Source of the DNA: Oopsacas minuta
Lineage: Eukaryota > Animalia > Porifera
Direction: 5' to 3'
Assembly: GCA_024704765.1 (NCBI GenBank)
Contig: JAKMXF010000310.1
Span: 62,001-126,000 of the forward strand
Length of the DNA stretch: 64,000 nucleotides
Positions 1 through 64,000 of this stretch are shown piece by piece (positions within the stretch are counted from its first letter, which is position 1; the number at the start of each line of letters is the position of its first letter). Under the pieces are notes generated by a model. It was not told the origin of the DNA, searched no databases, and saw only the letters and a program-made list of their open reading frames with translations. A program made the translations under genes and the position numbers.

Positions 1-3000
1 TCGCGAATACTATACTGAACATTAAGTTAAGCCGGGTATCAGGCTGAATAGCCATTATATGGAAGGCGAATATACTAACAGCTGAGAAGAACACAGCTGT
101 TACTATACTACGTAGCAGAGCATACGCACCTGCTATAAGAGATACAACAGCTGTACCACCGAACACATACATGTCTATCTTCTCAGAGAAATATATCAGG
201 AAAGTATCAACCTGAGGCAGTAGGCCCCATACAGCAGCAGCAGGTAGACACAGGAGAGATACCAGGAGAGAATCTCTAATGAATAGAGTAAGAGAAGGAT
301 TTAGCCAATTGAATCCATATACAATTAGAGTACTGTTTGTTTGTACCGTTAGAATAGCATTGACTATTAGAGCTACAACTGAGAGAGATGAGAAATAGAA
401 TGCTTTAGCCATTGCTAAATACTTGTTATATCCGTGTACTGATGAGGCTGGGTCTGGTACTATAGTACGTAGCAGAGAGAACTGACAAGACGCCATTATA
501 ACACAGAACCATACTACAAACACATGATGGTAGTAATCTATTCTGAGTACAGCTATACCAGTAGCAGATACTGCTACTGAGAGGATTATATAGTATAGCA
601 CGAATATGAGAGATTGATCTCTGTCGAAGTATTTCTCAAGCTGGGTACGTGTTAACCGCATAGGAATGTATAGTCTAGGTAGAATATAGAATCTGTTTAA
701 ATCAGCTCGGTTACTAGCTAGTCTCCTACGAGCAGCTGGAGGTCCGCTAATCTCTATCTCTGAGGTTTCTATTCGTCTAGCAGGACTAGCTGAGGAGCTG
801 TCATGTACAGGCTCCCAGCGCATAGAGGAAGAGCTGGAGTTGGTACTCGTGTCATCACGAGTCCTGTAACTACTAGAACGGGTTGGTCTCCTAGGAACAC
901 GGGGTGGTACTACGTCTACAATGATCCTCTTCTCAGATATCTGTCCCGGTTGATTCCCAAACTTGTAAGCAACAAGTATACTATCAACTACATCTCTGTA
1001 GAAGTGTGTAGCTCCAGGAGTTGCGTCGTCCTGGTTTACTGCGACATGACCACCTTCCTGAAATGAGAAATCTATGAATTTAGCCATCTCCTCGTGTGAC
1101 ATGTGGTTAAGTAGGTCTCTACCTCCATCCTCTAAGTTACTAGCACCTTCACATATTGACACAGCTTGCTCTATTTCAGGAGTTGTAAGTTCAAAATCTA
1201 ACAGAGAGTTTGAAATCTCTGCACCTCCCTCTGTGCTATGCGGCTTTTCACGGATGTGAACTCTTAAGGGGTCTTCTAGATCTTTAGCTAATCCTATTGT
1301 ATCTAAACAGAAATAAAATATTTATCATAAAATTCCTTTGTAATGAACTGGTAACTATAGAATATTCTCCTTGCATTTGTAACTATAAAATATTCTCAGA
1401 GCATTTCCTTTTGACTTAAGTTTGCTTAATTAGTAAAGAACTAAAAACTGTGGAATACACAAGATCTATAAGCGACCCTATAGGTGTAACTAAGGAAATT
1501 TTGGGTGGGCACATGCCCACCTTGGAATTCAAATGCCAAGCCAGATTTGACTCCACCGTAATACAAAGAGTATAGGGCGGGTGAACATGACGTCATCTTT
1601 GCCCACCCTAACACATGAGCCTAGTTGTGTCAATGAGCGACCAGGGTCACGGAGTGACCCTGACTGTAATGTGAGTGAGAAAAATCCAATAAATTGACTT
1701 GGGCTAATTGGCGGAGGCTGTATAATATACAAACAAACCATTAGCAGTATCGTGAAGTAGAGACTCAATATTATCTTTTATCTTAGATAAATCAACTGTA
1801 AAAGAACTCTGATCCAACTGCATCTCACTGAATGTATTGAGTGATTTCGTAGTAGGCATAGAAGCGCTGGGTACATGCATCTCTTCTTGTGACCCACTGT
1901 CTGTTAGTTCCCGCTGAGACTGAGACCGGGAGATCTTTTCTCTGAAGGGAGGAGGCATTTTGTAAGGAGACTCTGTAGCCATGAGCATTCTGAAAGGATT
2001 GGGAGGAGTAGAGGTGGAAGGGGAGCTAGGTTCTTCTAATTCAGAATATTTGGCTCCTGGGGGAGGGAGTTTGACAGGGGTCATGAATTTGTCGTCTGCA
2101 CTCTCGCCTACTGGATCATAAGGGGTTACAAAATCAGATGAATCTTGTCTATTCTCTGTATCGAATGGACCATTAATATCCCAGTTCTTAGGATCACTAG
2201 GCTCTGAGAAGATTGTAAGTTCTATGGAGGGACTCTGTCTGCCTGGGTTTTGTAGACTGGGTGTAGTGGATTTTAGTCTAATACTACTGAGTTCTGAATC
2301 ACTACCTAGATGCTCAGGTAACAGTCTGCCCATCTGTGGTCTGTGTGTGTCATCTGAGGGTTCTGTGTCTGGTACAGTATCATCCTCACTGAACACAGTC
2401 TGCATAGGAATTATAATTAAGCATTATTGCAGTCAACTCCTGTGATATCGTAATACCCACTTATGTATATCGAATTCTGAAAATTGCAAAAATATGGTAC
2501 CGAACCGGAACCGTCAAAGTAACATAATTTTATTGGTTATATCGACTCCGCTTATATTAGGGTGACCAGCATGTTTAGGTATAAATCCTGTACATTTGAG
2601 CATTTTCACCAGAAATTTCCTGGACTTTCCTGTACTCAATTTCAAAATCCTAGACAAGATCTTTGATATTAATATTATTTGACTAATTACACTGGACAAC
2701 ATTTTACAACTTATTTTTTATTCCTTGCTCGTTTCAAGTTTACCTAGACTAATATGGCCATGCTGAATCCAAATCTGGCCTTAGATTTTTTCTAACACGT
2801 CACGTTTTTGAGATATGACATATGCACACAACAACCCGTAATAGTCATTTTGGCTAATTTTGGCTGTGCAGAACAAAACATTACATGTAATAAACACAGT
2901 AATTGCTAGTGAAAATAACAGAATTATCATTTTGCACAATTTAACACAACCCAGGATGATTAAACCAGACAAAAATAACATTGTATCCTCTCAAAAGTGC

Positions 3001-4688
3001 TTTATACACTTGCTCTTTCGAGCATGTTCAGTGTCAGTTTCACGCTGGAGAAACCAGCAGTAGTCCCCCATCATGTTTGGGTTAAATCGACCTCTATACC
3101 GCGATTCCATCACGGTATAGAGTTCGAAAATCCAGCAATATTTGTTGTGCAAAAATAACAATCTGACGTATGGTTTTTAGGTTCTCGCCAAATCATAGGT
3201 ACCGCAAATGGCATGGATTTCTTCTTTCCATTAAGCCATTGGATTAGACTGGCATAGCAGACGGTACAGCAGATGTGAGGTGCCCAGTTCTTGTCTTGGT
3301 CACCAACTTTGCAACCAAAGTAATACTTGTAGCCAATCTTGACACGATTGGCAATATTTCTTCGCTGGGGCTTCGGCGCAAATTTTCCACAAATATAGCA
3401 GAAGTTATCTGGGTGGTTCGTGCATTGTCTTCTGCTCGTATTCATTGTAAACAAAAAGCTTAAATACACAATCAGTTACAAACTAAAAATTCTGCAAAAC
3501 AGTAATATTGTTGGTTTATCGATACAGTCTACAATCCACCCGCAGGTAGGCTAAATAACCCCTCCTTATAGCCATGGCCAAGAACACTCAAGAATGCATT
3601 AATTGTCAAAAGATAGAACATTACATTTACAAAATAATATTAATATTAACCGTACATAATATGCATTGTTGACCAACAATTCGCTGGGAAAGAAAATTGT
3701 ACAATAGGCCTAACTTGTACTGTATAGTACCTTATAATATAGTGCCAATCAATGCAAAATCCGAATTTCGTGAATTTTCATATCTTGAAATCCTGACGTG
3801 ATAGACCAATTCTGATTTCAGATTTGGAATCAACATCCCAAAGTTAGTCTAGGTAATATATTTTCATTTGAGGAATAAATTTGATGTTGCCCAGTGTTAT
3901 GTATATAACTATAAATGACTGTTGAATTTGTAATAGAAATAGCTTGAAACCTCATTTAACATGGTTACCGCTGGTATTGATAGCCAGTTTAAGAATATTA
4001 ATATCATTCTATTCAAATTAGTAATCTCGAGAATCCTGTACATTTGTATTAAAATCCTGAACAATGGTCACCCTAGCTTATATAGAGGTATTTTCGCAGT
4101 CCCTTGAGCTCCCATTGAACGGGAGTTGACTGTAAATCAATTATTTAAGAATTTGATTAAAACAAGAGGACAATAATTCCTCGTGATATTACTATTTGAG
4201 TAATTTCCGTCGACAAATACTGTTCACGATAATATATATATTGTGTTAATTATTCTAACCTCTCTCCTGTTATCCTCAACGTCTGCTCCCTGCTGACTAA
4301 CACCTGTCAGTTTGTTCTTAGCTTCCTGCTCTCTCTTCAATCTATTCAACTGGTTCTGTTTCTTCTGTTTATGTGCATCTTCTCTATCAAATATCCTATG
4401 TAGTCTGAAGTTAGTAACCTTTAACCCAGTAAAGAATGTACCTACTATTACAGCGTATAGAGTCCAATAAGCAGCTGATGCAGTAGACTCAGGCTGAAAG
4501 AAGAATAGCAAGTAGTATAGAGAGAGAGGAGATAGGAATAAACACATCCATATTAGAGATAGTGTTAGATTAGGATATACACCGTCTTTATATCTGATTA
4601 GATATCCACCTGTCAGGGCAGATAAGGGTCCGTAGTACAGATGTCTGAAGAATCGCTTTGCACGGTTACGACACGACATGGAACACAT
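1..4688 (-). CDS. PCNX: Pecanex-like protein, 5' part; exons ~4260-4688, 1739-2399, <1-1302; runs off the left edge
   Basis: Exon 1 has the pecanex N-terminus (YGPLSALTGG...LIWMCLFLSP...LKVTNFRLHRIFD). Manual minus-strand translation of 1-1302 gives DDATPGATHFYRD, QLEKYFDRD, SCQFSLLRTIVPDPASSVHGYN and GLLPQVDTFLIYFSEKIDMYVFGG. GT-AG sites keep the frame. Confidence 0.9.
2558..4075. mobile_element. Non-autonomous hAT (Blackjack-like) element
   Basis: TIR TAGGGTGACCA...TGGTCACCCTA with a perfect 8-bp TSD GCTTATAT (2550-2557 and 4076-4083). Confidence 0.85.
2690..3896 (-). mobile_element. Chapaev3-like (CMC) deletion derivative with an N-terminal transposase fragment (3110-3469)
   Basis: TIR CACTGG(A/G)CAACAT, 3-bp TTA TSD on both sides. 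The ORF has the Cys-rich motifs FCYICG, YFGCKVGDQDKNWAPHICC and MPFAVPMIWREPKNH...CYFC. Confidence 0.8.
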
Positions 4689-4763
4689 CCTATAGCTAAT
4701 TAACTACTTTACAAAACTAATATTATGTAAGTAACTGTGGTAATTATTAAATATAAATAAATA

Positions 4764-4908
4764 CACTAAACTCCAGTTAGATCGAAGCTCAATTGACTGC
4801 GATAAATACTTCGGTATAACTGATAATATTCGCTTACTCATACCGAATACGTATATTGAACTATTCGGTTGCTTCGTTATAAGTGAGTATTTCGGTTGGA
4901 GTTGACTG
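4764..4908. mobile_element. pogo-like MITE (same terminal family as 2430-4132)
   Basis: Left TA|CACTAAACTCC (degenerate), right GGAGTTGACTG|TA. Confidence 0.5.
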
Positions 4909-4990
4909 TATTACGTATTTGTAAACAGATATGCAGATACTTTGATGAAATTAACCAATTTAATAGCCAGATCAATATTTAATAAGTGAG

Positions 4991-5596
4991 CTATGAAAAC
5001 CTCCAGAAATAGTCTAATGCAAGAGAGAATCCCGCTACCCCTGCACAGCCCCCTAGACCTGCCATGCCTCCAGCCCTGAGTCCAATTGCTCCCCCAGTTA
5101 AGCAGCCAGCCATTGCAGTATTCATCAAGTCAGTAGATGCCCTTTGATACTCTAGCATACACTCAATAGCCATAAACAACATGCCAAACGAACCGAAATT
5201 TCTACCGTATGAACCTGCTCGTGACTTCATAAATGAAAGGACGTCGCGTGTAGATTTCAGTTGCTTCGTGCCAAGGAGATCAGCCCCGCTTATTGAAGGG
5301 TCCATTCCAGCAGTGAGAAGACCGAATGCAACTCCCAGACCCCACCCAGCTACACCGCTGACTAGTGCTTTGGTAGCACAGCTGTCCATGGCAGATTCTA
5401 TCCATTTCACTTCTATAGACTTATTCTGTATCAGGTTACCTAGTCCGAGAGGGTTTGTGTAAGTGAGGGAGGGAGCGATATCTTGTATATGCTTCATTGC
5501 AGAAACGGGGTCAAAAGGTCGAAGGATAGAACCAGGAACAGCTGCAGTGTGTGAATTAGTATCGCTATTAGCAGTCTTAGTCACATCAGATGACAT
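4991..5596 (-). CDS. TIMM22: Mitochondrial inner-membrane translocase subunit Tim22
   Basis: Tim17/22/23-family pattern: AMDSCATKALVSGVAGWGLGVAFGL, YGRNFGSFGMLFMAIECMLEYQRA, AGCLTGGAIGLRAG. Single exon. Confidence 0.9.
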   Translation of the reverse strand: MSSDVTKTANSDTNSHTAAVPGSILRPFDPVSAMKHIQDIAPSLTYTNPLGLGNLIQNKSIEVKWIESAMDSCATKALVSGVAGWGLGVAFGLLTAGMDPSISGADLLGTKQLKSTRDVLSFMKSRAGSYGRNFGSFGMLFMAIECMLEYQRASTDLMNTAMAGCLTGGAIGLRAGGMAGLGGCAGVAGFSLALDYFWRFS

Positions 5597-6244
5597 CTTA
5601 AATTAGGTTATATAATATATACCATAGGTAATGTAGGATTGAGGACTACTATACCACATTACTTACTGCAAAATTAGAACATTTACAGTCCATATAAGAA
5701 TTGCGTCCAGTAAATTACAGTATTACAGTAATGAATAACGAAATAAATACTATTGCGCCTTTATGTTTAGTATATATCCTATTACTCGCTATTAGACATC
5801 TATTTCATTCCAAAAACTAGCTAAGCAAATCTCAAAGATAGATTTATACAAAAGTTGGTACTAATGTATACTTCTGTTGTGCATATGTTCGTCCCTTTAC
5901 TCACTTGAATATCACACAAATAGAATAGAAGCAATTTCATACGAATTGATAGAATAAAGTAATATATTATCTGTGTATATGTATGAAGGATGAAAATAGA
6001 ATAAATACAAAGACAACACAACACAACATAACAATCAAACATAACAGATAAGAACTTCCACTCAGAGAACATGCAATGATTAATTCTTGTCAGCTCTAAA
6101 TGCGGACTCTCAATTCCATTCACAATTACAAACTTAGTATAAATAGACAAATTACAATTATTAGTACAAAAGTATTAATCAGCTGTGAGTAGACAATGAC
6201 AGGTTATAAACCGTTGTTAGACAGGGGAGCCGCACAAGGACAGA

Positions 6245-6811
6245 TCATACCATATCGTCTGTATCAGCCTCAGGTGGGGGAGAGGAGACTAGCGTAGAGA
6301 TAGCAGGAGGGGAAGCAGGGGTCTCCATCGTGACTGTGTGAGGAGCTCGTTCTTGGAACTGCATATGTGCTGGCATGTGGTGACGCGTGAGAGGATTAGC
6401 AGGAGGGTTGGTTGCCATGGGAGAGATGTCTCGGTGTGGTTCTGATGAATGTGTAGTTACTGTGAGTCCTGGAGCAGATACAAGATTAGATTTCTTAGGA
6501 GAGGTAATGGGGATAGGTACCTTTTGAGATGTCTTCCTTACGGGTATCTTATCGACAGTAGCGACCTCAGTTCCTACATCTAGAAGGGAGGGTGGTTGTG
6601 AGTGCATACCCGGGATCTTTTTCTTCTTCATGACGTAATCACCTGAATCGAAATACTGCTTGCCTCCCTGACTAGATACTTTACGTCTCAGGAGATCTTT
6701 ATTAGATAGCAGAGTATTGGGGTATTTTGATTTGAATTCTGCTTCAGCCTGGCCATTAGCTCCCTGTCCTATCAGCTGGGGTTTTTGTATAAATTTGCCT
6801 TGCACTGACAT
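6245..6811 (-). CDS. ENSA: Endosulfine/ARPP19-family PP2A inhibitor with a Pro/Ser/Thr-rich C-terminal extension
   Basis: Greatwall phosphorylation motif QYFDSGDY, upstream EFKSKYP and downstream PKA-type site PVRKTS. Confidence 0.85.
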   Translation of the reverse strand: MSVQGKFIQKPQLIGQGANGQAEAEFKSKYPNTLLSNKDLLRRKVSSQGGKQYFDSGDYVMKKKKIPGMHSQPPSLLDVGTEVATVDKIPVRKTSQKVPIPITSPKKSNLVSAPGLTVTTHSSEPHRDISPMATNPPANPLTRHHMPAHMQFQERAPHTVTMETPASPPAISTLVSSPPPEADTDDMV

Positions 6812-7544
6812 TTCAAACAGAATACTATTCTTTATATAAACTCGTTGTAAATGAATATTATCTAACTAGCTAGAACAGGTTTATAATTATGTGAATATTA
6901 ATATTTGGGTACTAAGGGTATAACGATTCTACTTATGATTCATGCATACACATATTATCGGAAATATATCACGAGATAAATAGCTCTCTACAAGTAGTAA
7001 TGGTATTCCAATACTCGTACATTTATTAGAGAAATCATTTCCAGAGTATGTACTTATTTGCAAATCAAGAATGAACATCATTCAAGTCTAATAGCAGAAT
7101 AGAAACACTCTTTTATATGTTGAATGTCTAAAAATCAATCGAAGCTACAGGCGTTTACTAATAATAAGGACGATAGTAACAATTACGATACATTAGTAGT
7201 ACAGCAAATTAATCATACTTGTCAACTTCCTGTTTTGGCGGACGGCTCACTTTTTGTGAAATACTCATATTATGTGGCTTATGTATATGTATATGTAGTA
7301 ATTGTTGTATCACTTCTTAGTTCGTACTTCAGAGTCTGTCGCGGCCGATAGACTAATTTGTCTAGTCTCGTTAATAAGCCCAATTTCCCGCTAAAATACA
7401 AGCGTCTATACGCTATTTGCTCTACTCTCATTGCACTCATATTTTTCTAACATAATTGATCTCAAGCAACCAGTGTTTTATCTATCCACCCCTCAGAGGG
7501 ATAAGCCCCCTTAAAATGAATTATAAAAGAAAACACTCTTGGAC

Positions 7545-8929
7545 CAGGCTTGCCGTGGATGAGAAAATCCCATCCATATCCATATCCATATCCATGTCAT
7601 TTTTGCGTGGATATCCATGAATACTTCAAAGACCTAGAACATCTTGTCTATAATGGCCATTCAAGGCTAGTAGTGACTATTATGTACAGGTAACCGCTAT
7701 GTACACTGCCTGGTCAAAAGTATTGGAACACTGTTTACAACTTGTGCACAAGTGGCATTAGATGAGAATATGTTGAAAGATTCTATGGATATTGCAGAAA
7801 GTAGAACAATAGCTTGTTATCATTCGTTTTACGATATATTAATGTTCAACAGTTTTTGAAATCATCTTTAGCTTATACAACTATGGTAGCATACCCTTTG
7901 TTTCAGGTATTAATTGTGGCAGGGTGTTCCAATACTTTTGGCCAGGCAGTGTAGATGTAGATTACTAATGAGAATCTATTCATATACTAAACGTTATATA
8001 CTGAAGCTCTAGATATTATGTAAACTGTCATTCATAAACTCTTCGATATCACTATCGTCTTCAAATGACAGGGACATGGGCTCATTGTTGATGACCATCG
8101 CAACTTCCTTTGGTTCGATTACAATTCCCAGCTTCTTGATTATTGTGATATACATTTTCTGGTATCTGATGTATACTAATTTCTTCATGACCGCCGGTGA
8201 CATTCTCTTTCTCATTTTTGGAAGTAGGTTGCCGGCCTGGCTGAACAACCTCTCCACGGCTGCAGAAGATATTGGTGCCGAGAAAATTATCTTTGCACAG
8301 GTGCGCAGACGTGTTAAGACACTGTACCGCCAAAACTGAGTTGGATCTTTCATTGGTACCCGGGTGTCTCTGAATTCTTGGAGCTCTATACCAAGAGTAG
8401 TAGCCTTTTGCCTTTTGGCTAGCAACACCAGAATTCACGAGTGAAAGGATGAATAGCAGTAGCAATAATTGCATCATAATTGCACAGTAATTGGTTACCT
8501 TTCACTAACATAGATCTTGAAAGAATTCAAAACTTTACATGAAATCTGGCACTATTCGTGACACAACAATTGCTGACATTACAATAATTGGCTACCTACA
8601 CGACTTCACCGATCTTACCGATAATAACTAATTTTCCATCATAATCGATTCTCAATTGGGAAATCAAATAACTTCATAATTTGATATTCATACGGTATGA
8701 AATAATAATCGTGTGGTGCTGGTTAGTTACATGTAATACACCAGCTTAGCTGATGGGGCTAATTGATGGGGCCGACAAAATTTAGATGGGGCGCTAGCCC
8801 CATCTAACCCCATGCTAGAGCCGCCACTGAACAACACCAGTAAGTGTACTTAGTAATATTGTTAATTTAATTATAACAGCATCCCTATTATTGAATATCC
8901 TATGGATATCCATATCCACGGCAAGCCTG
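7545..8929 (-). mobile_element. hAT deletion derivative retaining the C-terminal dimerization domain (8009-8428)
   Basis: TIR CAGGCTTGCCGTGGAT...ATCCACGGCAAGCCTG, subterminal CATATC repeats, and flanking direct repeat CTCTTGGAC (9 bp). The ORF has FW...AKIIFSAPISSAAVERLFSQAG...RKRMSP. Confidence 0.85.
7704..7951. mobile_element. Tc1-type MITE nested in the hAT element
   Basis: ~28-bp TIR CACTGCCTGG(T/C)CAAAAGTATTGGAACAC with TA on both sides. Confidence 0.85.
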
Positions 8930-9309
8930 CTCTTGGACAATTCAGTATTTTTCTAAAATCATTTCCTCTAATGTCATAATGCTTATGGTTATACTGAACA
9001 GGGAAATATGATAAAATATATATAAGGAAAGACTTGATAGATATACGTATGTACATAAGTAGTTAGATAGAGAAAAAAACAAATGAAAAAATCAGAATAG
9101 AAAATATAATTTCTATTTTGGATTAAAGCAAATCAAGTAACTCAAATTCGTATTTCTATAAATACGCTGGGCCATTCAAAATACTAATAATGTAAAAAGT
9201 ATATACAAATAGAAATATGAACATTTAATAAGTGATATCGGTTGATCTAATATTAACATTTAACAAGACAAATTTGAAAGGGTACAAACCTTATCGACGA
9301 TATAAAAAA

Positions 9310-12042
9310 TCAAGAATCTGCTATCACTTTTTTGATAGCTTCAAAGCATCTCAGCCTGTCTGGCATATAAACAGGCTCTTGTATGTGAGGGAATGGAGTA
9401 TCCCAGCCGCATACCCTCTGTATAGGAGCTTCAAGAGATAAGAAGCAGGCCTCTTGCACTGTACTAGCTATTTCACCAGCAAATCCACCTGTCAACGGGG
9501 CTTCATGCGATATTATTAACCTGCCAGTACTGCGTACAGATTTGAAAATAGTCTCAGTATCCCATGGGAGAATTGTTTGTAAGTCTATCACTTCACATTC
9601 TACGTCTAAATGAATAATATGAGTTGGTGAATAAACCAATACATATATATACACTAGAATATTTAATTAATGCTAATGGAATGGAGGGAATGTGAACTTT
9701 GTATTAAGCCGGAGTTACCAGGTTATAAATCTATAAAAATGTATTAATTCTAAAGGAAAGGTCTGAAAGAAGAACGTAATTCAGTGAAAGTTCAATAATA
9801 AATTGTGAGTATTCTTGGTATTCAATCGTCATCAGTTTACGTGATGCTGTGTTAATCCCATCTGTATGTGTACTACTGAACTTGTAGTTCATTGGCAGCT
9901 GGCTAAATTAGAAACGAACACATTTATCGAATTATCATTGGGATAAAATAATCGATGCTATTGTAAATTATATTTGTGTTACCTAGCAATATAACAATAA
10001 ACCTCAATGCTGTCTTAATTCATCCCACATTTCTCAACAATCTCATTACGAAAAATACTATATATTCAACTCCCGTTATACCGAAACTCGATGGACCGCG
10101 ATAGTTACTTTCATATAAGCGATGAAATGTATTACTTTGACGGTTTGTGATTATATTTGTACAATTTCAGACTTCGATATGACGGGAGCCGACTGTAGAA
10201 AGAGAATGGGAAGTCTGACATTTCGTTTGCATGGCATTCCACTAATCCATGGTTAGCCCCCAAAGAACTAGATGAGTGCCTCTAAATGACCTGATTTAAC
10301 ATATGTATTGAACGAAATGTCCGTTTCCCTAATGTAAACCTGTACCTAATTGGTCTCTGGCCATATCAGCTGCATCTAACATAGTGTGTAACTGACGTCC
10401 CCATGCTACTAGCGTAACATCCCTCCCCTGCCTCACCACCTCAGCTTCTCCGAGAGGAATCCTCCAGTCCCCGATCGGTATCATGTCTGTTGCTGCTCTA
10501 TATAGACGTTTAGGTTCAAAGAAGAAAACAGGATTATCATCAGCGAAACTAGACAGTAGTAATCCTTTAGCTTGAAGGGGACCACGTGGGATAACTACCT
10601 AACATATAAAGTGTATTTATATTATGTATAGTAAGTAATAGTATTCAGTATTCACTCGGTTATGTGAACAACTTTATCTTTGAATTTCAAGTTTATTGTT
10701 CGGAAAAGTGAATTTTTCGCTGAACAGAAATACTGTATTTGATATATGAAAATGTGGACTTAAAATTTCGAATATTTGACTACATTTGTATGCCAGTGAG
10801 CTAACATACGTAACTACATGATCCGTAAAACTATTACTAATTTGAACAATTACACAAACGAAATATGCATCATGCAAGGTGTCGGATAATCGAGGGTCTA
10901 TTGTAGTTAGTTAATCCCTACCTTGAGGCCTGCTGTATGAGCGAAGTAAGCCTCAGGGCTCTGAGAGTGGTAATGAGCGCCATGACCAACAGCCCCGTAT
11001 GGAGCACGTACTACTAGCTTACCACAGTCAAATTGACCTCCAGAGCGATATCTGAACTTAGAAGCCTCATTCACGATCTGATCAAATCCTGGAAATATGT
11101 AATCAGCGAATTGTATCTCTGCCATAGCAGTGCTCCCTCCAGCTGCTACTCCTATACCAAATGCTATTATACCCTGCTCACTGAGAGGAGTGTTAAATAC
11201 GCGATCTTTCCCATACTTGTCTCTCAGCCCTAGAGTACATCTACAAACATGTTATACAAATACATTACTAGTAGTAATTTCTAGGGATGTTCGGGCTCAA
11301 TCCAGATCACGTTCTAACCAACAGGTTGATAACCAGAGGTACTGGCAAACAATTCATTATGTTTCGACGAAGATAGAGACTTTGGGTCTGTCACGAAAAT
11401 TTTGTGAAATTCCTGGAAAAAGGTCCTAACCGTGGATAGAATTCCATTTCTTTTGGTCTTGAAATTAATCACAAAGCGAACAAGCAAAACTATTGTATAC
11501 CACATGATATAGTTAATCATAACATATAGTTGTCAAGTCTCACGGATTTCCACCAAGTCTCGCTTTAACATTTACATTTTCATTTTAAAATTCTTTAAAA
11601 CTTAATAGTATAACCGTAAAATGAACATGAAATGAATGGTGATAGGTCATTATTGCAGGTAAAAATCGTATTAGTTTTCCACATTTTTCAGATTTTTCAA
11701 AATAATCAATACTAACGATAATCTTTACCTATCTCACGGATAGAAAATTTCAAAAGTTGACAACTATGTATTAAGTAATTGTAACTACCTAAACACGCCA
11801 CCAAATGCGACATCCTCTCCAAACACTATCATGCTGGGATCACGTTCCATCGCTATATCCATAGTGTGACTGAGGGATTGTACTAGATTCATCTCTTTAG
11901 TCTCTCCAGCATCTTTTGGGGGAACACTCTTATGGAAATTCAGATCTGTACTAGCTGAGCAGATTTGAATAATTAAGGGTCGTAACTGGTCAAGTTTGTA
12001 GAATTTAGACACGTACTTGAGAGAAGATGTCAGTCGCTGCAT
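9310..12042 (-). CDS. BCKDHB: Branched-chain alpha-keto acid dehydrogenase E1 beta; exons 11789-12042, 10922-11240, 10346-10598, 9310-9605 (~373 aa)
   Basis: [78 protein letters not shown] and [11 protein letters not shown]. The GT-AG junctions give a continuous frame. Confidence 0.93.
10063..10195. mobile_element. pogo-like MITE in BCKDHB intron 3
   Basis: TA|TATTCAACTCCC ... GGGAGCCGACTG|TA, degenerate copies of the CAGTCAACTCC terminus. Confidence 0.5.
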
Positions 12043-13206
12043 GTTTGATGCTAAGTCATATATATATATTATGAATAAATAATATGGACATAAATGGCCT
12101 TCCCTATAAATAAAATTGTAGTAATGGTGGATTTTCTTCACTATCCTTACTGTAGTTCAGAATTTTACCTTGTATTGGTGCCAATATTGCTCCTGGATGT
12201 TGCCCAGTGTTCTCATTACGTACCCCTCAGTTGTTTGTGTGTGTGTGTGTGTTTTGAAGTGATAAATTCTTATATTGTCATGAATCCAAGGCAAAGCCTG
12301 TACAGTAATAATAGTGAATTTTATCCATCAATCCTACAATTTATAAAATCCTTCTTAGCTATTTCGATCAAAATCCTTCTTAGTAACTAAATATCTCTTC
12401 CAAAGACACAGACCAACTTTTGGGAGGTAATCAGACTTGCTTTCGGGTAGGGGCCTATATCGCTGGATTGACCCTTATCGTTAGCGTTTTGGGGACCCTT
12501 GGAACCCGAAAGCGCTAGCGATAGAGGATCAATCCAGTTGACAAGCATCTGTTTCGGCTTTTCACGTTGGGGATAATCAATTTTATTAATGAGTTTACTT
12601 ATACAGCGTCCCTTGGAGTGAACACTCCTGCCGATCATCGGTAAATTTTACCTATGATATTTATTTATAGCAATGTGTATTAGTATTCTTACAGAAGTTT
12701 TAATCAGAGATTTTTTAGTCAATATATGTATATTCACTTCCTCCAATGACTGTTTTTCCATGATATTTGATTATAAGAATAGGCCCTGAATATCAAATTT
12801 GTATCAAATTTTCTCCAAAGAAACTCAATTCATCAAAGCGATAAATACGTGAATTTTGTCCAAATTCAGCACAAAAATTGATTATTCAAGAAATCTTTTT
12901 GTAGAATTCCCCACATATAGAGGTAAATTTCAACGGTGTGAGGCATATTTATTTCTAATTCCCTGTTCAGAGGTTCGTTTCTATGAAAATGCGTGAAGGT
13001 GACCTAAATTGACCCACTTATAGAGGTTCCACTATATATATGTTTGTATGTACAGAATTGATTGAAAAACTGGAAGACCCCTAGGGCTGATTTTAGCATA
13101 CAGGGGGTATATTGGGCCTGGCTCGGACAAGTTCGAGTCTTGGACGAAAATTCACACCTATGAGGAAAATATCACGTCATTGTCACCTTTTCTTTTGGAT
13201 AATAAA

Positions 13207-13366
13207 AAATTAAAATTTCGGCAAAAAACATCCTCGAGGCATGTAGTGCTGAGTATATCCGGTCGCATAGCGACCAAAAGCATCAAGTAGTTTCGCTGTT
13301 TGATACTTAAGCGAACCTGAGGCACTAAGCTGTCGCGCCAGCGACCTAGCAAGCGAAGCGCTAGTT
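13207..13366 (+). repeat. Dispersed repeat, possibly a rolling-circle (Helitron/Helentron-like) end; second copy at ~18622-18781
   Basis: Both copies share CCTCGAGGCATGTAGTGC...TATATCCGGTCG...GACCAAAAGCATCAAG...ACCTGAGG...CAAGCGAAGC. The first ends in CTAG after a GC-rich segment. Confidence 0.55.
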
Positions 13367-13416
13367 ATTAATATTTCTGACACAATCGAGATTAGATCAG
13401 CACGCATTCTACCGAT

Positions 13417-13815
13417 ATGAATCAGTTTGACAAGAACCCTCTGTTGCCAGAGCCTAGCGAAGAATCAGTAGAGATGCAGTACGTTAAGGGTTTGGTAAAT
13501 AGACTAACCCAGCAACCAAAGGCTGTGAAGGGGGCATGCAAGAAATGTGGATTCTCTGGTCACCTTACTTTCCAGTGTATGAATCATATTTCTATAGGTG
13601 CAGAGAAGAAAGAATTGTCACTAGCTCAGAAGTTATCTAGCGATGAGAGCGGAGAATATAACTCAGAAATAGAGGAGAGAAAAAAGAGGAAGAGAAAAAA
13701 TAAACAAGAACGAAATGAGAAAAGATTGAAACTTGAGAACAGTGCAGACGAGAAGAAAAAGTTGAAAAAGGAAATGAAAAAGAAGAAACAAAAACACAAA
13801 TCACACAAGACATAA
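13417..13815 (+). CDS. SREK1IP1: SREK1IP1/CXIP4-like CCHC zinc-knuckle protein with a Lys/Glu-rich tail
   Basis: KGACKKCGFSGHLTFQCMNH knuckle, then an acidic Ser patch and a highly basic tail. Confidence 0.75.
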   Translation: MNQFDKNPLLPEPSEESVEMQYVKGLVNRLTQQPKAVKGACKKCGFSGHLTFQCMNHISIGAEKKELSLAQKLSSDESGEYNSEIEERKKRKRKNKQERNEKRLKLENSADEKKKLKKEMKKKKQKHKSHKT

Positions 13816-14319
13816 CAGAATTATTTAATTTAATTTAATTTAATTTACCAATTAATTAGTATACAAAAGTGCAGAATAATATCTCATAATTTGAATTAAT
13901 ATCATATACACCATCACAAATATTTCACTACTATAATATTCATTTGATGGGTCATAACTAGTCTTATATAATTGACACATATGAGGATTGCTGTTTCGGA
14001 TATCTACGTGTGTTAGTGTGTGCGTTTGTGTGTGTGTGTGTTGCTGAGTGTATGATGTGTATCAAGTAGAGAATGAGGAGTTTAAGCTCTGAGTGAATTG
14101 TCTCAGCCAACTCCCTCTCCGAGAGGATCCTAAATCACTTATTTCTTCTTCACGTGGGAGAGAAGTCTGGCTATAATACTTCTGGCAAATAACCTACAAG
14201 ATATAGTATAATTAGGCAATGAATAAGCGGTATTAATACAATTTATGGACGATTTAATTAGCTAAATGCCTCAATGTCTCCCTATACTGTGACAGCAGTA
14301 CTAACTGATTGTAGGCACC

Positions 14320-15237
14320 TTATGAAAAAGGGGAGTAAGATAGACGAGTTTTTCTGCAGTGACTGAGCTCTATCACCTTGTCAAAAAAAGCATTCAAGCA
14401 TTGCATTTCTGGAGCTCCTGGGGTGAAATCTGAAGCTTTACGACAGTTAACAGCTATTACTTGAGCGTTGATATCAGTAGCTAATGAGCTGTGACTGATT
14501 AACTCGTTGCTTGATCTAGACAGGTCCTTCTTTGTGCCTATTATAATCGCTGGCATCGCTGAGTTCGTGTAGATTTCTGCATCAAATCCTTTCCCGTAGT
14601 CATCAGAATTAGTGTATTTATGTCCCTTCTTTCCTTGTACTTTATTTCTATCAGTCAACACTCCTTTCAACCATTTTCTCAGATTGTCATGTGAGTTACG
14701 ATTAGTCAGATCGTGCACTAGAACTATTCCATCAGCTGAGTCGTAGAAGAGGTATCTAACAATGTATTATCAGAAAATAACTAAATATAATATTGATTGG
14801 CGATTATAAGGGCGTCCAAGCGTTATGTGATGCACAATTCCCTGTGTCACATTTCTTGACCGTTTATAATACAATAAGACTGGGAGGTGTTACACTTTCT
14901 ACCGCTCCCTCACCTTAGTAACGTTTGAACAGCAGCTAATTCAGAATTATTACCTGCTCTTTTCGTAAGCAATAGATCCACCTATATCCCAGAATTCTAA
15001 GTAGAACAGTTCTCTGCTGGATACGTCTGTCTTGTCTGAGAAGTGCTCGTGTACTTTCACCTCCAAACTACAACCTGTTGTGTAGAGAGGGCGTGAGAGA
15101 GGAACCTTGTGACATAGTAGATGTACAAGTGAGGTCTTACCAACCTCTGAATCTCCTACTACCAGGATCTTAACTGATCTACCACTCTCTGGAATAAGTG
15201 TATGAGCGTGTATGCTGGAGTCTAGTAGAGAGGCCAT
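14320..15237 (-). CDS. RABL3: Rab-like protein 3; exons 14954-15237 and 14320-14755 (~239 aa)
   Basis: VKILVVGDSEVGKTSLVHLLC, YTTGCSLEVKVH, FYLEFWDIGGS, then YLFYDSADGIVLVHDLTNRNSHDNLRKW after the intron. Confidence 0.9.
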
Positions 15238-15465
15238 CTCTATTTCCTTAAGGACCAATGACAGAACGTTGAACTTGTACTACAAGTGATTAAAGGATTG
15301 CTAAATTTAAAGAAACTCCTTAAGAAACAAATAATTAATTAACGTAAAAAGGAAGTTCATCATAACTAGAGTGGAGGATCATAATGAGGTCAAATCCTTT
15401 ACTCAATGGAATAAATGTTGTCTCAGTCCCATGGAAACATTGTCATAACTCATAATAGTAAAATG

Positions 15466-15633
15466 CAGTAGACTCCGCATAATAGGGTCACAATTGAACC
15501 AGGCCATTGTGACCGGATTAAGTGGAATAAAGGTGTTGGCCTGATTAACCAGAGCAAAGTAACAATATTTGTGAGGTTCTGTTTCTGGACAAGTGACCCG
15601 ATTAACTCGGGCTCTGTTAAGCGGAGTCTACTG
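15466..15633. mobile_element. pogo/Tigger-type MITE
   Basis: TIR CAGTAGACTCCGC(A/T)TAA ... TTAAGCGGAGTCTACTG|TA. Confidence 0.65.
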
Positions 15634-16107
15634 TATTTAGAACTCAATACATTTCTATGTTAAATTCGATATAACCATTGGAAATACATTAATAATTATA
15701 TAGAGTTTGACTATATATGAGGGGATATCAAATATACTGGTCAGATATTCACACTTTTGAATTAATCATAAAGCGAATTTAATTGTTGTTAATACGAACA
15801 TAAAGTAAACAAATATTAGATATATCAAATATACGTAGACATTAGCTCCAAAGAGCTACTCTGACCGTGCCTAAGTACACTGAATCTGAATTGCGGGGGG
15901 TAACAAGGTACGTTGATCCGAATTTCTGATACGCTACCGTGGAAATAGGTGCAACCCTTAAAATTGTATTGATATTTAATTTAAACTCATTCCTTATTCC
16001 TTTCGGGTCCTGAGGCTTCAGTCTCATTAGCCTCAATGATAATCTGCGAGTTGACTAATTATTAAATGACAAAGAAATAGCATATTTATTGGTGAATAAG
16101 ATAATTA

Positions 16108-17495
16108 CACAGGTCAACAAGGTTTTTTCATCACAGATCATACATGATTTTTCTAACGTGATTTTTTGTTCTGATTTCAAATCTGCTCTCCGTTTTTATC
16201 TATCACGTGTAGCTTTTTCATAAAATCCAACTATATTATTCCATTATTTTCAATAATATGATTCTAAATATTTTAAAATTTACAATAGCAAAGTAACACA
16301 ATTAGTATATTCATGGAATATATCCCAATTTACTAGCTCTATTTTTTCTCTTTTTTGAATCAATCAATCTGGTTTCTCATAATGCATTGCAGATGTATCA
16401 ATACACCAGACAGTTTTTGCTATGTTTGTGGCTCCTTTAGTTTAAAATCACAACGACGTGCCATAACAAATGACCTCAAGAGAATATATAGCCAGTATTT
16501 TGATTGTCCTTTAGGTGATCAAGATAAGATGTGGGCGCCATCCAATATTAAATATACACCATTGGTAGATCCTAATAATATATTTTTGCCACCACTTCAT
16601 ATAAAACTCGGATTGATGAAAACTTTCGTCAAAACAATGGGTAAAACAAATTCTACAGGGTTTCGCTATATTGTTGAGAAATTTCCCAAACTAAGTGATG
16701 CTAAGCTTAAAGAGGGTGTATTTATTGGACCACAAATTAGGGAAGTTCTCAAGGATGAAGAGTTTCACAATATACTTTCCGCTAAGGAATTCACAGCTTG
16801 GAAATCTTTCAACTGGATTTGTGAAAACTTTTTAGGTAATATGAAGTCAACAGAGTATATAGAGGGAGTAAAAAACTTAATTCAATCATATGAAAACATG
16901 GGATGCCGTATGTCATTAAAATTACACTTTTTGCACTCCCATCTTGATTTTTTCCAGAAAACCTTGGTGCTGTAAGCGATGAACAGGGCGAACGATTTCA
17001 CCAAGACATTCTCAGAATGGAAAATTGATATCAAGGTTTCTGGAATGACACTATGATGGCGGACTATTGCTGGATGTTCTACAGAGATGAACCCAATAGA
17101 GTTTACAAAAGAAATTCTTACTCTCAACGTTTTTGACGTCTTAAATATTTTCTATTTGTTTATTCAACTTATATATCTCACAAATGTGAAATTTTTCAAT
17201 TTCTTATTGCAAGATAGTTAGATTCTAATTTGATACTTAATTAATTATTGAATTATTCACATTAAGACTCTAATAACAAATAACATTAGTTAGCTGAACA
17301 ACTTTAAGCATTAATTAAGCATAATAAGATATGGAATATTTCGAAATTGAATTCGAAAATTTCAAGCTAGAATATAAATAATGTATACGTGTTAGAGAGG
17401 AATGAATGGCAGATTTGAAATCTCACAAAAAAGTAGTCTAGAAAAATACCCATTTTTGCTTGATGAGAATAATAAGTAATATTTGTTGACCTGTG
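16108..17495 (+). mobile_element. Second Chapaev3-like element with an internally deleted, frameshifted transposase (~16380-17135)
   Basis: TIR CACAGGTCAACA...TGTTGACCTGTG and TTA TSD on both sides. Motifs FCYVCG, GDQDKMWAP, LPPLHIKLGLMK, KEGVFIGPQIR, KLHFLHSHLDFF and, in a shifted frame, AVSDEQGERFHQD...MMADYCW. Confidence 0.85.
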
Positions 17496-17529
17496 TTATT
17501 GTAATCATCGTATAAAATATGATTTGGCC

Positions 17530-17766
17530 TCAATTATATGTCCGCTTTAGTTCTGAATTCAACAGCTGTCTCCTTGTTTGTCTGGGATTACATTGTAATA
17601 CTTTGGAACGGTAAGCACAGTTTGTCTTGTTCTTGTTATAGTAGAGAATAGCTCCGAAAGGAATTAATATCGTACAAGCAACACTGAAGAACATTGAATG
17701 CATTCTACTAACACCATGAGCGAATTCTATTTCTTCCTGCTTTGCTGATTTCTTTTTTGAGGACAT
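17530..17766 (-). CDS. Possible small single-pass membrane protein (78 aa from ATG at 17766)
   Basis: Basic N-terminus, one hydrophobic segment (MFFSVACTILIPFGAILYY) and a basic tail. No family recognised. Confidence 0.25.
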   Translation of the reverse strand: MSSKKKSAKQEEIEFAHGVSRMHSMFFSVACTILIPFGAILYYNKNKTNCAYRSKVLQCNPRQTRRQLLNSELKRTYN

Positions 17767-19161
17767 CCTCCTTAGGCGGGAATTTCTTATTGTTTGACAG
17801 GTTATATTATGTCTAAACATTCTGTATCAGGACACTAATAAATCTGCATGATAAACATATACATAGGTCCCAAGTGACCCGCATTTGAGTATCAATGGCA
17901 GAGTTAGAGGTAGTAAGAAGTCCAGTGCACGTGCACAGTTGCACACAACAATATCTGAGCAGGCACGCATACGTATACACGTATATATGAGGTATTAAAA
18001 GTTAAGTGGGTATGCTCGCATGCACACAGCTTCGTGGAGCATTCCTGGAAAAGGTAAAGTTATGGACTACACTTAGAATAGTGTGATAAATGCGATAATG
18101 AATCCCGGAAATTTAGCCCCCAGGAGATTTCCTGTCCCATTGTTATTCGGTTTCTATTGATTCATTTAGAGCAGTGATACCCAACTGGGGGACCGCGGTC
18201 CGGATCTGGACCTTTCTTCAATCTAGTCCAGACCGCAAACATCGGATTGGATTCATCCAAACTCCTTTCAAAATTCTGACTATCTACCGAATATATTCTA
18301 TGTATTTACTCTTCGAGATATTTTTTGCCAACCTTATTTATATATTATTTCATTTACACTGATTTTATTACATTAGTTATTATTACAAGTAAATAGTTAT
18401 TGACTTTATGTACTTATAGCATTAGATTCATAGTAGGAAATTTGATAGTATATTGCAGTTTTATAGAAGTGATTAATTCAGGGAAATTATATGTTGTGGA
18501 CCGCTGATCCTTTTTGTATAAATATATGGACCTTTTGACTGAAATCCTTTAGGCATCTATGATTTAGACTTTAGAGGATAAATATAGTTTAAATGTAATT
18601 AGGATGGACCATGGATAATAATAAACTCAAAATTTCCACAAAAAATAACCTCGAGGCATGTAGTGCCTAGTATATCCGGTCGTGTAGTGACCAAAAGCAT
18701 CAAGAAATGTAGCTGTTTAATACTTAAGCTAACCTGAGGACCTAAGCTGTACCGCACAGCTGCCTACCAAGCGAAGCAGGCCATTATAAGTATAGCATGA
18801 CTGTTATAATTTGAATAAACTAATGTATATATTATTTATGTGTTGAATGAATAAACGGGAAAGTTAGGAAAGGATAAAGAAACACACAGATTCACACATT
18901 GTGAGATTAGAGATTAATATATGTGTAGAAGAGGTATTAAAAAGTACCTGGCGCATGCGCTACTAGTACCCATGCGCTAATATATTAAATAGTGGGGTGT
19001 AGAGTATATACATAGTGGGTTTGAAGATTAGATAATTTTAACCACAAATTATACCAGTTGTTATATGCGAAACCATATAACCACAATGGTAATTTTTTTG
19101 AAATGTTACTTCTGTATAAATAGCTATTGCAATTCCTAAGTAAACTTCCGGCTGAGCTAAT

Positions 19162-22100
19162 GGCAGATAACATAACCTACTCAACGATATCGCTCAATTG
19201 TGACAAAAAGAAGCGAAAGACTGAAGAAGACACTATTCTTTCTCTGACTGATGATGTGAATAACGTAATTCTATCCGAAGATCCGCTAATCAGTGCAGAA
19301 TTCAATGTATCACAAGGTATTGTCTATTTAAGTTATAATTATATCTCTTGTTAACAATGTTGTAGGTTATCGTGTTCAAGATGAGTACTTCGTAGAAGTC
19401 AGTGATATTGAACTATCTACTTTAGATCAGTATGTTAGGATCTTAGTAGAGGAATCTAACTGTCCCTATTAGAGAACAGTAAATACACCATAATACCAGA
19501 TTACGGACATTCACAAGGTATTTGTTAATACAGTTGGTATGAAATTTGTTACAACCTAGTTAATTGTTTATTGCTGTAGGAGAACATATTAGCAAAGACA
19601 ATTCTGTTTATTAATAATTATATTGCATATACACATCTGTAGGAAAACTGGGTTTCAAGAAAACAAGTCTTGTCATTTATACTAATCTTCAAGTTTGGTC
19701 TTGTTGTAACAATTATTATTGTCTTCACTATCAGGCATTCGTCCAATGTTCACAGATTATGTGCTTGAAAGTTTGTGAAGCCAATGTATTTGAAGAGATG
19801 GTGTATTACTTAATCAGTCCAACGAATATATCTATCCTAGTGCTTGACACCCTTCATAACTTTACCTTGAGAACTATTGGTGGTTGGTCCTGTAATTCTT
19901 GTCTCGGGAAATGTAAGCAACAAACAGAGCTCCAAAATATCTTCGCAATGACTGATCAACCTTCAATAAAAAGTCAACGAAAGATTGAATACAATGTAGT
20001 GACCTCTGCTCCAATTCCATTTATTCTTGATGAAGCGCTTAGTTCAAGTTACGACCAGCAGCTTCGTGAAGGTATCCAGTTACCAAAAATGTTGATTCCT
20101 GAACAAAAGTACTGTAAGAACGGCTACGAATTCAACAGAGAAGACCAGCTTAAACTAGAAAACACTGGAATTGTTATATACACAAAAAATGACGTGATTA
20201 GACTCAACCAACACAAAGGTAGTACGTACCTACATTTATTGCTAAAACGTTACGGGAAAATTATATTTCATTATCCAAATCATACGCATTTTGTAGTGTA
20301 CAGCTCTATCTGTGATGGCACTTGCAAGTGTCAAGCTGTTTATGAAGGACAGAATACGTTACTACTGAATGTCAACAACAAATACTTCATTAATTACAGC
20401 CTATTATACGATTACAGTGAGCTCATGACGATGTCAAGGAACACTCTATATGGGTACCTGAGGTTAGTATATTATAAAACTTGGGTCAAATTCTCATATT
20501 ACATAATGGTGAAATTCTCAAATTTTAATAGTGCCAAAAATCAGAAACTGCAACGAATGGGGAGAAAAGGTAGCTTCAAGTATCACACAGTACATCTTGC
20601 TTGGAATGCGTATTTGAGATTGGTTGACCTTGATTATTCGTCACACTACACTCGCTCTCAGTGCAAACTGGAGCCTAAAATAGTTGTTATAGATGGAATT
20701 GCTATAGGAACAATGAGATCCTTACCTGAAGTCGACGAAGCAGTTGATTACGAGCAGAAGTATCCCATGATTGATACATCTGTGAGGGTATTCATTCATG
20801 ATGTAGATCTTCGAAAAGCACTCTTAAAGTATAGTTTGCAAGGCCTACAAGAGGATAGATTTGATGAATTGCTAGAAAAATTGAATAACAAGGGATTTTG
20901 TGATTACATACAGGGTGTCTCAAAATTATTGCGGTGTTGTATTAGATCAACTATAATGAAATAAGAACAGTGTAATCGGATACAGCTTCAATTTACTAGT
21001 GCGAATTTTATAAGCCAACCTTAGTAATTATTAATATGCATTCTACCATAGATGGTTGTAGTTATTTTTGGAATTTTGAGTTTAGCTTAGAGTATTGACG
21101 AATTATTAGCAGATGAATGTGCGTTTGGAGAAAGTTGAAGTCGTAACAGGGCCATGGAATGCTGCTTAGTGGAAAAACACAAAAGACCGTTGCTCTCTCT
21201 CTTGGAAAAGATGTTTCAACCATACAAAGATGGTGGTACAAACATAAAGCACATAAAAGCCTACAACATAAGAGGGGTGCTGGACGTCCGAAAAAGTTAT
21301 CCAGAGTCTCAAAGATTGTTATCGCGAAATCATTGGGCAAGAGACACAAGTCGACAAGATCTATGGCTAAGAAACTTACAAACATGGGAAATACTGTTTC
21401 AAAGGACACTGTACACCGGTATTTGTTCAAGGATTTAAAAGTTCACCCTTATAAAAGACCAAAACCCCCTTACTAACAGAATTTCATAAGAAAAACAGGC
21501 TAAGCTTCTGTATGGATAAGGTGAATTGGACAATGGATGATTGGAAACGTGTACTCTGGTCAGACGAATCTCCCTATGAGTTATTTCACCCATCGAATCC
21601 ACAGAACGATCGAATATAGGCAAGAGACGGTACACAAGTAACTCCCCGCCAAACTGTTAAATTTTCCGCAAAAGTGATGGTTTGGGGTATGGTGAGCTAT
21701 CAAGCGTTTTCTACACTCCATATATTGCCTCAAAAAGAGACAATTAATGCGAAATATTATGTAGACGAGATTCTAGAAGGGCCATGTATTCAAGCGTTGC
21801 GTAGAACAGATGAAAATGGAGGGATCTTAGAAAGGAAAATGATACCAGACATGTCCAAAGCGATATTTATGCAGGATGGAGCTCCGGCTCATACAGCTAG
21901 AAAGACTCAAGACTGGTGCAGACAGAATTTACCTGGGTTCTGGGAGAAACAGAAGTGGCCAGGCAACTCTCCGGATCTCAACCCAATTGAGAATATTTGG
22001 TCAATCGTTCAAGATAAGATTGACAAGATGAAGCCTGCTGTCAACGTTAATGATTTGGAAAAGATGCTAAAAAATGCTTGGTCATCAATCGACCCTGATA

Positions 22101-22803
22101 TTTTAGAAAGATTGTACTTAGGGATGCCAATGCGCGTTCAGAAATGTATAGAATTGTCAGGGGAATATATTGGCAAATAGAACTTTATCAAAGTGTATTA
22201 ATTCTAAAGTTATTGAGTATTTTACAACACCCCAATAATTTTGAGACACCCTGTAATCTTCAATTCTTCTAATTATATCAGTGGGTGTCAATGCAAACAC
22301 TTGAATACCTGATCAATTCAATACATACATCAGTAGACAGCTGGAAACTTTACGTTACATCCAAATGGTTGCCTCACTGCTAAAGAGAATATTCATCCAA
22401 ATTGATGGTTTGTCCAGAAAACCTTCTCGAAAAATAGTTGAATTCTGTACCAAAAGTGATGAGTACTACAACTACTTTCCAGCTTTCACTAAACACTACA
22501 AATAAGTAATTTCATTATGTCATAGTTCAGCTAAAATTATTTAATACTTAGGATACCAATTTACCAGAATGAAAGTGTTGAGCTGGCGGATAATTGTTCA
22601 AAAAGATATCCCAAACATCACAAATTTTCACCAGGACTGATAGCTATCTCTTGTCAACATAGAGTCTGTTACGGATTTCAAATTCTCCGACAACATGAAT
22701 CTACTGTGTTAGTGTATAACTTGCTACTTAGCATATTCAAAGTACAGCCAAAGGTTATAATCTATGATAACGCTTGCAACTTATACAAGACTTGCATGAA
22801 AAG
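19162..22803 (+). pseudogene. Intron-containing KDZ/Zisupton-type (HMGXB3-like) transposase gene, decayed and split by a Tc1 insertion
   Basis: CxC-like Cys clusters, AWNAYLRLVDLDY...CKLEPKIVVIDGIAIG before the Tc1, and CSKRYPKHHKFSPGLIAISCQHRVCYGFQILRQHES...KVIIYDNACNLYKTC at ~22600-22800. Several short GT-AG introns lie at the 5' end. Confidence 0.65.
20911..22253 (+). mobile_element. Full-length Tc1-like element with a disrupted DD37E transposase
   Basis: ~29-bp TIR CAGGGTGTCTCAAAATTATTG(C/G)GGTGTTGTA and TA TSD. HTH region GAGRPKKLS, WSDESP, FMQDGAPAH and WPGNSPDLNPIENIW. Several stops and frameshifts. Confidence 0.9.
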
Positions 22804-22950
22804 GTATATTACATACGTTTTGAGTTCGCGTAATCGAAGTTGTTTACGGGATAAATAGGAGTAATAAATAGTGAAATCTTTAAACAAACAACGAGAAGTT
22901 ATCAATTATTATATCAATGGAGGCATCGACCGGAAAAAATAGTACGATAA

Positions 22951-23387
22951 TCATTGATACAGTAAATCGACATCAGAAACTGGAACATAGGAATAGGAAT
23001 AGGAATGTGGAAGAGAAGTGATCGGTGTCATAACTGGATTGTGTTCGAATATATTTCTCTTCTCGGGACTTTTCATAAATTTCTTGGGAACAACGCGAGG
23101 CGTCTTCTGAGCGCTAATGTGGGGTGACCTGTCTCGGACGCCATTAACAGGTTCCTCTAGGTTGTCATTCCTCCTATAACCTCGAATAATCCGGCATAGA
23201 GTCTTTTTGTTGGAATGTTTAATATCCTTATATTCCACATCTCTCGGCCAGAATGAAGGTACAAGAGATGTGTCCTTCCAAAAGGACACATTATTTCCTA
23301 AAGCTAATTTGTCACGAGCACTCAGGCCTTTAATCTTTATTGAAGTTGAATGTATGATAGACCATACTCATATTGTTTTTGTGACAT
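22951..23387 (-). pseudogene. Frameshifted ORF with weak resemblance to the NRF1/ewg-type DNA-binding helical motif
   Basis: MSQKQYEYGLSYIQLQ, then a frame change, then IKIKGLSARDKLALGNNVSFWKDTSLVPSFWPRDVEYKDI...LCRIIRGY. The similarity was judged by eye only. Confidence 0.3.
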
Positions 23388-24264
23388 AAAATATAACCTA
23401 AAATCCTGAGCAGGGCTACCGAGCTAAGAAATTCCATTTATACTCCTGGTGTTTATCAGATTTTTTGAAAATGTATCGATGGTAGTACCGTGCTCACGAA
23501 CTCCTCCCCTGCCAGTACCATCCATACCGCACATAGGAACACAGCTCTTAATTCCTAACCCCCTCAACCACCAACCCTTACCCACATAGGCGACGAAATG
23601 ATTAAAGCAATCACTTCTATCCTTCCTACATCAGTCAACTCTCCAGCTGACGGATCCATACAGACATCAGCTGCTCTTCACAACATCACCGCTGAAGCAG
23701 TAATCATGCAGAATGGACTAATGAACAGAATTCAGATAGAGGGGGGGGGGCTGGGGCGGGCCTGTACTCCAGTGTAAGTACAAATTGAACCGAATGCTGT
23801 AAATACTAATATGAAACTAACACAACATCATTGTAAACAGATATATCAACAGATGAGGAAACTGATAAATATTTTGTAATATGAAAAGATATACGTACAC
23901 GTGTGCAACTACATAGCGAAACATGGGATATACCATATTATCAGGCAGTATATAATATATCTTATGTGAACTATATCCAGGGTCATATACCTTGTTCAAA
24001 ATACTATAACCATTCATAATAATATACAGACCTGTTTGTATATTCCGACACCAACTCAAAATTAATATATACATTATGTATTTGGTTTATTTCGTAGCAT
24101 GGATTATAAAAGTAGTTTCCTTTCGTTTCAAATTTTCCAAAGCTCTTCTAATAAAATAATGTTGTAGAGAATTTTTCTCAACAAGACTCATTGAACTAGT
24201 TTCCCTACTGGCGTCTCGTGTTCTATTTCCAAGCCTAAAAGATACCTTTGTTCCTATATACAAT
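23304..24264. repeat. Left arm (961 bp) of a near-perfect inverted duplication
   Basis: Reverse complement of 31078-32041. Differences seen: two substitutions, a 1-bp indel and a G10 versus C12 homopolymer. Confidence 0.95.
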
Positions 24265-24910
24265 CATAATAAAAACAACAACAAACAACAAAGAATCAAA
24301 CAACAAACCCGAAAAAATATAGTTAAGTTTGTTGCTTGGAGATTTCTCAATAACCATTCTTAAAAACAAACTATATCCATCCTGTTTCATTTCAAATTGG
24401 TTTACATCTTTTATCTAAAAATAAAATACATACAGAGAGATCTGACTACCATTGCGATTCAAAACCCTAAAAAATGATTTTCCCGTAACTGTGCCCTCTT
24501 TAACTGGCTGGTACCACTAGTGACGGCCTGCTAGCATCACCACTAGTTGGAACAGATGTTTTAATAGCGTTTCTGTATTTTAATATTACCTGAAATTCGT
24601 TGAATTTGAGTGTTTTAAGATGGTTTACAGTTTCTTCAGTAAGAGAATTGAATTCACAAAAACCATTTATCATAACATCCCATTTATTAAAATCTAATTC
24701 CATCCCCAAAATAGTGAATATACTCTCTTGATACTCATCAAATGAGAACTCAATCACATCTCTCAGACACTTGTACATATCCTTTAGGTCATGTTTCTCT
24801 TCGTCATCGAAGAATTTCCTTAATATATCCACTTTGATTGAATTCGTGTAGTGTATTTGCATTAGTAGGATTATGATGTAACATATTACAGGTGAAATAT
24901 AAGAGTCCAT
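24087..24910 (-). CDS. Orphan secreted protein A; exons 24590-24910, 24309-24414, 24087-24253 (~197 aa)
   Basis: Signal-peptide-like N-terminus and GT-AG introns of 175 and 55 bp. The spliced product aligns with the ORF at 29942-30526 across the exons (FEM..DG..FLRMVIEK..NKLNYIFSGTKVSFRL versus FEI.GKG..YMRIAVEK..GNLNYILAGTQIKFNL). Confidence 0.75.
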
Positions 24911-25234
24911 TATATTTGTATAACTAGCTAGAGAGACTTAATCCAGACTTAATCCTTTTATCGTATTAACCAAAGTAATCCTATAGAAGTTCTAGTCGCT
25001 TATTACCCTAAGATTGTAAAGATAGGCTGCCTCATTTTCTGCGGCCATGTATTTGCTATATAAATCCTTTGATTAAATACAAAATAGATTGATTGTGAGG
25101 TTAAATATTATGTATACTGTATTTGAAGTTCGAACATAACTGTGAATTAATAGATAAGTTTAAGAAGATTCTCTACTCACATTAATAGCAAATTAATTAT
25201 AGTTCAAGGGGCTCTAAAAGATATAGAATCAGTG

Positions 25235-28233
25235 CACAGTGGCACGGCATGTGGAAATAGGTGAAAAAAATATAACCTCAAATTGCTTTATAGTGTTGAT
25301 ATTTGAATTCAGCACCCCCACAAACCTCGGAAAACATTTGACATCTCTACAATAGACTTTCCATTTAGCTCCTACGTCTATTCCAATGAGAGCATAATTG
25401 AAATTCGAAAGATTGATTTATGATTTCAATTTTCGGTCATGATGTAATTTTGAATAATATGGATTCTCACGTCAAATAACTGCTATTTATAGTATACCAA
25501 TCGAAAGCTCTTATGTTGCTGAATAATAAATCACGTTAATCTTGGCTCCAATGAACAGATGGAATTTACTATTCTCATTTTAAACAAACTTGTTCGTACA
25601 AGTGCAATAAATAGAAACACGTTTCATTAAAACTCTAGTACTTTTTTTGCCTTCACTTGCGGAACTTTCCATTGCACTTTCCTAATAGCTCTTTTCGTCC
25701 TCTACAAAATACACTTTAAATTATGGTGTCAGGAAGTGTCAACGATATTTTTTTTTGCGATTTTAAATATAATCCATTCACAATTATCTAATTTTTGGCC
25801 CATATAAATCATAAATAATTGTTGTGGTTGTTTATTAGCACATTTTTCATTATGAATAACGAAGATGCATACACGTTCTTAACTGCACAAAAGAATAAAA
25901 CAATCACTTCTCTCGCGTCCTCGTTTATTGTCCTCAATAATTTGGAAGAAACAGAGCATGATACAGTTCGGAGAAAATTTTCGACCCTCAGAGAAGATAG
26001 GAGAGAATACCTGAAACGACCCGATATAACTACTTGGAATGCGATACCTTTTCATACACCACTTAAACACCCGAGATTGAGTACAGGTTATCAATGCTCA
26101 GATGAAGTCATGGTGATAGGGAGTGTTTCTTCTAGCCAATCAACCTCTGTTTTCGAAGAAGATTTTAGTAAGCCCACCCGTAAGCCTCTGAGGGAATTAT
26201 CACTAAAGGTCTTCGCAGCCGATTGTCCTCCTTACTAACACATCTTGAAAAGGTTGCTGTACAAGAGAATGTTTCCAGTAAAGAACTATCCTGTTACCTG
26301 ATGATGCTATGTTCACAGACTGAATACGACTTTACTACTACCAAGTTCTGTAAAGAAATTATTGCTAAGGGAAGCTTCGGTCCAGTCTGCAATAAACTAA
26401 CCTGCGATAAAGCTGCGTTCTTGATGGATTCTTTAGAAATTGGAAAGAAGAAATACATCGATTTAAGACGTTTATTGCTTTCAGATGTCCAGCTTCCAGG
26501 TTACAATCGATTAGCTACCCATCGATCTCAAATTTGCTTGACTAATGACATCTTTTCAGTTGATCGAGAACATCGGGTAGGCATTGCTGTATCTTACAAA
26601 AAGCTTCTGACTCATACAGTAAACAGAATATTGACTGCTTCTGCCAATGAAATTCCCAGCGCCAGCAATCCTAAAAGGATACGAATTTCAGATGGACTTG
26701 ACGGTTCTGGCTCTCACCGGGTTTATCAGCAAGCGACTCACCCCAATATTTCAACAAAAAGTTTTATTTTATTCGGGTTTAAGGTGATTTCCATATCCGA
26801 CACCAATAACAAACTGATTTGGAAAAACCCTCTACCAAATTCTCCTTTCTCAATTAGACCTGTTGCGATACTAGCTCTACAGGAGAACGAAGACAATATT
26901 CGATATCTTATGGATACACTAATCAATAAGGAGTCCACAGAGATAACGGAAAAGGGTTTAGAACTAACAAGCGGATTTTGTGAAGTTGAAATTCAACGTT
27001 CACAATTGGATGGCAAAATGGCTAAGATTATTAGTGGAGCTGGGGGTGCATGTTGCCAGTTCTGCACAGCGACATTCAAACAAATCCATGATCCGGATAT
27101 CGTAAAAGACGGTTTTCCAATTAATCGATCCATCACAGACCTGAAAGTATTATTTGATGAAGTTAACGAAGAGGAGTTTCTATCATTATCTTCTGACAAC
27201 AGATTCAACGTTACACACAGACCAATATCTGACTTAGAAATCATACCCAGTTCGCCTTTGCATGCATATCTCCGATGTTTTGGCTGGTTTTTACATCTAA
27301 TTAGCCATTTGCACGCAGGAGTATTTAAGTGGTCACCAACTTCTAAGAGAGTCTCAGATGCTAAAACTTTCGTTACAAGTTTAATTAAAGACAATCTCAA
27401 TATTATTATTGACATCCCTTCAACACAAGGTGGCACAACGACTACTGGTAATGTGGTAAGACGATGCTTGATAAGAAAGGATGACAACGATCAAGATTTC
27501 CTCTACTGGGTTTTGACAGTGATCCCGTCTGAGTTCAAGTCCCACATAATTGAAATTCACACATGCCTAGGAGCAATCCTACGCGTCTATAATAGCAGCA
27601 GAAGAGTGGATACAGAAGAACTAGCGCTTGTTTGCAGTAATATCTACCAGTCAATTCTCTGTGCATTTCCTTGGGCTAATGTTTCCCCGACGTTACACAA
27701 ACTGTTAGCACATGCACCGGAAATCATCTCAACGTTTAATGATGGACATGGGCTAGAGAACTTATCTGAAGAAGGACTAGAGGCTTCTAACAAATATATT
27801 CGGAGATACAGAGATCGTCTTGCTCGCAAGTTTTCATTTGAAGAAAATTTAAAGGATGTATTTGTTCGATTGATTTCTCACAGTGATCCCATGCTGTTAA
27901 TGAATCGCAAGTTTTCTATTCCAAGGCCTCCATCTAGCCAAGGACTTAGAAGTAGCCAAGATATTTTAGTGAACACCCTTATTCGTGATCATGAAGATCA
28001 TAATGATGATTAAAAGTAAACCTCTCAATCGATTAATAGAAAATTTGGGGAATTTTCACACCTCAGATAGGTGACAATGACGTCATAACTTTGTCACCTG
28101 AAGGGATAGAGAAAAAATGAGTATCCCATTCGATTCGTTGGGCTCGAAAACCTATATGACAATAATACATTTTGAGGACCTATGTGCCATCAAAATGCCT
28201 ATTTCCACATTCTGACCATTTCGTGCCACTGTG
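25235..28233 (+). mobile_element. Transib (RAG1-core-like) transposon, 2999 bp
   Basis: Both ends begin CACAGTGGCACG; perfect 5-bp TSD CAGTG (25230-25234 and 28234-28238); encodes a RAG1-core-like transposase. Confidence 0.92.
25852..28013 (+). pseudogene. RAG1-core-like Transib transposase (~720 aa if one frameshift near 26200 is corrected)
   Basis: DDE-type motifs GLDGSG, QLDGKMA and SEEGLEASNKYIRRYR; Zn ligands CCQFC and TLHKLLAHAPEII; SPLHAYL and TTGNVVRR. Confidence 0.88.
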
Positions 28234-28439
28234 CAGTGTTTTTCATGGACTAGTGATTGACAATACCATAATCGTAGCCCCGGTCTCTTATCTCTTGGTT
28301 GGAGACTAACTATACTAATATTTCTATCTGCAACTTCTTTCGAAGTATCAGAATCTTCTGAACTGCTACTTAGATTTCCGATTTCTAATAAAGTAAATGT
28401 GAGTTACTCATATTTTCAAATAATTCTAACGGAGTTAAA

Positions 28440-29110
28440 CCTCCACTTGTTAGCCTTTCTTTTCATTATCTCCGTGGTTCTTCGTTAATCCTGTTCTGTT
28501 TTTTGACTGCCTCGTTATTTCCAATCCTTGTTTCAGTCGCGGAATTTCGTTATCATAATCAACAATGTTGTTATTAAGTAATGAAACTCCAAATTCTTGG
28601 ATGACTCGGTTAGTCGCAAATTTGAGTTTGCCATGGTAACATTCTGCCCCATTATTAGTTCCATATTCGAGTCCAAAAATTGATAATTCTTCAGATGCAA
28701 TAGTTGTTAGCCAGTGATTTACAAAATACTTTATAGAAGTGTCTAATTAATGACTTTAACCGGCTAGTATAGTAGGAATTTGTAGAAGAAAATATGTTGA
28801 TGAAATCAACTCGGCTGGTAGAAATGGAATTGACAAAACTTTCTTTAAGAATGAAGCCACCTCATAGTTACGCGTAAACTTTAAACAAGACCACATTTGT
28901 GAATATTCCTCCAAATTACCTGGGTATAGTGAAACCAACATCCATGTATACTAGCTCCTTGATAAACTTGCCTATATACGTAGCACTTGATTTGTGGCAG
29001 TCATTTTATATAGAGCACATCTTAAATAAAGTATCTGCCTTTCGATTTGTAGCAAAGTATTTGTGCAAATCAGAAGAATGGAATAGTAATGCATGTTTCA
29101 CGAAATCGAT
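28440..29110 (-). pseudogene. MULE (Mutator-like) transposase remnant
   Basis: FLKKVLSIPFLPAELI, and KYFVNHWL...LSIFGLEYGTNNGAECYHGKLK (TNNxxExxH motif), broken by stops. Confidence 0.65.
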
Positions 29111-29120
29111 CTAATGCAAA

Positions 29121-29670
29121 GGGACGCATGCAATTGTCCGAAATTTGGAGTATGCATTTGTCCGACAGAAGTAAAGCTTGAATGAAGGAAACAAGAAGAA
29201 ACTAGTAGCAAGTAAAAGCCTTGGGCTCAGTATAAAGTTAGAATGAAAGCCAGAACCTGTACGACTAGAATACCAGTAACAAATGACAGTAATCCTATCC
29301 TGTGATTTGTAGTGATGAAGATCCCCTTAATCAGGGCGATATTTACAACATTTGCAGTCTATCTAGCTAATGCGGCACTAGAAACGATCAAATTGCCACT
29401 AAATTTGAATAGAAATGATGGGAAGTCAATTCCCCCAGAAAAAATGCGAAAAAACATCCTAATCCCCAATTTTCAGCAGGAATAATCAATAATACGAGGA
29501 CAAGTCCATCCTGAGAGCAATGTGAATTGAAATACTCCAGTCATCAAGTAGATCTAATGACAAATTTCGGACAAATGCATACTTCAGTCGGACAGATGCA
29601 TACTATAAATTCGGACAAATGTAGCTCTCCCAATGCAAACATCCGAAATTCGATAGAATGCAGCGTCCCC
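29121..29670. mobile_element. MITE-like element with subterminal TTGTCCGA/TCGGACAA repeats
   Basis: Ends GGGACGC...GCGTCCC with internal inverted copies of ATGCATTTGTCCGA. No clear TSD. Confidence 0.5.
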
Positions 29671-29941
29671 GAATATTTATTGAATAATATGATTATTGTT
29701 ATATCTCAGTGAGTAGAAGACTTAGATAATATTTAGGGAAAATTTGGTTATTACCACAATTACATACACTAATAACTAATAACTAGCATATGAGGATATG
29801 TAACATATAAAAAGATATATAAAATACAATTATATTATCAACAAAAATCACATTACTTACTACAGGTGCCCCTTTCAGTACAGGTATCTCTTTTATATCT
29901 CTTACCAGCCGCTAGTAGAGCTTTATTTATAAAGTAATCTT

Positions 29942-30526
29942 TTAGATTTTCCTCAACTTGTTGGGGATGACCGCTTCTTGATCGACCATTTCAAATTTCA
30001 TAAAATATAAATCTACAGTAGTTTTTTTCTCATCACTATAAGGAGCCAAATTGAACTTTATTTGCGTACCAGCTAAAATATAATTCAAATTACCTTCCTT
30101 TTTCTCAACAGCAATTCGCATATAACCAAATTCCCCAGGACCTTTCCCTCCGATCTCAAAATTATGGAAATTCTTTTCAGCTTCGTCCATTAAACTCGCA
30201 TCCTTTAGCTGCTCAATCCCATCTTCTGGAATTTTATAAAACTTTCCCATATTTTTTACTATTCTGTCCCAATTTTCCTCTTTAATACCTTCACCAGAAT
30301 CATGGAATACATTTTCATTGTACTTACTGAATTGTATCTGTTTTATTTCTTTTTCAGTATTTTCCAATACTTCGTGATCAGGGTATTCTATCATTTCGTA
30401 AAATACACTTTTCAGCTCCTCTGTTCCATAAGTTGTTATTATTATTATTGACAAGTTGATTGCCAATAAAACATATTGAGTAATTGATAACTGCATTTTA
30501 GATTTAATCAGACACTTGCTATACAT
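29942..30526 (-). CDS. Orphan secreted protein B (paralog of 24087-24910), single exon
   Basis: Hydrophobic leader (from MQLSITQYVLLAINLSIIII). Gapless 43-residue match to protein A: F..Y.E..F...G.......WD........F....E.....LK. Confidence 0.75.
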   Translation of the reverse strand: MYSKCLIKSKMQLSITQYVLLAINLSIIIITTYGTEELKSVFYEMIEYPDHEVLENTEKEIKQIQFSKYNENVFHDSGEGIKEENWDRIVKNMGKFYKIPEDGIEQLKDASLMDEAEKNFHNFEIGGKGPGEFGYMRIAVEKKEGNLNYILAGTQIKFNLAPYSDEKKTTVDLYFMKFEMVDQEAVIPNKLRKI

Positions 30527-31077
30527 TGTATTATATTGATAAATATATAAAAATATAATTCCTATTGATTACTTATATTACAGTATGAGTCATATTTTAT
30601 GCAATTTTAAATATAATAATCTCATACTTTTGCTTTTTAGGGTATGGTGGAATTATTCAAAAGTTGTGAGTGGGATGAATGGGAAATCGTTCAATTTATC
30701 AAATATGGGAAGATTTGGACAAAACACAGGTCGTGTGATAGTTAGACGATGATAAATGAAAGAGAATGAAATAACAAAATCTGAAATGGTTAGACTAAGG
30801 AAATGTTGTATGAGAAATGATGAAAGGCCAGCCTCGATTTGTACATGCTTTATAGTCATACTGTCATAGACAATATAAATTTTACGTGAGCGATCGAATT
30901 GAAATTTAGCGGTTTGAGCTCTCTAGTAAATTGCATACCTACCTTACATGCAATTATAACATTCCATGTATTCTGCATTGACCAATTGAAGGCACACATT
31001 GTTTATGCATGTACAGGGGAAATTGGAGGTCCTTAGAGGGATCTGACTCAATTAGGTTGGCACCAGGTAGGTATGCA

Positions 31078-32041
31078 ATTGTATATAGGAACAAAGGTAT
31101 CTTTTAGGCTTGGAAATAGAACACGAGACGCCAGTAGGGAAACTAGTTCAATGAGTCTTGTTGAGAAAAATTCTCTACAACATTATTTTATTAGAAGAGC
31201 TTTGGAAAATTTGAAACGAAAGGAAACTACTTTTATAATCCATGCTACGAAATAAACCAAATACATAATGTATATATTAATTTTGAGTTGGTGTCGGAAT
31301 ATACAAACAGGTCTGTATATTATTATGAATGGTTATAGTATTTTGAACAAGGTATATGACCCTGGATATAGTTCACATAAGATATATTATATACTGCCTG
31401 ATAATATGGTATATCCCATGTTTCGCTATGTAGTTGCACACGTGTACGTATATCTTTTCATATTACAAAATATTTATCAGTTTCCTCATCTGTTGATATA
31501 TCTGTTTACAATGATGTTGTGTTAGTTTCATATTAGTATTTACAGCATTCGGTTCAATTTGTACTTACACTGGAGTACAGGCCCGCCCCAGCCCCCCCCC
31601 CCCTCTATCTGAATTCTGTTCATTAGTCCATTCTGCATGATTACTGCTTCAGCGGTGATGTTGTGAAGAGCAGCTGATGTCTATATGGATCCGTCAGCTG
31701 GAGAGTTGACTGATGTAGGAAGGATAGAAGTGATTGCTTTAATCATTTCGTCGCCTATGTGGGTAAGGGTTGGTGGTTGAGGGGGTTAGGAATTAAGAGC
31801 TGTGTTCCTATGTGCGGTATGGATGGTACTGGCAGGGGAGGAGTTCGTGAGCACGGTACTACCATCGATACATTTTCAAAAAATCTGATGAACACCAGGA
31901 GTATAAATGGAATTTCTTAGCTCGGGTAGCCCTGCTCAGGATTTTAGGTTATATTTTATGTCACAAAAACAATATGAGTATGGTCTATCATACATTCAAC
32001 TTCAATAAAGATTAAAGGCCTGAGTGCTCGTGACAAATTAG
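31078..32041. repeat. Right arm (964 bp) of the inverted duplication; carries an orphaned copy of protein A exon 3
   Basis: Reverse complement of 23304-24264. It begins 11 nt before the exon-3 start and lacks the upstream exons. Confidence 0.95.
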
Positions 32042-32159
32042 TCATTTAGTATCAAACGCACCCAAAAAGCCAAAATGATTACAAGGAACCAGCTGCAGGA
32101 ATCTCTATTCAGATAATATTTGTTACATAACCATTACTTGGTATAAAAGTAAGCATAAA

Positions 32160-32720
32160 GGAGAGAAATGATGCAGCAGGGCTGCCATACTCACCAAACT
32201 GGAAACCCTAGAAGTCTAGATGCACCCTGAATCGTCCAGACAGCGTCAAAGGCACTCAGGAATACCCTAACTAACCTAGAGCATGTTGGCCAGAAAGGCT
32301 TATGGGAGTTTCTCCCGCTACTAGCAGCAGCAGCAGAGACTGCGTGTTGTGACGCGAATAGAGAAGTAAAGTGAAACAGGCCCTTCAACAAAAATTCAAT
32401 AATTCTGTCATCTATAACGACAGGCATACCCACTAACATGTCGTAGCAATACCTTAATGGAGGAAGATTCCCTCCGATATATGGATACTGAAATAGTGAC
32501 TGGTCTAGTTGTCCCGTTTACTGCAACACCTCATAAGGGAACAATTCCTCCAGTTCTAGCTGTATCGGCTCAACCAAGGATGGATATTGCTATTCATATC
32601 TCAGAGTAGAGACTGAAAGGAAACTTAGGTGTTTCGGCAGAAATATTAAGAAATTCTAAGAATATGACTATGTCTCACCTAAAGACAAGATAGAGAACTT
32701 TATAAGTATCGTGAAGCTCA
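32160..32720 (+). pseudogene. Possible degenerate 3' fragment of an RLE-type non-LTR retrotransposon
   Basis: Broken frames give LNGGRF...DSLRY and GTIPPVLAVSAQPRMDIAI, resembling the GRFxWRHDS and GTIPPxxxxxxxxPDIVI motifs. Many stops. Confidence 0.35.
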
Positions 32721-33140
32721 TACTCAGAACTCAGAACTCCTTCCTGGTGATCATAAGGAGCACGGCATGACCTACTTAACATTTGTTTTAATTTACTCTA
32801 AATCCTATTTAGATTTTTTACCTAATCCACCAATTACTGGTTATGTTCTCTAGAGTCTAGACATACACCGTAAACCACCCAGGACTTATCATATAGTTAA
32901 TATAATGAACGTTTTCTTCTATTTTATCAAACTTTCATCTTACTCAATCAAAAATGTCTGCTTAAGTCCTGATTTCAAGTCCTTCCACGCTCAACAAATG
33001 TTTTATTTTGGTGGTAGATAACTGCCCGAATTGCCAAATTCACGTCTCTAACGTAAGGCCTCGACGGGTAACAAATTACTACACTTTATTTTATGTTACA
33101 AAAAGTGCATTTGTTGTTGTTTACTTTTCCACTTAGCTAA

Positions 33141-33401
33141 ATGCCTCAACACCAAAAGCTCAATCAGAATAAACACAAATATAAACAAAAGAATCACAGT
33201 TCAGCAAGTGTTAAAAGGATTGCTTTGAAGAAAAATAAATTCTCTCAAAAGAAGAAAATGAAGAACTCTAAAGATTTGAGAAAATCAGCTGATGCTCAGA
33301 TGAAACAGAGGATAGAGAGAGAACTGGCAGAGAGGGCAGCTAAACACGGAGGTCCTATTAGAAGTATTAAACTAGTGGAGAGTAAGGAGAGAACCAAATA
33401 G
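33141..33401 (+). CDS. UPF0390/DUF2462 (C19orf53-like) small basic protein
   Basis: 86-aa Lys-rich protein ending RIERELAERAAKHGGPIRSIKL, matching the family's IExxxxxxA...LxxxK pattern by eye. Confidence 0.55.
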   Translation: MPQHQKLNQNKHKYKQKNHSSASVKRIALKKNKFSQKKKMKNSKDLRKSADAQMKQRIERELAERAAKHGGPIRSIKLVESKERTK

Positions 33402-34343
33402 CGATTGATTTTATTGTTATTGTAATTCAAATTCAATAGAAGAGTGGTTAGCGGACAATCCTGTGGAATGTGGTCAACCTGAGGCGGAGAAACGGGAAAT
33501 TCCCTAAATGATTCCTACTAAATTTAACCTATAATATTTCAATTTTTCACACTTTAGGCCTATTTTAGATTTTTAGTTAATTAATTAATTATTTAATTAA
33601 CTATTTAGCATTGAAAATAATTTGTGTGTTCTAAGTTGGAAAGCTGTGAGTGAATACTTTATTAATACAACTACACTATGATTCAATACTTTATTAATAC
33701 AACTACACTATGATTCAATTGCCTCTCTGAGTAAATTACAAAATTCCTCCCCTTGAATCCGCACGAATTATTATAAAGACACATTTCTAACTTCAAATCT
33801 GTAATGTTTGAAGTAAATTTATTCTGTCAATTGAACACCAATCATGTAACAATTTTTACGTGCCTTATACTTAAGTATAATTAGTTCCGTATCCGCTCTA
33901 CAGCCCACACCGTTTTATTAAGAGCTGAAAATTTGTCAAAGGGTTCATTATGAACTCTACGTCTTTTAATTTGATGAAATGAATTTTTTAAATAAGTATG
34001 ACGAGTGACCACATGGGGAGGAATCGCGTCTAGCTAATAAAATATCAAAAATGTTTGGTACAATCTAATACAGACTAGAAATGTCTAATACAGAAGACAA
34101 ATATTATCAGTTCCTTGAGGAATCAGCATCTTTATCTCTCCTAGCTACTTAAGTGCTGAAAATATTGTTGAATTTATCATTATTCTGTCTCGATCTTGTC
34201 CGAACAGAACAGTGACAGAGCCACAGCGATACAATCGGATGACAAATTCATAGAATTATGAATGCATATATACTTGTTTATCATTCTTTCCTAGAATATT
34301 GGTACGAGACGGAGATCTGCCAGTATTTTTTGGTTGACTATTG

Positions 34344-34437
34344 CAGTGGTTCTCAACCTGGGGTCCGCAGCCCTAAAATGTTTTCGTTATGTTTATTTTC
34401 ATGAGGTCCGCGGAAGAAAAAAGGTTGAGAACCAATG
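34344..34437. mobile_element. 94-bp hAT-Charlie-type MITE just upstream of maelstrom
   Basis: TIR CA(G/T)TGGTTCTCAACCT with a perfect 8-bp TSD GACTATTG. Confidence 0.85.
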
Positions 34438-34517
34438 GACTATTGTATGAATAATTATTAATGTTACTAGTTAGACCTTAATTCTTCTCCTCTCTTCCTA
34501 GTAGTTATTTTGCCATT

Positions 34518-36776
34518 ATGAGTTATGCTATTTCTAAAGTTGTAACAAAGAAGGCAAAGCCAAATGGGTTTCTTGTGTTTATGCAAGATATTCGTGACCG
34601 TTACAGAGAAGAAGGACAACGTGTACCTTCTATTGCCGAAATGGTGAATATTGCTAATCCTCTCTGGTCCAAACTCTCCCCTCAAGACAGGTCCTACTTC
34701 AATCAAAGAGCAAAAGTGTCCTCAAAAAGTGGTCTGAGCATAGCTAAGGTTGTTGCAGACACTAGACTGGATTGTCTTGGAGAACCACTGGCTGACCGAG
34801 TAGATGAAAAAGGTCAAACTGAAGAGCGACGTAAAACAGAACGTCAGTTCACACGTGCCAGATGGCCAGTGGGTAGAGCAGCAGCTAGATGTAGATTCTA
34901 TTTCATAGATTTTCAGTTTATATGTCACGTAGAGAAGGGGAACTATTATCCATGCGAAATCGCGGCTATTGAGTATAGCATTGAATGTGGTATTATTCGT
35001 AATTGGCACAAGTTCATAGACCCAGGTAGGATCCCTACTGGATACAGGTGGGAAGCTCAGAACCGTAGCGAACAGACCCACAAGATTCCAATTGAAAAAT
35101 TCGAATTTGCTGAGAACAACTATGGGATGATTTTACATGAACTCCAGAAGTTTATTAACCCGAGAAATGAGAGTGAATTCCCGCCTATTTTCACACGTAA
35201 AGAAGATGCAGAAATGGTAGAGAGTTGTTGTCGCTGGCTCGCAGAGCGGACAGAAACACGTCACGACTTATTCAAGGTGTACGTGCTAGAGTACCTCTTG
35301 ATTGATCTGTCTAGCCACATTTCTGACATTGCTCCCTCTGCCCATGAAGCTAAGGACATGCTCTCCTCTTCTGCCTTTGACTACGAGCCTGGCGTGAATT
35401 GCAAGTGGCATGAAGATCTAGAAGTCCGTCACTGCTCCTTGGGGGTTGTTAACCGGCTAGCTTACATACTGTCTGATCACCTATGTCCTAAATACAACAT
35501 TACTATGGGTTCTAAACATCTCCCGCTTGTGACAGATAACCAACAACACACAGTACTCTCTCCCGGTCCCCAGGATGCAGATTTTGTGTTCCCTTCTCGC
35601 GACTACAGATACTTCCCTTCTTCCAGACAAACTCCCCAATACTCCAATTCTGGTCAAAATGGGGATGAAAATGAAAGTGTAGCCTCCTTCACAACGGGTT
35701 CATTAAACAGTTCCTTTGCCCCTAATACTCCTGTCGTAGGTTCCTCTAGTCCCGGGAGTAACAACAGGAAATGGCGTGGTAGGGGTCGTAGTAAGATGCA
35801 TGTAAGTGGTTATGAACAACCTGAAGTGGGTGGAGCACATTCTACCTCTGGGACAGCAGGAGACACGCTGCATGACACAGACTATGAGAGCTTAGCTAGT
35901 ACAGAATCAGCACTGAACTCATTGCGTCTAACTTCTGTTTCTGAAAAGAATATACCACCACATTCTTGGTATCCTGGGGTTACACCTCCTGCACCACCAC
36001 CACCTGGACAGGGTTTCTCTCCTCCTCAGAACCCCGCCCTCCCATCTGACGACTACTACAATCCTTATCCCTTACCTCCCTCTGGTAGTGTCCCTACACC
36101 CCCTGTACCAAATCCTGCTCCTGTCTACTACAATCCCTCTCCCTCTCACCCACAGAATATGTACAATCAGCAGATACCCAATGTATCTAATACAGTACCT
36201 CAATACAACAATCCAGGAATTGCTCAGAATTCAGTCAGCAATTATCCACCACAACATCCACCTGCTAACATCTCTACCTCTCAGCCTACTCTCCTGCAAC
36301 AACCTGGTCACACCTACCCTCCTGCACCACCTCCTGTATACCAATACCCTCAATACCAACATCCTCCTCCACCAGCTCAACAACCTTATCTCTACACACC
36401 TCCATACGATCAAAGTATTCAACAGTCTCCGTTAACCCATGCACTTCAAACACAGTCATATAACCCCAATCCTCCTCACAGTATGATCCAGTCTATGCAG
36501 CAGCCTGTTCCTCTTCCTGTACAAGGTATGCTTCCTACTCAATCTCAACCTCAAGTACCACCCAATTTACCTCATTATCAGCAATACACTCAGTATCCAC
36601 AGAATTCAGCTCCTACTGGACAATATCCTACACCACAATACGTTACACCACATCCTATGCAAGCTATAAATCCGAGTAGTACCCAGATGTGTGGTGCTAA
36701 TCCAATACAACAGGGTGCTTACTATCCACAGCCTCTCCCTGTATCTCCTCCTAAGACATACACACAGCCCCTATAA
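34518..36776 (+). CDS. MAEL: Maelstrom: HMG box, MAEL domain and a long Pro/Gln/Tyr-rich tail; single exon
   Basis: HMG-like N-terminus (NGFLVFMQD...W.KLSPQDR..F). MAEL motifs YYPCEIAAIEYSIECGI, HKFIDPGRIPTGYRWEAQ..SEQTHKIP and CKWHE...HCSL (ECHC Zn ligands). Confidence 0.9.
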   Translation: MSYAISKVVTKKAKPNGFLVFMQDIRDRYREEGQRVPSIAEMVNIANPLWSKLSPQDRSYFNQRAKVSSKSGLSIAKVVADTRLDCLGEPLADRVDEKGQTEERRKTERQFTRARWPVGRAAARCRFYFIDFQFICHVEKGNYYPCEIAAIEYSIECGIIRNWHKFIDPGRIPTGYRWEAQNRSEQTHKIPIEKFEFAENNYGMILHELQKFINPRNESEFPPIFTRKEDAEMVESCCRWLAERTETRHDLFKVYVLEYLLIDLSSHISDIAPSAHEAKDMLSSSAFDYEPGVNCKWHEDLEVRHCSLGVVNRLAYILSDHLCPKYNITMGSKHLPLVTDNQQHTVLSPGPQDADFVFPSRDYRYFPSSRQTPQYSNSGQNGDENESVASFTTGSLNSSFAPNTPVVGSSSPGSNNRKWRGRGRSKMHVSGYEQPEVGGAHSTSGTAGDTLHDTDYESLASTESALNSLRLTSVSEKNIPPHSWYPGVTPPAPPPPGQGFSPPQNPALPSDDYYNPYPLPPSGSVPTPPVPNPAPVYYNPSPSHPQNMYNQQIPNVSNTVPQYNNPGIAQNSVSNYPPQHPPANISTSQPTLLQQPGHTYPPAPPPVYQYPQYQHPPPPAQQPYLYTPPYDQSIQQSPLTHALQTQSYNPNPPHSMIQSMQQPVPLPVQGMLPTQSQPQVPPNLPHYQQYTQYPQNSAPTGQYPTPQYVTPHPMQAINPSSTQMCGANPIQQGAYYPQPLPVSPPKTYTQPL

Positions 36777-37513
36777 ACTTCATTCCTCCTTGTGTTTCTC
36801 TAGTTGTGTTACTCTACGCACATGAACAAATGTTCCTGGATTTAATTTTGTTGATTCCATTGAGCATTCGTTTACTATAATTCAAACACATTTCGCGATA
36901 TATATTTTCATTATGAATTTGTCTTATCTCTAGATAAATATATCATGTAGTTACTGTTAGTTTAAGTTATAGAGAGTACGAGTGTAGACAACAAGAATGA
37001 CAGGTCGACGGCATTTGTTTTTACACTGTAACCTCGAATTTCTGTCAACTCGCAAATGCGTAAACTTCGTAGGTTCCGGGAGCTAGAGAGGTACACAACA
37101 CAACACCCAATGAATAGAGGAATTTGAGCTGGCCTCTATCAACTCCAGGTTTCTAGTTTCTACCCTCCTAGCCCTCGGGATCGAGATTAATGGCCAGAAC
37201 TTCTGGTGACCGAATTGTGAAACTTTTATCAGATATTTTCAAATAGTTTCATGATTCCATTAATTAACATTTGTCATACTACCATAGATTTGAAAGTTTC
37301 GAGGTTTCATGGCTTACACCGCCTTACATAACTACAAAACTCAGGGTACCCACCAATGTCAATGGGTCGCCAATATTTGTGTTTTTATTTTCGTGATTAC
37401 ACACTCACAGGAACCACGAATTTTCAGATCTATAGTATTAAGGAAAATTAGTTAGATCGTGGTCACGGATAGATATAGCACTTAGATTTTATAGTGATAC
37501 TAATAATTGGAGG

Positions 37514-37713
37514 CACTATACACTATACACTATACACTATACACTATACACTATACACTATACACTATACACTATACACTATACACTATACACTATACAC
37601 TATACACTATACACTATACTATACACTATACACTATACACTATACACTATACACTATACACTATACACTATACACTATACACTATACACTATAGTCTATA
37701 GACTATACACTAT
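37514..37713. repeat. 7-bp tandem repeat (CACTATA)n grading into (GACTATA) units
   Basis: About 24 CACTATA units with one 5-nt slip, then variant units. Confidence 0.95.
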
Positions 37714-38008
37714 AGACTATAGACTGTTAAATTTATACCCAATTCATGATCCATGGTGTCTCCAATTTATACTGACTCTTTAAATAATTTCAATTATAAT
37801 ACTGAACTGTCATCCGAGTTGTAATCTAAAATTTTTTTCTGGTGTCCTTATAGCCAGCATTGGATCACTCTATTGAGATAAGATGTACCCCTTGGGAAAA
37901 AAATCGGTACGTAGTAACACTGTAACAGAGGTACTTCTTACCCGAATATTATTCCTATACGATCCGAGTTCTACTGAAACTAACATTTAATTAGATTAAT
38001 AAATATTA

Positions 38009-41000
38009 ATGGAAGAATTCTGTAAGCACATCAATGTCCCTCGCCCTCCTTTGATCTCTCTTAAAAATGTAATCAAAATATCATTTACACAACCTCAACA
38101 AGAAATTACATCACACTCAGAGCTACCTAATTATATGTTAAATAAGATTATGATGCTTGATTCTACCAGTAGGAAATTTCCTCAACCAATTGACTATTTT
38201 AATCCAACTCCAGATACAAAGAGTACTCTGAATATAATGAGACTAGTATCTAAGAATATATCTGATAATCAGGGTATTCAGATACATCCTATGGATGTTT
38301 TTCTATTCCTATTCATTCATTGTGATCCAATATTTCGCCAAACTTTCATTACGCAGGTATCAAAGTGTCAGCTTTCTCTTCCTCTGATTGCTTCTTATCC
38401 GTCTGCACAAGAGCCCACCTTCTATTTATTCGCTCTCAAAACGCTCTATAAGGATTATCTTAGTGAGAATAATACTGGAATTTCCTTCTCTGTTGCGGAA
38501 CAAAGACTTCCAATAATTTCATTTATCCGAATTGGAGAATGTGGTAAAAGTCAGAAATCAGAAATGTTAAATCAAATTGTTGGAATACCTGATTATTTTT
38601 TTCATAGAAATCAGCTGGGCAATGCGAAAAAACGATATTTTCTTGATGGAACTGTAGAAATTGCATGGCTCCTTCCTATAAATCAACCTCAACACACACC
38701 AAATATTTTAATTTCTCAACCATGTGTCATTTTGAATTTGAGAGGCAATGCCATGATTTTCCCAAAACAACTAGATTTCATTACTTCTATTTCAACTCTT
38801 TTGTATATATTCGTCCCCTTTAACCAATGCGATCAAAGTATTTGTCAGAATTTAGGCTATATCCATCAACAACATATGACCAAATTAGTTTATCTACTAT
38901 ATGTCGGAGATCCTCCCATACCGCCTGTCTTTGAACCAACTATTCCTGAGTTTTTGGAAGAACAGAGTAACACTGTGCTTTTTCTCCGCAAAGAAAGTTT
39001 AGGACAAGATTCACATATTCTTGCTCAGAATATCTCATCAAATTTGCAGAATGTTCCAATATTGTATATATCTTTGGATGATTGTAAGTCTATAGCCATT
39101 AAATATTCAATATCCTTAGACACACATGAGAATAATATAGACGATTGTCAGACAATAGTTGATACAATTCTTCATCAAATGTTTCATACGCCTCTTGATT
39201 CAGGACAGTGTGAATCCCTTGCGGTTGTGAAGCAATCTATGTTGCCTTTACAAACTCAGTGTTGGTCTCAATGGGCTGAAGCGAATCGAGAGTTACATAT
39301 CGTTGCCACTCACGATTATGAGCAATCTGCAAAAAGCAAAAAGAAAGATGCACGTGAACAACAGTTGCAGATTTTACAAAACCCATCATCTCTATTAATT
39401 AATATTATTAAACATTGTAATAGTTTTGGAAGTTCTGATGGAGACTTTTATACTATTTGGAATCTGTTAAGTAACGACTTTAATACTTTATCCAAGCTAC
39501 ACCTACCTCCCCTTTATGAGAATTATAAAATGTTGCATAAAAAAAGCTACTCAACTGATACTGAATCAGACATGGATATCGATCAGAGAGATCAATATCA
39601 GCAACAATGCAAGCAGGAACTAGTGTTAGCAGCGAGAAGTATTGCTGAGTCTTCATTCGGTATTGAACATATCTTTCGTGAATTAGGTCAGCTGTTTGAA
39701 CTTTATAATTTTTGTTCCAAAAAGCAAAGATACCTCATAGATAGAACTCTAGATTTCCAAATTCTAACTTTACAGACTATTGCAGCTAACCTTCTGATAG
39801 AAGGTCATGCCTTCGAGATTATTGATGGTGATGTTAACCACATTGCTATGAAATGGGTAAAAAATGTATTGAAAAGTTTGACTTCTCTTATTGGTTATAA
39901 AAAAAAGATCTTTGTTGTCTCAATTCTTGGAACTCAGAGTACAGGAAAATCCACTCTCCTTAACACGATGTTCGGAGCAAAGTTTCCTGTTTCTTCTGGA
40001 CGTTGCACGCGTGGGATATTTATGCAATTAATTCCTATAGAAGAGAAACTACGATCTCAACTCAGATATGACTATGTTGTTATATTAGACACTGAAGGAT
40101 TACGAGCACCAGAATTATCGATTAACTCATCTTACAGACGAGACAATGAGCTAGCTACAATAGCAGTTGGACTTGGAGATGTTACTGTAATTAATATTTA
40201 TGGAGAGGGACATAGTGATGTACAGGATATTTTACAGATAATTGTTTTCGCGTTTATTCGCATGAAGGAATCATTTTCTAAACCGAGATGTATGTTTGTT
40301 CATCAAAACGTGCCAGATACTCATGCTCATACTAACCTCATCTCTGCTAGAAGTAACTTAATTAAAACATTAGATAAGATGACAGAGTGTGCTGCTCTGC
40401 AAGAAAACAAACATGCATTTTATAAACAATTCGCTGATGTTATCGAGTTTCATCCTGATGAAGAAGTTTTCTATTTTCCAGGTTTATTCGAGGGGGAGCC
40501 TCCACTCAGTAGAGTATCTTCTGGATACTCTAGGAAATCAGGGATGTTGAGACATACTCTGTTGAATTGCTTCGCCAATAATCCGGAGAGAAAATTTCAA
40601 TCATTGGGAGATTGGTCAAAGAAGCTCGAATTGCTATGGAAATCTGTCCTTGAAGAAAACTTTGTTTTTTCATACAGAAATGCTCTAGAAGTAACTTCGA
40701 GATTCGAATTGGATCGTAAGATATCATCTTGGCATTCTTCTTATATTCAATCTTTGAATAAATGGAAATCTGATTCTATTAATCAACTGTTCAATGCAGA
40801 TTTTGAAGAAATTGATGGAACTTATAAGAATATATTATCAATATTGCAAGATGAAATGATCACACCATCGATTGAGTTTCCTCAGCAGGAAGTTTTAATG
40901 GTTTGCTATTTTGTCGACCATGAGAATGTTGAAATATTTTCTCAATGGAAGGCAAACACTGCTCTGCATTTTGAAAGTAGACGAGAGAAACATATGCACA

Positions 41001-42916
41001 CGACTGAAAAGGAGTACCAGAGGATCTACAATCTTCAAAAAACTAAGAAAAAAATGGATGAGAATTATGTTAAATATCGTAAAGAAATCGTATCAAAAGT
41101 GAAGACACTTTTCGCTGATATGAACCAAAGAGGTGAGTCTCTGAAAAACAATTCCTTATTAGACTCGAAATTCCAAACAATTTGGGATGAGTGGAAATCA
41201 CAAATAGAGGTTGAGGAAGCTGAGTCGGTTAACATTAGTAACGACTTACAAAGGATCATCCTGGATTCGGATATCATTAAATCAATGCATGTGATATCTG
41301 ATAAGTCAATACTTCTTAAAGAGACCAATAAATTTCTTACTATAGGTCAGGATGAATTTACTAATTCAACACTATTACATCTACAAAATGAATCCACATC
41401 ATATTTCTACCTAAAGGATATTATTAAAAAAGTAATGGTCATTGTAGGAACTATTAAAAAGATATTTTCGAGGACACCTAATACTGGTGCCAATCAGTTT
41501 AAAACTATTTTAGGTATTTTAGACACAGAATGCAGGAGAGAAATAAACGATTATCTATCCTCACTATTGAATAGTGAGAGTCCATATGATGCCAACTATT
41601 TCCATATTATTATCGACATTTGTTACAACATATTACACAAGCAGAATTCTACTCAAAAATGCAACTTACAACAGTCACTAGAGTTTTCTATGGATTTCTT
41701 CTTTGATTATATTTTCTATCAATGTTGCAAGGCCATTCCAACACTATGGGAGATCCACGAACAGTTTACATTGAGGACAAGCTTATCTCTGAAATTCGAG
41801 CAACTGGAAGAAAATTTTAAATTTACTTTCAATCAACTCTGTCAGGGTATTGAATCAGAACATTTATGTGCTTCAGAATTAGCAAGGATAACGATGTCTG
41901 GTTTGAAAGATCGATTGGCTGATTCGGTTCCTCAGATCTTCCTTTCTATTTTCATGCAGTGTCCTAAACACGACACAATATTCAAGGACAGGTCTTCTCT
42001 TATCCTCAGGATTCTCAAAGATCTAGCTCGTGATAGAGATTTTGATAAGTATTTATCCTACATAAAGGATCCTAATAATTACCTGGTAGATTTCGTACAA
42101 AAACAACTTAAAGAATATTCAACAAAGGATTTTGTATTGAAACGTATTTTAAAAGAATTGCTAACTAAATTGAATATGGAAATACCATTTTGTATATCAG
42201 AATGTAATAAAGCGTGCCCTCAAGACGATATATTAATTTCAGGTACTTGGACAAGATTCAAAGAGGATTTTTATTCGCGGATTAACCAAAAAGTTAGGAA
42301 TGTTTCTTTTAGTGATTTAGATGTGCTGGACTTACACAATATATCAAATTATCCTCAATTCTGTGATTTCTATGCCGCTAACTTGGAATCTCCCTTGAAT
42401 GACGTTGAATTGCTTGAATGGATTAAAAACATTCTCAACAAAGAAGTCTCTCTCTACAAAAATATTACTGATGCTATTCATGATTGTCAGGAGTTGTGTC
42501 CATTTTGCAATGAACTTTGTCAGCTATCTTCTTGTAAACATGAACATTATTGTAGTACATTCCATCGTCCGCAAGGGTTGTTTGGCTGGCGTTATATCGA
42601 AACTCAACAAATAGTGTTATCTGAATGTACCACAAACATTCGCTATAATTGTAAATTTCTTTATGAAGGAAAATATTATGATTACGTTAAATACAAATCT
42701 GTAAATGCAAGATTTAAGTCTTGGAAGATTTTAGGTGAAGATGCTCTAGAGTCTAAGTATTGGCGTTGGGTTCTTTGCCAATTTGAAGATAATTTTGTTA
42801 AACATTATGATATTCTACCGAATCCAGAAACTTCTAATTGGAAACATCTCACTGAAGACGACGTAATTGAGGATCTAGAATCACAGTATAGACATCATAT
42901 CTTTAAGAAGGATTAG
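38009..42916 (+). CDS. GVIN1: Very large inducible GTPase (GVIN1/URGCP-like), 1635 aa, single exon
   Basis: G1 GTQSTGKSTLLNTMFG, G2 GRCTRGIF, G3 DTEGLRA and DNELAT; degenerate upstream module ISFIRIGECGKSQKS; C-terminal Cys/His cluster CPFC...C...H...HRPQG. Confidence 0.9.
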   Translation: MEEFCKHINVPRPPLISLKNVIKISFTQPQQEITSHSELPNYMLNKIMMLDSTSRKFPQPIDYFNPTPDTKSTLNIMRLVSKNISDNQGIQIHPMDVFLFLFIHCDPIFRQTFITQVSKCQLSLPLIASYPSAQEPTFYLFALKTLYKDYLSENNTGISFSVAEQRLPIISFIRIGECGKSQKSEMLNQIVGIPDYFFHRNQLGNAKKRYFLDGTVEIAWLLPINQPQHTPNILISQPCVILNLRGNAMIFPKQLDFITSISTLLYIFVPFNQCDQSICQNLGYIHQQHMTKLVYLLYVGDPPIPPVFEPTIPEFLEEQSNTVLFLRKESLGQDSHILAQNISSNLQNVPILYISLDDCKSIAIKYSISLDTHENNIDDCQTIVDTILHQMFHTPLDSGQCESLAVVKQSMLPLQTQCWSQWAEANRELHIVATHDYEQSAKSKKKDAREQQLQILQNPSSLLINIIKHCNSFGSSDGDFYTIWNLLSNDFNTLSKLHLPPLYENYKMLHKKSYSTDTESDMDIDQRDQYQQQCKQELVLAARSIAESSFGIEHIFRELGQLFELYNFCSKKQRYLIDRTLDFQILTLQTIAANLLIEGHAFEIIDGDVNHIAMKWVKNVLKSLTSLIGYKKKIFVVSILGTQSTGKSTLLNTMFGAKFPVSSGRCTRGIFMQLIPIEEKLRSQLRYDYVVILDTEGLRAPELSINSSYRRDNELATIAVGLGDVTVINIYGEGHSDVQDILQIIVFAFIRMKESFSKPRCMFVHQNVPDTHAHTNLISARSNLIKTLDKMTECAALQENKHAFYKQFADVIEFHPDEEVFYFPGLFEGEPPLSRVSSGYSRKSGMLRHTLLNCFANNPERKFQSLGDWSKKLELLWKSVLEENFVFSYRNALEVTSRFELDRKISSWHSSYIQSLNKWKSDSINQLFNADFEEIDGTYKNILSILQDEMITPSIEFPQQEVLMVCYFVDHENVEIFSQWKANTALHFESRREKHMHTTEKEYQRIYNLQKTKKKMDENYVKYRKEIVSKVKTLFADMNQRGESLKNNSLLDSKFQTIWDEWKSQIEVEEAESVNISNDLQRIILDSDIIKSMHVISDKSILLKETNKFLTIGQDEFTNSTLLHLQNESTSYFYLKDIIKKVMVIVGTIKKIFSRTPNTGANQFKTILGILDTECRREINDYLSSLLNSESPYDANYFHIIIDICYNILHKQNSTQKCNLQQSLEFSMDFFFDYIFYQCCKAIPTLWEIHEQFTLRTSLSLKFEQLEENFKFTFNQLCQGIESEHLCASELARITMSGLKDRLADSVPQIFLSIFMQCPKHDTIFKDRSSLILRILKDLARDRDFDKYLSYIKDPNNYLVDFVQKQLKEYSTKDFVLKRILKELLTKLNMEIPFCISECNKACPQDDILISGTWTRFKEDFYSRINQKVRNVSFSDLDVLDLHNISNYPQFCDFYAANLESPLNDVELLEWIKNILNKEVSLYKNITDAIHDCQELCPFCNELCQLSSCKHEHYCSTFHRPQGLFGWRYIETQQIVLSECTTNIRYNCKFLYEGKYYDYVKYKSVNARFKSWKILGEDALESKYWRWVLCQFEDNFVKHYDILPNPETSNWKHLTEDDVIEDLESQYRHHIFKKD

Positions 42917-43261
42917 CTGTCTGAGAAGTATATTTACTTACTTACTGAAAATTTGATACGTATTGTCTTTATACGTATAATAATATTTTTTATTTTTCAG
43001 TAAATGCTTTCTAATTGTATATGCGCAGACATCTATATACGCGGGCGTGACACCTTCACACCATGGTTAAATTCGTAAAATAATGATTTGATCTAACATA
43101 AATTCTGTTTACTTGGAATTTCCATTCTTTTTGTGCAAAATGCTAGGAAATTTTAAAAATTTTAAGATTAATATGTGGATTTTCATTATATCTGACTCAT
43201 AACTGGCTCCATTTCCTTTGTCACCATGTATAGCTTAGATTTATTATAGATGACTATAATA

Positions 43262-43675
43262 TCTATATTATTAAATCTCAATTGTTGTTTGTCTGTTTGT
43301 TTGTCCGTTGTCAAGGAAAGGATTTACGGTATGCAATTTGGAAATTGTCGCAGAACTATGTATTTATCAAGGAAGTGAAAGAATTCAACAAAACTGCACT
43401 AAATATGTATATCGAACAAGCTGAATCCGAATTTCACACTTTTTGGGTTAATCATATGTAAATTTTTTGTTGTTTTTATGAATATAAAGTAAACAAATTT
43501 CAATATTGAGGTAGAATCATACTTTCAACGACTATACTGGGATACTCGAATATACTGAGTCTGAATATTGTAAACAATATCAATATTATTAAATCTCAAT
43601 TGTTGTTTGTCCGTTGAATATCTCGAGGCGAAATGCGCCGAGTTCATCGCGAAGCGTCGAGCGAAAGGCTCGTAT
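43262..43675 (+). mobile_element. Helitron-like non-autonomous element(s)
   Basis: A|TCTATATTATTAAA...GTCTGTTTGTTTGTCCG 5' signature, repeated at ~43582, and a GC-rich 3' segment GCGAAGCGTCGAGCGAAAGGCTCGT. Confidence 0.45.
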
Positions 43676-44265
43676 ATATTTAATAATATTATGAAACCCA
43701 AACTCTTCAAAGTTATAAAGGAAATTGAGCCAGTTAGAGTCGGATATGATGAAAGTTCCAACATAAATAAATATTCAAAGGTTTCTCTTCCATTTATACA
43801 CAAAAGTATAGAACAATTCCAAGTAAAAAAAATTTTAGGTTAGATGAAAGTAGCCCTATACGAATTTTACCATGAATTGAAAGTGTCACATCTGTGTGTA
43901 TAGGTGCTCGTATTGTATATAACTTCCTATTACGATTTCGCTTTTAGTAACCAACATGGCCACTGGTAAATCGGGTCAAGTACCAGAAAAAACTATGCTA
44001 ATAGTGTACATAATTGTTTAATCGGCCCAGCACTTTGTTTCCGGTTAAAATCAGGTCAAAATAGCAGGGTCTTGAAGTGACTAATCATAGGCTATGGCTC
44101 AGTCTACTGTATATTCATTTATCAAACGTCACACACACATATATCTCTCTCTATATATATATGAGGTAAATATATACACCTGCAAATACAAATCCTCTGT
44201 AATTAACTTTTAAAGATAATCGTATAATATACATCTGAGGCACCAGGTTCACACACATCTTACTT

Positions 44266-46342
44266 CTACAGAGCCAAAACTACGAGAAATAGCATAATTA
44301 AAGTTAGTAGGTTGATCATCAAACTCTATACAATGAAGGATATATGAAATTGAGTCTTTAATTCCTTTAATAATATTTGTCCGTCAATTTTGAAAGTTTT
44401 TGATTCTTGGACACTATATATTGGCTTAAGTACTATCGACTATGGTGAGTACGAATCTGAATGCTATTATACTCCAACACGTCTCAATTTTATAGAATTC
44501 AACTCGCAAAATGGGAAAATGGCATAAATTACCAAAAATTTCTACTTAATAGCAAGTAGTCATGTAAAAGTTGTGTGTATTTTTAAACTAGCGGTCTTGA
44601 ATTCATTGATTACAAGAAATAGCTCTGTATTGGCTAAACCTGTTATTAATATTGCATTTTACGATCTTTGTGATATTTCTCATTTTTTGTATGTGTTATT
44701 CTAGATTTCGTTAGTAACATGACCAATTTAGCCTATACGCAGCTCGTTCAGGTTTATATTTACTCTAAATACTCTGTAGTTTAAATATCTTGGTTTTGCA
44801 TGACTAGTTGATATTTCAGTATTATAATATTTTTGCGAATTGTTGTAATTTTCCCATTTTGTACTTAGATAGTCGATAGAGTACATAAGGCAATATATAG
44901 TGTCCAAGAATCAAAATACTTTCAAAATTTGTCGGACAGTGTAATTATCTATAATTTACCAGTCTCATTACTATTTAGTTTCCACTCACCAGTTTTTTAG
45001 CAGGCTCATGAAAACTAGTCCTGCCATCGCCAGTATAATAATCAGGGTTGCCATGGGAAAAGAATTTCAATTTCAATTCCATTTCCCATCTCATTCCCAC
45101 AGGATTCCCATATGGGAATTCTCATAGGCTAACTACGATTCCCATTCCCACGGCAACCCTGAATTAATAATGCAATCTGGCCGGCTCTGCCGCAGTTCAG
45201 GGATAGAACTAACAGTATTTTTTTTACAAGAAATTGCTTCTACCATGGCCGAACCCTTCCTACTGCCCACCGGCCCTGCAGCCCCAAGGCCGATCAATTC
45301 AAATAATAAAGAATAATTTCATGCGGAAAGTGTTAAGTTTATTACGAAGCGACGATTATTCCTGACGAAGACTCTACTGATATAACCGTACTGTTATAAT
45401 TATACTTACCTGTGAGAGACTGCTAGCGCTATTAAGCCCTGTCTGTTGGATTGTCCTCCCGTCAACATCCTGTAGTGGCCTATAGTTATTTACCAGTATG
45501 GCTCCATCAGTACTTACACGCTGCATTCTAAGCAAATCGAGCTGTTGCCTGGTTATGCATCTGCTTTGAGCTGACACCCACCATAGAGCTGATTGATAAC
45601 ATGGCGGTATAGTTAGAGACCCGTGATACACGTAGAATTTATCGTTACATACTCCAACTATGATAGATTCACACTCATGCAGATCACTTAACCTCCAGTT
45701 AATCCCTGATACGCTTTCATCATTACTTAACGTTTCTAGATATTCATTGTCTGTGCCAAACACAGTATTAAAATCAGAATTAGCACAGACTCTAAGCCTT
45801 AATGCTATAATTGTTAAACCGTCACTCTGTTGTGCAGCAGTAGTAAAATTTGTGTATTCAGAATTGAAATAGTTGAAGTGCACCTCTCCTACTGTCCCTT
45901 CACTATTGATAAAGTGCTCAGAACCCTGTGAGTCTGTAGAACCCCAGTGAAAGTCCAAGCTATTCAAATGGTAACGGTCTCCAAGTGTTCTGCCTGTAAA
46001 GAATGGGTCATCTCCATTATGAACTAAGGCTATAGTTGGTGCGTTCGTATTAGTGGGGTCGTCTGCTTGAAATTCTACAGTATGTCCATCGTTTACAAGC
46101 GTACCATTCCTCATCATATCGTTATGTAATAAAAACAGTCCGGTTCCCTCTTCGCTCATAACTACAGTATCTGTGATAATATCTACCGGAGACTGCATCG
46201 TACCTTCTCCACACTCAGAATAACTCGGAGAGATGCTAGGCCACTCGCTCGGACCTATTGGGGGTTCGTAACCCCATTCTTGAGCACGAATGTTCGAGCA
46301 TAGTACGAATATTAGTATAGTTATAAAGATAAGTCTTCCCAT
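44266..46342 (-). CDS. Alpha-carbonic anhydrase-like protein 1, His94-to-Asp variant with a predicted GPI tail; exons 45410-46342 and 44266-44325
   Basis: Signal peptide, QSPVDI, NDGHTV, SLDFHWG, GSEH, EVHF, YHGSLTIPPC and NYRPLQ. Donor CAG|GTAAGT joins a 60-nt exon encoding SLMINLLTLIMLFLVVLAL*. Confidence 0.88.
44374..44941. mobile_element. CMC/Chapaev-like MITE with ~70-bp TIRs in the CA1 intron
   Basis: Right end ...TTTGTCGGACAGTG|TAA, degenerate left end TAA|TATTTGTCCGTC, matching inverted blocks TTGATTCTTGGACACTATATATTG. Confidence 0.6.
45043..45161. mobile_element. Small hAT-type MITE in the CA1 intron
   Basis: TIR CAGGGTTGCC(A/G)TGGGAA; TSD not clean. Confidence 0.55.
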
Positions 46343-46847
46343 TTCCGAATTCTAATTATTCTTAATGAAATATGAAATTTACTTCAGGGTATGTCGCTAT
46401 TTCTTGCCCCAAAGCCTACAACGTATATCATTTAAGCTATCATAATTTTGAATTTATTAACTGATATCGGATTACTTAGTTGACGAGTACTAGTAATGCC
46501 TATGCCTGCATGGTTCATACATATATACAAATCATATGATACAAATAGATATCAGCTGTGAGTTCATTATATCTCGATCCGCTAGACGAAATACATATCC
46601 TCTTGTTCATCACCTGATATTGAAACTGTCAAAGACAGTATAGCATCAATACTCACATTATTTATCACTGACTTAGTCATGTAATCTTAGTGATACGTCG
46701 ATTCAATCTTCTCTAATTATAAATTAATCCAAAAACTGGCATTTTCCCCAAAAATGATGGCGGGATCGCAGAAGCTTATGGATTTATTTCACCCACATTT
46801 GCAGAGGGAAGTATCAGCCCTGTCTCCTTAATTGCACACGTCACGTA

Positions 46848-47005
46848 CAGTGGAACCTGCATAAACCGACACTCGTTGGGACATGAAAATTTCGTCAAAT
46901 TATGCAGGCGAATTTGTATTGCCGGAAGCTATTTCAGATCAGAACACTGTCGGATTATAGAGGTCTTCAGGATTATTCATTTGTCGGGTTATGCGGGTTC
47001 CACTG
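46848..47005. mobile_element. pogo/Tigger-type MITE
   Basis: TA|CAGTGGAACC(T/C)GCATAA ... TTATGCGGGTTCCACTG|TA. Confidence 0.8.
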
Positions 47006-47486
47006 TATTACATTATACACACTCGATTACAAATATCAATTGTAATGACCGATATGTTTCCTCAAATTTATAATTACATTTAATCACTATTCACTAATCA
47101 GGGATGGTGAAAATGCTCATGTGCAAATAATATTTATTTTTATGAAAACTTCGAGGTACGAAGTGGCTCGTTTCATTAATTTTGCTTTCTTAATTTACAC
47201 TTCGCTTAATTCGAAGCACGAAGTGTAGGGCCCCGTGTGAACAGTGTTCGAAAGCCGTGCTGCGCGAGCAAGCGAACCGCGCTCGTTTATTGAAAGCAGC
47301 AGCGATTTCAACATTATTCGGTTGCAACCTTGATTAGCTTTAATTTCGAAATAATAGGTAGGAACATAATGCAAATGTACTATAATACACATTAATGGAG
47401 TATTACACACTTTTACTTATTACTCTTCTAAAATATTATTCAATAAAACACAACAGGACACCTATACTATCAAGACTGACATAAAC

Positions 47487-48526
47487 TCAAACAAACAGTA
47501 AAGCTAGAAGCAGCAGGAACAAAGACAGAGACATGTTCATCAGTGTTGTAGTAGCCTATAATAAATGTAATAATATAAAATTATGTCAAATGAATATTGG
47601 TTCTTTAATTAATGCTAGAGTTCAATTTTTGGACTTACCGCGTTCGTGTTAGTAAGGATCGTTCGCTGGTTTAGTTCCTGGATAGGACGATAATTGTCAG
47701 TCAGTCGAGGACCCGCTGAGGTTACATTCTGACTTCTTAACATGTCAAGTTGTGCTTGAGAGATACATAACATATCCTCTGCTACCCACCAGGCTACAGC
47801 CTCACTGCATGGAGGAGTAGTGAAGGAGCCCTGGAAGGTATAGTACGAGTTGGTGTCTGTGCACGGTCCGCCACAATTGTAGATGCCACTTAGTCTTAGG
47901 GAAACAGGAACCTCATCAGGATCAGACATTATCTGATCTAGGAAAGAATTGTTGGGCCCAAACACTGGATAGAAATCACTATTTTCACAAACTCTTAGAA
48001 GTACTCCTAACACAAGGAATTCGTTAGCTTCGTTGCCAGCTTGGGAGGAGTTAAATAGTGTATTTCTGCATACAAAGTGGACTTCAGCTACAGATGACAT
48101 TCCATTGAATTGATTCTCTGATCCCCTACTATCTACTGAGCCCCAATGGAAATGGAATTGTTGCAACACATAATCTCCATCCTGGAAGCTTGCACTTTCA
48201 TATGTAGCTCTTAAATATGGACGATTTATGTCAGTTACAGTGTTGTCAATAGCGTATTCAACTGAATGTTCGTTGTTCATCAGAGTACCGCTTAGCAGGC
48301 TGTCTCCGTTGAAGATCTCGAGACTCAATTGTGGCCAATAACTTGAACTTTCAGTGGGGATATTGATGGGGGATTGTCTATTACCATTTCCGCAAATCGC
48401 CCAGTCAGGGTTTAGTGTTGACCAGTTGGCAGGACCAATGGGTGAGACGTATCCAAACTGTTGTGTCCATCCTATTGGTATGATTGACAAGCAACCTATT
48501 ATTGCGAGTATAATTATTCTTGACAT
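47487..48526 (-). CDS. Alpha-carbonic anhydrase 2 with a predicted GPI anchor; exons 47639-48526 and 47487-47555 (~318 aa)
   Basis: Signal peptide, QSPINI, QFHFHWG, GSEN, EVHF and GSFTTPPCSE. An 83-bp intron (GCG|GTAAGT ... TATAG|GCT) joins the tail ATTTLMNMSLSLFLLLLALLFV*. Confidence 0.9.
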
Positions 48527-49497
48527 TTCGAACTATTCAGATACAATTTGAAGCAGAGGGTGTTAATTTCAACACTCAATTACTCCTTTTATACTCGATC
48601 CTCAGTCGTACTGTAACTCGATCAGTGTCTCATAACCTTAAAGCTTATTACTGTTTGATTTTCTTCTCAATTATACCAAATTTTTTCTTGTAGCTATAGA
48701 TTTGAAATGTCAAAAGTACAATCTATACATGCTTGACTAACCGTTTAAAAGAAATTTCTAGCATCATTTTTGAAATACACTATAACTCGGATAAGAGTTG
48801 TAAGACGTACTACCACAAATTTGTACGTAGCAACCGATATACGTACGTCTTATCCGAATATTGTTCCCGTACAAGAATAGATATAGATAATCCTTTGGGG
48901 AGAAGGGTACGAACTAACCGAAAGTACGCACTGGATTTCTTATGGTTTCAAGAAGGAGGAATCCATTTCGATCACTTCATAAGTACATTTCCAAAGGTTA
49001 TCCTTCATCTCGGAATTAAAACGATGACATCACGATTTACATAATCGCTGATCTAATATTAATTATTTAAAATATTTCAAATTTCGTATTTCATAGAAAA
49101 TTACCTCTAAAATAATGATTCAAATATTCCAACTTATCCTAGACTTTTGTGAGAATTGTAAAACACAAGATTTACTTCATGAAACTTGATCATTATAATG
49201 AATTAAATTTGATATGTGTGCTTACTTTGCAATATTCTCAGGATTAATTATCCTCAGGGGTAGGGTATGTAAACTAATATACTTGCATTTGTTTCCATCA
49301 ACTCCCATCATCCCAATATTTCTCCCGCCCAGATATATTTAGTATTTTATTATCTCATTGAAGTACAAACCTCTAATATGCGTCTAATTATTAGATACAT
49401 ATGAATTTTGTATGATCTACAGATCTATATATTCTAGAGTATAGATTTTGTTACTAACAAAAAATTAAACATTACTCAGCTCAGGTTAAACCCAGCC

Positions 49498-50194
49498 ATT
49501 GCCTACTAAAATACGACTATGCATGCTGCCGAATCATAGTAAAAATAAGAGTCCAGTTTATAATTCTCATAAAAGACAAACTAGGCCTCCAATGTTTGGG
49601 AATTGAACCATTTTTAAGTTAAAAAATTCAAGGAAATAAATGAGATTATTTCGAAGATTTCAAACGGCCATCCTTCATCTAGTTTAGGTGCAATTATGCA
49701 ATGACGTCATCATTTATACATCTTGAGTATTATTACAATTTTTTACCTGAAAAAATTAAAATTCTATCTAAATTGATGCTGGATGTTTGAATTTGTTCAA
49801 ATCAAGATAAATAGAATTAACTCATTAGAAGAAAAATTACACAAATATATACCTTGAGCATGAAAAGAATGATATATCAAAATCCATTATCAGTTAAATC
49901 GAAGAAACATATGAAAATGGGTTAAGAAATTGATTTTAAACAAATGTATACAATATTTATGCTTTATAGATGAGTAGAAGACATTCTTTCAAGAAAATTT
50001 TCGATCAGTAATTTTTTTAGAATATGATACCATTATTTGAATTGAGCCTAAACTAGATGAAGGATGGCCGTTTGAACTTTTTACCCTGAAAAGGTTCAAT
50101 TCACAAGCATTGGAGGCTTATTTTCTTTTATACGAATTATTAAACTGGACTCAGATTTTTACTATGATTCGACAGCCGTATTTTAGTAGGCCAT
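49498..50194. mobile_element. MULE-like foldback MITE with long (~200 bp) imperfect TIRs
   Basis: Ends AT(T/G)GCCTACTAAAATACG, internal inverted block CAAACGGCCATCCTTCATCTAGTTTAGG, and a near-perfect 9-bp flank AACCCAGC(C/T). Confidence 0.65.
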
Positions 50195-50314
50195 AACCCA
50201 GCTTAACTTACGAAGGGGATTTCAGACTGGGTTTAACTGGGTTGAGTGTTAAACTTGCCAATCCTGATTTTATTGTATGAATTGTGTTTATTTGTATAGA
50301 TAATATTTCGTGTC

Positions 50315-51508
50315 ATGCAGATACAGAGGTTTAAAGGAGTTATAGTGGGAGATAGGTATGTAAAATACATTAATTTGTTGATTTACTATTCTTAAAATTA
50401 TTAAAGGTGTTTACAGTGCTGTAGGAAAGACTTGCTTACTCCTCACCCAAATGTACAAATGCTTCCCTACAGATTATGTACCTAGAGTGTAAGTTTGCTG
50501 ACCAATTTAATTCATTTATCTAAAGGGAAATTAGGATTTTGTGAATCATTCTGGGTCATTCTTAGTTTTTTTCAGCCCGAGAGAGCTTCCTTTGAAAATG
50601 AGGATTGCTCCCCAAGTAGTAGTACAGTAAATCCTTTTTGTACGAAGTATCTGCTTCTATTTGTAACTGTTAATCAAGTAAAACATGGGTTGTACTGTAT
50701 TCTGCAACTTTTGTCAGTCTAGCCTTTGGAAATTTCATAAGAACATATAATACGTGTATTATCATAATCATCGTTGTTATCTTAGATTTAGCACGTTTCT
50801 TGAATCAAGGATCATTGATGGAAAGCGAGTTGACTATACCATATGGGACACTCTAGGTTAGTTACCGTTTCTCTCAATGTGTTTCTGGCGCTTAGTATTT
50901 TCATGACCTTTTTTGTCTAATTTTTTTCGATTTTGAAAATACAAAAACGTTTGGAAAGTATTAATTAAATTTGTTTCTAGAAGGTGGCGATAAAATTAAT
51001 TCACAAGTCTTGCAGCGTTTTCTAGCCTCCCTGCGCTTATTCAGTGAAATACGGTATTTACCCTTTTTATACTCGTTTACGTTTACCTTACTCTTAAGCC
51101 CCTCATAAAGATTACGATCATCTCAGACCCTCTTCTTATCCAGACACACAAGTTGTCATTATTTGCTTCTCATTGATATGTGCCTCCTCTTTTGAAAACG
51201 TTCAAACTATGTGGATTCCTGAACTAAACATATATTGTCCCCAAGCACCTAGAATCCTTGTTGGGACTAAACTAGATTTGAGAGATGACGATGAGACGAT
51301 CTCGCTTCTGAAGGATAAGCAGTTTGCTCCTATCAGCTACTCGCAGGGCCTGGAGATGATGAGAGATATTGGAGCTGATAGTTATATTGAATGTTCTGCA
51401 CTGACGCATAAAGGAGTTACAGAAGTATTTGAAGAAACAGTGAGAATAGCAATCGCAACTAAATTTAATGCTATTAATGGTCGGAAAGGAAGATGTACTC
51501 TCATTTAA
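50315..51508 (+). CDS. Atypical Rac/Rho-family small GTPase; exons 50315-50355, 50417-50488, 50786-50856, 51099-51508 (~197 aa)
   Basis: Spliced product MQIQRFKGVIVGDSAVGKTCLL...FPTDYVPRVF...WDTL...DYDHLRPSSYP...ILVGTKLDLR...YIECSAL...GRKGRCTLI (CaaX). The ORF track shows only the last exon. Confidence 0.85.
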
Positions 51509-52559
51509 TTGCTTTTTGCAATGTAATTTTTGTGCACAGATTGATAAAAACTTGTTTTGAATATTTGTTTTTAATTTTGTAAACTGAAAATTTACTAAAT
51601 ATATTTTTAGCGTATATATTGTAAAGTAATAGGGTAAAATTCAGAGGATTTTTCTCATTTAAAGAAATGAAAAGAAACAACCCAATATAACTCCAACTTC
51701 TAATTATACTAAAGGTTGTACAAGATGGCCCTACCAATCGCCATTCTGTATCTACTCCCTTGTAAATTACTCGTAAAATAATTATAAGAATAAAATGCTT
51801 CCCCAGTCCAAGAAAATCATATTTGAGACGAATCTTTACTTTACATACCATTAATTAATGCAAAATTTGGACTATCATTCAAAAGAAGGCCAGAATACAA
51901 GCAATAAATCATTATTCATTGGAATTTGTATAATCTAGCTGTTGTGAATCAGGACTTCCGCTGAACCGAAATTATGTCTTGACAGATAATCGAAATAACA
52001 AGGTTTCTTCGAAATAGTATCAATACAATGCAAACTCGATGATTAGTACATATATACCCATTGTCCCAGTTCCTAATCACTATAACTAACTATATATAAA
52101 CGATCTCGATTATCTTGATTGTACGTTTTCCGGACGCTTTAGACCAGTACCAGCGAGTTCGAATAATCTAGGCTGTAGTGTATTAGGTAGGGTAACAAAA
52201 TAGTATCAGCATTCGTATCAGTATTGGTAAGGCAGCTGTTCATTGATATGATTTTCAAATACGGGGCAAAATTTGTTATAGATTCTATTATAGGCAGTGG
52301 TTGTCCACAGATCTGGAATATCCGGGCCGTGGTCGGGTCGCCAAACGCCTTAACCTTGGACAGATGCCCTGTTTGCCCTCCCCACCCACAGGAGTACAGC
52401 GGTTTCGAAATCCTAATACACAATGTATTACGAGATTAACAAATACAAGTACATAATTATGACTTATTTAATGTACTTTTTGTACTCACGAATTTATCAC
52501 TAATGATCTAATCTAATGAAACACAACAGGGCGCCTATACTATCAAGACTGACATAAAC

Positions 52560-53599
52560 TCAAACAAACAGTAAAGCTAGAAGCAGCAGGAATAAAGACA
52601 GAGACATGTTCATCAGTGTTGTAGTAGCCTATAATAAATGTAATAATATAAAATTATGTCAAATGAATATTGGTTCTTTAATTAATGCTAGAGTTCAATT
52701 TTTGGACTTACCGCGTTCGTGTTAGTAAGGATAATTCGCTGGTTTAGTTCCTGGATAGGACGCGTATTTTCAGTTAGTTGAGGACCTGATGAGGTTACAT
52801 TCTGACTTCTTAACATGTCAAGTTGTGCTTGAGAGATACATAACATATCCTCTGCTACCCACCAGGTTACAGCCTCACTGCATGGAGGAGTAGTGAAGGA
52901 GCCCTGGAAGGTATAGTACGAGTTGGTGTCTGTACACGGTCCGTCACAATTGTAGATGTCACTTAGTCTTAGGGAAACAGAAACCTCATCAGGATCAGCC
53001 TTTATCTGATCTAGATAAGAATTGTTGGCCCCAAACACTGGATAGAAATCACTATTTTCACAAACCCTAACTTTTATGCCTAACACAAGGTATCCATTTG
53101 GTTGAGCACCAGCTTGGGAGGTGTTGAATTGTATATTTCTGGACACAAGGTGGACTTCTGCTACAGCCGCTCTTCCATCGAATTGATTCTCTGATCCCCT
53201 ATTACTACCCTCCGCTGCCCAATGGAAATGGAATTGTTCCAATACATAAAGTCCATCCTGGAAGTTGTTTGGCCTTTCATATGTAGCAACGAAATGTGGT
53301 CGAGTTGCTTCCTCGCCCTGAATATTGTATCCTACAGTATGTGCATTGTTCATCAGAGTTCCATTTAATACGGTATCTTCGTTGATGATTATGAGATTCA
53401 ATTGTGGCCAATAAGCAGATTCTTGAGTGGGGATATTGATGGGGGATTGTCTATTACCATTTCCGCAAATCGCCCAGTCAGGGTTTAGTGTTGACCAGTT
53501 GGCAGGACCAATGGGTGAGACGTATCCAAACTCGAGTGTCCATCCTGTTGGTGTGATTGACAAGCAACCTATTATTGCGAGGATAATTATTCTTGACAT
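52560..53599 (-). CDS. Alpha-carbonic anhydrase 3 with a predicted GPI anchor; exons 52712-53599 and 52560-52628
   Basis: Paralog of 47487-48526 with an identical 83-bp intron and a near-identical tail exon; QFHFHW, EVHL and GSFTTPPC. Confidence 0.9.
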
Positions 53600-54226
53600 T
53601 TTCAAACAATTTCGTAACGTAATTTATGTAATCGTATTATTGTTCCTTCCTTTATAACAAATTATAGTCCTATTGCTTATAATTATAATATCACACTATC
53701 ACACTTTGGTAGTAATAAATGACTGTCCTAATTCAATATTCAATCGAGTTTCTATAATGCAGCCATGGATGCCTGATACACTGCTTTTTGGTATTTCAAA
53801 ATACAGTCAACATCCTGTAACTCGAATATTCGCTATCTCGAAGAGATTTTGATTCCCTTGGGGTTTGAGTTATCGAATGTTAACTGTATACATTTTCTAT
53901 AGAATTCTAGTAGTTGTAGAATACAAAACTAACAAAGTTCGTAAATTGAATTCAGCTGATATAATATAAAGTGAATATATACCGATTATACAACAGAGAT
54001 CTGTAGAATTTAGTGTAATACACTTTTCATGGATGTGTATAAGAGACAGGCGATCGAGGCTTCTTGGATTATAGAGTTGCAAAACTCAGAGTATACTACG
54101 AATTTGCCGTGTCTAATTTTGTGGTTTATAAACCCACCTAAATATTTTGCAAACAAAATTTCCAGTTCTACGTATATAATTTCGAGAATTACTGTAATCA
54201 CATATTAATTTTAGTTTGTAGCAAAA

Positions 54227-55444
54227 ATGGCAGAAGCTTTTCCCACAGTTTCTGGAGATCATCATCTTCAAGAAGCTAGTGTTGAAATATGTGCCACTGT
54301 TCCTACAGGTTTGGAAGTTATCGCTAGTGAGGAAATACAACAGATTTTTGCACCTATTTTGTCTATCAAAAGCTTCAAAATACAGCAAGGGAAGGTTTTC
54401 TTTAATTTACCATTTACTCAAGTAAATAAACTTAAGACAATCAGATCTGTAGAGAATCTCTATGCAATCGTAGCACATCTTCCTGCATATTGCTCTACTA
54501 AGGAAGATACCTTTGCTAAGTTTCTAACACTACCATCTGAGCTTAACTGGTCTTCTTCCTTAGAATGTTGGAAGACTCTTTATCAAGCTGAGAACAAAAT
54601 AATAACACCCTTATCAAATGAAATGAGGGATAATTTAGGAAAACACGATTCTGAAATCTTAAAATTTCGTATGTCCTGTCATCGAGCTGGATCTAAGAGT
54701 CAACATCCTTTCGGTTCACCAGATATCGAGCGATTATTCGGGGGTGCCTGTCAGGATTATTTCGGATGGAATGTTAACCTCAAGCATTTCGATGTTGAGA
54801 TATTTGTATGGATATTTGAGAATCAAAATGTCATGGTTGGTATAACTTTAACAAAGGATAGTCTAGCCATTAGGAATATCGTAAAATTTGGACCAACAAC
54901 TTTGCGACCTTGCATATGCTATTGTTTATCCAGAACAGTGTCCATAAAATTAGGCGAAGTGGTTATAGATCCAATGTGTGGTTCAGGTTCAATTCCTATT
55001 GAGGCTGCTATTGCATGGCCTAACGCGTTCTATCTTGGAGCAGATTCCTTCTTGCAAGCTCCTTTCAATACAGCTGAGAATATACACTATGTCAATACAA
55101 ACAGAGCGAAGGGAGTTATACCAGTGGATTCCCTTGTGTGGGATGCCACCTGTTTGCCACTCAGAACGAGCTCTGTTGACGTCATCCTTACAGACTTGCC
55201 GTATGGAAGAAGAATGGGAACAAAGCACCATAACTGGAAGCTATATCCTGATCTACTGTCTGAGTTTGGTAGAGTGTGTAAACCTAGTACGAGCAGAGCT
55301 GCCCTGCTAACACAGGATTCTAAATGTATTGTTAATGTTCTCAAAAGCAATCCATTCTGGAAGAAATCTCACGTGTTTTGGTTAAATCACGGAGGACTAA
55401 GATCTGCAATATACGTACTGATAAGGACAGCTTTCATGCTTTGA
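54227..55444 (+). CDS. THUMPD3: THUMP-domain tRNA m2G methyltransferase
   Basis: ATVPTGLE N-terminus, THUMP region, then GPTTLRP, VIDPMCGSGSIPIEAA and DVILTDLPYGRRMG. Confidence 0.88.
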   Translation: MAEAFPTVSGDHHLQEASVEICATVPTGLEVIASEEIQQIFAPILSIKSFKIQQGKVFFNLPFTQVNKLKTIRSVENLYAIVAHLPAYCSTKEDTFAKFLTLPSELNWSSSLECWKTLYQAENKIITPLSNEMRDNLGKHDSEILKFRMSCHRAGSKSQHPFGSPDIERLFGGACQDYFGWNVNLKHFDVEIFVWIFENQNVMVGITLTKDSLAIRNIVKFGPTTLRPCICYCLSRTVSIKLGEVVIDPMCGSGSIPIEAAIAWPNAFYLGADSFLQAPFNTAENIHYVNTNRAKGVIPVDSLVWDATCLPLRTSSVDVILTDLPYGRRMGTKHHNWKLYPDLLSEFGRVCKPSTSRAALLTQDSKCIVNVLKSNPFWKKSHVFWLNHGGLRSAIYVLIRTAFML

Positions 55445-56403
55445 ATTATTTCATATACTTTAGCATATTTGAAATTAGTTAATTTATAAACTATATATTA
55501 ACTTTATTGGGAAGAAGATTTAGGTTTTCTAGAAAGATATAGTAAACCTATTTTCATCTCTCATTCATGTCTGTTTATATTCGTATTTGCATAAGCACAA
55601 TTGCTGATAATATCCCTAGGGAGTGGACATGCACTATTTGCTCATAGCAAGTTAATACTAACCTAGTACTCTCGATTTCTGCAAAAAGTACACGAGTATC
55701 AGTTATTTCGATTCCAAATTTGTTGTTGTTGTTTGTTGTTGTTGTTTATTTGTTTATATTTGTAGGCTATTTCAAGTTCGTTCATTTGCTTTTGTCTCGA
55801 ATGAGGTTTGGAATCGAATGGCTCATGCAATTACATATAATTTTCAAAACAATTTATACAAATTTTCAATAGATTCAATCCAGTATGGGTTTATTAAAAT
55901 TCCTGCAAATATTAATAATTCAAGCTGCTATTTTACTTTTGGGATCAAGAAATTGTGAATTTCTGCTTCACAGCTAATTAATGCTCGGCCAAACTACGAA
56001 AGGAGAAATTCACCAGTTAGAGTTAATTGAACTTCGACAACCAGCAGTCAATATATTCCCAAACCAATATTGCCTCTTTCTATGGATCGCAAGCTATTGA
56101 ATGACCCAAACATTTTTGTTCCTTTGAATTTGATGCATAACTTTTAATGAAACTTCCAAATGCAACAGAACTCCTCGGGAAACAAAATTATTAAGTACTA
56201 CCGTAGTACGTCTTATCCGAAAAATCTTTCCATTCAATTAGTTAGAAGAAATTAAATCTGTTTTGGAGAAAAGTACATACTAATCGTTCTACTGTAGTTT
56301 GCAATCAAATAGGGCTCGATCATGCCTACTTAATATACTGCTATATTTGTAATTCCAGTTCTTGGGTAATTTATACTTTACATAACCACTAATTATATTT
56401 ATA

Positions 56404-56694
56404 GGGTATTGTGATATGGCGAATCCAACAGAACCATTTTTGTGGTTAACCAGTTTAGGCGCCATTTAATGATGAAGTCAGAAATATTTATCAAAAAATA
56501 TTTAAATTTTGTAGAAAAAAGGATAGAAAACAATACTTTTTCTTATTTTCAAAGATTTTCACTCAAAATTATCAACTTTGCTGATTTTGATGGTGTGAAT
56601 TTATACCTCAAAATCTATATTTAGTGTATTTGTCACGTCATCATTAAATGGCGCCTAAAAATGGTTCCGTTGGAATTGCCATTCCACAATACCT
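56404..56694. mobile_element. MITE with ~38-bp imperfect TIRs
   Basis: TA|GGGTATTGTG...GAACCATTTTT and AAAAATGGTTCCG...CACAATACCT|TA. Confidence 0.6.
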
Positions 56695-59600
56695 TATATA
56701 AAGTATCGTTGACTGAAAGATGGTCGCGGGAATTTATGAGAATATTTAGAACTCACGTTGGAAGGTGCTAGAGTTGGCATTTTCATGAATTATCTAGATT
56801 GGCTTGAGCTGAGAAGATGAGCATTTCAGTAGACTATTTTAATAACTTGTGTGATGTTTCATTGGATTATCGTTGGATCTGGTGCAGGCTGTGAGTTGCT
56901 GAGAGTATTTTGAGTTTTCAAAACAACAAAAGTAAATGACTATATTTTCCTCGCGAAGAAATTTCCCCGCGACCAATTTCCCCCGCGACCATCTTTCCGC
57001 CATTCATAAAGTATTATTTACTCAAGAACGGGAATTACATACTGGCTTCTTCGTTTTATGACCTTCTTGGTGACAAATATAGTCGTATATTTAGTAGGCC
57101 ACGGCTCGATATACCAGTAATGATAATTAGCACATTAATGAATATGTTCCTTATAAACTTTCCATATAACCTTTGGTTTATTTGGTCTGTTGCGTGAGAT
57201 TTTTACTCATTAGTATTATTTCATTCTGATGGATACAAATTGAAAATATAATTCGCAATTTCATTATTCGTTTCTTATAGCAACATTAGAATGGGAACCA
57301 AGAGAAGAGTTATAACATGTGTTGCTTTAAACGTAAATAACAGTCATGCTCATTAGCTTATGAGATAGTCTAGTATTGTACTATGCAATGTGAGTGATGA
57401 ATGTCATGGCCAGCGGAAAACAATATTTTCACAAAATATTATTTTTCTAATATTCATTAAAAAAGTACTAGCGACCCCTGTTTTTTTAAAGCAAATAGAA
57501 TGATATAATATAAAAGAATGAGCCTGTAAAGTTTCAGGCGATTCTGGGGATGAATTATTTTTGAAATTTGAGTCTAAATTGAAATTTCGAAAATACATAA
57601 AAACACAAGAATTTTGCCATTTTTAGAACCCCATTGTGACTGTATCTTTCAGAATTTCATGATTATAGCGACATAATGGTATACATCCATGTCTCAGCTA
57701 TCGATTCTTATCAAAATATAATAGTTCGAGTTCGATTTTGGATATCAAATATCAATTTGAACTGACCCTACTTTTTGTAAAATGATACTTATCTCCCTCT
57801 AATATAATATAACTCTTGACTTTAACTTTGAATACTTGTATCTCCTCGAGTTTTAGGAATTTTTGGATGAAATTTAATTTACATAAACGTCCATGGGTTA
57901 CAAATATAGACACTAAATTTCAGATTCGAATTCTCACTTTTAGGTTGTCCTTTTTTAATAGAGAAACGACCATCCTCTTCATGACAAAAAAAGATAGGTA
58001 AAAGTTAAAAAATATTAAAGAAAAGTATATATTATAAAACATCCAACACTCCTCTACCGAATGATATTGATTGAACTGACACTGGCGGAATATCAATACG
58101 GATGAGTTAAAATCTCATGCAACAGGCCTACTAGTTTATTTTCTGAGATCAAGTTATGATTACTACTAGTGTATGTTTTCAAGCACATGTAGTGTAAGAC
58201 CTCCCCCAAATTCTTAGAGATATTCAATAAGCTGTTTGGGTTTTCAATAATGCTAGAATACATAATTTGAATCTTGTGATTTTAAAGCAGCAACGTGATA
58301 GATTAAATTTAATTATAGGCGTGTATTATTATTCTCTGAAAATGCTGATTACGTAATCTTTATCATTGCTGGTGCATGCAGTATATCCTAGCAAATTGTC
58401 ATAACTTTAGTTCATGCCCTCCATAATCCTAACAGCCTGTTGTCCAATTTACACTATTGGAATTTCTCTTAACAAATTGTTTATTTAAATATAGTTAATG
58501 TTTTTATGTTAGCTATTCAATGTGTGTACCTTGCTGCGATAATGTGCATCCCGTTTTTATTATTTCGATTTTACAAAAAGCCTGTTAATTGAGCAATACA
58601 TTTATACACTCATAATCCCTATTAAATGCTTCATAGCGATAGGAAATCCTCGACGATGGGCTATGGTCCCCGACTGACTAAATTTAGATAATATACACAT
58701 ATGTTCCAACTGGCGTCTTGCCAAGGCGTGAGATTACAATTTTTGACCTCTTAAAAAGCGTGGGACTCACGGATAAGGCGTGAGAGTTGGCATCTCAGTA
58801 TACATTGTTATACAGTTATTGTGATTGTTTATCACATCCTGTCCTCTGAGAACACTTCACACAATACAGATATACGATATGAATTTTGCAAAAAGTTATT
58901 TTAATAAACTCATGGACTCGCGAATATTGATTATTTTTTGCACAATTCACTCTACTTAAATTACATCCTAGCCATTATCCGCTGTTTCAATTAAAATTCA
59001 ATTTTGACATTAATAGAAAAGGATGATTGATTTCATATGGAAATATGTTAATATACACAAACTTAAAGCATTTCGATTACCTAACAAAATCCTTATGGAA
59101 ATTATGGATTGGAAACACGTTGCAACCAAGCTGTTTATTATGAAATCTAGAAAATTTCAAAGTTACGTCATCCTCCGGACGACATCTCATAGTAGTGGAT
59201 GGAACACAAATAAATGATAAAAAACTATAAAAGGAATTTAATGATTGACCAAGAGATGTTCTAGATTAAGATTGGTTACGTAAAAATTGGTTCCATGAAG
59301 ATTATTTACTGTTATATTTGCGAATTAGTGATGGTGCTTTGATGTTAATGATGATATATTGATAGTTTGATATACGTACGTACATTAGATTATTATTGCA
59401 TGATAATTTTAACAAGTTGCAACACTCATAAAGATAATCTTCGAATACCTACATTTTCATAAATAAGTGCAAGTGCTTATGTTGAGGTTTGAGCTGAGCA
59501 TTCTAATATACTAAATAGGTAGGAACATAGCTAGATTGGTTTGACCGATTACGGCCGAAGTGATCATTAATTTGCCAGTTCGTTTTAACCAATTCCCGCA

Positions 59601-60334
59601 CCCAATCGAGATTTCGGCACCCTTTTGAGGTCATAAAATGACACATTTTCCCGACAGTATTCGGTCAATTCCTGGGTCTAACTGGAGCGCGAAGCAATTA
59701 TGAAGTCGAAAAGGAATTATTTTACATATACTTATACTGATACATTGTGTAGGAAGTCAATTCAATATATTTGTTGATAAACTAAACTAAGGGTAAGGGG
59801 AGTATGACATTAGTGTATAAAGCTTGTGCGACTTTTGTATACTCACAATGCTATGATAGTGTACAAATATACAGAACACAAACGTCGCGCTAGCTTGTAC
59901 AATTAGGACATTAGTGAAATAGTGGTTAAAATCCACATTATCACCTATTATAACCAATATTCTTAACCAATCGAATCAAAGCCCATCCACCAAGTAGATG
60001 TCTATCTAAAATACCCAATTTTACAACTACGAAGTAGTCATACAACTGCAACATCCAGGAGCAATATTGACAGCTTGACACTAATTCAAGATAAAAAGCT
60101 AGTGCAACGTTTATTTACAGATATATTTGTACACAAATGTCTCCCTCCGAAGTCCGAAACAAAGCTATTAGCACATTGTAATTGTTGTAGATTGAATAAT
60201 ATGTTATCAATCAAATTTGATATACTAGGGTTTAGCTACTACTCAACCCATTAAATCTTGCACCAGTGATAAATAAGTATGGCTTGATTCACATATGGTC
60301 TTCGATTAACTTTGGACAATGGATAATGCCAAAG

Positions 60335-63296
60335 TGTTGCAGTTTATGGACGTGCTTGGTGTGCACGCGTGCACACCAGTGTAATCGCGTGTACACGTGT
60401 GCATACTGGCGTATGGCGATGCCATAATAAAATGTTCTCTTCTGGTTCTTTACTAAATAATATAATTAGCGATCATTATTATCATTATTATCAACATTGT
60501 AATGTTTCACCATCCTTTGAAAAAGTATTTGAGTTGCTACCTAGAAATGAAAGGGAATATCAATAATTACACATTCTACATGGAAACATTGTGGGTCTCG
60601 AGCTCGAAGCACGGACTATATCCTTAATTCCATTGGTGACAAATGATGATCTTCAATTCTATAAAAGTACTCTACATATCCATCCAAACTCTACGTGTAT
60701 TCAGGTTAACTTGATAAAATCAGATAACTTGTACACATTTGTTGTATTTTATAATCACCATCAGTGCCTTACCAAATTGTTTCATAATATTCGTCCCGTT
60801 CATCCCAAACCAAACGACAACATCTATTCCTTTGTCACGATGGTTATCATTAAGGAATTATCCAAATCTATCTATTCTTCTCCTTCTATTGGGAGATATT
60901 GAATTGAACCCTGGTCCTACCTGAAGAGAAGAGTTCATGAAAATTCTTGACGAGAAGAAACTGGCTGATTCAGCCATTAATATATTCTCACCTGAAAAAA
61001 TAGAGCAAAAAATCTGCATCCTGAAATCACAGAAACCCACAGAAAAAAATGCAAGACAAAAGTGGCAAAGGGTTCAGAATAGATTTAAACTTGTTTCATA
61101 TCAAAGTGTTGAAACCCTATACCTTCGTGAAGCAAACAGACACAATTCCAAAAGAGTATTGGCGAGTAAAGAAATCTACGATGTCCTAGAAGAATTTCAC
61201 GTAAAAAATCACGGATATTCGGGAAGGATAAAATTGTATAAGAGAGTTACTCGATATTACTTTGGAGTTACTGAAGAACTGTGTGGTATTTATGTCAAAA
61301 TGTGTCCAACTTGCCATCTAAAAAGGGGAAGAAATCCATAAAGTCTGTAGTTACCAAGCCAATCGTATCAAGAAATTACCTGAGCAGAGGTAAAATTGAT
61401 CTCATAGATTTCAGAGATATGAATCTTGCTAAAAACATCACCAGATGGGGTCACACCCTATAAATACATTTTTGTCTACATTGACCATTTTACCAAAAAA
61501 ATAAACTTGGTAGAAAAACAGCAGAAAATTTTCGTGATATTTTAATTGAAATATTCTGCGATCAAGGCCCACCTCTAATATTACATTCTGATAATGGAGG
61601 AGAATTCTCAAATCGCCTTCTATTCGAAACTTTGCGAGATACTTGGCCCTCTACAAAAATTGTGTATGGCAAACCCTGACATCCTGAGTGTCAGGGGACA
61701 GTAAAGCTTGTGAATAGAGAAGTTAAAGACGGATTATTTGCCATGATGCATGATAACAATGATCAATGTTGGGTAAAGTATTTAAAGTGGGTAAAATTTA
61801 ACTACAACACAAGTTACCATACAACCATTCGAATGACGCCATTTGAAGCTGTATATGGCAGACCTCCATTCTTCTGACTCGCCACTCTTAATGTTCCTAA
61901 AGAACATTGGGGTGCGATTAATAACGAATACGATTTGAATAACTTTCAACAAACCTCTGTTGTTGATCCAATCTCAGCATCTGTTGATGAATTATCTGAA
62001 TAATCTAACTTGTCTGATAACGTAGTGCCTACATATACAGAGGAGTATCCTAATGAACCACAGTCTCCATATTTATCTAAGTTTCCCGCCTATTTCCGAT
62101 GATTATGAATTCTCAATATCAGATATAGTTCCACCTGGCACAATTCTCGATGATATAGAATATTCTACTAATGTTGAAACCCCAACATCAGGTATCTCAG
62201 TAATTCTGGAGAATCAAATTAGAGCAATTGAATCAGATAATTATATTCCTGAGACATAGTTTCCCATGAGACGACTATCTAGTAGTTCATCCATAGTGTC
62301 AAATATAAGTCCAACCAATTCAACTAACTTACTCTGTGCTGTATGTCAAAATGAAACAAGTAGAGTACACTCTTGCCCTGGGTGTAGTCGTTTCGTCCAC
62401 GTACCTTGCGGAATTCTACAAGGGGAAGAGGGATTTGGGAGTTCAGTGTGGTGTCAAGGTTGTTTTCTCAAAGAAAAGAGTACAATTACCATCATTTAAG
62501 AAAAGGAATAAAAAGAAATTAAGAAACACTATATGATCGTATGCTAAAGTCAAGTGGGAAAAATTCCAAACCAGCTGAAATCGGTGATACTGTGCTTATA
62601 CCCATTTCTCAACCTGATAAGATAGTTCGATTGGACCACGCAATCTTATGGGTCATATCATCGACGGACAGGATTCTGTTTATACTGTAGCTACATCACA
62701 TGGCACTATTTCCTCTGGCTATGCAAGGAATCAGTTGATGTTTGTCCATTCAGAATCAGTGCAAATGAGTCTTGCCATACTTCTATAGTTAGTCAAACGG
62801 AAGCAATGCAAAATGCTTCTCTGGGCCTCAGTGATTCAGCATGTAGATGTAAGCACTGTAAAACACTAAGGTACCCTTGCAAGAAATCAGGTAGAAGTTG
62901 CAACACTAAATGCCATAAGGGTCACACTTGTTTTAACAAGTTCGCATAACATACTACTAGCAGAGAGAATAGTCATTACGTATAACACAAGTCATTACTT
63001 AATATTTTTTAGAACTTTCAAATTGCCAAATCATTAGTTTATAATTAGAATAAAATAAAGATTTATTGCTCAGTCTCAAAAATTATTTTAAATTGGATAA
63101 TACAGACACTTCGCTACACGAGTAGTCAAGCAGATTATAAATAATTTAGTGTATTGGACGATTTGGAATTATTATGTGGTAATGGTGTATCGCTAATTAT
63201 ATTATTTAATAAACAACCAGAAGAGAACATTTTATTATGGCATGACCATGCACCAGTGTGCACACGTGCACACCAAGCACGTCCATAAACTGCACA
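60335..63296 (+). mobile_element. Ginger2/GIN-like (KRBA2/SCAND3-type integrase) DNA transposon, decayed
   Basis: TIRs over 100 bp starting TGT(T)GCAGTTTATGGACGTGCTTGGTGTGCAC. The coding region has an H2C2 Zn finger, YIDHFTK, HSDNGGEF, HPECQG, MTPFEAVYGRPP, a PHD-like finger and a terminal CxC cluster, with frameshifts and stops. No clean TSD. Confidence 0.85.
60862..60918 (+). other. 2A/StopGo-like ribosomal skipping motif
   Basis: PNLSILLLLLGDIELNPGP matches the D(V/I)ExNPG|P consensus with its upstream Leu-rich helix. Confidence 0.75.
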
Positions 63297-64000
63297 TTCT
63301 TAAAACTGTCCACTATGGGTAGGGTATTTAATTCCAATCCCGGGATTAGTACCACGCATTACAAAAATAATACATTGTTTGTGGCTGTTGTTATACAAAA
63401 ATAACAACAACTACAAACAATTTTAAAAGTGATGAGCAGTATTTTGTAGTCTACTCTAGCTGTGACAGGTAACCAATGTAATTTTTTTAGTATTGAAGTT
63501 ATGTGGTCTCGCTCTTAGCTGCAGCATTTTGTATACTCTGTAGTCTATTCAGTTCTTGTGATGGTAATCCAAAAAGTATAATAATACACTAGTCTATTCG
63601 GCTGGAGATGTATGCATGAACTAATCTCTGAACAGAAGACTTGTGCAAATATTTGTGTAGAGTTCCAATCCGATTTAGGGCAAGTGATGCCACACTGCAT
63701 TTTCTACTTATATGAAATATCATCCGTACCGTGTTTATCCCAAATATCATCAAGATTTAGAGCCAAGTCTACTGGATATATAACAGAAGATCCAAACATA
63801 ATGGGGAAGGTAGGATAGAGTGATCGAGATTGGGGAGTTAAATAAATAAAGTTAGTCTTATTTGGATTTTAGTAAGTTTATTATCAATAAACCAATTCTC
63901 AGAGTAGACAAACAGGTTTCTAATCGGATCTTGGCTTCTTCTGTTGCTGATGGTTGCTGACTATATTTGAAAGATATTCGACTTCTTTTTGGTGGTAAGT

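What the first reader, a model, noticed from the sequence alone, without database searches (positions are those of the whole stretch)
60739..61341. 2A/StopGo motif in frame with a Ginger2-type DNA transposase
Seen: inside the Ginger TIRs the frame reads ...LSILLLLLGDIELNPGP-T-TGA-R-E-E-F-M-K-I-L-D, so the motif and the integrase ORF (ATG 60937) share a frame and only one stop (60922-60924) separates them. The same element has another in-frame TGA where family homologs have Arg (GKP*HP, 61677-61679), so CGA>TGA decay is a plausible origin for the first stop. Known: D(V/I)ExNPG|P motifs cause ribosomal skipping in picornaviruses and in APE-type non-LTR retrotransposons of marine invertebrates, and 2A-like sequences are reported in sponge cellular proteins. 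I do not recall them in cut-and-paste DNA transposons. Inference: the active ancestor released its transposase from a hydrophobic leader by StopGo recoding.
Basis: partly seen in the sequence, partly recalled or inferred. Interest (0 to 1): 0.85.

Follow-up and report, generated by a model that had tools for sequence, protein, structure and literature searches.

The report
2A skipping leader on sponge transposase
A decayed cut-and-paste DNA transposon in a glass sponge belongs to a whole clade of Ginger2-type elements whose transposase is encoded behind a virus-like 2A "ribosome-skipping" peptide, an arrangement so far described only for RNA viruses, retrotransposons and a few host genes.

Summary
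At 60892-60918 the window reads GDIELNPGP, and one TGA (60922-60924) separates it, in frame, from the integrase-type transposase.

The element (60335-63296) is a dead, internally deleted Ginger2-type transposon.
- Eleven other genomic copies keep the motif in frame. They read GGA or AGA where the window has TGA, so the stop is private (G>T, not CGA>TGA).
- In the family frame the reading frame is open from three ATGs about 125 codons upstream, through the 2A motif, into the transposase. The window copy has lost those ATGs in a 180-bp deletion.

The same layout (leader, L-rich helix, GD[IV]E[SL]NPGP, transposase) occurs in seven further element lineages.
- They lie on contigs of four other assemblies; host genes checked for two of these are close kin of this sponge.
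- One copy looks uninterrupted. Another pair of insertions is 99.8% identical.
- With leader and 2A removed, all 2A-bearing transposases form one clade (98/94 support).
- Sister lineages start M-S-R-S-E-F exactly where these read NPGP-T-x-x-E-E-F.

Ribosome skipping itself is untested, and no RNA data were available. I found no report of 2A in a DNA transposon. The scan's first readers flagged the same motif on other copies of this genome; those notes are unchecked.

The parts
60335..60473 (+). Left terminal inverted repeat. It begins TGTTGCAGT (TGTNR-type terminus).
   Evidence: Inverted repeats I1/I2. The terminus was defined by comparison with full-length copies and relatives.
60569..60570 (+). 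Junction of a 180-bp internal deletion private to this copy. It removed the three in-frame leader ATGs found in other copies (L072:796 onwards).
   Evidence: BLAST of the full-length copy C295 against the window. Alignment and family-frame translations.
60570..60858 (+). Remnant of the leader coding region. It is shifted out of the family frame twice by private 1-nt deletions.
60859..60918 (+). 2A-like peptide, positions -19 to +1 (PNLSILLLLLGDIELNPG|P). The core GDIELNPGP is 60892-60918 and the predicted skip lies between G (60913-60915) and P (60916-60918).
   Evidence: Conserved in 11 other copies and in relatives.
60922..60924 (+). Private TGA stop. Other copies have GGA (8) or AGA (3).
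   Evidence: Alignment A1.
60919..61341 (+). Transposase N-terminal domain (T-*-REEF-MKILDE...) with an H2C2 zinc finger. H88/H92/C123/C126 of the ORF from 60937 correspond to 61198-61314.
   Evidence: Homologues found. N-terminal alignment.
61342..61880 (+). DDE integrase core, broken by frameshifts and by a TGA at 61677-61679. Putative catalytic D is 61398-61400, D 61590-61592 and E 61719-61721.
   Evidence: Translations. rve hit in the intact relative P0083.. The catalytic residues were read from the sequence by eye against the rve pattern.
62266..62499 (+). PHD-like zinc finger of the SCAND3 type.
   Evidence: Pfam Znf_SCAND3, E 1.2e-09. The same domain is found in relatives.
62541..62949 (+). 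C-terminal region: a broken segment (PAEIGDTVLIPISQPDK...) and a Cys-rich CxC tail (62806-62949).
   Evidence: ORFs. The same tail ends exon 2 of L085 and the mussel KRBA2-like protein P0119.
63186..63187 (+). Approximate junction of a second internal deletion (about 800 bp of 3' non-coding sequence present in full-length copies).
63189..63296 (-). Right terminal inverted repeat. The terminal ...ACTGCAACA is reduced here to ...ACTGCACA.

Best explanation
The window holds a dead, twice-deleted copy of a Ginger2-type cut-and-paste DNA transposon. Full-length family members are about 4.06 kb.

In the living ancestor one ORF encoded three things in order. First came an N-terminal leader of about 125 codons in this family, ending in a leucine-rich helix. 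Then came a canonical 2A/StopGo motif (SGDIELNPG|P). Directly after it, with no start codon of its own needed, came the integrase-type transposase: N-terminal domain, H2C2 finger, DDE core, SCAND3-type PHD finger and CxC tail.

The most likely mechanism is this. The ribosome fails to form the Gly-Pro bond at NPG|P, releases the leader, and carries on. The result is a transposase that starts with Pro and is only one residue longer than the M-S-R-S-E-F N-terminus of relatives without 2A.

The leader-2A module was gained once at the base of a sponge-specific Ginger2 clade and kept while the transposases diverged.

Shown: the architecture, its frame, its conservation and its single origin. Inferred: that skipping occurs, and what the leader is for. 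The likeliest role is to set the dose or location of transposase, since unskipped product would carry a hydrophobic N-terminal extension.
For: 1. The motif and frame are as described in the window.

2. Eleven other copies in this genome carry the motif in register with the downstream transposase frame (indels within it are private to single copies), and none has the TGA.

3. Each copy was translated as it stands in the family frame. The frame is open from three conserved ATGs about 125 codons before the GD, and every stop there is private to one copy or one near-identical pair. By my estimate, using a stop frequency of about 0.075 per codon in this AT-rich DNA, a chance run of about 145 open codons has probability near 1e-5.

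4. Seven further lineages from four other assemblies have the same layout: P0005, P0002, P0083, P0084, P0088, P0090 and L088. L085 has matching termini (first 40 nt compared), TSD CATG, an ATG, a 40-aa leader, GDIELNPGP, a 59-nt phase-0 GTAAGT..TTTTAG intron and an open second exon. L082 and L083 are two insertions with 6 mismatches in 3457 bp and unrelated flanks.

5. In the ML tree built with leader and 2A stripped, all 2A rows form one clade (UFBoot 98, SH-aLRT 94). Of the two rows of unknown state inside it, one proved to carry 2A and the other has a 5' deletion.

6. The N-terminal domain has diverged to about 42-45% identity, yet the core GD[IV]E[SL]NPGP is intact in 7 of 8 lineages.

7. 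The Met of sister lineages without 2A aligns with the residue right after NPGP.

8. Positions -19 to -10 hold 4-5 Leu in most lineages (2 in P0005), the pattern reported for active eukaryotic 2A-like peptides (bioRxiv 10.64898/2026.06.17.732966). LLKLSGDVESNPGP of P0083 differs at one residue from LLKLAGDVESNPGP. I identify the latter as the FMDV/ERAV 2A core from my own knowledge; one search shows only that this string occurs in papers on viral 2A reagents.

9. Ginger2 features are present: TGTTG termini, 140-300-bp TIRs, 4-bp TSDs, H2C2, rve and Znf_SCAND3 (criteria from PMC2836005).
Against: - There is no experimental or transcript evidence. No RNA run was available, and the four runs that hold the element are assembled contigs of unrecorded type that show no splice or expression signal.
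- In the published high-throughput assay many peptides with a perfect D[VI]ExNPGP core scored as non-skipping or as 'reduced protein'. Several LLLLSGD[IV]E[LS]NPGP-type peptides were among them. The motif alone therefore does not prove skipping.
- The codon-position test for selection on the leader gave nothing. It also gave nothing for the transposase N-terminus, so it lacks power.
- All copies in this genome are broken.
- In the recently moved L082/L083 element I found no in-frame ATG upstream of the 2A.
- Leaders differ greatly in length (7 to about 130 aa) and in sequence, so no conserved leader protein is evident.
Confidence: 0.72

Rival explanations
1. The conserved module is functional but does not mainly work by clean StopGo separation. 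The leucine-rich 2A-like tract would act as a translational brake that lowers transposase abundance, or as a signal/anchor sequence that diverts unskipped protein away from the nucleus. Either way the effect is self-limitation of transposition.
For: Most lineages have 4-5 Leu at -19 to -10. The 2026 survey links 3-6 Leu there with reduced protein abundance, and it classed about 59-70% of retrotransposon 2A-like peptides as 'reduction'. Similar LLLLSGD[IV]E[LS]NPGP peptides were scored 'non-skipping, reduced'. Three leaders start with signal-peptide-like hydrophobic stretches: P0005, P0088 and the family here.
Against: This is not exclusive with skipping. The strict retention of the full NPGP and the exact abutment to the native N-terminus are what one expects if the released product matters. 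Other near-identical peptides in the same assay did skip.
Confidence: 0.17
2. The motif is a non-functional passenger, for example a captured 5' scrap of a LINE. The transposase is translated from the ATG at 60937 and the 2A tract lies in the 5' UTR or in an upstream ORF.
For: An ATG lies 5 codons after NPGPT in most copies of this family. All copies here are dead. No selection signal was seen in the codon-position test.
Against: That Met is not conserved in sister lineages. The residues between NPGP and it are homologous to the N-terminus of relatives without 2A. The motif is kept in frame across a clade whose flanking protein sequence has fallen to about 42-45% identity. The genome has no LINE with a canonical 2A motif, and the 5' region matches only this family. 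No RT or APE domain is near it.
Confidence: 0.07
3. The leader and 2A sit on a separate 5' exon, or are reached by some other route such as trans-splicing or non-AUG initiation. The continuous ORF from the upstream ATGs would then not be the real coding unit.
For: L082/L083 lack an in-frame ATG. Another 2A-like family in this genome ends NPGP-R directly at a GTATAT donor-like site. A nearer ATG (ACGATGG, 52 nt before GGA) is out of frame in nearly all copies.
Against: L085, L084 and L080 have ATG-initiated continuous ORFs through the 2A. In this family the frame is open from conserved ATGs.
Confidence: 0.04

Closest known systems
N-terminal 2A-like sequences of APE-type non-LTR retrotransposons (L1Tc/Ingi, CR1, L2, Rex1, Crack; Odon et al. 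2013, PMC3708506)
   Same: A canonical D(V/I)ExNPGP motif with a Leu-rich upstream tract sits near the N-terminus of the single mobile-element ORF, in marine invertebrates. It is thought to release the enzyme from an upstream peptide.
   Different: The downstream protein here is a DDE integrase-type transposase of a TIR element with 4-bp TSDs. No RT or APE domain is present. In the literature I could search, eukaryotic 2A is described for retroelements and a few host genes only.
Ginger2/TDD DNA transposons and their domesticated derivatives KRBA2 and SCAND3 (Bao et al. 2010, PMC2836005; PMC3575427)
   Same: TGTNR termini, TIRs of 50-300 bp, 4-bp TSDs, and a transposase with an H2C2 finger and DDE core. 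The best named relatives are KRBA2-like proteins, and the Pfam Znf_SCAND3 finger is present.
   Different: The paper defining the family does not mention a leader or 2A motif upstream of the transposase in its described Ginger2 elements. The sister lineages found here also start with Met at that position.
Viral 2A peptides (FMDV/ERAV type)
   Same: The core and upstream residues are nearly identical. P0083 has LLKLSGDVESNPGP; the string LLKLAGDVESNPGP occurs in papers on viral 2A reagents, and I identify it as the FMDV/ERAV 2A core from my own knowledge.
   Different: The viral peptide sits between capsid and replication proteins of an RNA-virus polyprotein. Here the motif is a short leader on a cellular DNA transposon. 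Origin by transfer or by convergence was not tested.
2A-like N-terminal sequences of host genes (sea-urchin NOD-like receptors, sponge ankyrin-like proteins)
   Same: An N-terminal hydrophobic 2A-like tract in marine invertebrates, sponges included. From memory, it has been proposed to act as a dual signal-sequence and skipping device (Roulston et al. 2016).
   Different: Those are host genes. Here the carrier is a mobile element, and the module follows the element's phylogeny.

Membership tests
Ginger2/TDD DNA transposons | Terminal inverted repeats of about 50-300 bp | tested here: met
   About 140-bp arms in the window and in full-length copies. 299-bp arms in L083. In L085 and L086 the first 40 nt of each end, as far as compared, match.
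Ginger2/TDD DNA transposons | Termini of the form 5'-TGTNR...YNACA-3' | tested here: met
   TGTTGCAGT...ACTGCAACA in this family and in all relatives examined. The criterion is from PMC2836005.
Ginger2/TDD DNA transposons | 4-bp target site duplication with a preference for AT-rich targets | tested here: met
   TCTA (C99), TATA (C299), TAAA (C295), TACC (L081), TACA (L082, L083), CATG (L085) and TATA (L086). The window copy (AAAG/TTCT) and C188 show no TSD. Too few sites were seen to test the RTATAY preference.
Ginger2/TDD DNA transposons | Transposase with an H2C2 zinc finger and a DDE integrase core, and no RT or RNase H in the element | tested here: met
   H-x3-H-x30-C-x2-C read directly from the ORF 60937-61341. 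Integrase_H2C2 scores below cut-off. rve scores above cut-off in P0083. Only rve, H2C2 and Znf_SCAND3 domains were found within the 3.4-4.1-kb elements.
Ginger2/TDD DNA transposons | Lacks the YPYY and GPY/F motifs of Ginger1 and Gypsy integrases | tested here: inconclusive
   No such motif was seen by eye in P0083, P0090 or exon 2 of L085. No dedicated profile comparison was run.
Ginger2/TDD DNA transposons | Groups with known Ginger2 or KRBA2/SCAND3 integrases | tested here: inconclusive
   The best named hits are KRBA2-like (Mytilus) and a Littorina saxatilis integrase protein, at 34-39% identity. The SCAND3-type finger is present. Repbase Ginger2 references were not on hand for a joint tree.
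2A/StopGo recoding peptides | C-terminal core D(V/I)ExNPG|P | tested here: met
   DIELNPGP at 60895-60918. D[IV]E[SL]NPGP in relatives.
2A/StopGo recoding peptides | Hydrophobic, Leu-rich helical tract at about -19 to -10 | tested here: met
   4-5 Leu in that stretch in most lineages, 2 in P0005. The feature is as described in bioRxiv 10.64898/2026.06.17.732966. Helicity was not computed.
2A/StopGo recoding peptides | Lies inside one continuous ORF, with coding sequence on both sides | tested here: met
   Met for the family frame and for L085, L084 and L080. It is not met in the window copy itself, which has the private TGA and has lost the ATGs.
2A/StopGo recoding peptides | Produces two separate polypeptides during translation | not testable with these tools
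   This needs a reporter or proteomic assay. The peptide of copy C338 is listed in the library of the 2026 preprint, but its measured class is not in the stored part of the supplement.
APE-type non-LTR retrotransposon (LINE scrap hypothesis) | An APE or RT domain downstream of, or adjoining, the 2A leader | tested here: not met
   The downstream protein is an rve integrase. No RT or APE hit was found. The 5' region matches only this TIR family in the genome.

The most novel reading that the evidence does not exclude
The 2A leader is not a quirk of one Ginger2 clade. It would be a portable expression module used by several superfamilies of DNA transposons in glass sponges; the scan's unchecked notes name Kolobok, MULE and RAG-like Transib elements of this same genome. 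In that case StopGo is a general strategy by which class II elements in this lineage free their transposase from whatever is translated upstream, for example host read-through or fusion transcripts, or meter its dose.
Probability: 0.3. Interest if true: 0.85.

Novelty: new variant of a known kind. Interest (0 to 1): 0.7.

Why it matters
2A/StopGo recoding in cellular genomes has been tied to retrotransposons and a handful of host genes. A 2026 preprint still calls it sporadic and retroelement-associated.

Here a cut-and-paste DNA transposon clade carries the module. The module has a single origin and has been kept for a long time. The clade includes apparently uninterrupted and very recently moved members. 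This extends the known range of carriers of the recoding signal.

It also gives a natural comparison. Sister transposases with and without the leader differ at exactly one junction. That makes it possible to ask what a mobile element gains from an N-terminal 2A, whether release from upstream translation, dose control or targeting. The non-LTR examples have left this question open.

A practical point follows for annotation. Start codons of such transposases will be mis-called if the leader is ignored.

Tried and rejected
1. RNA evidence. The look-up of sequencing runs found no RNA run. The four runs that hold the element are contigs of unrecorded type, all from one sample. Laying them showed copy variants and deletion forms only. 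A few CT..AC joints in one run could not be interpreted.

2. The nearby ATG (ACGATGG, 52 nt before GGA), which is preceded by a TATAAAAG, looked like the start. It is +1 out of frame in nearly all copies and ends in a 20-codon ORF. The TATA-like string lies inside the open family frame. I rejected it as the start.

3. A codon-position and synonymous/non-synonymous count between subfamilies showed no bias in the leader. It showed none in the bona fide transposase N-terminus either, so the test is uninformative.

4. Leaders and the window's leader ORF gave no Pfam hit.

5. LINE-scrap origin: rejected.

6. Other canonical 2A-like sites in this genome are GDVEVNPGP (C308 and C332 twice; a fourth related copy lies on C317) and GDIEINPGP (C323). 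About 1.5 kb downstream of these shows no clear coding sequence. What they belong to is unresolved.

7. The Transib-like element in this window has no NPGP in any frame.

8. The supplement of the 2026 preprint lists the family's peptide, but its activity class lies beyond the stored part.

9. The joined, spliced protein of L085 was not sent to any search tool. Only the exon phases and the open frames were checked.
Full report
**What is in the window.** The frame through 60739-60924 ends ...NLSILLLLLGDIELNPGPT and is closed by TGA at 60922-60924. The next codons, R-E-E-F, and the ATG at 60937 are in the same frame. That ORF runs to 61341 and contains an H-x3-H-x30-C-x2-C finger with a weak Integrase_H2C2 hit. 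Downstream, in shifting frames, lie a DDE integrase core, a SCAND3-type PHD-like finger (Pfam E 1.2e-09) and a Cys-rich tail. All of this sits between inverted repeats of about 140 bp. The NPGP is the only one in any frame of the 64-kb window.

**The element and its family.** It holds at least a dozen copies. Full-length copies are about 4.06 kb (C295, C188, C99, C299).
- The window copy (60335-63296) has two private internal deletions, 180 bp near the 5' end and about 800 bp near the 3' end.
- Termini read TGTTGCAGT...ACTGCAACA.
- Several copies have 4-bp target duplications: TCTA, TATA, TAAA.
- Together with the H2C2 finger, DDE core and absence of any RT, these are the features that define Ginger2 elements in Bao et al. 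2010 (PMC2836005).
- The window copy itself shows no recognisable duplication.

**Is the stop ancestral?** No. In an alignment of twelve copies the codon at 60922 is GGA in eight and AGA in the three most diverged. Only the window has TGA. The change is therefore G>T, not CGA>TGA. The second stop at 61677 replaces AGG in the five other copies matched there, again not CGA. All copies carry the 2A motif in register with the downstream frame. The diverged subfamilies use ATA and GGG where the main one uses ATT and GGT, which are silent differences in this frame.

**Where the ORF starts.**
- The nearest ATG is 52 nt before the GGA of GD. It is out of frame in almost every copy and opens only a 20-codon ORF.
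- I translated each copy as it stands, along the columns shared by most copies. The 2A frame is then open for about 145 codons upstream and contains three conserved in-frame ATGs about 125, 112 and 109 codons before the GD.
- The stops seen there are each private to one copy or to the near-identical pair C295/C188.
- Copy C99 shows this directly. L072:796-1209 reads ATG, one private stop, the 2A motif, then TGRE.
- Stops should occur at about 0.075 per codon in this AT-rich DNA. That figure is my estimate from base composition, not a tool result. On it, a chance run of this length has a probability near 1e-5.
- The window copy lost these ATGs in its 180-bp deletion.
- I did not build or print a consensus or a repaired frame.

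**The same layout elsewhere.**
- A search of 1.8 billion representative proteins with the 134-aa N-terminal domain gave 82 hits. Most are short ORFs from long eukaryotic contigs in ENA assemblies.
- Those and follow-up searches revealed seven further lineages with a leader, a Leu-rich tract, GD[IV]E[SL]NPGP and then the transposase in frame: P0005, P0002 (motif decayed to KTGP), P0083, P0084, P0088, P0090 and the locus of P0092.
- They come from four assemblies. A fifth holds a 5'-deleted relative.
- Host genes on two of these contigs are 83% (XAP5) and 93% (an MCM exon) identical to this genome's. The hosts of those two assemblies are therefore close kin, presumably also glass sponges.
- The elements share the TGTTGCAGT termini and 4-bp duplications: TACC, TACA, CATG, TATA.
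- L085 looks uninterrupted. Its two ends match over the first 40 nt compared. It has an ATG, a 40-aa leader and GDIELNPGP. Exon 1 has 399 codons, followed by a 59-nt phase-0 GTAAGT...TTTTAG intron and an open exon 2 ending in the CxC tail.
- L082 and L083 are two insertions that differ at 6 of 3457 positions and have unrelated flanks, so they moved very recently. I found no in-frame ATG before their 2A.

**One origin, exact junction.**
- I stripped leader and 2A from the sequences and built a maximum-likelihood tree of 40 transposases. The broken sponge gene was entered as its pieces joined by X.
- All seven 2A-bearing rows fall in one clade with ultrafast bootstrap 98 and SH-aLRT 94.
- Two rows of then unknown state also fall in that clade. 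One (P0092) turned out to have LAGDVELNPGP-NQREEF just upstream. The other (P0001) is a copy whose 5' part is deleted.
- The sister group starts M-S-R-[SI]-E-F. In the alignment that Met falls on the residue right after NPGP of the 2A lineages, which read NPGP-T-x-x-E-E-F.
- The module was thus grafted onto the original start, and the released protein would be nearly native.
- The Met at 60937 is not conserved in the other 2A lineages.
- Across the clade the N-terminal domain has fallen to about 42-45% identity while the 2A core has stayed intact in 7 of 8 lineages. This is the strongest argument that the motif is used.

**Mechanism and its limits.**
- The peptides have what active eukaryotic 2A-like sequences have: the D(V/I)ExNPGP core and, in most lineages, 4-5 leucines at -19 to -10 (bioRxiv 10.64898/2026.06.17.732966).
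- P0083's LLKLSGDVESNPGP differs by one residue from LLKLAGDVESNPGP. I know that string as the FMDV/ERAV 2A core; one search shows only that it occurs in papers on viral 2A reagents.
- In that preprint's assay many peptides with a perfect core, including LLLLSGD[IV]E[LS]NPGP types, scored as non-skipping or as lowering protein yield. Skipping is therefore likely but not shown.
- The peptide of copy C338 is in that study's library, but its class is not in the stored part of the file. The paper's text does not mention DNA transposons.
- Leaders vary from 7 to about 130 residues and share only a basic patch, the hydrophobic tract and the 2A core. I therefore see no conserved leader protein.
- The purpose is open: release from upstream translation, dose control or diversion of unskipped protein.

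**What is known.** Natural 2A in eukaryotes is described for these carriers:
- APE-type non-LTR retrotransposons (PMC3708506);
- LINE ORF1p and ORF2p, and one Ty3-like element;
- host genes such as NOD-like receptors, RapGEF and sponge ankyrin-like proteins.

Full-text searches and four recent surveys gave no case in a DNA transposon. The finding is therefore a new combination of two known things, not a new kind of mechanism.

**Other notes of the scan.** First readers flagged the same motif on other copies of this family. They also flagged 2A-like leaders on Kolobok-, MULE- and RAG-like elements of this genome. The genome-wide census gives only ten canonical sites: six in this family, three GDVEVNPGP and one GDIEINPGP. 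The GDVEVNPGP family has a fourth related copy on C317. Its motif is followed by R and a GTATAT donor-like site.

Noticed in passing
G000 C308:317975, C332:1186736, C332:1254632 (loci L064, L067, L068); related copy at C317:128489: A second small repeat family carries ...LFLIICGDVEVNPGP followed by R and a GTATAT donor-like site. It looks like a 2A leader exon ending at an intron. About 1 kb downstream is shared by the four copies but shows no clear coding sequence.
   Followed up: partly
G000 C323:194122 (locus L066, minus strand 1425-1691): A single ATG-initiated ORF reads ...SVLLNFGDIEINPGPFTLNQ... The downstream context is unresolved.
   Followed up: partly
L072:537, L073:502, L076:543, L074:510 (about 165 bp inside the left end of full-length copies): The terminal motif TGTTGCAGTG is repeated once inside the element, preceded by AATGAATA-like sequence. 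It is a subterminal repeat of the transposase-binding end. The window copy lacks it.
   Followed up: no
L083:4023-4459, 7333-7784, 8460-8762; L082:7624-8317: Extra partial copies of the long TIR flank the 99.8%-identical elements, in tandem or nested solo-TIR arrangements. The outermost pair is the one bounded by the TACA duplication.
   Followed up: partly
L081:4172-5537: A 1.3-kb insertion with 238-nt inverted repeats, MITE-like, is nested in the 5' part of the P0002 element.
   Followed up: no
L081:1450-2995, L086:1520-3067, L084:9445-10609, L086:7655-8683: The related sponge contigs are dense in other DNA transposons: Tc5/pogo DDE_1, THAP9/P-element-like and DDE_3. None of these has a canonical 2A motif in the fetched stretches.
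   Followed up: partly
L082:1-1774 (minus strand): A long ORF (more than 656 aa) with weak rve and Znf_SCAND3 hits. This is another Ginger2-like gene next to the 2A-bearing element and was not examined.
   Followed up: no
L072:1194-1269, 1462-1537, 2182-2241 (run X4 only): Contigs of one run skip 58-74 nt with CT..AC ends, which reads as GT..AG on the opposite strand. This could be antisense splicing or an assembly artefact. The run's type is unknown.
   Followed up: no
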